DNA of 45,599 nucleotides from NCBI RefSeq assembly GCF_006345805.1, contig NW_021834947.1:1-45599 (forward strand), read 5' to 3'. How positions within the stretch are numbered: the first letter of the stretch is position 1; every line of letters starts with the position of its first letter. The notes beneath the pieces are model-generated. The model was given only the letters and a program-made list of their open reading frames with translations. It was not told where the DNA came from and made no database searches. Positions 1 to 45,599 of this stretch are shown in pieces. The stretch comes from Octopus sinensis. Taxonomy: Eukaryota. The position numbers were made by a program, and so were the translations under genes.

Positions 1-358
1 ACGAAGCTTGCTTACCTAACACATGATTCCGGGTTCAGTCCTACTGCGTGGCACCTTCGGCAAGTGTCTTCTACTAAAGCCTTTAGCCGATCAAAGCCTC
101 GTAAGTGGATTTGGTTGACCGAAACTGAAAGAAGCTCATTGTGTGTCTGTGTATGTGTCTATGCTTGTCCACCCCACCATCGCTTGACGGTCGATGCTGG
201 TGTTTACGTCACCGTAACTTAGCGGTCCGGCAAGTACTACGCTTACAAAGAATAAATCATGGGGTCGATTTCTTCGACCAAAACCCTTTAGAGCGGCACT
301 CCGGGTGCTCCAGCATGGTCGTAGTCAAATGACTGAAACAAGTAAAAGAATAAAAGAA
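1..358 (+). mobile_element. SINE family A copy, 5' end cut by the window edge
   Basis: B-box-like GGGTTCAGTCC, body ggcaagtgtcttctact...ggaaactgaaagaagc, and tail cagcatggtcgtagtcaaatgactgaaacaagtaaaaga. Aligns by eye with the copies at 1000, 10836, 20747 and 41624. Confidence 0.9.
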
Positions 359-999
359 TTCCATTAAATGTTTTTTTTTTCTTTATATATAAACGTGAGG
401 TAGCGGAAGTAGATGCACGTGACAAGAATGCATTAATGTTCTGGGTTCAAATCTCAATGGAAGCGTGTGGGTTCCACTTCGACTTTCGTCCTTCTGTGTC
501 TGATTGCTTGCTTATATTTTTTAATAACGGTTTGACTCAGCACCATACGACTTAGGGTTTTATGGACGTCAGACCCATCCATCTCATCGGTTATCAGGAA
601 AATGTCTTTCCAGGTTTACACAAACACACACATTGTATGTATGCATGCATTAATTGTAACGCAACTGAAAGGCTTCGGTCGAGACGTATCTGTCAGGCAA
701 TTTCACTTCCGGTTGCTTATCATTTCCGTTTAGGTACACTGCTTAATAATACTCATGAGGAAAAGCATGATTGTCACAACTCAATTATTCTCAATTATCC
801 TAAACCACACGGCTTTTATTACTAATCAGAAGTAACCAGCAATTATATTAAGTTATATATATTCCTAAGCCTGATTAAATTTCGGTTTTGATTCTTTGGT
901 TTCTTTTCGTTTCTTTTTTTCTTTTTGTGTTGCTTGTTTTAGTCATTGGACTGCGGCCATAATGCTGATATGTCTGTCTGTTTGTCTGTATGTTTATAT

Positions 1000-1430
1000 A
1001 GGCGTAGGAGTGGCTGTGTGGTAAGTAGCTTGCTTACCAGCCACATGGTTCCGGGTTCAGTCCAGCTGCGTGACACCTTGGGCAAGTGTCTTCTACTAGA
1101 GCCTCGGGCCGACCAAAGCCTTGTGAGTGGATTTGGTAGACGGAAACTGAAAGAAGCCCGTCGTATATATGTATGTATATATAAATATATATATATGTGT
1201 ATGTGTGTGTTTATGTGAGTGTGCGCGTGTGTGTTTGCGTGTCTGTGTTTGTCCTCCCAATATCGCCTGGCAAATGATGCTGGCGCGTTTACGTTCCCGT
1301 ACGTTAGCGGTTCGGCAAAAGAAACCGATAAGTAGTAGGCTTACAAAGAATAAGTCCCGAGGTAGATTTTTTCGACTAAAAAGGCGGTGCTCCAGCATGA
1401 CCGCAGTCAAATAACTGAAACAATAAAATG
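1000..1430 (+). mobile_element. SINE family A, full length (tRNA-like head, internal (TA)n(TG)n, LINE-like tail)
   Basis: A-box-like TGGCTGTGTGG, B-box-like GGTTCAGTCC, internal microsatellite, and tail ggcggtgctccagcatgaccgcagtcaaataactgaaac. Confidence 0.92.
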
Positions 1431-1764
1431 ATATATATATATATATATATATATATAATGTAGTAGCGTTCTTTACCTCTCTGGTCAATAAGAGTTCAGT
1501 ATCCACTAATTGAAGTTATCGATCTCATCATATTGATTGCATCGGTGATTATTTCACTTAGAGATATTAGAAATTTATATTGTTTATCGTTTGAAATGTT
1601 TCGTTGTAGGTCGAAGATGGAAATGTAAGATTCCAGTGACCAGGCATCGTAACCTGCTTTCGTTGTCAAGTGAATCTTAACCAACCCAGGTCGTTGACCT
1701 TTGTAATGCCGTTGGATTATTAGAAGTAAAACGATCGACAGAGGTTCATACATGCGCACACATA

Positions 1765-1968
1765 CGTTCATATACCTATGCGTACATACACACACACACA
1801 CACACACGCACACACACACACACATATATGCGCACGCCCGCTTACAGTACATACACGACACACATACGCACATACACACACATACATACATGCTCACATA
1901 CATACATATACACGCCCGCTGAATTACACACACTCATACACATACACACTGTGTGTGTATGTGTGTGA
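1765..1968. repeat. Compound (CA)n/(CATA)n microsatellite
   Basis: Directly visible. Confidence 0.9.
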
Positions 1969-2059
1969 GCAGATCGATCGATCGTATTCTATCGAGAACA
2001 TTGACCTCCGTTCATCTAAAACATCATGGCTTTACCAGAAGTTAATTCTTTATTATTAT

Positions 2060-2578
2060 TAACAGCATTTTGCACTTCTTTATACGTTCTGAGTTCAAAA
2101 CCCACCGAGGTCGGTTCATCATTCCAGGGGTCAATGAATTAAATATCAGTCGAGCACTGGGGTCGATATAATCGTCGAATCCTTCCCCCACCAGAATTTC
2201 GGACTTTGTACCTTTAGCGGAAAAGATTATTATCATCACAATTATTATCATCAAAATCGTTAGATCATCAGACAAAATACTTTGCAGTATTTTTTTTTTT
2301 TGTGAATCATTACGTTCCGAATTCATATTTCACCAAGGTCTATCTTTGTCTTTCATCCTCCTCGTCGGGGTGGGGGTCATTAAAATAAAGTACCAGTCAT
2401 GTGAACTGGGGTCAGTGTAACAGACTTGCTCCGCGTCTTCGAAATTGTTAGCCTTGTACCAAAATTTGAAAGCAAAGATGGCTCGCTTAGTAGAATCGTT
2501 ACCGCGCCGAATAAAGTACTTAGCGTCATTTGTACCGGCTTTCAAATTCCGCTGAGGTCGACTTTGCCTGTCACCCTT
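2060..2578 (+). mobile_element. Three adjacent degenerate SINE family B copies (old tail type)
   Basis: Repeated gttctgagttcaaa..ccgaggtc..ttcatc..ggggtc..aagtaccag..ctggggtc motifs and gccttgtacc tails. Confidence 0.75.
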
Positions 2579-2992
2579 AAGCAAAATAAGCATGTGCTTT
2601 TAGGGCATCAAGGGAAGGAGGGGGAGGAGGCACCACAGAAATGGTAAGTGGTTTACGGCACAAATGAATTCACTTTAAACTTGCTAAAGTAACATTCGGG
2701 ATGCGTTTATCTCTACTAAGTATAGATGCAGATGTGTTACCTAAGATTAATTTTGAGGATTTGATCAAAGACTTTGCAATTCAAGAAAGTAGGAGGAAAC
2801 TTTTCAAATATGTAAAAAGTGGAAGTATGCAAAAATAAACATTATTTTCCCTCTTACTGTTTTGTTTCGTTTGAAAATAAAAATTTATTTTATGGTTTGT
2901 TATTGTTTATACTTTGAATTACATAATCTTTTATGGGGGTACCAAAATCTTTTTAAGTGCTTAGGGCCTCGATGGGTCTTAATCCAACCCTG
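2579..2992 (+). mobile_element. 3' fragment of a hAT DNA transposon with C-terminal transposase remnant, inside a SINE B copy
   Basis: About 2710-2805 translates to SLLSIDADVLPKINFEDLIKDFAIQESRRKLF, resembling the C-terminal dimerisation region of hAT/ZMYM1-like transposases. The fragment ends in tcttaatccaaccctg (CAGGG-type hAT terminus), and SINE B resumes at ccctttcgggg. Confidence 0.7.
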
Positions 2993-3310
2993 CCCTTTCG
3001 GGGTTGATATATTAGCGAAGTACTGGTGTCGATGTAGTGGCTTAAGGCCTCGATGGGTCTTAATCCAACCCTGCCCTTTCGGGGTTGATATACTAGAGTA
3101 TCAGCGAAGTACTGGTGTCGATGTAGTGGCTTAAGGCCTCGATGGGTCTTAATCCAACCCTGCCCTTTCGGGGTTGATATACTAGAGTATCAGCGAAGTA
3201 CTGGTGTCGATGTAGTGGATTAAGGTCGCGATGGGTCTTAATCCAACCCTGCCCTTTCGGGGTTGATATACTAGAGTACCAGCGAAGTACTGGTGTCGAT
3301 GTAGTGGACT
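2958..3310 (+). repeat. Tandem array of four units (81, 89, 89, ~80 bp) made of a hAT terminus plus a SINE B fragment
   Basis: gatgggtcttaatccaaccctgccctttcggggttgatat starts at 2971, 3052, 3141 and 3230. Confidence 0.95.
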
Positions 3311-3843
3311 AACCACCTTGTCCACAGCGCCAGGCCTTGTACCTATAACAGAAAGAATACTTATTATTTTTGTTATCGTTATCAGAATCGGTAGAGGGTC
3401 GGGTAAAATACCTTGCTGTAATTACTCGTTTTTATATGATTCCATTGTCAAATCCCGCAACAATGACTTCGTTTGTCATCCTCCAACATCGATAAAATAA
3501 TACCCCACACAATCAATAATCGGGTAGATTCTACCCATTGTGACCATCCGTTTAGTTTTATTTATTTATTTATTGTTTATTCATATTGTTTAATCACTGC
3601 TTTCAGTTTTTGAATTGTGGCCGTGCTGCAGCATATTGCCTTCGAGGTTTCGAGTCGATCGTGAAATATTCCCGTAATCATTTTATCGATGTCTAACAAT
3701 CGAAATGTTATGTAAGGGAACTAAATAAACGTAACATAAGCAAAATCGAATTGTATAACGTGTAAACACACACAAATATACACACACTGTATAGACACGG
3801 ACACTCATAAACACACACACGTCCGTTTCATCAGATGCGGAGA

Positions 3844-3896
3844 GCGTCTGATGATATGGGCGTGTTCCACGCTTCCACGAAACTTCAAGTCATGTC
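3844..3896 (+). ncRNA. Degenerate type I hammerhead ribozyme motif (Penelope-like remnant)
   Basis: CTGATGA at 3848-3854, damaged stem II (tgg-gcgtg ttc cacgc ttcca), GAAAC at 3879-3883, near-palindromic stem III acttcaagt, GTC cleavage triplet. Stem I is weak (gcgt/atgt). Confidence 0.5.
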
Positions 3897-4210
3897 GAAC
3901 TGATTCAAACTGTTATTAAATATTATATGTAACTCCTACCGAATGTTTAGAGTGGTATCTCTTTTATTTGTTCATTCAGTCATGTGCGCGCACACACACA
4001 CACACACACACGTACGTACGTACATACACATAAACTTTCGTGCGCGCAGTGATATTTGGACAAGCGAAAGGAAAGGCACTCAACACATGCCATAGAGCGT
4101 GAGCGTATGTCCTATGTGCGTGCGCGCGAGTTGATCGTTCTCTATATTGCGTTATTATTGATGACTAATACTTTGAGCTGACAGACATTGTGGTGACTTA
4201 TGGCAGAGTG

Positions 4211-4246
<36 letters not shown>

Positions 4247-4265
4247 ATTATATATATATATATAT

Positions 4266-4467
4266 TACTCCTTACTCTTTTACTTGCTTCAGTCATTTGA
4301 CTGTGGCCATGCTGGAGCACCGCCTTTAGTCGAGCAAATCGACCCCAGGACTTATTCTTTGGAAGCCTAGTACTTGTTCTATTGGTCTCTTTTGCCGAAC
4401 CGCTAAGTTACGGGGATGTAAACACACCAGCATCGGTTGTCAAGCGATGTTAGGGGGACAAACACAG

Positions 4468-4498
<31 letters not shown>

Positions 4499-4668
4499 CA
4501 TATATACGACAGGCTTTTTTCCACTCACACGGCTTTGGTCGGCCCGAGGCTATAGTAGAAGACACTAGCCCAAAGTGCCACGCAGTGGGACTGAACCCGA
4601 AACCATGTGGTTACCACACAGCTACTTACCATACAGCCACTTACCAACCACACAGCCACTCCTATGCG
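4266..4668 (-). mobile_element. SINE family A, near full length, with small internal deletions
   Basis: Reverse complement of family A; the head has a short local duplication (cttacca..cagc.a). Confidence 0.92.
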
Positions 4669-4669
4669 T

Positions 4670-4724
4670 ATCTATATATATATATATATATATCTCGTTG
4701 GAATTTACAAAAAAAAACGAAAGA

Positions 4725-4774
<50 letters not shown>

Positions 4775-4801
4775 GTGTGTGTGTGTATTTATTCACACAC
4801 G

Positions 4802-4868
<67 letters not shown>
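4670..4868. repeat. Compound (TA)n/(CA)n microsatellite
   Basis: Directly visible. Confidence 0.9.
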
Positions 4869-5783
4869 TACATATGCACGACACTCTGTGTTCCTACGGT
4901 AGGAATTATTTGTATCGAATAGATGATGCCGACTGACTTGGCGTTCATCATAAATCTATCTCTCTCTCTCGCTCGCTCGCTCACTCGCTTGTCTCATATT
5001 AATACACACTGTTCAAATATGTGCGATAATAGACAAATGAGTGTTTTTATACGTAATGGACGTGTATGTGTGTGCATTTGTGAGTCTGTGTACATTTATA
5101 CTAATCTTTATGTTAAAGCATTGTGCGCGTGTGTGTGTGTATAATGTGGAAATATGCATAAATGGGAACGTTGTAATTGGCCTAACCATATATCTGACTC
5201 TATCTGCTTGTCTGTCTGTTAGTCTAATCCGCATGCATCTATGTATGTGTGTGTCTGTCTCTGTATGTGTGTCTGTCTCACTGTATGTGTCTGTCTGTCT
5301 GTCTAATCTGCATGTATCTATGTTTGTATTTGTCTGTCTGTATGTCTGTCTTACAGCAGAATCTCTGGAAGAAATGCTTGGATTTTGTGTTTTGTTGTTT
5401 TTGTTTCTGCGTACGACGAACAAAAAGAAAGAAAATGGGGGGGGGGGAGAAAAAAGAAGAGAAAAAATGATAAAAAAATGATAAAAAAATAACCGTTAGA
5501 GCATTACAACTGCGCGTTATGCAATTGTTACAGTGTGGCTGCAGTAAATCTTTCTCTCTCTCTCTCTTTTTCTCTCCAACCAATCAGTCAGACGCCATGT
5601 TGCTTGAACTGCCGTCTCTGTGAAAAACTGTGCTCCATATATCTCTGAAAAAAAAAAAAAAAGACAGAAAGACAGAAAGAAAGAAAAAAAAGAAGAAAAT
5701 CAATCAATATAAATATATCCGAGTCGCATTTCAACTACCAAAATTAGCTTCCTCTCACATAGTGGGAATAGATAGGGCTGACT

Positions 5784-5811
5784 GTCACGTGATCTGGACG
5801 TAACACGTGAT
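5784..5811. promoter_or_regulatory. Paired CACGTG E-boxes (candidate bHLH-ZIP site)
   Basis: gtCACGTGat at 5784-5793 and aCACGTGat at 5803-5811 in unique sequence. Motif only. Confidence 0.25.
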
Positions 5812-6200
5812 TTCGCGTGCATTATTATTATCATCATCATCATCTCCGTTTAGACAATCTGCGTACAACACCACACTTTTTCTGCCATTTATTTATTTAT
5901 TTATTTATTTATTGGCCTTATTGATTTCTCCGAAGCTTTGCTACATTCAATGAAAATATTCTTCCTATTCTCCCTGTGTCTGTCTGTATGTCTGCTTGTC
6001 TGTTTCTTCCTGCCTCTCTCTCTCTCTCTCTCTCTTCCTTTCTCTCTCTATCTCTCATTTCTCTTTAAATACACTACCGTTCTCTTCTCGTTCGCTGTAC
6101 GCCTGTTCGACTTTGTAAAATCTCTTAGCTCGCGTGTGTCTGCGTTCAAACTGACGTTTCGGATCGCATGGAATCTCTCTCTCTCTTTCTCTCTCTCTCT

Positions 6201-6264
<64 letters not shown>

Positions 6265-6797
6265 AATAAAATAGAACATATGCATATATATAAACATATA
6301 TGTACGTACCTACCTCTACATGTACATATACACGCATATATATATATATATAATGTCAAATTTTTCTCCTGGCATTTTTGGTCAGCACGAAACTTCTGCC
6401 AATAATGGGTGTTTCAACGTGACCTTTTCCGACTGCACGAAACATTTGTGTTCAAAGAATGAATCAGTCAATCGTTTTAAAGATTTCGTTTCGAGAGAAG
6501 AAAAAAACGCAATAAATAAATAAATAAATAAATAAAAATATTCTTTGAAAAGCAATAAATCTCAAGGTTTTATAATTTGTTATGGCACTAAAGCTTGCCA
6601 CATTGAATTATAAGTGTGTGCCACCCACAACATATCAAACGCACAAATACACAATTGTGCTACACATCAGAGGCACATTACAAGAAATATGTACGCAGAC
6701 ACATGTTGGTGGAGCGTAGCTATTAGTGTGGGTTTACCAAGTTCGCTTCTTAATCTCGCGGTTCCGTGTTCGAATTTCTGCACTGCTGTGTAACCTC

Positions 6798-7212
6798 GGA
6801 TCTTTTCGGTTTGAACTGAACTTTTTTTCTAGCGGTGTCATATGAAATTGTCACCCATAATTATGACCCTAGTATCAACCTATTGCATTTCAATCTGTTT
6901 TAGGGTTAGGGTTAGGGGAGAAGGTATGTTTTTTTCTTCACAAATGTAAATAAACCCAATCTGTTTCTTAAACGAGGGACATATTCATACGGTACAGAAT
7001 GTTTTTTTTACCTCAATACACGTCAGTGATTGGTTGAAATTGCAGAAATTGAAGAAAAAAAAACAACAAATATCTTACAAACTATAGAATTTTCTCAATA
7101 AAGCCAAGAGAAAAAGATGTTTTATAAACACATTCTACCAGTATACGAAGTTTAAAAGTGTTTAGTTACGTGGAAAATATTTTTTTAAATGCCGTTCAAA
7201 CCGAAAAGATCC
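6798..7212. mobile_element. 415-bp non-autonomous TIR element (MITE) with internal TTAGGG repeats, flanked by 34-bp direct repeats
   Basis: Perfect 19-bp TIRs ggatcttttcggtttgaac (6798-6816) and gttcaaaccgaaaagatcc (7194-7212). (TTAGGG)3 near 6900-6917. Flanks 6764-6797 and 7213-7246 are 30/34 identical. Confidence 0.9.
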
Positions 7213-7344
7213 CCGTGTTCGAATCTCTGCACTGCTGTGCAATTTCTACCATAGTTATTATTAAACCCACGTCTTTTGAGTAAATTTTGAATAGACGGAA
7301 AGTATGGACGGGTGACCCATGCATGTTTTGGTCGATAGAATTTA

Positions 7345-7467
7345 TAGCCCGAGGCTATAGTAGAAGACACTTACCCAAGGGGCCACGCAGTGGGACCGAA
7401 CCCGGAACCATGTGGTTGGTAAGCAAGCTATTTGCCACACAGCCACTTCTACGCCTATATATATATA

Positions 7468-7502
<35 letters not shown>

Positions 7503-7650
7503 CGACGGGCTTCTTTCAGTTTCCGTCTACCAAATCCACTCACAAGTCTTTGGTCGGCCCGAGGCTATAGTAGAAGACGCTTGACTAAAATTCTTCAAGT
7601 CGGTGCACCAGCATGGCCGCGGTACAATAACTGAAACTAGTAAAAGATAA
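7345..7650. mobile_element. Rearranged SINE family A fragments (minus head, minus middle, plus tail)
   Basis: gcccgaggctatagtagaagac occurs at ~7347 and ~7557; a plus-strand tail cagcatggccgc..actgaaactagtaaaaga follows. Confidence 0.8.
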
Positions 7651-8109
7651 ATGTATATGCACAATTATAACCCAACACCGGAAGCAGACACACACACACA
7701 CACATCGGGTGTACACGTAATGATTATTTTAATTCAGAATAACACACTTAAACCCGCACGAATTTCCGATTGTACAGATAATAAATGACCTTGTGTGTAA
7801 GATATTGAACTTACAATTGTTGAAATATACGGATATACAGAACAGATGTTGTTGTTTTTTCTGGTTTTTTTTTTTTTTAGCAGCGGAATTTTTAAACTCA
7901 GTTCACCCAATGCTGAAAAGTTGGCACCAATTTGTTTTGGAATGCTATCTGATAGACATCGCCATTCTGGAGTTATGTAGCCTCCCTGGCAACGTCTTTT
8001 GGCTTATTAGACTTCGCTGATATCGTCTGCATCAGTTTTGATTTGATCTGTTCGTTAACTTTCATCAAAATATATATAACTAAATCATTTAGATAGATAG
8101 ATAGATAAA

Positions 8110-8300
8110 AAAAAATACGAAGAGTAAACACTAAAAAAAACCACAACGTAAGGACGTGGTACGTGTAAAGTATTAGTAGACGCTCAGGGAAGGAAAGAAA
8201 GATGGTTTAACGTTTCGAGCAAAGCTCTTCTTCAGAAACAGAGGAAAGTCCAATAGAAACGGAAGGCGGAGGGGGAAAAATTGCCAACGATTCACAACGG
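8110..8300 (-). mobile_element. Penelope-like terminal-repeat remnant with minimal hammerhead motif (8205-8239)
   Basis: Minus strand reads GTTT-CTGAAGA-a-GAGC ttt GCTC-GAAACGT-T-AAAC. The flank tattagt..acgctc.gggaagg is shared with 32042-32162 and 40104-40230. Confidence 0.65.
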
Positions 8301-8346
8301 TGATAATTTAGCTTACGCATTGCGCGATACTGACATAGGTTTTAGA

Positions 8347-8449
8347 GCGCTGTTTCTCAACCATATATTGCTTGCCAACCCCTTTTTATACCTATTTTAA
8401 TCAGATGGACCCCTATAACCAATTGAAGTTTTAATAAAATCTCATTATA
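8347..8449 (+). mobile_element. hAT(Charlie)-like MITE fragment interrupted by the mariner element, continuing at ~9024-9120
   Basis: ctgtttctcaacc-type terminus and ggacccc motif; a related minus-strand sequence lies at ~35775-35912. Confidence 0.45.
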
Positions 8450-9023
8450 TTGGGTTGTCCGGAAAGTTCGTACCGATTTTTAAAGGAAAGAAAAAGGTTA
8501 ATAAGTACTTGCCATTACCCAAGCTTTACCAGGTGCTCATGAACGACGGATTTTGATAGGTGGAGGTTTTATGCCAATTCTCGGGTTGTGCAATGTGGGT
8601 TATTCTCAATTAATGACTTCATTTGGTCATCATCTGTAGTGGATGGTCTGCCTGATCACTCTTTATCAATAAGGCTACAATCTCCAGCTCAGAACCTTGC
8701 GATCAACTTCCGTACAGTTCTTTCGGATAAACAAACATCACCGTAAACTGCGCATATTTCTATGGTTGATTGTGAGGCATTTTTCCCTTTACGGAAAAAG
8801 AAAAGCATCAAGTGCCAAAAATGAACTTTCTTATCTTCCATTTTAAAGGGTTAGAGAATTAACACAGGTTATAGGAACACAAATCTTCTTTCACGAAAAG
8901 ATAGCTTAAACTGTGCTCTAAATCGAGGTGTAGTCAAATCCTATTTTATGGACTCAACCATGTTCTAAAATAAGTCGAAAGGTAAGCTACTATAAATCGG
9001 CACAAACTTTCCGGACAACCCAA
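8450..9023 (-). mobile_element. Internally deleted mariner transposon (574 bp) with TA TSD
   Basis: ~30-bp TIRs ttgggttgtccggaaagttcgtaccgattt / aaatcggcacaaactttccggacaacccaa, with TA on both sides and a transposase remnant inside. Confidence 0.93.
8565..8841 (-). pseudogene. Mariner transposase N-terminal HTH region, frameshifted and with stops
   Basis: MEDKKVHFWHLMLFFFRKGKNASQST / REICAVYGDVCLSERTVRKLIARF*AGDCSLIDKE*SGRPSTTDDDQMKSLIENNPHCTTRELA*. Matches the Hsmar1/Mos1-type N-terminus (SGRP, TTRE motifs). Confidence 0.88.
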
Positions 9024-9130
9024 TATTTTTACAGTTAAATATCATTAGGAATTGTATGAAAAAAATTAAATGAAGTGTAAGTTTATTGCAGAATGCATTT
9101 GAATAAAGTTGGTAACATGCAAAACCATAT

Positions 9131-9187
<57 letters not shown>

Positions 9188-9964
9188 ATACAGTTCGAGG
9201 GTGAAAATCCGCCCAAAGACTAACACATATATAGTTTAATCTTTACAGTTCTTTACATATTGAGATCGTTTCAAAATACTCAGCATAAAAATTTCCAGTC
9301 TTTAAGCAAATTCTTTAAATCTGCGCTCCAGCTTACAACACAATCCTTTACACCAACGTGGTGTGCCTATGCGGCCAACTATCGTGAGATAATTACTTCT
9401 TGATGAGTTCAGGCACGATCGGAACTTTGAATGTTAAACTGAAGAGTAGTAAGGAAGGTACTCAGAATATCCATATTCAACATTTCTTTTTCCGCACGTT
9501 ATAACGATCTTGAAATTTTTAATCATTGGTAGCCATGTATATAGCGCTATTTCATCCTTCTTTGAAACTGTCAGCATGGCATAACTCGAAGCAAATAAAT
9601 TACATTAAACAAACATTTTACGAAGCTAATCGTTTGAAAATTAATGTTTTCTGTTAGACTACTGCGAGTTGTTTTAACGATTCTTGATGTTACAGCTAAA
9701 CAAAGCTGCAGCCCTTTTGTAAACAACAGTTAAATCGCTGTATTTACTGCCGTCGGGCAAATTAAAAAATCAAAGAATGCATCTATACAGGTTGCGGAAT
9801 TTCTTTTTATCTGTTACTTCACATGTTTTAAAGTTTCGTACTAAGTAGCGATGTTTAACAGAATGATCTCATCATGAATGTAAATCAAAGCTGATTCTAA
9901 CACCTTCAGTCCGGCTGTCTATCATCTCAAACATCATTATCAGGAATATTAACCGTCTCTGAAT

Positions 9965-10560
9965 TTCACTAACCAATGGCAGAGCCTCAACATGGTTGTT
10001 CATTCTACTGGAAATGGCAGTTGAGTCTTCCTCAAATCATGCATTCTGTTGCCTTCGAGGTATAATGGTAAGTTAGAATACCTTAGATTCGTCTCTGTAT
10101 ATCTATTTCTTTATTACCCACAAGGGGCTAAACACAGAAGGGACAAACAAGGACAGACATAGGCATTAAGTCAATTACATCGACCCCAGTGCGTAACTGG
10201 TACTTAATTTATCGACCCCGAAAGGATGAAAGGCAAAGTCGACCTCGGCGGAATTTGAACTCACAACGTAACGCAGACGAAATACCGCTAAGCATTTCGC
10301 CCGGCGTGCTAACGTTTCTGCCAGCTCGTCTCTATATATCACTAGCCAATGAAAGAGCCTCCATGTGGTCATTCATTCAGCTGGAAATAGTTGTAAAATC
10401 TCATTCAAATCGTACGTCTTTTTACCTTCTTCAAAAAGAAAAGCAAGGTCACGTTGAACAATGTAGCCTTGTCTAAACTATGTCTGAATAAAAGATGAGA
10501 TGGTTACAGTCTGTACGTCTTCAATCGTTGCTCTTCTCGATTAAAGCTGACTTGAGATTA
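9965..10560 (+). mobile_element. Two tandem copies of an old interspersed repeat (family E) separated by a SINE B insertion
   Basis: cacta.ccaatg..agagcctc.a..tggt..ttcattc..ctggaaat.g at ~9967 and ~10340; a similar minus-strand sequence lies at ~37900-37970. Confidence 0.55.
10104..10328 (-). mobile_element. SINE family B, young type, with 15-bp TSD
   Basis: Reverse complement of family B. TSD tcgtctct(g/a)tatatc at 10089-10103 and 10326-10340. Confidence 0.93.
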
Positions 10561-10835
10561 AACACCGGCAATAAACAACTGACACATAACGTTACCGACC
10601 GCAGAGTTTCGCTAACTGAAGTTTCTTCAGGCAGAACTCGAATTGATGAAAGACGGGCGATGTCTGTTTGAAATGTTAAACTTGTCATTTCTCTCTTCAC
10701 CTCACAACCGATATTAATTTTCTTTGACATATTTTATTCATTGTTTTCAAATGGAAGCACGGACCATTATTACTTGCCTCAAACTTCATTTTATTTATCT
10801 TGAATGTTATGGTTTTATAGACCAAGTTCTACCAT

Positions 10836-11230
10836 AGGCGCAGGAGTGGCTGTGTGGTAAGTTTACCAACCACATGGTTCTGGGTTCAGTCCCACTGCGT
10901 GGCACCTTAGGCAAGTGTCTTCTACTATAGCCTTAAGCTGACCAAAGCCTTGTGAGCAGATTTGGTTGACGGAAACTGAAAGAAGCCCGTCGTATATATG
11001 TATATATATATATATATGTGTGTGTGTTTGTGTGTCTGTGTTTGTCCCCCTAGCATTGCTTGACAACCGATGCTGGTGTGTTTATGTCCCCATTACTTAG
11101 CGGTTCGGCAAAAGAGACCGATAGAATAAGTACTGGGCTTACAAAAGAATAAGTCCCAGGGTCGAGTTGCTCCATTAAAGGCGGTGCTCCAGCATGGCCG
11201 CAGTCAAATGACTGAAACAAGTAAAAGAGA
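10836..11230 (+). mobile_element. SINE family A, full length
   Basis: ggcgcaggagtggctgtgtgg head through gactgaaacaagtaaaagag tail. Confidence 0.93.
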
Positions 11231-11279
11231 GAGAGAGAGAGAGAGGATTGTGTGTCTTTCGTGCTTTCGGGATCATTTT

Positions 11280-11600
11280 AAAACGTACTGGTCGAGTACT
11301 GGGGTCGTTGGTATCGACTTAACGCCAACCGCCGAGCTTGCTGGCCTTGTGCCAAAATTTAAAACTTATATTTTATAGTCGAAGGCATGGTTGTGTAGTT
11401 AAGGAGCTCGCTTTTCAACCACGTGGTTTCAGGTTCCATCCACTACGCGGCACCTTGACGGGCTTCTTTCAGTTTGCCCCAATCGAATCCATTCACAAGA
11501 CTTTTGCTTGACGTTCGGAGCGATAGTAGAAGACATTAGCCCAAGGTGCTGCACTGTGGGACAGAATCCAAGGCCACGCGGTAGCAAAGCTAGCTTTTTG
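11280..11600. mobile_element. Old SINE B tail followed by two inverted SINE A fragments
   Basis: Plus-strand A head at 11383-11457 abuts a minus-strand A middle and head at 11458-11600. Confidence 0.7.
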
Positions 11601-12024
11601 AGAAGTTTAACTTTTTACAAATGAGAGATAGATCGATATTGTGTGGCGTTCATTCCGTTCTTCTGGTCATTTATGATGTAAGCGGGATGAAAAAAAGACT
11701 AGAATCTAGAAGTCAGAACAAACGAACAACTGACGTGCTCGCTTTTCCGGAAGTCCGCCACTTCTCTGACGGCACTTGCCTGACATTTGTACTAATATTA
11801 CACTCGTAAGTACTGCCCCGAATATAAACCGAAGATCAGCTGATCGAGTTGGCATTAAAATGGTGTACATGATGTGGTTTTGGCAATCACTCAGATCTGT
11901 GGTAACCGAAGAAGTGAGGTTCCTGACCTTTCTGTTGAGAAGACTGGCATAAAAGATTTATTTGTAACGGCAGAGGAAAGAAGTGCTGTTGTGACTAGAT
12001 TCTAATGGAATTAAAATTGGAGCT

Positions 12025-12305
12025 GTTTTGTGTGTGTTCTTGGTGTGTATTAGTGTGTGTGTGTGAGCTATTGTTGCAGTGTGTTCATGTTGTTTCTGTG
12101 TGTGCGTGTTTGTGTAGCTGGGTATATATGTGTGAATTTATGTGAAAGTTGTATGTATGTGTTTATGCTTAAGTTGATGTATGTGTAGTTAGTTGTATGT
12201 TTGTATGTATTGGTATATGTGTGTATTTATGTAGGAGTTGTGTGTTTATGTATGTGCCGGTGTATGCGTATGTGTGCGTTGATATGTGAGTTGTGCGTGT
12301 GTTGA
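12025..12305. repeat. Decayed TG-rich low-complexity tract
   Basis: Directly visible. Confidence 0.8.
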
Positions 12306-12739
12306 AATATCGATTTGTTATCGTGGAATCTTGTTATCCATGTGATCCATACTTGTCCACAAAATCTCGAAATCTTTTCTTCATGTTACAATGAATTCTT
12401 TTTTTTGTTTGTTTGTTTTTTCTTAAAACCGTTCTTCATAGCATTACACACCACCACCAACAACACAAACAAACAAGCGTACGCACTCTTCATTATCTGT
12501 GAAGCAAGTTCAAGGTGAACCGGGTTCGCTCACTCATCCCGATTCCTTGTAAAATTCCACACAACATATATCGATTATGACGGCAAGAACCGCATATCGA
12601 ATTACTATATACACCCACCTCTACCCTCTGTATAAATTTAGGATCTGATTTGTGTGTATTTAATAAGAAGTGGGTATCTATTTCCATTCCCTTGAGACAG
12701 TATTCCATACCGGTTTCTCTCATTTCATTTTATCACTTC

Positions 12740-12900
12740 GTCTTTTCTTTTCACCTGTTTCATTCATTGGACTGCGGCCATGCTGGAGCACGGCATTGAC
12801 GGGTTTAGACGAACAAATCCATCCCAGTATTTGTTTTCGTTTTAAAGTCCTGTACTTATTCTAGCAGTCTGTTTTGTCGAACCGGTAAGTTACAGGGTCG
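12740..12900 (-). mobile_element. SINE family A 3' part, diverged
   Basis: cattggactgcggccatgctggagcac and gaaccggtaagttac motifs. Confidence 0.8.
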
Positions 12901-13346
12901 TAGTCCAAGTTATACCTCTTATACATACACGGATGATTTGCTGGTTACGTGAGTTGAGTAAACTCTGTTTAGACTGCTGAATTGACCAGTTGTATAACCT
13001 GGAATTCGTCTGAGTGGTCTGTTTAGCCAAAGAGACACGGAAGGGTTTTTTAATTAATTTGCCAAACTATCTGTTTGATCCCCTGTGTATAAAACTAGAA
13101 ACCATTCATTATTATCCTGATCTAATAAGATTATCCAATGTAAACACTATAAACCATGACCCCCAGAACATGTTCAAACCTACGAGAATGACGGACTATT
13201 CAGAATAACAAGACCCCAAGATTCACAAACTAGTATATCAAACATACATACCCATCTTCAGCTGCCTAACTCTATCACTGTGGTTTCGACCTCTGAGCAG
13301 TGCCATTCAATCAGGTGCTAACAAACAGATAGATATAGATTAATGT

Positions 13347-13386
<40 letters not shown>

Positions 13387-13805
13387 AAATAATTTCCGTT
13401 TCATTTTGGGTTTAATGAGAATTTGAGTAATGGGGATTGTTCATAAATTCAGCTATAGGTTATTATTAGAGTTGTTTAAACGAACTCAAGAAACAACTTC
13501 TGTACACCTATTTCTTTAAGCTTCCCTGAAATTGTACTAGTGGAATAGATTTATCATCTACAAAATATGTTTCCGTTGGAAATTTTACCTGAATCAGCAA
13601 ACACTAATCTTTATTCACGTAAGAGTGATAATGATATCTAATGATGGTCAATCTGATTTAATCTACCGTAGAGTTGCTCTTTACTGTTATTCAATATTTT
13701 TTTAATGATTATATCTTTGAAAGACATCGTTAAAATCAAATCATTCATTTATTCGCCAATTGATCACTTCGCTATTTTCCTTTTTATTTCTTTATTTCTT
13801 CATTG

Positions 13806-13850
<45 letters not shown>

Positions 13851-14075
13851 GGGTGGCGAGCTGGCAGAATCATTAGCACACCGGGCAAAATGCTTAGCGG
13901 TATTTCGTTTGTCTTTACGTTCTGAGTTCAAATTCCGCCGAGGTCGACTTTGCCGTTCATCCTTTCGGGGTCGATTAAATAAGTACCAGTTACGCACTGG
14001 GGTCGGTATAATCGACTTAATCCGTTTGTCTGTCCTTGTTTGTCCCCTCTGTGTTTAGCCCCTTGTGGGCAATAA
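13851..14075 (+). mobile_element. SINE family B, full length, preceded by (ATT)n
   Basis: A-box-like TGGCAGAATC, B-box GAGTTCAAATTCC, central ttcatcctttcggggtcg and young tail tttagccccttgtggg. Confidence 0.93.
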
Positions 14076-14324
14076 AATATAAAATAAGAAATGATTATTG
14101 GAGCTGTTTGAGACAACTCTTATCAATTTGACACACATGGTCATAGACATCCTAATCGTGACCAGCCTCGTCTTTTAAACAATTTTATATCTACCACTAC
14201 TTCTAATTAGCAGAGCAATAACAACACACATAAATACACAACATCCTTTACGATAAACTGTAGCATGCTGTTGTTGTTTTTTTACAATCAGGACTCACGC
14301 CATTAGCCACAAAGATTAATCTCT

Positions 14325-14746
14325 AATTCGAGCCTACTCTAAGCTGCTAAGAATGCGTGCGGCAACTTGAAGATCCACCCACCTCACACGATAGACTGGC
14401 GGTTTCACGGGCGCGAAAGCTACGTTGTTACCCTCATTCTGTAAACGGTGGCTTTTAAAAGGTGGAGAGCTGAACCATCCTGGGGTACAGAAGATTCACA
14501 ATCTAGACTAGGGCCATAGTGGGTTACACCATGGTTCCTCTGCTTTGTAGCAGAAGTGGGAAGAAAAAGTGAGGGAAAGTTGTGGTGAAAGAGTACAGAG
14601 GGGTTCACCACCACCCTCTGCTGGAGCCTCGTCGAGCTTAGGTGTTTTTGCTCAATAAACATTCACAATGCCCGGTCTGGGAGTCGAGACCGCGTTCTTA
14701 CGACCGCGAGTGCGCTGCTCTAACCATTGGGCCATTGCGCCTCCAC
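14325..14746 (-). mobile_element. SINE family C variant (tRNA-Arg-like head, alternative tail)
   Basis: Minus strand gtggaggcgcaatggcccaatggttagagcagcgcactcgcggtcg matches 33200-33385 for ~180 bp, then diverges. The 3' boundary is uncertain. Confidence 0.75.
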
Positions 14747-14765
14747 TTGCTGTTGTTGTTATTTC

Positions 14766-14797
<32 letters not shown>

Positions 14798-15301
14798 GAA
14801 TGTTTTCATTGCAGTGTGTGATGTCCTCCTACGCGACACCGAAAACGCTACAAAACTGCAGCAATTTGCAATCATTAGAGTATTATGATAAGAGAAGATA
14901 ATTGCGCTTAAATAATTTGTTAATGCTCCTTTTTAAATATATAATGGAAACCTCTAAAAGTGTAACATATTTGGAGAAATAATGATCCGGCGTTTTTGTT
15001 ATTTGACTCTAAATATTTTCGTATCAACACTGACTCATTCAATAATTTCGTTCTGACCTTTTTTCTTTTTTTTCTTTCTTCTTTTCTTTTTTTTTTTCCC
15101 CCTCTTTCTGTTAATTAACGTAATGTATGCTGAAAGATAAACATTTATAACTGGATGTTCTTTTATCAAAGATATATCAATAATTAGGGAATTTGTTTAG
15201 CTGCTTGTTGTTGCTGTTGTTATTTAATTAATTCTTAGAATCATATAGCCGTTCCCGCCGTGACCACCTCGTCTCATTGTATATAGCAATGACTACGTTA
15301 C

Positions 15302-15598
15302 TACTCTTTACTCTCTCTTTTACTCTTTTACTTGTTTCAGTCATTTGACTGCGGCCATGCTGGAGAACCGCCTTTAATCGAGCAACTCGACCCCGGGACT
15401 TATTCTTTTGTAAGCCCAGTACTTATTCTATCGGTCTCTTTTGCCGAACCGCTAAGTAACGGGGGACATAAACACATCAACATCGGTTGTCAGCAATGCT
15501 AGGGGGATAAACACAGACACACAAACACACACATGCATATATATATATACGACGGGCTTCTTTTTCAGTTTCCGTCTACCAAATCTACTCACAAGGCT
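15302..15598 (-). mobile_element. SINE family A, 5'-truncated
   Basis: Tail and body present, head absent. Confidence 0.9.
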
Positions 15599-15660
15599 AA
15601 TCGGTTAGTCGGATGTAGAGCAACAGTTTCTAAGAATTCGGCCACTGTCCGACTTAAATA

Positions 15661-15912
15661 TGCCACTCCGCTGATTACGACGATGATGGTTCCACTTGAT
15701 CCAACCAATGGAACAGTCTGCCCGTGCAGTTAACGTGCAAGTGGCTGAGCACTCCACAGTCATGCGTGCCCTTCACGTAGTTCTCGCGGGAGATTCAGCA
15801 CGACGCTGAATGCGACAAGGCGGACGTTTGATTTACAGGTACAGCTCATCTTTGCCCGCTGAGTGGACTGGAGCAACGTGAAATAAAGTGTCTTGTTCAA
15901 GGACACAACGCG
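15661..15912 (-). mobile_element. SINE family D body (CORE-like central domain)
   Basis: Minus strand ccttgaacaagacactttatttcacgttgctccagtccactcagc; homologous to 25685-25909. Confidence 0.75.
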
Positions 15913-16364
15913 CTTCTTCAGCAGTCGACCCCCGAAATGGATAGAATTTACAAACTTTTACATCAGATCGAATGTTTCGCATTTATTTGATTTGTAAAAA
16001 GGCCGTTTTTACTGTGGTTTGCCATGGAGAAAATTTCTCGCTTTAGACAAAAGGTGTAAAACGCGTAAGTTATTTCAGAGCACCCCCGTTCCCAGGGACT
16101 AATGCTTACATTTCGAGCTCTTTATACTCTCATCAGTATCAGATAACATGCGAGACAACTCTGATATCACTGGAGGTCTTGACTTCCTTTATAATGAAAA
16201 ATCTGTAGAAATTATAAAAGAGGAACTTCGTTGTTGCCGCCAGGCCGGAACAGAACAGCTGGTTTCTGCATTTAGTAACGACAGCAAAAGCAAATTTCAA
16301 TCTCCATCTTCTTTGTCCCTTCCCATCCTCATCGCTCCCCCTTTTTTTTTCTCCCTTTCCCTTC

Positions 16365-16412
<48 letters not shown>

Positions 16413-16904
16413 TCTCAGGAATGCTTCCTTGTTTATCTGGAAATAAATACATATGCTATTAATAAATTTGACATTATTGGAGCCTCAAGAATTGTGGATA
16501 TGGTTTTTGTTGTTGTTGTTGTTGTTATTGTTGTGGCTGTTGCTGCATACGTGCTTGCTCGTTACCAAATACATGCGCACATACAACCACATCCACATAC
16601 AAACACACACGCACGCACGCACGCACCATACATCCGCATACGCATGCAAAAACGCGCACACGACATAGGTGCTTGTGGTGCATATGCTCTATGTCTGACT
16701 TGCCGTGTCTTAATCTCAAGATCTCTTCCCCCCCTCCCTCTTCCTCCTTCTTCCTGCCCACCCCACCCCACCCCACTCTCTCTCTCTCTTTCTCTCCTGT
16801 TTCCTTGGCATGTGTTTATATCAATCGACTCACTTATGTATTTAGAACATCTTTATAGAAACATATTCCTTGTGATCGTGCCAAATCGGTTGGTAGTGCC
16901 AATT

Positions 16905-16956
<52 letters not shown>

Positions 16957-17084
16957 TCTCTCTCTCACATACACACACTATTTTTCATCACTTTATATAC
17001 ACATACCACTTTTTTTTTTTATCGTTGCGAGAAATATATATATAAACATACACACTTTACTTTTCATATTATATATATTACACA

Positions 17085-17280
17085 CACTGTTTTTATCGTT
17101 TATTATATATAACCATACATACACAGTTTTTATCATTGATATATATATATATATATATATATATAGTCATTTTATCCTTTTATTATATATATATATAACC
17201 ATACACAGTTTTTATCATTGATATATATATATATATATATATATGTCATTTTATCCTTTTATTTTAATATATATATATAT
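17085..17280. repeat. Imperfect tandem duplication of a ~90-bp microsatellite-containing unit
   Basis: aaccataca..cagtttttatcattga(TA)n gtcattttatcctttta occurs twice. Confidence 0.8.
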
Positions 17281-17477
17281 ACATACATACATACATTGAC
17301 CTGTTTACAGTTCCGTTTGACGTCCAATCCATTTTCGTATAGCTTTTGTTCCGCCATCGTATTTTTTGTCATATCCTAAATGTAAATATAGAAGACGGCT
17401 TCATCCTGATATACCAATTAAAAACATTAGTCAATAATAGACTTACTTTCTCTCTCTCTCCCTCCCTCTCTCTCTCT

Positions 17478-17524
<47 letters not shown>

Positions 17525-17864
17525 CGAATGCCATGTGTGTCTAACAGGAATGGCGGCAACAGTACATAACATGTTTACCGGCGCGCCTTTATTCATTGTC
17601 CCACTTTCGGTTACCCGGATGTAGAAATTGCTGATATTTTTATCCGCCATCTTTATCCCCCCCCCCGTTTTTTTCCTTTACGTGCTGCAACGAAATACAA
17701 AAACAAACTATAATAAATAAATAAAATAAATAAATTGCAAAAAGAACTTGGGTTTTTCGAAGGATTTGTTAATCTCCCAACTTGTAAAATAATTATCGTC
17801 TTTCATGTGTTTTGTGTAAAGTGTTTGCTCATTAACAACACATATACACAGAAATAGAGATATA

Positions 17865-18005
17865 TAAGATTGTCCCAAAAGTTCGTAGAAAGTCTTGGAA
17901 AATAATGGTCTTTATTTTGAGGAATAATTTTTGTTGTTTTTGTTAGTACTTGGCGAGTAAAAATTCAATTTTCGCAAGTGTTTACGAACTTTTGGGACAA
18001 CCTAA
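17865..18005. mobile_element. 141-bp mariner-type MITE with TA TSD
   Basis: TIRs taagattgtcccaaaagttcgta / tacgaacttttgggacaacctaa, related to the TIR at 8450. Confidence 0.85.
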
Positions 18006-18054
18006 TATTAACACACGTGTGTGTACAAACGAAAGAGAAGGCGATCTTTCGATA

Positions 18055-18193
18055 TATGAACATATAATGGCGGACAACAAAAGGAAATGATTGAAAGCAC
18101 TTGCAATGAAATGATTATGATTTACTTTTATTTTGAATCATTTCACTTCCTTTGAGTTTGTGAGACTTTGTCGTCTGCCATAATATGTCCATA
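18055..18193. repeat. ~28-bp imperfect inverted repeat with a nested inner stem (old MITE-like)
   Basis: tatgaacatataatggcggacaacaaa versus tttgtcgtctgccataatatgtccata; inner tgaaatgatt/aatcatttca. Confidence 0.7.
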
Positions 18194-18334
18194 AGAGCGC
18201 TTGTCAAATTACGTGGTTATATAATTATTTGTACTAAAAATAAAAAAACAATTTTGACTTATGTGCATTTCGTAATCGCACAAGCCACACTTGATCATTC
18301 CAAGCCGATAACGGTAAATAGTGGTGAAGAAGCG

Positions 18335-18491
18335 TCAACGTCTACGTAACTTAGCGGTTCGGCAAAAGAGAGCAATAGAATAAGTACTAGGCTTACAAAG
18401 AATAAGTCCTGGGGGCGATTTGCTCGACTAAAGGTGGTGCTTCAGCATGGCCGCAGTCAAATGACTGAAACGAGTAAAAGAGTAAAGAGAG

Positions 18492-18492
<1 letters not shown>
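18335..18492 (+). mobile_element. SINE family A 3' part
   Basis: cgtaacttagcggttcggcaaaagag through the tail. Confidence 0.88.
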
Positions 18493-18530
<38 letters not shown>

Positions 18531-18831
18531 GAGAGAGAGAGCACTATAATTATTGTCATTTACATCCGATTTTTAAAACAGGTCGTTATTCGCCAACGAA
18601 TATTGAACTTCTGAATCCTGAAACAAACTCTTAACTTCAATCGGAAATTCTTTGACGGTGTAACATTCAACTGTCTGTAGCTATTTCTTGTTTGTCGGCG
18701 CGTATATATATATATATATATATGTTTGTATGTATGCATATATTTTATTTATTACACTATTGTCTGACAGCGCCTTCGCGTCCGGTTCGATTCGTCGCTT
18801 CGTTCCTTTTCTTATCCTCCCAGTACTGTTT

Positions 18832-18862
<31 letters not shown>

Positions 18863-19152
18863 ATATGTTATATATATGTGTCTGTGTGTGTGTGTTATAA
18901 TTGTTCATGGTACCACACACACACACACCGCCACCACTACTACCATCACCACCGCCACCACCACCAGAATTATCGTCTCCGCCATAACCGCCACGCCGCC
19001 ACCGTACCTTGAGTGTAATTTGCCCTAATTTTAGAAATATGTGCAAGGAAATTGTTTCCGTCGTTATTAGAGCTCCCCCATTGAGTGAAGCAGTCAAATG
19101 TCGCCACTGGGAGCTTCATTAAGTCGAACTTATTAAAAATCCGCCTCACACA

Positions 19153-19195
<43 letters not shown>

Positions 19196-19414
19196 ACATG
19201 CATATATCATCCTCAAGTCTCCGTAGTCAGGGTGATTAAAGCTTTCTCATATCCAAACACGACGAGTGTATTTCTTCGAGTGATGCAAAATTTGTTGTGG
19301 AGAATTACAGGTTTTGTAATGGCCATTGAGCACTGGCGGAGTAAACAAATGGAGGTCAGATACAAAAATTAGCATAAAAATTTCTAATTAAAAAATTGAA
19401 AAAAAAACTACGTA

Positions 19415-19768
19415 GAGGCAGGCGTGGCTGTATGGTTAGAAAGCTTGCTTTTCCAACCACGCGTTCTTGAGTTCAGTCCCGCTGCGCGGTACCTTGGTCA
19501 AGTGTCTTCTGCTATATCCCGAACCGACCAAAGGCTTGTGAGTGGATTTGGTAGATGGAAACCGAAAGAAGCTTATCGTATGCATAAGTGTGTGTGTGTG
19601 TGTATTTGCCTATGTCCTCGTAAATTAGCGGTTCGGCAAAAGAAACCGATAGAGTAAGCAGCTGGCTTAAAAAGATAAGTTCTAGGGTTGATTTGTTCGG
19701 CTAAACCCGTCAATGCGGTGCCCCAGTATGGCCGTAATCAGACGAGGGGAAACAAAAGATAGAGATAA
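19415..19768 (+). mobile_element. SINE family A, older diverged copy
   Basis: All modules are recognisable. Confidence 0.85.
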
Positions 19769-20184
19769 GTATATGTGTGTGTGTGTGTGTGTGTGTGCAC
19801 GAACGCCCACGCACATATACATATATACTCACACGTACACACAGAACAATTATTTTATTGTTTGAGAGATACGGGACATTTTATTATTGTATTCCAAGGT
19901 GAACTTATGAATATGCATATATGCAGATACTAGTGGCGCGATGATAAAAGACTCTAGCTTAACTAGTTCTTAATGAGGGTGCGTTTGTTAAGTGGGGATA
20001 TAAATAGCACCAAGCTGTGTGTTGTTTTCTCTCTAACGGTGAGGTTATGTCAGGTCAGCCGTAGGTCATCTCATGGCCTTATATCATATGTCCACATTCT
20101 GTTGGTGTGGGTTGTGTACGTACTTGTCGCCGTCCACACGCAGGTACACGGCTAAGTGAAGTGCTACGCAAGGCTTTGTTCGTG

Positions 20185-20333
20185 CCCGAGGTCGACTTTG
20201 CATTTCATCCTTTCGGAGTCGATTAAATAAGTACCAGTTACGCACTGGGGTCGATACAATCGACTTAATCCGTTTGTCTGTCCATGTTTGTCCTCTCTGT
20301 GTTTAGCCCCTGGTGGGTAGTAAAAGAAATAGG
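20185..20333 (+). mobile_element. SINE family B, 5'-truncated
   Basis: ccgaggtcgactttg to aaagaaatagg. Confidence 0.9.
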
Positions 20334-20371
20334 CTTTGTTCGTCCGCGCTTTTATATGTGAACATGTATGT

Positions 20372-20640
20372 AAAGCGGAACCTCGGTTTACGAACGCCTC
20401 TCATCACGAGCAGATCGGTTTACGAACAATTTTTTTTTTTACCGTAAAGTGTCTCGTGTGTCAAACGGTGTCTCAAGTAACGTACGCAGTTGGTGGCAAG
20501 CTGATATTATCAGCAGAGGAGCGTTAGTTGCTGTCTTATTTTCGCTCAGTGCACATCTATGCTCCAGCTTGCCCATTCATCAGATGAAGGCTAGCGGCCC
20601 GAAATTTCGAAGCCATTGTCATCCTTGTAAAAAAAAATTT
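20372..20640 (+). mobile_element. Possible pogo/Tigger-type MITE left end
   Basis: ggaacctcggtttacgaac with a subterminal repeat tcggtttacgaac. No right TIR found. Confidence 0.4.
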
Positions 20641-20746
20641 TGTTTTAAAGAAAAAGGTGGTGCCCCAGCCTGGCCACAATGCGATGACTGAGTTACAAAA
20701 TAAACTGATGTACTCTACGAAGTATTTATTCAATTTACTACGAAAT

Positions 20747-21167
20747 TGGCTGTGTGGTAAGTAGCTTGCTTACCAACCACATGGTTCCGGGTTCAGTCCC
20801 ACTGCGTGGCATCTTTCGGCAAGTGCTCTTCTGCCTATAGCCCGGGGCGACCAATGCCTTGTGAGTGGATTTGGTAGACGAGAACTGAAAGAAGCCTGTC
20901 GATATATATGTATGTGTTATATATATAATATATCTATGTTGTGTGTTTATATGTTGTGTGTCTGTCGTTTGTCCCCCAGCATCGCTGACAACCGATGCTG
21001 GTGGTTTCGTCCCCGTCACTTAGCGGTTCGGCAAAAGAGGCCGATAGGAATAAGTACTAGGCTTACAAAGAATAAGTCCTGAGGTCGATTTGCTCGACTA
21101 AAAGGCGGTGCTCCAGCATGGTCGCAGTCAAATGACTGAAACAAGTAAAAGAGTAAAAGAGAGAGTA
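20747..21167 (+). mobile_element. SINE family A, near full length
   Basis: Head, microsatellite, body and (gagtaaaa)n tail. Confidence 0.93.
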
Positions 21168-21635
21168 ACAATTATATACATATAACTTGACATAAACACA
21201 TACTCACAAACATGTGTGTGTGTTGTGTTGCAGGAAATGAATGCTCAATATTAAAAATACTTCGATATTTGGATTCCATTGGACGTTGAAAGTGTCACAA
21301 ATCCCTTCTTCCAATTTTCTAGTTTCCGCTCTGGTTCTGAGAGAAGGGAAAGTCAAAACTCGGAGTGGCAACCACCTGTGTCGGCTTTTAGCTAGCTCCA
21401 TTAAAACTCTATTGATCTCGATCGATCGATTACAGATATAATAATCAAAAGCCTTCTTATCTAAACTACGCTCTCGTTACAGTATTCGCCAGTGTTGGAA
21501 TATTTAATCAGCTAAACGCCAATAAATAAATCCCCGCTTCGTAATTGGTAAAATTACCATTCATGGTGCTTTCGCTATTACGAGATCTATAAAGGAATCG
21601 CTGTCACACGATGTCATCGTTCCTAAGAGAGAGAC

Positions 21636-21676
<41 letters not shown>

Positions 21677-22474
21677 TACAACACTCAGCTAGTAGTTTGG
21701 GCGAAAAACACAGCCAAACCACACGTGATATCGTTATTTGTATGGCGAATACAAAGCTGATTGTTACACGATATAATTATCTATGACATGGCCACTGTTG
21801 TCGCATGATGTTGCTATCTATCTTATCTTCTCTTCTCTCTCTCTCTATTCGACCAGTTCGCTCACTCAAATAAAACAGACGCCTATTTTACAACGTTCAA
21901 ATTAGAAAACGCTTCGTCTCTCTCTATCTCGTTTCCGCTTTCCACCGCTACCGCCACCGCCGACATCTTTACTCCCTCAACGACGCCTCATTTTTCTGGG
22001 GGTTTTTTTCTTCCCTCCTTTAATTGGAAGGATTAGAAGCGGTAGCAGACACGGATTGCGTAAAATGGTTTCTTTCAGAATGTCATTCATTTTCCTTTAC
22101 AATCCTTTAATTACAAGCAGTCTCCCAGCCTCCCTTGGAAAGGTGTTCTAACTCATAAGTCCTAGTTCTTGCTTTAGATTTACTGCTTCTCGTTCTAAAG
22201 GCGTGTTAACAACAACGGAATGTGTGGGGTTTTTTTCTTGGTTTGGTTGTTGTTTTTCAATGTGTTCTCATTACGAACAGATCTCTTTTGCTGTAACTTT
22301 ACACACACTTCTTCCTTAGCCTTCCTCTCCCATTTTCTCGACGCTATAATATACATTAATTCCTGATGTTAGTCGTTACAGAAGGTAATGTGTGTGTTTC
22401 TCGCTCGTAATTCTAATAATCAGCGCCGTATTGCTAATCTGTACATCTGCTTAGTAAGGTGTTAATAAACAATA

Positions 22475-22695
22475 CTAGTTTCAAATTTTGGCACAAGGCC
22501 AGCAATTTTTTTGGGAGGTGGGTTTAAAACAATTACATCGACGCTAGTGTTCAACTAGTACTTATTTTATCAATCCCGAAACGATAAAAAGCAAAGTCGA
22601 CCTCGGCGGAATTTGAACTCAGAACGAAAAGACGGACGAAATGCCGCTACGCATTTTGCCCGGCGTGCTAGCGATTCTGCCAGCTCACCGCCTTA
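22475..22695 (-). mobile_element. SINE family B, full length, old tail type
   Basis: Reverse complement of the B head and centre; tail gctggccttgtgccaaaatttgaaac. Confidence 0.9.
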
Positions 22696-22751
22696 ATAAA
22701 TAGGGTTTTCTACTCTCAACACAAGGCCTGGAATTTTTGGAGGGGCCAAGG

Positions 22752-22870
22752 TCTTGGGTTCAGTTCCACTGCATGGCACCTTGGGCAAGTATCTTTTACT
22801 ATAGCCTCTGGCCTATCAAAGCATTTGTAAGTTTACTTGGTAGACGGAAACTGAAAGAAGCCCGTCGTGT
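22752..22870 (+). mobile_element. SINE family A 5' fragment
   Basis: gggttcagttcc to gaaagaagcccgtcg. Confidence 0.85.
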
Positions 22871-22921
22871 GCGTGTATGTATGTATGTATGTATATATAT
22901 ATATATATATATAATATATAT

Positions 22922-23130
22922 GGCGGTTAGCTGGCAGAATCGTTATCAGGCTGGGCGAGGTGCTTAGGGGTATTTCGTCTGCCGTTACGTTCTGAGTTCA
23001 AATTCCGTTGAGGTCGACTTTGCCTTTCATCCTGTCAGGGTCGATTAAATAAGTACCAGTTACACACTGAGGTCGATGTAATCGACAATCCCTTTGTTTG
23101 TCCTTGTTTGTCCCCTTTATGTCTTGCCCC
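22922..23130 (+). mobile_element. SINE family B, young tail type
   Basis: Head, centre and most of the tail. Confidence 0.92.
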
Positions 23131-23820
23131 CTAACCACTTCCCTATACAAGAGATAAAGCTCCTTCCCGATTCAAGAATCGAAACCACAATCCCACGATC
23201 CCGAGTATAAAAACATCGTAACCACTAAACCACGTCCTCTCACTTATACATGCGTGTGAATATATTATGTATGTATGTGTGTGTTTGCGCGCGTGTTTAT
23301 ATTTAATGCGTCTAATTACAAAAGGTCGTTAAACTGTCATTAATTATTCTAAGTTGTGCGCAGGAAATAAATATCTTTCTTTCGTTGCTTTTATTACGTT
23401 ATTAGTTTGTGTTCGGTCTGTGAAACGTTTTCTTCCAGTTAGCATACGTTCTATAGAAACAGCCCACCTTACATTTCAATGCAGTTTATTGAGATGTTTT
23501 TTTTTTAGTAGTCTGTACTTCTAATTAATCTGCAACAACAACAACACTATATCACAACCTTAGCTCCGTATTTTTTTTAAAAAAAGCATACATGTTCTTT
23601 TCTCTTTAGAAAGAGATTTTCTACCAATAAACATGTGATGTAAAAAGTCGCCAACGAAATAATATATAAAACAACAGCAGCAACAACAACAACAACAAAA
23701 AGAAACCTGGTGCTGCTTTCTCCTACGCTTTTCGAGATTCCCCCTTGCTTATTTTATCTGATAGACAACTAACAGTCTTTCAACATTACTACGCCGCCGC
23801 TGATGTTGGCAGATGTTATA

Positions 23821-23891
<71 letters not shown>

Positions 23892-24149
23892 AAAGTAGTC
23901 TCAGCTATTAAAGACAAGAGAATGAAGAATTACGTAACTGTTTCGTTTTTTAAACATTGAGAACATTTGTCCGAATTCTTCGCAATGGCGGCTTCTTATT
24001 TGTAACATATCATCATCATCATCACCATCATTATCACAAGGGCGGTAGTGAATTGTCAGTATCTTTTTTACCGTTATCCGGCCTTTGACGTTCTAATTTC
24101 AAAACCAGCCGAGGGACAAATTTATTATTATTGTTGTTGTTGTTGTTAT

Positions 24150-24312
24150 TAAGACGGCGAGCTGGCAGAATCGTTAGCACGCCCGACAAAATACTCCGCG
24201 GCATTTCCTTCGACTCATTACGTTTTCTGTTTAAATTCTACCGACGTGAAAACTCTTAGGCAGTGCTCCAGTATGGTCGCAGTCCAATGACTGAAACAAG
24301 TAAAAGATAAAG
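24150..24312 (+). mobile_element. SINE B head joined directly to a SINE A tail
   Basis: aagacggcgagctggcagaatcgttagcacgcc, then cagtgctccagtatggtcgcagtccaatgactgaaacaagtaaaaga. Confidence 0.75.
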
Positions 24313-24864
24313 ACAGTAATTAAACAGCACTGACATATTGTTGAAGACTGCGTCTTTGAATTAGCTAGTATGATATTCCACACTAATATCCTGTTAAATT
24401 TCTTCGTAGTACCCCGACAGGGGTACTACGAACAGTGGAGGATGTTAGCAGCTGTTAATAAAACATCTATTTATAGGAACATATGTTCTTGTTTAACATC
24501 AAGTCAGCCTTGATTGAGTATATCTATAATCACAGACATTCCAGCCGTGATCATTGCGTCTTATTTAGAACAATTTAGGTGCTATTTATGGCCGAGCGAG
24601 TGTCTACAAGATATTATGAAACGTATATTGTAGTTATATGTGATAACATTTTAGGTGGTAAAACACGAACTCACGTCGGTTCACTTTTGTGTGTTGGTAT
24701 GTATTTGTATTGGCATGTGTGTCTGTGTCTGTCCGTCTGTGTGTGTATTCGCGTGTGTTAATTCCTGTATCGTGTGTAATTTAAAATAAAAAAGAGCAGT
24801 TTTCTTACATTTATCTATTTGTACTTTTGTGCAATTTAATGGTGACTCATCTTCCTATAAGGCG

Positions 24865-25180
24865 GCCGGCGAGCTGTCGAAATCGTTGGCACTTCGGATA
24901 AAATGCTTAGCAGCATTTCTTCCAGATACTGACGTTCTGAGTTCAAATCTCGACGAGGTCAACTTTATCTTTCATCTCTTGGTGGGGGTCGATAAAATAA
25001 AGTATTAGTCTAGTACTGGGGCCAATGTAATCAATTTGCTTCCCTCCTCTACTAATCGCTGGTCTTGAACCCTGCAGTTGACCAACGTCCCACTCAGGGA
25101 TAATGTTATGATCTCGGTCACTTAATCGCCATGGAAACCGGCTTACCGGCCTTATAAATCTTAGGGCTCGAAAAGCATGA
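24865..25180 (+). mobile_element. Old SINE B copy followed by a V-domain-like SINE 3' fragment
   Basis: B motifs to ~25065, then ccctgcagttgaccaacgtcccactcaggg...ccatggaaaccgg, which resembles the V-SINE domain as I recall it. Confidence 0.6.
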
Positions 25181-25221
25181 AAGAAGAAAATTTGCTATAA
25201 TGATATTGTTTCTAATTCATG

Positions 25222-25252
<31 letters not shown>

Positions 25253-25256
<4 letters not shown>

Positions 25257-25366
25257 CCTGCTCGCTTAGCCAGCGGGGTGACGTCACCTGAAGGCTAAAA
25301 CAATGCAAAGCGCATTGTGACCAGCGATGTGTAGCAATATCTGATAGCCTGATCTGTCACGGTGAT
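25253..25366 (+). mobile_element. SINE family C 3' tail, between (TA)n tracts
   Basis: Matches 33388-33510. Confidence 0.88.
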
Positions 25367-25684
25367 ATATATATATATATATGATGCAATCCAAAAAAGT
25401 AATCCAAGGTAGCCCTAGTTGGTAATCCACACGATAATCCGATATGGATACCAGCGTGTCTATTAATCTCTGTAGCGTTACCTTGACGAAGTGGTATCTT
25501 AGTGTCTGGGAGTGTAACACATGGTCTGTCATTATTGATCGGGGGGAATTGAAAAGGTAAGAGATTTCCTCATTATGTTATTGTTAATCGATAAATAATT
25601 CTTCAGACATCGAGGGATTTCTTAACCCCACAGCCATTCCTAAGCCTACATAGGATAACTGTTGGATTAAATGGTAGATAATCT

Positions 25685-25909
25685 GGCACTCCGTCGGTTA
25701 CGACGACGAATGTTCCAGTCAGTCTGATCAATGGAACAGCCTGCTCGTGAAATTAACGTGCAACTGGCTGAGTACTCAGCAGACACGCAGGGAGATTCAG
25801 CATGATACAGATTGTGACAAGGCTGGCCCTTTGAATTACAGATACGACTCACTTTTGCCAGCTGAGTGGAATGGAGTACCGTGAAATAAAGTGTCTTGCT
25901 CAAGGACAA
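25685..25909 (-). mobile_element. SINE family D body
   Basis: Homologous to 15661-15912. Confidence 0.78.
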
Positions 25910-26021
25910 TGGCAAATATAACTAGCAGACGAAGGGTCAACCATGTTAGTTCACTAAGAAATCCAGCAATGACGGTTGTCATCACTAGACCATTCTTTTT
26001 TTGGCATTAGTGGCCAGTCCT

Positions 26022-26256
26022 TAAAGCGGCGAGCTGGCAGAGTCGTTAGCACGCCAGGCGAAATGCTTAGCAGTATTTCGTCTGCTGCTACATTCTGAGT
26101 TCAAATTCCGCCGAGGTCGACTTTGCCTTTCATCCTTTCGGGGTCGATAAATAAAGTACCAGTTTCGCACTGGGGTCGATGTAATCAACTTAATCCCTTT
26201 GTTTGTCCTTGTTTGCCCCCTCTATGTTTAGCCCCCTGTGGGCAACAAAGAAATAA
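26022..26256 (+). mobile_element. SINE family B, full length, with 16-bp TSD
   Basis: TSD attagtgg(c/a)cagtcct at 26006-26021 and 26257-26272. Confidence 0.95.
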
Positions 26257-27284
26257 ATTAGTGGACAGTCCTCTTGTAAACATTTAATTGACTGTTATTT
26301 TCCTTCAACAAGCGAAAACACCGATTTGGCGAACCTTTTCTGAGTCCATGGGCAACTGAAAACAACGAAACCCGGATGACCTTCAATGGAAATTATCCCA
26401 TAAAATTATCGAAGGTTAACCCCAAAAGATGTGTGAAATACTAAGGAATTCTAATTAATGGTTGGGAATCTTGTATTAAAAATAGCTAAAGTTCTTTTAG
26501 AGAATAATTTTAAAGCAAATATTATAGTTGTTTAATCCCCGTAAACATCGCTTAGGCCGTTTGTAAAAAAAAGCATAATTATCACAGCAGCTCATGCCTT
26601 CTAAAAAAAATATTCCGCTTTGAAGATAGTCAAGAGAGCAATGTTATAGATGTTTAACGAAGCGTAAAAATCGTTAAACAAATATTTCTTTAGCGATGAA
26701 TCGTTTCATTTATTCAGGAAGTAGTAGTAGGTATGCGCATAACGAACTGTCTGTTCAGAGATTTTTTTTTTTTTTTTAAAGAAATTTCTGACAAATGCCA
26801 GTTAAAACAGAGAAATCTCCAACTTCTAGAAAAGATTAAATTTCTGGCGAGTCTGGGTGAGAAAAATAAATAAATAAAAAGTGCAGCCGAACGTTTTTAA
26901 CTGATTCTGTTATAAATAAGTCATTTTTAAAAGATTAGTTTGATAATCAAAGGAAAATAGGCGTAGCAAACTGGAAGTTAACTTGCTTCTTTCTGTTTAT
27001 TTAATGGCTGTGGGATTTACCAAAGTAGTTTCCAAGACTGATGTTGCTATTTCCACATAGTTTACTGTATGATACTTTAACGTATGCTCTAGAATACAGA
27101 CTTGTCTAAAATTTATAGTTACTAGTACCCGCTGTTTTGACCCCGGCGATGGAGCACATTTGCTGTAGTTATGCCAGTGAGTTAATTAAATGTCTTTAAT
27201 TAAACTGTTGAGAAACGGATTTGTGTACAGATAAACCACACGCACATTCAGACAGACAATGCTGCCGTCATATTCGTATACATA

Positions 27285-27347
27285 AATATATAACTCAGTG
27301 TGTGTGTGTGTGTATATATATTATATATATATATATAACTATGTGTG

Positions 27348-27379
<32 letters not shown>

Positions 27380-27467
27380 ACTATGTGTGTATGTTATATA
27401 TATATATAACTGTGTGTAGTATATATATATATATATATATAATATATATATATATTATATATATAAC

Positions 27468-27506
<39 letters not shown>

Positions 27507-27540
27507 CTGTGTGTATGTATATATATTATATATAACACTA
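27285..27540. repeat. Higher-order (TA)n-actatgtgtgt microsatellite array
   Basis: tataact(a/g)tgtgt recurs about six times, separated by (TA)n. Confidence 0.85.
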
Positions 27541-28292
27541 AAAAAAAAAGATGTTTCTCCCAGCGTTCACTATTTTCCTCTCGTTCTGGTCCAACGACCA
27601 TCCATGTTTGTTTTCATTCAATTTCCATGTATGTCTCCACTGCCATGTGTTTGTTCCCAACTTTGACCCTCCATAAATCCTAAATTTTATTTTAGAATTT
27701 ATGGGAGCAACTGTTTTTGAAGGCTTGTATTTTCGTTGAATGTTCGAAATGAGGAGTAGATGATAAACAGCCGACGACTGATGAAGGGTCCTTTTCTGTG
27801 TTTACTTGTCCGGTTTTCCATTTTTTGTTTTTCGTTGTTTACGTATTTCATGTTATTTGCACCATTGGTGACGTCCTGTATGTGTGTGTATGTATATATA
27901 TATCATATATACAAAGGCAGAGAGGGGGTGGGAACAAAGACGTGGAGGAATAGAGATTCAGATTTTGTTTCTTCCTTTAATGGCGGTGTTGAGAAATATG
28001 CCTCTGTCTACATACATACAGAGGGAGGGAGAAGAGAGATCGGGGGGTGGGGCTGCGAAACAAACATAGAAGTTATATGGCAGACGGAGCAGGTTTAATG
28101 AAAATTACAATAATGATTAAAACAATTGCCAGTACATTTTCTGTGTAATTCGAGAAAATGTGTGATTTGTGAATAACATTAAAGACTTGAGAGTCGGTAC
28201 AGAAACTTAATAGAATTTGTACTAGGAAGGTTCTAAAGAGAAGTATGCACGCGGCACTGCAATGTAAGAAGAGACGCAATTAATCAATTAAT

Positions 28293-28490
28293 TATTTCTA
28301 CTCTAGGCACAAGGTCTTGAAAATTTGTGGGTGGGGAAGGGGGTTAGTCGATTACTTATTTCATTGACCCCCGAAAGGATGAAAGGCAAAGTCGACCTCG
28401 GCGGAATTTGAACTCAGAACGTAACGGCAGACGAAATACGGCCACGCATTTCGCCCGGCGTGCTAACGGTTCTGCCAGCTCTCCGTCTTG
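28293..28490 (-). mobile_element. SINE family B, old tail type, with internal deletion
   Basis: Reverse complement of B. Confidence 0.88.
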
Positions 28491-28496
28491 ATATAT

Positions 28497-28725
28497 CATG
28501 ACCCGACTTTTCGTCCGATGTCACTTTGTCCAACGTCACTTCGTCTACGTCTTTTGGTCCGATGATTTTTGTTTTTGTCCAATTCTAAATAAACTCTAGA
28601 AAAAACAAGGTGAACATCAAAATCAAATAATCTTTGAGAATTTTATTTATAGGATTTGCCATTGGACAATAAGACAGACGAAAAGACGTTTGACGAAGTG
28701 ACGTCGGACGAAAAGACATAGCGCG
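28497..28725. mobile_element. MITE with subterminal ~14-bp tandem motifs in inverted orientation
   Basis: cttttcgtccgatgtcactttgtccaacgtc versus gacgtttgacgaagtgacgtcggacgaaaag; the same left end recurs at 33526-33556. Confidence 0.75.
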
Positions 28726-28754
28726 CACGCGCACACACACACACACACACAATG

Positions 28755-28905
28755 TGTTTTAGTTTCCGTCTACCAAATCCATTGGCAAAGGCTTTGGTCG
28801 GCTCGGGGCTGTAGTAGAATATACTTGCCAAAGTGTCGCACAGTGGAACTGAACCCAAGGCTGCATAGTTGGAAAGCAAACTACTTCCTGAACCACACGA
28901 CGGCC
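28755..28905 (-). mobile_element. SINE family A 5' half
   Basis: agtttccgtctaccaaatcc to aaccacac. Confidence 0.85.
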
Positions 28906-29587
28906 ACATCTCTGTTCCCCAGTAGGTACTGGAACAGTTACTTTTACATGGTCGCATTCACTGAACTAATAAAACGGTTTTGCCTGAACTTAGTCAATAT
29001 TCGCACTAAATTAATGATCAATGTTTCTGCTTATGTCGACACCAGCTAAAGGCCTACAACACAACAACAACAACGAAACTCATAAATTTATCTTTTTCAC
29101 GTGAGTCGAATTCATCATACGAAAGATTAAAAACAAAAATGATATACAATTCGACAAGTTACGATGACTCAACACATTCCGTTCTATAAAAGAGCTCAGC
29201 AGGTTTTTGATGACAATGACGATATAAATCAAAGCAGTTCTGTAACAGAGCATTAGCAGAGTGTCGAGTGTGGTGGCGGTGGTGGTGGTGGTGGTGGTGG
29301 TTTTAGACTATTTAGATAACTAACTACCCTAAAATTCTCGCTGCTTCGTTTAGGTCCAGTTTCATTAATTCTAAACATGCAACTCCGACTTAAATCTTGT
29401 TAGATCTGCTGCCCTTTATCCTCAACACAATTAATCTTGCTCTCGGCATTTCTTATACGTTAATTTTCGCTCTTCATGCCATCATCAAAATAACTGCTGC
29501 TGCTGCTGCTGCCGCTTCTTCAAACTATCTGACCCCCCCCCCCACGACAATCTTGTTGTGGACTTGTCATTAAATTCGTCTCTTCTA

Positions 29588-29820
29588 AGGCGGCGAGCTG
29601 GCAGAAACGTTAGCACGCCGGGCGAAATGCTTAGCAGTATTTCCTCTGCCGCTACGTTCTGAGTTCAAATTCCGCCGAGGTCGACTTTGCCTTTCATCCT
29701 TTCGGGGTCGATAAATTAAGTACCAGTTACGCACTGGAGTCGATGTAATCGACTTAATCCGTTTGTCTGTCTTTGTTTGTCCCCTCTATGTTTAACCCCT
29801 TGTGGGTAATAAAGAAACAG
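29588..29820 (+). mobile_element. SINE family B, full length
   Basis: All modules present. Confidence 0.94.
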
Positions 29821-29834
29821 ATATATATATATAT

Positions 29835-30051
29835 TACGTGGGGTGCTCAAAAGTTCCTGGCTTTAAGGGTCTCATGAAAGGCTGGTTGGAAGCCCAACCT
29901 TCTGAGTTCTTTTACAGGGCTTAGAAAAACCGAAGGACCGCTGCAATAAGTGTGTGATTCTGGGAGGGGAATACGTTGAATAAAATCATAGTTAACTGAT
30001 CCTCTTGTACCTTCGTTTACCCGATCCAGGAACTTTACCGCACCCTGTGTA
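29835..30051 (+). mobile_element. Mariner-derived MITE retaining the transposase C-terminus
   Basis: TA-flanked TIRs cgtggggtgctcaaaagttcctgg / ccaggaactttaccgcaccctgtg. About 29910-29983 reads LQGLEKPKDRCNKCVILGGEYVE*, the mariner C-terminal motif. Confidence 0.85.
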
Positions 30052-30117
30052 TGTGTGTGTGTGGTATAATGTGGTTGTGTGTGTATTGTGTATGTGTGTT
30101 TTTTGTTTGTTTTTGTT

Positions 30118-30322
30118 TTTGTCCCTACACGTCCTCGTAAGGTAGCGATTCGGCGAAAGAGAAGAGAGAATAAGTTCGAAGCTTAAAAATAAGTACTCGT
30201 ACTCTTGTCGATTTGTTCGACGAAACTCTTGAACGCGGTGCCCCAGCATGGCCGCAGTGCAATCAGTCAATCAATCAATCAATCAATCAATCAATGACTG
30301 ACACAAGTAAAGGAATTAAGAT
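30118..30322 (+). mobile_element. SINE family A 3' part with an expanded (TCAA)n in the tail
   Basis: gcggtgccccagcatggccgcagt-(caat)n-gactgacacaagtaaa. Confidence 0.85.
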
Positions 30323-31099
30323 AAGATGTTGCAGCACTGAACCTTAAAGTCTGCTACGCGAACGAATTTCAAACAGTCTTTCATTAATGTGTTCTTCTTT
30401 CTGCAAATAATGCTGGCTTTGTGGGCGGAGAAACGGTGGCGAAGTGATGGGTGGCGTAACTGGTGCTGGTGGAAGGATATTCCCGTGGTTGTTTACTCAA
30501 AGCGATCTACTACTGTAATTCAACAAACAAACTGACACCCGAAACGCAAACACCACTCTTCCTGCACATATCGTCGTCATTACGTCGTATTCTCCACTCA
30601 CTCACTCACACCTGTCTTACATTACACCTACCTACCTGCCTCTTCACTTTACCTTCCTAATTCACTCATTTCAAACCTGTTTTGTTTGTTTCTTTTTGTT
30701 GTTGTTGTTGTTGTTTTTTTTTTACTAGTTTCTATTTTTCGTTCTTCCTATCAAAATAATAATAACAACAACAATAATAATGATAATAATAATAATTACT
30801 ACGCCATATCTGCAAACGAAGAGTAATTTTCGTGTGTTTGTGTTTATTCAGAAGCGTTTGCAGTTAATATTTGCATTTTAAACCTTAGCAATAACCTCGT
30901 GATGTTACACCGCGTATTACTCACAATCTTACATCGTGCACTTTTCAACGAAATATCTTGTTTGCTGTACAAGTGTTAACGTCATTGATATATAAAACAT
31001 ACAGGCAATTAGTTTTGGCTTTTTAACACGTGTTTATTACGACTAGCAGCGATTTGTTGTACGCAGTATGTATGGCATTCTTTTCGCTTGTCGCAACGG

Positions 31100-31157
31100 C
31101 AGTTTGCAAAGGTAATACGGACGGCTACAGTTTGCAAAGGTAATACGGACGGCTACA
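31100..31157. repeat. Perfect 28-bp tandem duplication
   Basis: cagtttgcaaaggtaatacggacggcta twice. Confidence 0.95.
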
Positions 31158-31554
31158 AGGAAAGTGGTTTAAAAAAAAAATTTCTTTTACTTTTAATCAC
31201 GAAGGAATAAAAAATAAAGGTGATTCGAGTGGAATTCGAATTTAGACTCGTGTGCCGAATCTGCGAACCGGTTTCAAATCTTTGCTGTAGTTATTCCACT
31301 TGGCGTGTGAAGGAATGCATGATATGGAATGGCATTTCTCGTTCTTGTGTAAGTCTGAAAGCTCTGCCCTAAGATGAGACGTACATGTTAAACTCACGTG
31401 GATAATGCAAGTAAATCTTGTAAAATCCAACTTTGACTTTAACTATATCGAAGAGCTGTGTGTGGTGTGTGTGTGTGCATTGTGACTGGGAAGAGTCATT
31501 CTCTTTTAGTCCCTTATTATTTAACACACTCACCGGTAAAGTTTCCACTCATTT

Positions 31555-31614
31555 ACTTATTGAATAAATCCGCTCTTGTTTGTTTAGATATGCACTTCGT
31601 ATAAAGATACTTTC

Positions 31615-31648
<34 letters not shown>

Positions 31649-31855
31649 AGATTAATCAGCCGAAATTGCGAGGATGATCCGGTTCTTGACTGAAGATTAG
31701 AGGCTTCAAATGATCCGTCCGTATTTTTTGTATCGTCTATTTGAATATTTTGCGTTCTTGTCCCATTTTGTATATATGTGTATATATATATATTGAGAAA
31801 GTATTTTATATAAAGTACATATCTAAGCAAACAAGTGCAGATTTATTCAGTAAGT
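31555..31855. repeat. ~62-bp imperfect inverted repeat enclosing (TA)n tracts and a ~130-bp insert
   Basis: 31555-31617 versus the reverse complement of 31794-31855. Confidence 0.85.
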
Positions 31856-32041
31856 TGGATCGTGCCATCTGCAACACTGCAAGAATATCGGTTGGAAAAA
31901 ATTCTATGTAGAGTTTGATACGTAATATTATCTGAGTGTGCAAATAAGTTCGTTCTGACAAGCTGCCTCAATTTAAGTAACTTATTCAACTTAATCTAAA
32001 TTACATTTTATATACAGTACAGTATATATATATATATATAA

Positions 32042-32162
32042 ATAGTTGGAATTTACAGAAAAACGAAGACAGGTGTATAAACAACAAGCAGGTGTATTAG
32101 TTTAACGCTCGGGAAGGTGAGAAAATCTTTTACATTTCGAGCCTACGCTCTTCAACAGAAAT
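32042..32162 (-). mobile_element. Penelope-like terminal-repeat remnant with a variant hammerhead motif (32127-32162)
   Basis: Minus strand ttt-CTGTTGA-a-GAGC gtag GCTC-GAAATGT-A-aaag; near-identical to 40104-40230. Confidence 0.65.
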
Positions 32163-32180
32163 GAATACCTCTGTCTCTCA

Positions 32181-32237
<57 letters not shown>

Positions 32238-32747
32238 AGAGAGAGAGAGACAGACAGAGAGCACTTACATACAATACTCGGAGTTTCCAGGCAAGCTATG
32301 AGTATGGACTTATCTGATTTTCGTTCGGTAATCAATTCAGGAGATTCTGAGTGCCGTAGCGTTTCATGTTTGTATACTATATTTAATATACGTTCCTATT
32401 TTCCATTCTATATTCAGATCTACTTCTTTTCTTAGTACAAACGTAGATAATTGCTCTCTGTGCGTGTGTGGTTTTCTTTCCGTGTTGCTGTATCTTTCAT
32501 CTGGAGCTCACCATATTTGTCTTCAGCTAAAACCCGATGGAGTACTGAAATGCTATGCACGAAATTATTCCCAAATAATCGAAATTTCTCTCTTAGTTGG
32601 AGGATGCAAACTAAAAGACTACGGCATATGTTAATGTCTGCTAAAGACAAGAGGTGATAATTTCAAAAAAATTAATAATTAATCACTCAATGCACATTTA
32701 CATGCTTGGGAGAAGGAAAGCCTGGGATTTGCTATGCAGTAAGGGTT

Positions 32748-32791
32748 AACTATGGACATGTTTCGGTCTATTAGACCTCATTAGCATAGTT
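32748..32791 (-). ncRNA. Minimal type I hammerhead ribozyme with one core substitution (G5A)
   Basis: AACUAUG-CUAAUGA-GGUCU aau AGACC-GAAA-CAU-GUC-CAUAGUU: 7-bp stem I, 5-bp stem II, palindromic ACAUGU stem III and GUC triplet. Confidence 0.8.
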
Positions 32792-33199
32792 TAATCTTGC
32801 AAAACATCCCGATCACTTGAATAGAGAAAATGAGTTATGAATAATTTTTTGGCCAGTATAATTTGCATTCTGTATAATGCTTAATTAATTAATAACGTTG
32901 CCAACGATCGACACCATTATGGAAATTAAACTGTCCATTTTAGCTAAGTTTTGATTAGTTTATCATATAACGAGCTGTCAAATAACGCCATCTACGTGCG
33001 GTGAGTCTCCAAAGAGGAATGAAACTCGTCAAGACAATCCCCAAATTATTCTCCTTCAGAACAGGTAACAAAAAACAAAACAAACAGGTAATTCATTACA
33101 TTAGTTTGAAATATTTTTACATTTTAAACGTAGCGTGGCTAAAATTGTATAAAACTGCAATTCAATGAGAAATATTTATTTCTAAGTAACAATAACTGC

Positions 33200-33510
33200 G
33201 TGGAGGCGCAATGGCCCAGTGATTAGGGCAGCGGACTCGCAGTCGGAGGATCGTGGTTTCGATTTCCAGACCGGGTGTTGTGTGTGTTTATTGAGCGAAA
33301 ACACCTAAAGGCTCTACGAGGCTCCGGCAAGGGGTGGTGGCGATCCTTGCTGTACTCTTTCGCCACAAATTTCTCTCACTCTTTCTGTTGGCCTGCTCGC
33401 TTAGCCAGCGGGGTGGCGTCATTTGAAGGCTAAAACAATGCGAAGTGCATTGTGACTAGCGATGTGTAGCAACATCTGATAGCCTGGTCGGTCACGGTGA
33501 TCACGGTGAT
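33200..33510 (+). mobile_element. SINE family C, full length (tRNA-Arg-like head)
   Basis: A-box-like TGGCCCAGTGATTAG, gactcgc loop, B-box-like GGTTTCGATTTCC, and (tcacggtga)2 3' end. Confidence 0.88.
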
Positions 33511-33754
33511 ATATATATATATATCATGACCCGACTTTTCGTCCAACGTCACTTCGATTCCTACGCGTTTTACTACACTTTGACAATTTTTGATATCTTA
33601 GCATTGGAAGGAGCTGGAGATACGATAGTTTAACCAAAAGAACGCAAAAATAAAAATTGAAAAAAAAACGCATTTTGCCAAATTTGGTATACAGTTTAAC
33701 ATAATAGCAACGATATATATAATCTTTGGGTATGTGTCTTTGTATCGGTGTTTG

Positions 33755-33990
33755 ACCTCTCCACGCACACTCACGCGCTTCCACCATCACCGCCTGCTCT
33801 TGACATCCGGTGTTGGTGTTTTTATGTCCCTATAACTTAGCGATTCAGCAATAGTAACCGATAGAATAAGTACCAGGCTTTAAAAAAAAAAAAGGTACTG
33901 AGCTCAAATCATTCGACTAAAAACTCTTCAAGGCGGTACCCCAGCATGGCCGCAGTCAAATGACTGGAACAAATAAAACATAAAAGATAC
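33755..33990 (+). mobile_element. SINE family A 3' half, diverged
   Basis: accgatagaataagtaccaggc and ggcggtaccccagcatggccgcagtc. Confidence 0.85.
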
Positions 33991-34404
33991 ATCGACGTAA
34001 AATCATCCAAGTGAGAAACGAACCGACCGCAACGGAAAAGCAGCAGCAGCAGCCGTGGTGGCAGTAGTAGTAGTAGTAGCAGCAGCAGCAGTAGTAGTAG
34101 GAGGAGGAGGAGGAAGTGGAGTCTCATTCAGTCAGCTAAATTGCCTTCGGTTTTATGAACAAATCTAATCTTAGATTCCATATTTAAACCGGCAGCCAAT
34201 GTGACAGAAATTTATGGAAATCGGCAGCACAAACTTCAGAGACTTTGGAATTCAATTATCGCTATTTTAGAAACTGTGTGTGTGTGTGTGTGGATCGGGG
34301 TAGGGTGGGGTGGGGGTGAAGTAAGGGAGGCGGAGAAGTGTAATGGTGTTTCTGGTATGAAGCTTTCCCATTACGGTATTACTAGCTGAAGTTGGTAGGT
34401 AAGC

Positions 34405-34437
34405 GTGTGTAATAATATATATATATGTATATGTATG

Positions 34438-34471
<34 letters not shown>

Positions 34472-34605
34472 TATATGTGGGTGGTGTGTGTATATATATA
34501 TATATATATATGTGTGTGTATATATATATGTAATATATGTGTGTATGTATATATATAAGTGTGTGTGTGTGTTATATATGTATATGTGTGTGTATGTATT
34601 ATATA

Positions 34606-34636
<31 letters not shown>

Positions 34637-34787
34637 GGTGTGTGCATATATAATAAGTGTGTGTGAATATTATATATATAATTGTGTATTTATATATATA
34701 TATATATATATTATATATAAATGTGTATATATATATATAAATGTGTATATATACATATAAATGTGTATATATATATGTGTATATATA

Positions 34788-34835
<48 letters not shown>
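34405..34835. repeat. Long compound (TA)n/(TG)n microsatellite
   Basis: Directly visible. Confidence 0.92.
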
Positions 34836-34836
<1 letters not shown>

Positions 34837-35180
34837 GTTGGTCACTTTCCTTGTTATTTCCTGGACTGGCAGCCGTTTTTAGATTCAGTTCTTCGCTCTG
34901 ATTCCGCTGTGAAGGTTCAATGCGTTTGTTATTATTACAATGGAGAAAGAAGCCCTGGAAAAGGTCAGCCTCGCACTTAATTAGACGTGCTGACCTTTAC
35001 TTCACCCTTCTTCTCAAATGTGAGGTTGCACTTTTCGCAATTTCACTCGGACACGCTGTGTGTGATAAACCTATTCGAAATGAAATTGAAGTTTTATATA
35101 AATGGAATCTCGCCTAAAATGGCTTCCACTTCTGATATATCTCATTTATGAATGGCGGCAGAGTCTAAGTGTCAGACTTT

Positions 35181-35580
35181 TACTGAAATATATTATTATA
35201 AAGTCTGAATCAGCGAAAGCATTTTAGCTATAAGATTATAAAATATTTAGAAATCTTTATAAAACAGTTTAAAAGGTGGAACACGAAGCAGATAAACTTG
35301 TAAACCAGGGCTGTGGGAGTCGGAGTCGGGAATAGTTAAGGGGTAAGTGGAGTCGGAGTCTGAATAGTTTTTACCGACTCTACTGAAATATATTATTATA
35401 AAGTCCGAATCAGCGAAAGCATTTTAGCTATAAGATTATAAAAATATTTAGAAATCTTTATAAAACAGTTTAAAAGGTGGAACACGAAGTAGATAAACTT
35501 GTAAACCAGGGCTGTGGAGTCGGAATCGGGAATAGTTAAGGGGTAACTGGAGTCGGAGTCAGTAAAGTTTTTACCGACTC
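35181..35580. repeat. 200-bp tandem duplication spanning flank plus the left end of a hAT MITE
   Basis: Units 35181-35380 and 35381-35580, highly similar. Confidence 0.95.
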
Positions 35581-35765
35581 CGACTTACAATATCTTTATT
35601 CTTTCATATAAACCAGTTATAACATAAAGACCTACTCAAAGTACAAGCGTATGCATATGCTTTATGAGATATGTAGACCAGAACCACTTAATTACATAAA
35701 AGGGAGTCGGAGTCAATAGCAGAGGAATAGCGGTCAAATTTTTTTGTTTTGACTCCACAGCCCTG
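35507..35765. mobile_element. hAT-type MITE (259 bp) with ggagtc subterminal repeats
   Basis: 15-bp TIRs cagggctgtggagtc / gactccacagccctg; degenerate 8-bp TSD ttgtaaac / ctataaac. Confidence 0.85.
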
Positions 35766-35914
35766 CTATAAACTGGGGATATTCCTTGGGGGGTCCATAT
35801 GTTCCTTGTGGTGGGGCATATAAGACTTGGTTGCTACAGTTTATGTGTAATAATTTGCTTATATTTCAACACTGTACAAAATCTTGACAATTTTTTAAAT
35901 ATAGTTCCTAATGG

Positions 35915-36170
35915 AAGGAGTGGCTGTGTGGTTAGTAGCTTGCTTACCAACCACATGGTCTTGGGTTCAGTCCCACTGCGTGGCACCTTGGGCAAGTGTC
36001 TTCTACTATAGCCTCGGGCCCACCAAAGCCTTATGAGTGGATTTGGTAGACGGAAACTGAAAGAAGCCCGTCGTACATGTATGTATGTATGTGTGTGTTT
36101 GTGTCCACAACATCGCTTGACAACTGATGCTGGTGTGTTTACGTCCCGTAACTTAGCGGTTCGGCAAAAG
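35915..36170 (+). mobile_element. SINE family A, 3'-truncated
   Basis: Head to gcggttcggcaaaag. Confidence 0.9.
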
Positions 36171-36419
36171 GTAGGGGTCGACCTGATGCCATAGAAAATA
36201 ACATTTACACAACGCAGTGGAATCGAACGCCCAACCTCCTGCCTATGAAGCGAAGTTGTTAACCATTCCGCCATACTGCGCCTACCTTCACGCTATAGTA
36301 GTTTATAGCTTAATCCACATTTAATCATGTTATGAAGGTAGTTAGTGGGATTAAGATACGGGTTAAATAGAGAAACTAGATTATCACATTTCCAGTCTTT
36401 CTTTGCTCCGTTATATATG

Positions 36420-36625
36420 GTCACGTGATTTGTCTATTTAGTCACATGACACCTTATAAACATAACTGATTTCAGCCACGTCGATCTCCGGATAATTATC
36501 TATAGTAATCCTGCACGAAATATATGACGCAGTCCATAGTTGATGTGTAAGCAGATTTAGTTTAGTGGTTGTGAATATTTTGAGTTAAAAATACCGGCTG
36601 AATGAAATCCAGTGACGCACGTGTG
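36420..36625. promoter_or_regulatory. Candidate enhancer: paired E/M-boxes plus CRE half-sites
   Basis: GTCACGTGAT at 36420-36429, GTCACATGAC at 36441-36450, TGACGCA at ~36525 and ~36613 (the latter overlapping CACGTG). Motif only. Confidence 0.3.
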
Positions 36626-36714
36626 GATTAGTAAGCCGGCAAGCAATCGTCGCAGTTTCGATTCTCTACAAAGTTCACCGTCACGTTATCTAGGTTTGTT
36701 CCAGAACATCAGTT

Positions 36715-36845
36715 TCAAATTTTCGTACAAAGCCAGCAATTTCGAGGAAGGGAGTAAGTCGATTACATTGACCCCAAAGCGTAACTGGTATTAATTTTAT
36801 CGATTCTGAATGGATTGAACGATAAAGTCGATCTCGGCGGGAAAT
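36715..36845 (-). mobile_element. SINE family B 3' part, old tail type
   Basis: gtcgattacattgacccc, aactggta, aaagtcgatctcggcgg. Confidence 0.8.
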
Positions 36846-37044
36846 AAATGTGTTTATATATATACACACAAAAATAAGCAACAAGAATGACTCCGGTAAT
36901 TTGGTACAATTGTTTCGCACTACATCATTTTATTAAAAGTTGTAAGTATTACAACAGATTTAAGATGCTGAGTGCTCATCAGCCAATTATATAGGTTTTC
37001 CAATAATACAAAGGCTTTCAAATCAAGTATATATATATATATAT

Positions 37045-37251
37045 TTATTCTTTTATTCTTTTACTTGTTTCAGTCATTTGACTGCGGCCATGCTGGAGCA
37101 CCGCCTTTATTCGAACAAATCGACCCAAGGACTTATTCCTTGTAAGCCCACTACTTATTCTATCGGTATCTCTTGCCGAACCGCTAAGTTTCGGGGACGT
37201 AAACGCACCAACATCGGTTGTCAAGTAATGGTTGAGGCGGGACAAAGGTAT

Positions 37252-37282
<31 letters not shown>

Positions 37283-37601
37283 CATATACGACAGGCTTCT
37301 TTCGGGTTCCTTCTACCAATTCTACTCACAAGGTTTTGGTCGGCCCGAGGCTATAGTAGAAGACACTTGCCCAATGTCCGACGCAATGGGACTGAACCCG
37401 GAACCATGTTTTTAAGGATATATTCTTTTATCTTTTTTTACTTGTTTCAGACATTTGACTGTGGCTATGCTGGAGCACACCGCATTTAGTGTCGAACAAA
37501 TTGACCCCCAGAACTTATTCTATCGGTTCTTTTGCCGAACCGCTATGTCAAGCGATGATGGGGTTGATACAAGCACTGACACATACACACATATGTATAT
37601 A

Positions 37602-37646
<45 letters not shown>

Positions 37647-37810
37647 GACGAGTTTCTTTCAGTTTCCATCTACCAAATCCACTCACAAGGCTTTGGTCGG
37701 CGAGAGGCTATAGTAGAAGACACTTGCCCAAGGTGCCACGCAGTGGGACTGAACCCGGAACCATGTCGTTGGAAAACAAACTTCTTACCACACAGCCATT
37801 CTTGCGCCTA
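37045..37810 (-). mobile_element. Two tandem SINE family A copies (37045-37408 and ~37420-37810)
   Basis: Two successive tail-to-head reverse-complement copies. Confidence 0.9.
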
Positions 37811-38334
37811 TATATGGATATGTATGTATGTGTGTGTGTGTGTGTGGTGAAAACGTCTGCTACTGAAATATGTTCTTTCTCTTAAATTAAAAGACTAGGA
37901 AGTGTGAGATTAATTTGAGGGAGATTAAGGTTGCTATATCTAGCAGGTCTGACGAACTATGTGGAAGACGCTCTTTCGCTGGTTCCTCTCTTAGCGTGTA
38001 TAATCTGCTCTCTTCTGCCGGTCTGACGATGTCGCTATTATGTTTCAACGTTGGCTGATTCTCTGCCTAAACTACTCTCCGGTGTCTCAGTTCTTTTTCA
38101 CACTTCGCTGACGCAGTCTTCGGGCCGTCATGCATGAACAAATCGATATTCATAGGAAGAATAAAAATATCGCGAAAATGTAAGGAAGCAACAATTACCT
38201 CGTTTTCTTTTTTTCCCTATTTTTCCCCCCGTTTCTTTTCTCTCTTATTGGTTCTGTTGGGTTAAAATGTCTGCCTGTCTGTCTATCTATCTGTCTGTCA
38301 GTGTTCTATTGTATGTACTTGTATGTATGTTTGG

Positions 38335-38670
38335 TGTGTGTCTATGTGCGTGTCTAAGTACGTATATATGTATGTGCGTGTTTAAGTATGTATATATGTA
38401 TGTATGTATATATGTGTATATTTATGTGCGTGTCTAAATATGTATATATGTATATATATATATGTATGTATACATATATGTGTATATTTATGTGCGTGTC
38501 TAAGTCTGAATATATGTATGTATATATGTGTGTATCTATGTGCGTGTCTAAGTATGTATATATGTGTATATCTGTGTGCGTGTCTAAGTATGTATATATG
38601 TGTGTATCTATGTGCGTGTCTAAGTATGTATATATGTGTATATATATATGTGCGTGTCTAAGTATTCATA
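38335..38670. repeat. ~36-bp minisatellite derived from TA/TG microsatellite
   Basis: tgtgcgtgtctaagtatgtatatatgtgtgtatcta; gtctaag at 38546, 38582 and 38618. Confidence 0.88.
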
Positions 38671-38961
38671 TATGTATGTGTATACATACAAATATGTCTG
38701 CATGCATCTGTGTAAATACATGTATGGATATATATGTGCGCGCGCATGTGTATTTGTGACTTGTGACTGAATTTGATAGATAAAAACTGTGAGGAAGCAG
38801 ACCATATATGTGTGTGTATGTATGTAATTGCCTATTCAAATTCCCAAACTGTTTGAATATGCAATCATTCGCGAAACATCGAAGTCGTTGCCAACAGTAT
38901 ATAATAATAATAATAATATAAATAATGTATAAATATACACATGCATATATGGGTACAGGAC

Positions 38962-39003
<42 letters not shown>

Positions 39004-39196
39004 GAACTATCTAATGTCTGTCTGTCTATATTATATAATATCTTTCCATTTTGTTTACGCCTGTGTATGTCGATGTGCGTATGTGAAACTATATCGGTGT
39101 GTGTATATGTGTGCCTGCATGCGTGCATGTGTGTGTCTGTCCGTGTGTCTGCTTGTCCGTTGGCGCGCACACGAGACTTGCGTTGCAGCAGCAAGC

Positions 39197-39283
39197 ATGG
39201 AAGAAGAAGAAGAAGAAGACACTTCATCGAGGAAGAAGAGGACGTTTCCAAACAATCGCCGCCTTGACAATAATAATAATAAC
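39197..39283 (+). CDS. Speculative short first coding exon MEEEEEEDTSSRKKRTFPNNRRLDNNNNN
   Basis: Kozak-like agcATGG and phase-0 donor AAC|GTAAGA. Partly (GAA)n/(AAT)n, with no recognised homolog and no downstream exon found. Confidence 0.15.
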
Positions 39284-39598
39284 GTAAGAGCTGTGTGTGT
39301 TTCCTGGAGAGCAATTTAACGCTTGGCCAATCTGATATCAGCCTATCGGTGTTGTTTCTAACGGTTATATCAGTGTCCGTAATGTGCGCTCGTCTCCTTC
39401 GTCTCCACACCAGATGTCATTACCATCTCCATCCTTAGAGGATTAAACGGTGCCAGCTGACTAAATTGGCTAATAGACGTTTTTGCTCGTCGACATAACT
39501 TACGTACTTTTGGCTACTGTTTTTCTTTTCTTTTTTTTCTTTTCTTTTTGTTTTGTTTTTTTTTTGTTTTTCATCGTAATCATCATCAACAGAAGCAA

Positions 39599-39599
<1 letters not shown>

Positions 39600-39685
<86 letters not shown>

Positions 39686-39778
39686 TTATTATTATTATCA
39701 TTATTATCATCATTATTATTATTGTTATCATTATCATTATTATTATTATCATTATTATTATTATTATTATTATTATTA
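39600..39778. repeat. (ATT)n/(ATC)n trinucleotide microsatellite, ~180 bp
   Basis: Directly visible. Confidence 0.95.
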
Positions 39779-39782
39779 ATTA

Positions 39783-40104
39783 AGGCGGCGACTGGCAGAA
39801 ACGTTAAGCACGCCGGGCGAAATGCGTAGCCGTATTTCGTCTGCCGTTACGTTCTTGAGTTCAAATTCCGCCGAGGTCGACTTTGCCTTTCATCCTTTCG
39901 GGGTCGATAAATTAAGTACCAGTTACGCACTGGAGTCGATGTAATCGACTTGATCCATTTGTCTGTCCTTGTTTGTCCCCTCTGTGTTTAGCCCCTTGTG
40001 GGTAGTAAAGAAATAGGTATTTCGTCTGTCGTTACGTTCTGAGTTCAAATTCCGCCGAGGTCGACTTTGCCGTTCACACTTTCGGGGTCGATTAAATAAG
40101 TACC
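39783..40104 (+). mobile_element. SINE family B, full length plus a head-to-tail partial second unit
   Basis: Full copy to aaagaaata, then ggtatttcgtctg...aagtacc restarts inside the head. Confidence 0.92.
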
Positions 40105-40230
40105 TTTCTGTCGAAGAGCATAGGCTCGAAACGTAAAAGACTTTCTCACTTCCCGAGCGTTAAACTAATACATCTGTTTGTTGTTTACACTCCCGTCTTC
40201 CTTTTTTTTTTTTTTTGTATATTCTCACTA
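40104..40230 (+). mobile_element. Penelope-like terminal-repeat remnant with a variant hammerhead motif (40104-40139)
   Basis: CTTT-CTGTCGA-a-GAGC atag GCTC-GAAACGT-A-AAAG. Confidence 0.65.
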
Positions 40231-40234
40231 TATA

Positions 40235-40417
40235 TATATGTGTGTGTGTGTCCTGCCATCACTTGACAACCGATGTTGGTGTGTTTATGTTCCCGTAACG
40301 TAGCGGTTTGATAAAAGAAACTGGTAGAATAAGTCCTGGGATCGATTTCTTCGACTAAAACCTTTTGAAGCTGTCTTCCAGCATCACCGCAGTCAAATGA
40401 CTGAAACAAGTAAAGAA
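40235..40417 (+). mobile_element. SINE family A 3' half
   Basis: cttgacaaccgatgttggtg to gactgaaacaagtaaaga. Confidence 0.87.
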
Positions 40418-40435
40418 TTGTGTGTGTGTGTGTGT

Positions 40436-40471
<36 letters not shown>

Positions 40472-40974
40472 TGTGTGTGTGTGTGTGATGCGAAGCGATG
40501 CGATGTGAGTGCGTATCTGTGTTTATCCTACACCACTCAACAGCCCTGCTTGTTTTGTTTATATCCTTGCAAATTTGCGGTTCGACAACAAGTGATCGAT
40601 GGAGTAAGTATCGAACTCTCGTCTCTTGTAGAAATCGCCCAAATGTGTGTATGAATTAGATGGACATGGCCCAACATCCTTGTTTCTTTTAGTTTTTTTC
40701 TTTTTCTTTCTCAAGTCTGCATATGCTAAAAAACTTCGTAAGAGCTCACTCCAGTCGCCATGTTGCTTATCAAAGACACAATGACGTCATAAGTACTACA
40801 TCTAGAACCGGACATACTACAAAGGCAACGTCATTGTCGTGTCTTCTGAGGGCGTGTGCTTCAGGAAATATGAGCGTAGCGGTGCGCGCGCGAGCGTGTG
40901 TGCGTGGAGAGAGAGGGAGGGAAAGAGACAGAGAGAGACATAATTGCACACAACGAAAATTGCATGTGTAACTG

Positions 40975-41275
40975 CGTTTGTATGTATGTATGTGTGTGTG
41001 TATGTATGTATATATATATATTTATATATATATATAGATTATTTATATATTATATATATATAGATAGATAGATTATTTATATATTATATATAAATATATA
41101 TATTATATATATATATATGCGTGTGTTTATATATGCGTGTATATATGTGTATATGTATATATATGTGTATATATATGTGTGTATATGTATGTGTATACAT
41201 ATATGTGTATGTGTGTGTATATGTATATGTGTGTATATATACATATATATATATAATATGTACATATATACATAC
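40975..41275. repeat. Compound (TA)n/(TG)n microsatellite
   Basis: Directly visible. Confidence 0.9.
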
Positions 41276-41277
41276 AC

Positions 41278-41436
41278 TCTAGCGTACGGGGGATGGGGCT
41301 GCAGCGGTGGTCCGCCCCGGGCGACACTTTTTAAGGGGCGGTACTTTTGGGTCTGCTGTAAGCAGTGTGTGTTTTTGTGGTGTCCCTGAGTGGCATACAG
41401 AATGGCCACCCTGTGCAGCACACACTCTAGCTACGT
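41278..41436. mobile_element. GC-rich hAT-MITE-like remnant
   Basis: cgccccgggcgacac motif and ctctagctacg end; TIRs eroded. Confidence 0.4.
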
Positions 41437-41534
41437 TTGAGCACACACATATCTTTCTATCTATCTATCTATCTATCTATCTATCATCTATCTATCTATC
41501 TATCTGTCTGTCTGTCTGTCTGTCTGTCCATCTA

Positions 41535-41786
41535 TAAGTACTGGTGTCGATTTTGTTCGTCTAAACCCTTCAAGGTGCCCCAGCATGGCCGCAGTTCAAT
41601 GACTGAAGCATGTGAAAAACAAAAGCGCAGGAGTGGCTGTGTGGTAAGTAGCTTGTTTACCAACCTCATGGTTCCGGGTTCAGTCCCTCTGCGTGGCACC
41701 TTGGGCAAGTGTCTTCTACTATAGCCTCGGGCCGACCAAAGCCTTGTGAGTGGATTTGGTAGACGGAAACTGAAAGAAGTCCGTCG

Positions 41787-41819
<33 letters not shown>

Positions 41820-42043
41820 TATATATATGCGTGTGTGTGTTTGTGTGGCTGTGTTTGTCCCCCTAGCATTGCTTGACAACCGTTGCTGGTGTATTTATGT
41901 CCCCGTAACTTAGCGGTTCGGCAAAAGAGACCGATAGAATGAGTACTAGGTTTACAAAAGAATAAGTCCCGGGGGTCGAGTTACTCGATTAAAGGCGGTG
42001 CTCCAGCATGGCCGCAGTCAAATGACTGAAACGAGTAAAAGAG
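41535..42043 (+). mobile_element. Old SINE A tail (41535-41622) followed by a full-length SINE A (41624-42043)
   Basis: All modules present in the second copy. Confidence 0.92.
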
Positions 42044-43886
42044 TATACGTGTTTGTATGTACTGTGCGTGTTTTCTCTGTAACATTCATTCGATAGAAAA
42101 CGAAAGAAAAAAAGGGGGGTGAAGGAAAGAATGAAGAAAAGACAGCGTTTGTGACAAAATGAGTTGAGATGTTTTTGTTTTTTTATGCCACACGATTTAT
42201 TTAGAAATGTTGACAGGAAAAATGACGTCAGAAAAGCGGGAAGGAAATCTCTCTTTCTTCCCTTCGTCGTTCATTTTATGCCCGTCTTTCACACACAGTC
42301 TGTGCTCATACGTAAGTTGAATATTGATAAGGTTTATAAAAATCTTTGAAATTTCTGTTGAAGTGTCGATCCCCATTGTCAAGTTGATTTACTCCAAGAA
42401 AGAGAGAGAGAGAGAGCGAGAGAGTGACTGTTATTATGTTTCGGTCTTTTGTTTTTAAAGCAAAAACGTCGCTTGCTGGTTGTCTGACTTACATAATAAC
42501 AAAAACAACAACAATGACAAAAACAGCGTGTAATCTTTTAATACGGAGATATTTTATCCTTGACATTTTCTTCTCTTCCCTTACACACCGTGTTTCTTAC
42601 AGACTTCGTCAGATTTCGCTTCCGACGTTTCGTCTCTTGTTCTTCTTCTTCCTGTCATTCTTATTTGTGGCTTTTGTTCTTGTTTTTTTTTTTTTTTGTT
42701 AATTTTGTTTTTGTTTTCTCGCTAAGAGAAGATCCGTCTCCGCCGTATCAAAATAGTTACGATACCTAACAATGCCGAACTAATCATGCAAGACAAGGTG
42801 ACAATACTCTCTCATTCGCATTTCCCCCCAACAGCTGCAGCAGTCGTCTGATTTGTTGCCTGTCATAATTAAGACTTGACTTGACATAACATGGATAAGT
42901 CAACCGTTAACAACAACAACAACAACAACAATAATAACGATAGCAATTATATATAGGTACGTTGATAATTACTTTTCTCCTTGATGTTTCTTAATAACTG
43001 GCGACGATTGAGTTGGAACAAATCATTTATTTCTAACGTCGGTCTTAAAACGTCTTCGCCAATATTGAAAACAGTTCGAAGTACTTCGAACATAGGTGAT
43101 CTTTTTTTGTTGTTTTTTCTGGGGTTTTTTTTTTTTTGTTTATTTTTTTTTCTTGATTGCTTTGTTGTTGTTTGTGGTGCTTTGGTTAAAAAGTATGTCT
43201 GTAAATGGCGACTCGTTCGCAATGAACATTTCTTTTTGATCTCGTCATGAAAGTTCTCGTTAAAAAAAGAAGACAGAAAATATGAAAACAACAAAAAAAA
43301 AATCAATGCAAAAAATCACACACACTAAACAATGTATTTTTCATTAAACATGGCGTTACCATTTATACAGATTTCTAAACACGGCGTCTGACGTCAAGTA
43401 AACGGCACCATTTCTATGATGAAACAGACTAATCATGATCTGGCTTCATATGTAAGGAGAAATAATGTATCACTGTTAAATATAATATGGAATAAAGGAG
43501 TGCATTATATAGTGCGTGTGCTTAATGATTCGCAAATATGACTCTTCCAAAATACAATATTTTTTTAATGAATTATTTCCGAAAACCTCTTTATCGAATA
43601 TATTAAGCGCTTGAAGTGTGTATGTGTGTGTGTGGTGTGTGTGTGTGTGGTGTGTGTGTTCCCTTATTGGTTTCAGTCATTGACTACGACCATGCTGTAG
43701 CACCGCCTGAAAATATTTTTTCGAACATATCATCACCTGTATGCTCTTTAAATTTGGCTCTTATTTATTAAACTCTTCTTTTCGAACCGTACCGTCAAGT
43801 TTCAATAGACAAAGAAATACAATATAGGAAAACCAATCTTTGAGGCTGGTGCAAACATTCAAATATACGCCAAGGCATATGCATAT

Positions 43887-43952
<66 letters not shown>

Positions 43953-44104
43953 CATCTCTCTCACTCACACGCACACACACATACACAATACATATGGAAA
44001 AAAGTGGAAAGAGTACAGTGAAATTGACCTGAGGAGCGGAATATCTAACGTTTCGGATTTAATCCTTTGTCAGGTTGCAGCCAGTTTTTCAAGCTAAGAG
44101 GATA

Positions 44105-44738
44105 CTCTATCTTTTACTCTTTTACTTGTTTCCGTCATTTGACTGTGGCCATGCTGGAGCACCGCCATTAGTCGAGCAAATCGGCCCCAGGACTTATTCT
44201 TTGTAAGCCTAGTACTTATTCTATCGATCTCTTTTGCCGAACCGCTAAATTACGAGGACGTAAACACACCAGCGTCAGTTATCAAGCGATGTTGAGGGTA
44301 CAAATAAGGCGGTGAGCTGGCAGAAACATTAGCACGCCGGGCGAAATGCGTAGCCGTATTTCGTCTGCCGTTACGTTCTGAGTTCAAATTCCACCCAGGT
44401 CGACCTTTCGGGGTCAATAAATTAAGTACCAGTTACGCACTGGGGTCGACATAATCGACTTAATCCGTTTGTCTGTCCTTGTTTGTCCCCTCTTTGTTTA
44501 GTCCCTTGTGGGTAGTAAAGAAATAGGTACAAACAGACACACACACACATACATACATATATATATATATATTCAACGGGCTTCTTTCAGTCTCCGTCTA
44601 CCAAATCCACTCACTAGGCTTTGGTCGGCCCGAGGCTATAGTAGAAGACACTTGCCCAAGGTGCCGCGCAGTGGGACTGAACGCGGAACCATGTAGTTCG
44701 TAAGCAAGCTACTTACCACACAGCCACTCCTGCGCCTA
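44105..44738 (-). mobile_element. SINE family A, full length, interrupted by SINE B
   Basis: A tail at 44105-44304; A middle and head at 44526-44738. Confidence 0.93.
44306..44527 (+). mobile_element. SINE family B nested in SINE A
   Basis: ggtacaaa duplicated at 44297-44304 and 44526-44533. Confidence 0.92.
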
Positions 44739-45437
44739 TATGTTTATTTGCTTTTAACATGTTTCAGGAAAGTTTTCAATTGTATGTGTAGACAACAAAC
44801 TCATATCAGTGACGCCAACGAGTTCTCAGTCACCGGCGTTTCGATATAATTTTGCCTCTTTCAGAGAGAGAGAGAGTCACCATCGCCACCAGAAACTCTG
44901 AAGAAAACTGTAAGATGTGTAAAATATCAGTAGCTTATGAGATAAATTGGAACCAATTCTACCGAGAATTGAAACAGTATCTCAAAGTCGATGAGCATAC
45001 CTCTTACATTAACGGCAGTTGGCGTGGCGCAGTATATCGAACAATAGAAAAATGGTGTGCGTATAAATAATCCTTGACCGGTACGAAGGTCAAGAATTTA
45101 CGAATGGTTTCTCAGTAATCAATAGTGTCTGTTATTGGTGTATAACGTACTGGGAATCCTAACCAGGTCAGACCTTGTTCTATAGAAGATCAAAAGACTT
45201 TCTAAGCTGGTTTCAAGTCCGACGTCAATATACAGTGAATTCTCAAGAGAAAGCTTGCAGCATTTACAATTATATTGAAAATTAGCTTTAAATTCGATAT
45301 ATTTGTATTTCGTTAAGGAAACTAGACTCATCATGAATGGCTGGCAGTTACAAGTTTATTATGCATGAGTGATCGTGACCTCGCCACCGCACGCACCTAT
45401 ATCCTTTGATAATCTGTTACACACGAATGTAATATTG

Positions 45438-45508
<71 letters not shown>

Positions 45509-45599
45509 ATTCTGATAAGCATGACTTGAATTCGACAAGAGAAGATATTTTTTGTTATGGTAGGCTGTAATTGAAATAATTAATTGCCTATTCTGTGTT

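Follow-up and report, generated by a model that had tools for sequence, protein, structure and literature searches.

Hybrid element insertion by P elements leaves flanking duplications and reciprocal deletions at the element termini. P-element hybrid insertion and the alternative transposition of Ac/Ds, both of which yield duplications and reciprocal deletions ending at element termini (PMC3744419), are among the described systems that most resemble the locus presented below. The maize Ac/Ds duplications involve two elements and span 8 kb to 5.3 Mb, unlike those of the family in our window, and a maize survey that used different criteria counted three such cases in 7,611 hAT insertions (PMC3744419). 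Ectopic recombination in Galileo gives exchanged TSDs, a different target site at each end and chimeric copies (PMC2775673), all of which have a likeness in one of our loci, L362. The pseudo-TSD model for HERV-K addresses flanking duplications of 111–250 bp where 5–6 bp is the norm, and unlike the window family it begins from pre-existing segmental duplications (PMC5488345). In contrast to both Galileo and HERV-K, the two sites here flank a DNA transposon in direct orientation, at a spacing of tens of bases. IS1549 and IS1634 are similar in their long, variable direct repeats of 8–514 bp (PMC2266710), but there long repeats are the rule, whereas in our family 8 bp is the norm and 2% of copies have them; the transposases also belong to a different class.

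Merlin elements (IS1016/IS1595-related, PF12762) are defined by TIRs starting 5'-GG, a TSD of 8 or 9 bp and a TIR length of 24–462 bp, and are abundant in an octopus (PMC8101967). The family described here shares the 5'-GG TIRs, the 8-bp TSD and internal tandem repeats with them. It differs in that about 2% of its copies have duplications of 34–185 bp, and a coding partner with the same TIR was not found. Our literature search, which left most subscription papers outside, turned up no description of long TSDs in Merlin elements; the MITE family itself may already be catalogued. Overall, we consider it probable (roughly 85%) that this is an ordinary 8-bp family, and that the 34-bp repeat at the window locus is a side product involving two target sites.

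The window element and its 34-bp direct repeat

The element was found in the window, by which we mean the whole stretch of 45,599 nucleotides that was analysed. The features are as follows.

6726..7302, + strand: decayed SINE-like host repeat, split by the MITE (profile alignment)
6764..6797, + strand: left copy of the 34-bp host duplication (direct-repeat comparison, run contigs)
6790..6797, + strand: putative 8-bp target site for the left end (1.68 bits, 94th percentile)
6798..7212, no strand assigned: 415-bp non-autonomous MITE, likely Merlin-type (TIRs, family comparison)
6798..6816, + strand: left TIR, starting GG, 19 bp perfect (end comparison)
6900..6917, + strand: TTAGGG three times within the MITE (unit number variable across the family)
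7194..7212, - strand: right TIR (end comparison)
7213..7220, + strand: putative 8-bp target site for the right end (0.64 bits, 83rd percentile)
7213..7246, + strand: right copy of the 34-bp host duplication (direct-repeat comparison, run contig)

The original prediction, of a MITE whose perfect 19-bp TIRs directly abut two copies of a 34-bp direct repeat, is confirmed in its anatomy. The repeat adjoins the TIRs exactly, without extension on either side, and its copies are identical at 30/34 positions, with C/T at all four of the differences. The TIRs are perfect over 19 bp, match at 23 of their outermost 26 positions and begin GGATC; the 415 bp between and including these paired ends are non-coding, with a longest stop-free frame of 45 aa. 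The repeat is not a chance match, as the same anchored-overlap test gave no match in 600 mismatched flank pairs. Positions 7239–7246 are the other copy of the putative left-end site and score 3.11 bits on the target matrix described below, while 6764–6771 are the other copy of the putative right-end site; the two putative sites are 26 bp apart. No microhomology is evident at the junctions.

As far as could be tested in the contigs of the runs compared, the duplication is not an assembly artefact. The left junction is present with 0–2 differences in contigs of three runs (X15 and X17, 6547–6849; X16, 6377–6821), which carry three different organism labels, and the right junction is present in one contig, from run X1, possibly the source DNA itself. 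The eight runs yielded no empty allele, which says little, as the right flank is covered in X1 and uncovered in the other seven. In a DNA search this right flank was unique genome-wide.

The duplicated 34 bp had been assigned to the host, as part of a decayed SINE, and this too is upheld. A model of the site with a single 34-mer aligns colinearly with a SINE-like profile, built from 120 of 123 collected copies, at 19.4 bits (E 1.9e-5); the best of 300 shuffles reached 3.7 bits, and either flank by itself gave no significant match. Since the one-copy model aligns colinearly, the duplicated DNA is that of the host repeat, and before the insertion the 34-mer was probably present once. The SINE-like repeat may be tRNA-derived, and the neighbouring SINE presumably resembles octopod SINEs; an Rfam search of the repeat gave no match. 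A young copy of the abundant SINE-like repeat, which served as the profile seed, lies 135 bp from the MITE (7347–7450, - strand). The window also has two tandem arrays, one at 2959–3307 (89-bp unit, 3.3 copies, 97% matches) and one at 35181–35580 (200-bp unit, two copies, 95% matches).

The family and its departures from an 8-bp TSD

The family is large: a 28-nt word from its end has 11,175 exact matches in the 2.7-Gb genome, compared to none for the reversed control. Across 100 aligned copies the median divergence from the majority letter is 3.4%, and the window copy stands at 5.4%. Copies were gathered with flanks of ~1–1.5 kb by best-match and exact-word searches, a non-random sampling that favours intact copies; 24 loci without paired ends were left out of the TSD counts, and an 8-bp TSD was called when at least six of the eight positions matched. 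In a first set of 268 distinct two-ended copies, 218 have an 8-bp TSD by this measure (157 perfect, 52 at 7/8, nine at 6/8), six have a long duplication and 44 are classed as other. Nineteen of these 44 show an abutting match of 5–10 bp, and a few members of the class (L217, L265) are composites whose ends were paired wrongly and whose TSDs are normal. A second set of 55 copies gave 39 with an 8-bp TSD (22 perfect, 13 at 7/8, four at 6/8), one long duplication and 15 others. The control rate is 8/600 mismatched pairs. In total, 257 of the 323 two-ended copies have an 8-bp TSD, 179 of them perfect, and the favoured target is weakly palindromic, (C/G)A....T(C/G). Short, fixed TSDs in other copies had been named as an outcome that would refute the original prediction, and on these counts the proposal of an uncharacterised transposase making widely staggered cuts falls. 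A second GG-ended MITE family also has mostly 8-bp TSDs, with not a single long duplication in 30 loci (too few to serve as a control).

Long duplications are nonetheless a recurrent minority, seen in 7/323 copies (2.2%, 95% interval 0.9–4.4%; 6/322 excluding the window copy) as against 0/600 in a mismatched-flank control. Their lengths are 34, 34/35, 66/69, 72, 74, 139/140 and 184/185 bp, so that L416 (34/35 bp) is a second case of about 34 bp, and they occur in both right-end subtypes. The TIR ends of these copies are intact, bar one first-base change, and no excision footprint was found beside six of the duplications. Other candidates were rejected: L013, L094 and L223 have a perfect 8-bp TSD within host arrays, L104 is (TA)n, L021 is of low complexity, L243 is an ambiguous 25 bp with an 11-bp insert, and L423 scores low. 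The two copies of the long duplications differ at 37/567 positions (6.5%), versus 4.1% for 8-bp TSDs, a value that is biased low, and this comparison does not separate the possible routes.

We scored the junctions with a target matrix made from 153 perfect TSDs. At six long-duplication loci the junction 8-mers average 1.0 bit; the background mean is -1.07, and true sites from an independent set average 0.68. The score peaks in the exact TIR register and is lower at each shift of 1–12 bases, and the distal half of the 8-mers is also target-like. Across all seven loci, the test gives P=5e-5 under two random sites, P=0.023 under one true and one random site, and P=0.54 under two true sites; at L017, L270 and L416, one junction each scores poorly. 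With seven loci and a weak matrix, this suggests that both junctions of the long duplications look like ordinary target sites. Much the same is seen in 15 curated copies with no TSD, the junctions of which are target-like (mean 0.36 bit, 0/20,000 resamples as high). No junction-anchored duplication is present within ~4.7 kb of these 15 (2.3 kb on one side of one copy), and such copies in the family keep intact ends. Target-like junctions with no duplication nearby are what would be expected of reciprocal deletions.

One locus, L362 (G000:C3:159384500-159394400), has three family copies in tandem and a fourth ~230 bp upstream. The outer two of the three inserted independently, 1.19 kb from each other, and have separate 8-bp TSDs (CTAGATGA for E1, AGACATTG for E3). 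The copy between them, E2, has the left flank of E3 and the right flank of E1, that is, exchanged target sites, and is itself flanked by two 1.19-kb copies that are 99.7% alike. At its informative columns, the first three follow E3 and nearly all later ones follow E1, bar a low-complexity patch. The middle copy is thus a chimera with a recombinant structure, and we read the locus as recombination because three copies and chimerism are the marks published for it, as opposed to alternative transposition (PMC3744419, PMC2775673). Insertions of the family are also clustered, 6/80 gaps being shorter than 5 kb where 0.3 are expected (P=0.005 even at five-fold local density). Rare haplotypes were found in 4/6 long-duplication copies versus 7/165 others, a post hoc count in which three copies rest on one site and two had been picked up because they resemble the window copy; in a fresh sample, 0/7 copies with those haplotypes had a long duplication, and the signal was not reproduced. 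At seven loci (L019, L034, L092, L094, L099, L122 and L217) a whole and a partial element are joined at a TIR, with the outer 8-bp TSD mostly kept. At L164:42-381, 147-bp units of the right end stand in tandem, each with a terminal TIR.

Possible routes to a long duplication

The specific reading in which the window element is a Merlin-type MITE with a 34-bp pseudo-TSD, each end at its own 8-bp site and the sites 26 bp apart, seems to us slightly better than an even bet. Among the rival routes to such a structure, recombination between neighbouring insertions ranks first, though for the window locus it is inferred and we hold it tentatively, at a little short of even odds. The family inserts in local clusters, and two copies would have inserted 26 bp apart on homologous chromosomes. 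A crossover within the elements would then yield a recombinant that takes its left flank from the downstream insertion and its right flank from the upstream one. The stretch lying between the two sites would thereby be doubled around a single element, giving a long pseudo-TSD and no footprint, and in the reciprocal product DNA would be deleted and the element would lack a TSD. The recombinant structure of L362, the clustering, and a different true target site at each end (by the statistical test, n=7) argue for this route. It requires, however, two insertions less than 200 bp apart on different haplotypes, and clustering was seen at 1–4 kb; L362 has three copies on the same chromosome, unlike the single-element loci, and chimerism is clear there only, the haplotype signal for single elements having come to 0/7 in the fresh sample. 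Hybrid-element (alternative) transposition, for which we see a real but minor chance, would, after replication, take one end from each of two sister copies and insert them dozens of bases away on the empty homologue. One product would gain a duplicated flank and its partner would lose DNA, with no second insertion needed; P elements and Ac/Ds do so (PMC3744419), and target-like junctions, intact TIRs, lack of footprints and the existence of a no-TSD class are all consistent with it. The seven composites would fit as well, but nested insertion plus recombination also accounts for them, and the scores at their internal landing sites are uneven (-2.7 to +4.2 bits). The route further demands homologue pairing during transposition, and a three-copy chimera such as L362 is the pattern assigned to recombination (PMC3744419, PMC2775673, as above).

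Somewhat less probable still is a rare two-site integration, in which the ends would join opposite strands 26–180 bp apart and repair would fill the long gaps. A single step would account for the short spacing, the undamaged ends, the lack of footprints and the deletions, and the repeats of IS1549 and IS1634, of which this would be a low-frequency eukaryotic parallel, range over 8–514 bp, with no model proposed (PMC2266710). The duplication lengths look clustered, two at 34–35 and three at 66–74 bp, but unconvincingly so (P=0.025–0.087 by the null used), and no periodicity among them was significant. Target-like distal halves of the 8-mers, as in complete concerted sites, speak against it, and L362 is left unexplained. 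The stronger version, that Merlin transposases at times join their ends to two sites with preferred spacings of ~35, 70, 140 and 185 bp, perhaps set by nucleosome geometry, strikes us as doubtful. We find it very improbable that the long duplications come from repair after a normal 8-bp insertion, in which a break at one end of the element would be mended by copying the opposite flank from a TSD-primed start, with one true junction only. The low-scoring junction in 3/7 loci would agree with such copying, but the one-true-site model gives P=0.016–0.028, the TIR ends are intact bar the single first-base change, and microhomology is not evident at the window junctions. The original prediction had offered a repair-like route as its second choice: an irregular event that recurs at ~2% is borne out, whereas intact TIRs and target-like 8-mers at both junctions favour two sites chosen by a transposase over a repair join. 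Its first choice, an uncharacterised transposase with a normally wide staggered cut, would be in keeping with a 34-bp repeat that is real, with its near-match in length at L416 and with the fact that no partner transposase was identified. We give it almost no credence: it is refuted by the 8-bp norm, and the long duplications run from 34 to 185 bp and are found in either right-end subtype. The three leading routes (recombination, hybrid-element transposition and two-site integration) would give the same anatomy, and none of them needs a new transposase.

The window element is therefore likely an ordinary Merlin-type MITE that belongs to a minority rearranged in known ways, and a single long TSD is not a safe basis for naming a new superfamily. 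With long duplications in ~2% of copies, and no-TSD copies in a similar or larger share, among thousands of copies, one genome would hold at least 100 natural records of flank duplication or deletion around a TIR element. Such a family could help to tell recombination from hybrid-element insertion and from two-site integration, as yet an open matter for HERV-K and IS1634 too. If Merlin elements do in fact integrate at two sites, the family would be the eukaryotic parallel to long-repeat insertion of the IS1634 type, and one genome would offer hundreds of such events to count.

Probable Merlin affiliation and other elements in the genome

The TIRs start with 5'-GG, many copies have self-matching ends of 29 bp, and the family, though not the window's own copy, has the 8-bp TSD; GG ends and an 8-bp TSD together are the Merlin pattern. 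The genome has at least 150 matches to PF12762, the Merlin transposase, and several coding Merlin elements in it have GG TIRs and 8-bp TSDs. No transposase was found between the family's own TIRs in 50 of 150 PF12762 matches, with 14 stretches extended to ~10 kb, or near unpaired MITE ends, so membership is judged from ends and TSD only. By these marks the family was likely moved by a Merlin (IS1595-like) transposase. TIRs of hAT elements, which also have an 8-bp TSD, begin (C/T)A, and an hAT identity was rejected on the GGATC ends. Retro-DNA, a DNA transposon copied by LINE machinery, loses its TIRs and has a poly-A tail (PMC11195612); here both TIRs are intact and there is no such tail. An IS1634-type element was set aside as well, long duplications not being the usual outcome (7/323).

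Two candidate partners were rejected, a 7-kb Merlin family (L172–L174) because its ends differ, and L158, which is single-copy and for which the closing TIR was not found. The latter has a single-copy open Merlin ORF of 319 aa (L158:2926-3885, - strand) with EIGET as the first catalytic motif where relatives have EIDES, and pieces of a sister MITE or sister TIR on the upstream side only; the ORF is possibly domesticated. A young GG-ended MITE (L438–L467, the family of L069:634-1039) has 40/40 scored matches on small high-numbered contigs and none on C1–C30, which may reflect a co-sequenced organism or an unplaced compartment. Pairs of opposite-strand Merlin transposase matches ~1 kb apart occur at L169, G000:C5:62817868-62819945 and G000:C18:28004992-28007069, and L169 is a long palindrome. 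L172, L173 and L174, on three chromosomes, are Merlin elements of more than 7.3 kb that are 99.4–99.7% alike and have identical 308-aa ORFs, and they are a recently active family.

Follow-up and report, generated by a model that had tools for sequence, protein, structure and literature searches.

Among described systems, the closest to the locus studied here are the metazoan non-LTR retrozymes, which, according to a published account (PMC7229834), are non-coding units of 150-450 bp with a GC content below 50%, occur as head-to-tail copies, and carry a type I hammerhead whose stem I is extended and bulged and whose stem II has 4 bp. In the axolotl hammerhead HHR_Amex1 of the same account, helix III consists of a single pair and a palindromic loop, and the monomer was 6% cleaved in an hour. 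The minimal hammerheads of Penelope-like pLTRs, as set out in PMC4209133, combine a type I topology with a palindromic helix III and many dispersed copies; their helix I is 4-5 bp, their helix II is often long and preceded by an extra unpaired base, and their unstable helix III impedes cleavage of the monomer, so that a second nearby hammerhead is required. Dispersed monomers of retrozyme families are also on record (bioRxiv 10.64898/2026.07.22.740005).

Here we describe a hammerhead motif on the minus strand of the window, by which we mean the whole 45,599-base contig that was analyzed, a stretch rich in microsatellites and short repeats. The motif belongs to a repeat family that resembles the non-LTR retrozymes in its unit size, base composition, head-to-tail junctions, and hammerhead layout, and HHR_Amex1 in its helix III, but that differs from them in consisting mostly of dispersed monomers at ~25% divergence and in having left no young, intact member in the assembly; in addition, the window copy carries a G5-to-A change (G5A), and the family is known here from DNA sequence. 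With the Penelope-like hammerheads, the motif shares topology, palindrome, and dispersal and, by analogy, probably a low activity that depends on dimers, whereas its helix I of 6-7 bp and the absence of the extra base set it apart from the minimal form. We conclude, with a probability of roughly 0.85, that the window element is a retrozyme monomer in neutral decay and that its only core lesion happens to have struck G5.

Anatomy and fold of the hammerhead motif

The motif comprises the following features:
32748..32791, minus strand: type I hammerhead motif, 44 nt (sequence, fold, and Rfam Hammerhead_HH9)
32785..32791, minus strand: 5' strand of stem I, paired with 32754-32748 (fold; the pair at 32791 reflects a change specific to this copy)
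32778..32784, minus strand: core C3-A9, reading CUAAUGA, with A in place of G5 at 32782 (sequence)
32765..32777, minus strand: stem-loop II, 4 bp with a UAAUA loop or 5 bp with an AAU loop (fold)
32755..32764, minus strand: G12-A14, the palindrome ACAUGU instead of a stable helix III, and C17 of the cleavage site at 32755 (sequence and ensemble probability)

Read on the minus strand from 32791 to 32748, the order is a 7-bp stem I, CUAAUGA, a 5-bp stem II, GAAA, CAUGU, C, and the return strand of stem I. The GAAA provides G12-A13-A14-A15.1, and GUC provides the NUH triplet; the GUC site and the palindromic ACAUGU named in the initial annotation are thus both present in the sequence. That annotation had further described all three helices as intact, which holds for stem I (7 bp) and stem II (5 bp) in the minimum-energy fold of the window copy but fails for stem III: In the window monomer this is a single A15.1-U16.1 pair with an ensemble probability of ~6e-6, and a 2-bp hairpin with a 2-nt loop cannot close. 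The stem III sequence is a palindrome that permits a dimer, and no second family copy lies within the window. Because such a stem III needs a second hammerhead, the solitary copy would probably have cut weakly even with G5 in place.

At the core, the window copy departs from C3-U4-G5-A6-N7-G8-A9 through A5, whereas the family consensus retains it. The description of 32782 as the single change therefore stands for the core, but not for the motif as a whole, since a second change relative to the family consensus lies at 32791 (consensus T in 58 of 84 copies), where it supplies the seventh stem I pair. In stem-loop II, the window copy has kept an ancestral CpG whose C was lost in 62/84 copies. 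G5 had been called essential, in agreement with the use of G5A as a standard inactive control for hammerheads (PMC4075628 and PMC4027429), and the window copy is accordingly predicted not to cleave.

Within 32650-32900, the best Rfam match was Hammerhead_HH9 (RF02275, clan CL00010; 22.3 bits, E 0.0021), in which the core layout and the stem I extension align; HH9, however, has a proper stem III, and the score lies below its gathering score of 52. A scan of the whole window at E<=1 listed microsatellite-driven miRNA noise only and no hammerhead, and five other loci bearing the family gave no hammerhead at E<=0.5. Since these five loci went unrecognized, Rfam is insensitive to this hammerhead family. 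The minus-strand type I hammerhead is nonetheless real as judged by sequence, fold, and recurrence: A family-type hammerhead is not a chance occurrence, with 85 pattern matches in the genome against 0 in the reversed control, and with G5 retained in 75/84 copies.

A dispersed repeat family of likely retrozyme origin

The hammerhead lies within a larger repeat:
32530..32882, minus strand: monomer of a dispersed AT-rich repeat family, likely a decayed non-LTR retrozyme (nhmmer with the family profile)

A DNA search of the 2.72-Gb animal genome to which the contig belongs (G000), probably that of an octopus, yielded 40 scored relatives. A family pattern built from the window copy, with its core positions left as N, matched 85 places in this genome; one exact duplicate was merged, leaving 84 distinct copies for analysis, while the non-hammerhead part alone returned at least 351 candidates. 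The search for paralogs that had been proposed at the outset thus revealed at least 85 copies of the family, and the label "solitary" is right only insofar as the window contains one family match, which is itself part of a ~350-bp repeat with at least 85 dispersed copies. Homology reaches ~100 bp beyond the motif on its 5' side and ~230 bp on its 3' side, and nhmmer aligned the window copy, the sole one in the window, to model positions 55-398 of 478 (E 3.7e-58). Outside the 44-mer, 235/305 aligned bases (~77%) are identical to the consensus.

Several properties match those of retrozymes. Of 114 loci that had a long match and were not duplicates, 11 showed a head-to-tail junction, the window copy itself being a monomer; the hammerhead-to-hammerhead period in two dimers was 403 and 345 bp, within the 150-450 bp of retrozyme units, and the consensus GC content is 27%. 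The consensus unit has a canonical type I hammerhead, with an intact core and a stem I that folds with an extension past a bulge, as had been suggested for the window copy. The unit contains no ORF of 90 amino acids, and ORFs overlapping it gave no Pfam match. For a target-site duplication, an optional feature of retrozymes, the two flanks of the window copy were compared; around this old copy they have no 7-mer or longer sequence in common. Near family copies (short flanks of ±1-1.5 kb, around old copies), a sense Penelope ORF with RT and GIY-YIG domains was not found among the 46 of 57 long ORFs scanned, the other 11 having been dropped as duplicates. These flanks held one RVT_1 match, antisense to the hammerhead, in an ORF that we take from its motif to be LINE-like. 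The family pattern had 0 matches in metagenome contigs.

The copies are old. Identity to the consensus outside the hammerhead has a median of 74% (range 60-83%), and the intact 35-nt consensus occurs 0 times exactly in the genome, 2 times at one mismatch, and 7 times at two. Given this median identity and the loss of every exact intact 35-mer, the retrozyme family is likely extinct, and the window copy, from its sequence, is likely a dead monomer of it, which supports the earlier proposal of an inactivated retrozyme-type hammerhead. In the literature covered on hammerheads and retrozymes in octopus, cephalopods, and molluscs, the family is undescribed; the species-listing supplement of PMC7229834 lies outside that coverage. 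Apart from placing on record a retrozyme-like family, now extinct, in this genome, the finding matters little.

The history that we propose is as follows. Tandem units of 345-403 bp would have been transcribed and the transcripts presumably cut into monomers by dimeric hammerheads via the palindromic stem III, after which reverse transcription in trans would have copied the monomers, probably through a Penelope-like element as the literature suggests. Monomers then spread across the genome, where about one base in four has since been lost. With no neighboring partner hammerhead, the window copy would have been a poor cutter even before the loss of G5, which it took as its sole core lesion before a split of ~6% (shown for one related organism, D, and deduced from counts for another, E).

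Loss of G5 against the background of family decay

Across the 84 copies, G5A occurs in 9, and G-to-A changes at the other eight G positions of the hammerhead occur in 6, 11, 11, 9, 8, 14, 9, and 12, respectively; six of these eight positions are constrained by the search pattern or lie outside it, whereas G8 and G12, free like G5, account for the counts of 11 and 14. As G5A is no commoner than other G-to-A changes, it likely reflects ordinary mutational decay and not a regulated switch. In the number of derived bases that they have in common, the nine G5A copies also do not exceed random sets of copies (273 of 300 random sets shared as many or more), so the change is recurrent. We accordingly rejected G5A as a subfamily trait; these copies form no clade. 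Core lesions were absent from 18 copies, numbered exactly one in 30, and numbered two or more in 36. In the dispersed monomers, about a quarter of the bases have been lost, with a G-to-A/C-to-T bias.

Copies chosen independently of the hammerhead gave the same picture. Among 29 loci found by the 3' part, 27 cover the motif, which is 76% identical to the consensus compared with 79% downstream and 70% upstream, and all 11 core positions are kept in 4/27. For a test of the core (three loci common to the first set dropped, 24 of 26 used, CpG positions left out), changed G/C positions amounted to 22/65 in the core versus 98/267 in the rest of the hammerhead (34% versus 37%, P 0.77), and changed A/T positions to 25/160 versus 85/451 (16% versus 19%, P 0.40). 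Core and non-core positions decay alike, which gives no hint that cleavage has been selected for or against, although a family-wide test of this kind cannot speak against selection at the window locus alone. The family thereby offers a neutral baseline for hammerhead decay, with core and non-core positions lost alike.

These data bear on the suggestion in the initial annotation that selection possibly fixed G5A to spare a host pre-mRNA, here one transcribed from the minus strand, the damage done by self-cleavage. The sole core lesion does strike an essential base and leaves the stems intact; single core mutants of this sort are what selection against an inserted hammerhead gives in phage MS2 (PMC4075628), and Xenopus introns are depleted of retrozymes (bioRxiv 10.64898/2026.07.22.740005). 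We nevertheless consider such selection very unlikely. G5A occurs at the background rate, core lesions are not in excess across the family, and 18/84 copies have kept an intact core. A monomer with such a stem III would, by analogy with the systems described in PMC7229834 and PMC4209133, cleave poorly without a dimer partner, and at 8239-8203 the same strand of the window still carries a minimal hammerhead whose core is intact. No host gene emerged either: Among 108 of 318 complex window ORFs of at least 45 amino acids, a scan that misses short exons, there were four weak Pfam matches and none at the curated cut-off. The window contains no tRNA genes. Neutral decay of a retrozyme monomer thus remains the preferred reading of the G5 loss.

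Related organisms and preservation of the window copy

Position 32782 could be followed in related organisms, a check that had been called for. Part of the stretch is contained in 20/24 listed runs, none recorded as RNA, and 7 runs were compared, all as contigs. Organism C carries A5 with 0 other letters, the contig ending 10 letters from the site; organism D carries A5 with 2 other letters, both elsewhere. In organism E, 39/673 bases differ; all five T>C places lie outside 32782, and E is therefore deduced from these counts to carry A5. Organism F (53/936 differing) is compatible with A5 among the differences listed. As A5 is common to related organisms, one of them ~6% divergent, these alignments place its origin before a split of ~6% pairwise divergence and indicate that it is old and fixed. 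The insertion of the window copy is several times older than that split.

At a lowered share threshold, three more differences (A>G, C>A, and C>G on the plus strand) were seen in organism E, and the counts point to the same kinds in both F runs. Deduced from the counts, they appear to fall in the paralogue-diluted interval 32740-32803, where the hammerhead's G bases make up eight of the ten C letters, and two more G bases in the motif or next to it seem, by the same deduction, to be gone from the E and F orthologues. The adjoining interval behaves differently:
32804..32928, no strand assigned: stretch over the element's 5' end and flank in which the orthologue of organism E has no substitution and a single 1-bp deletion (gap probability 0.01, calculated post hoc)

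Here E shows 0 substitutions compared with 39 in 673 bp overall, and F shows none among the differences listed (gap probability 0.02, not independent of E). Since most differences are common to both, E and F come close to one comparison. The interval contains ATGCAAAT and TAATTA motifs; ATGCAAAT is ancestral to the family. We regard 32804-32928 as a possible conserved non-coding element at the relic's 5' end.

The window copy is also well preserved within the motif. Its 44-mer differs from the consensus at 2 positions compared with 23% divergence elsewhere in the copy (binomial P ~0.001), and it is, jointly with one other copy, the closest match to the intact 35-mer. Two differences over 44 nt were found in 5/84 copies, where ~0.35 would be expected at a uniform rate from 351 candidates, an expectation for which 351 is a lower bound, the copies are of mixed age, and the pattern that selected the 84 was itself based on the window copy. 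The excess may reflect the true number of copies, their mixed ages, and ascertainment. Four of the five, the window copy, L003, L005, and L008, are near perfect with one core lesion, and the fifth, L023, is intact.

The preserved 44-mer and the substitution-free stretch leave room for constraint, more plausibly on the adjoining DNA than on catalysis. The locus could have been exapted as conserved non-coding DNA, for instance as an enhancer, over the relic's 5' end, with catalysis irrelevant and the hammerhead looking fresh because it lies in or beside constrained DNA; the gap in substitutions in E and F, the contrast of 2 differences with 23%, and the motifs in 32804-32928 all fit such a scenario. 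We consider it unlikely, as the gap test is post hoc on what is nearly one comparison, as the three E/F substitutions, by subtraction of counts, appear in 32740-32803 and would amount to a background rate inside the hammerhead, and as ATGCAAAT predates the copy. Window-specific complementarity of the outer stem I arms was also tried as a sign of constraint and rejected (z -1.5; orthologue changes at 32738 and 32726 are uncompensated).

Proposed editing of A5

The initial annotation had raised the speculative idea that A-to-I editing of A5 would restore a G-like base. Hammerhead catalysis needs the 2-amino group of G5. If A5 were edited to inosine in RNA and cleavage thereby turned on, the locus would be an editing-gated ribozyme and, to our knowledge, the first natural editing-gated self-cleaving RNA. 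Editing does yield a G-like base, A5 is common to several organisms, and the flanks can fold as a long imperfect hairpin, albeit not a significant one (z -1.5). Yet we hold the switch to be extremely improbable: A5 is predicted to be unpaired (pairing probability 0.014), the window monomer has no dimer partner, and the E and F orthologues, by deduction, appear to lack two further G bases of the motif, having apparently decayed further. Two contigs, X4 and X9, which are RNA only by guess, keep the genomic base at 32782 with 0 other letters across the site; as such contigs drop minority variants and carry no strand, they are weak evidence on editing. In a joint proposal, which we consider unlikely, the locus would be an exapted relic whose fold and 5' neighborhood are constrained, with catalysis switched off via A5; in its boldest and extremely improbable form, editing would re-arm cleavage in a host transcript. 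A neutrally decaying monomer accounts for A5 as one recurrent change among many.

Other hammerheads and repeats

Elsewhere in the window, a second hammerhead lies at 8203-8239 on the minus strand, within an element spanning ~8100-8296. It has an intact core and the Penelope-type minimal form, with a 4-bp helix I, CUGAAGA, an extra A, a 4-bp helix II, and the palindrome AACGUU. Its repeat of ~190 bp gave 4204 candidates and 180 exact 30-mers in the genome, with 0 in the control; a Penelope ORF was not identified among the 44 of 65 flanking ORFs scanned. A CUGAUGA...GAAA match at 16136 was dropped, as the stem I pairing is absent. Genome-wide, 56 intact-core type I hammerhead motifs from several further sequence families were found (control 0), one example being motifs whose stem III contains CUAG.

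Further repeats in the window include a stretch at 8448-9025 that by eye resembles a decayed mariner-type transposon with inverted ends, a candidate assignment, and tandem repeats at 3010-3307 (89 bp, 3.3 copies, 97% matches) and 35181-35580 (200 bp, 2 copies, 95%). Among the copies of the retrozyme-like family, those at L077 and L093 occur as inverted pairs; any transcript of such a pair could fold into long double-stranded RNA. At L013, a family copy at ~1250-1602 (minus strand) lies ~0.85 kb downstream of an ORF at 2437-3048 on the same strand with a Noggin domain (Pfam PF05806, E 2e-34); this copy, whose core is altered only at G16.2, is possibly located in the 3' UTR.
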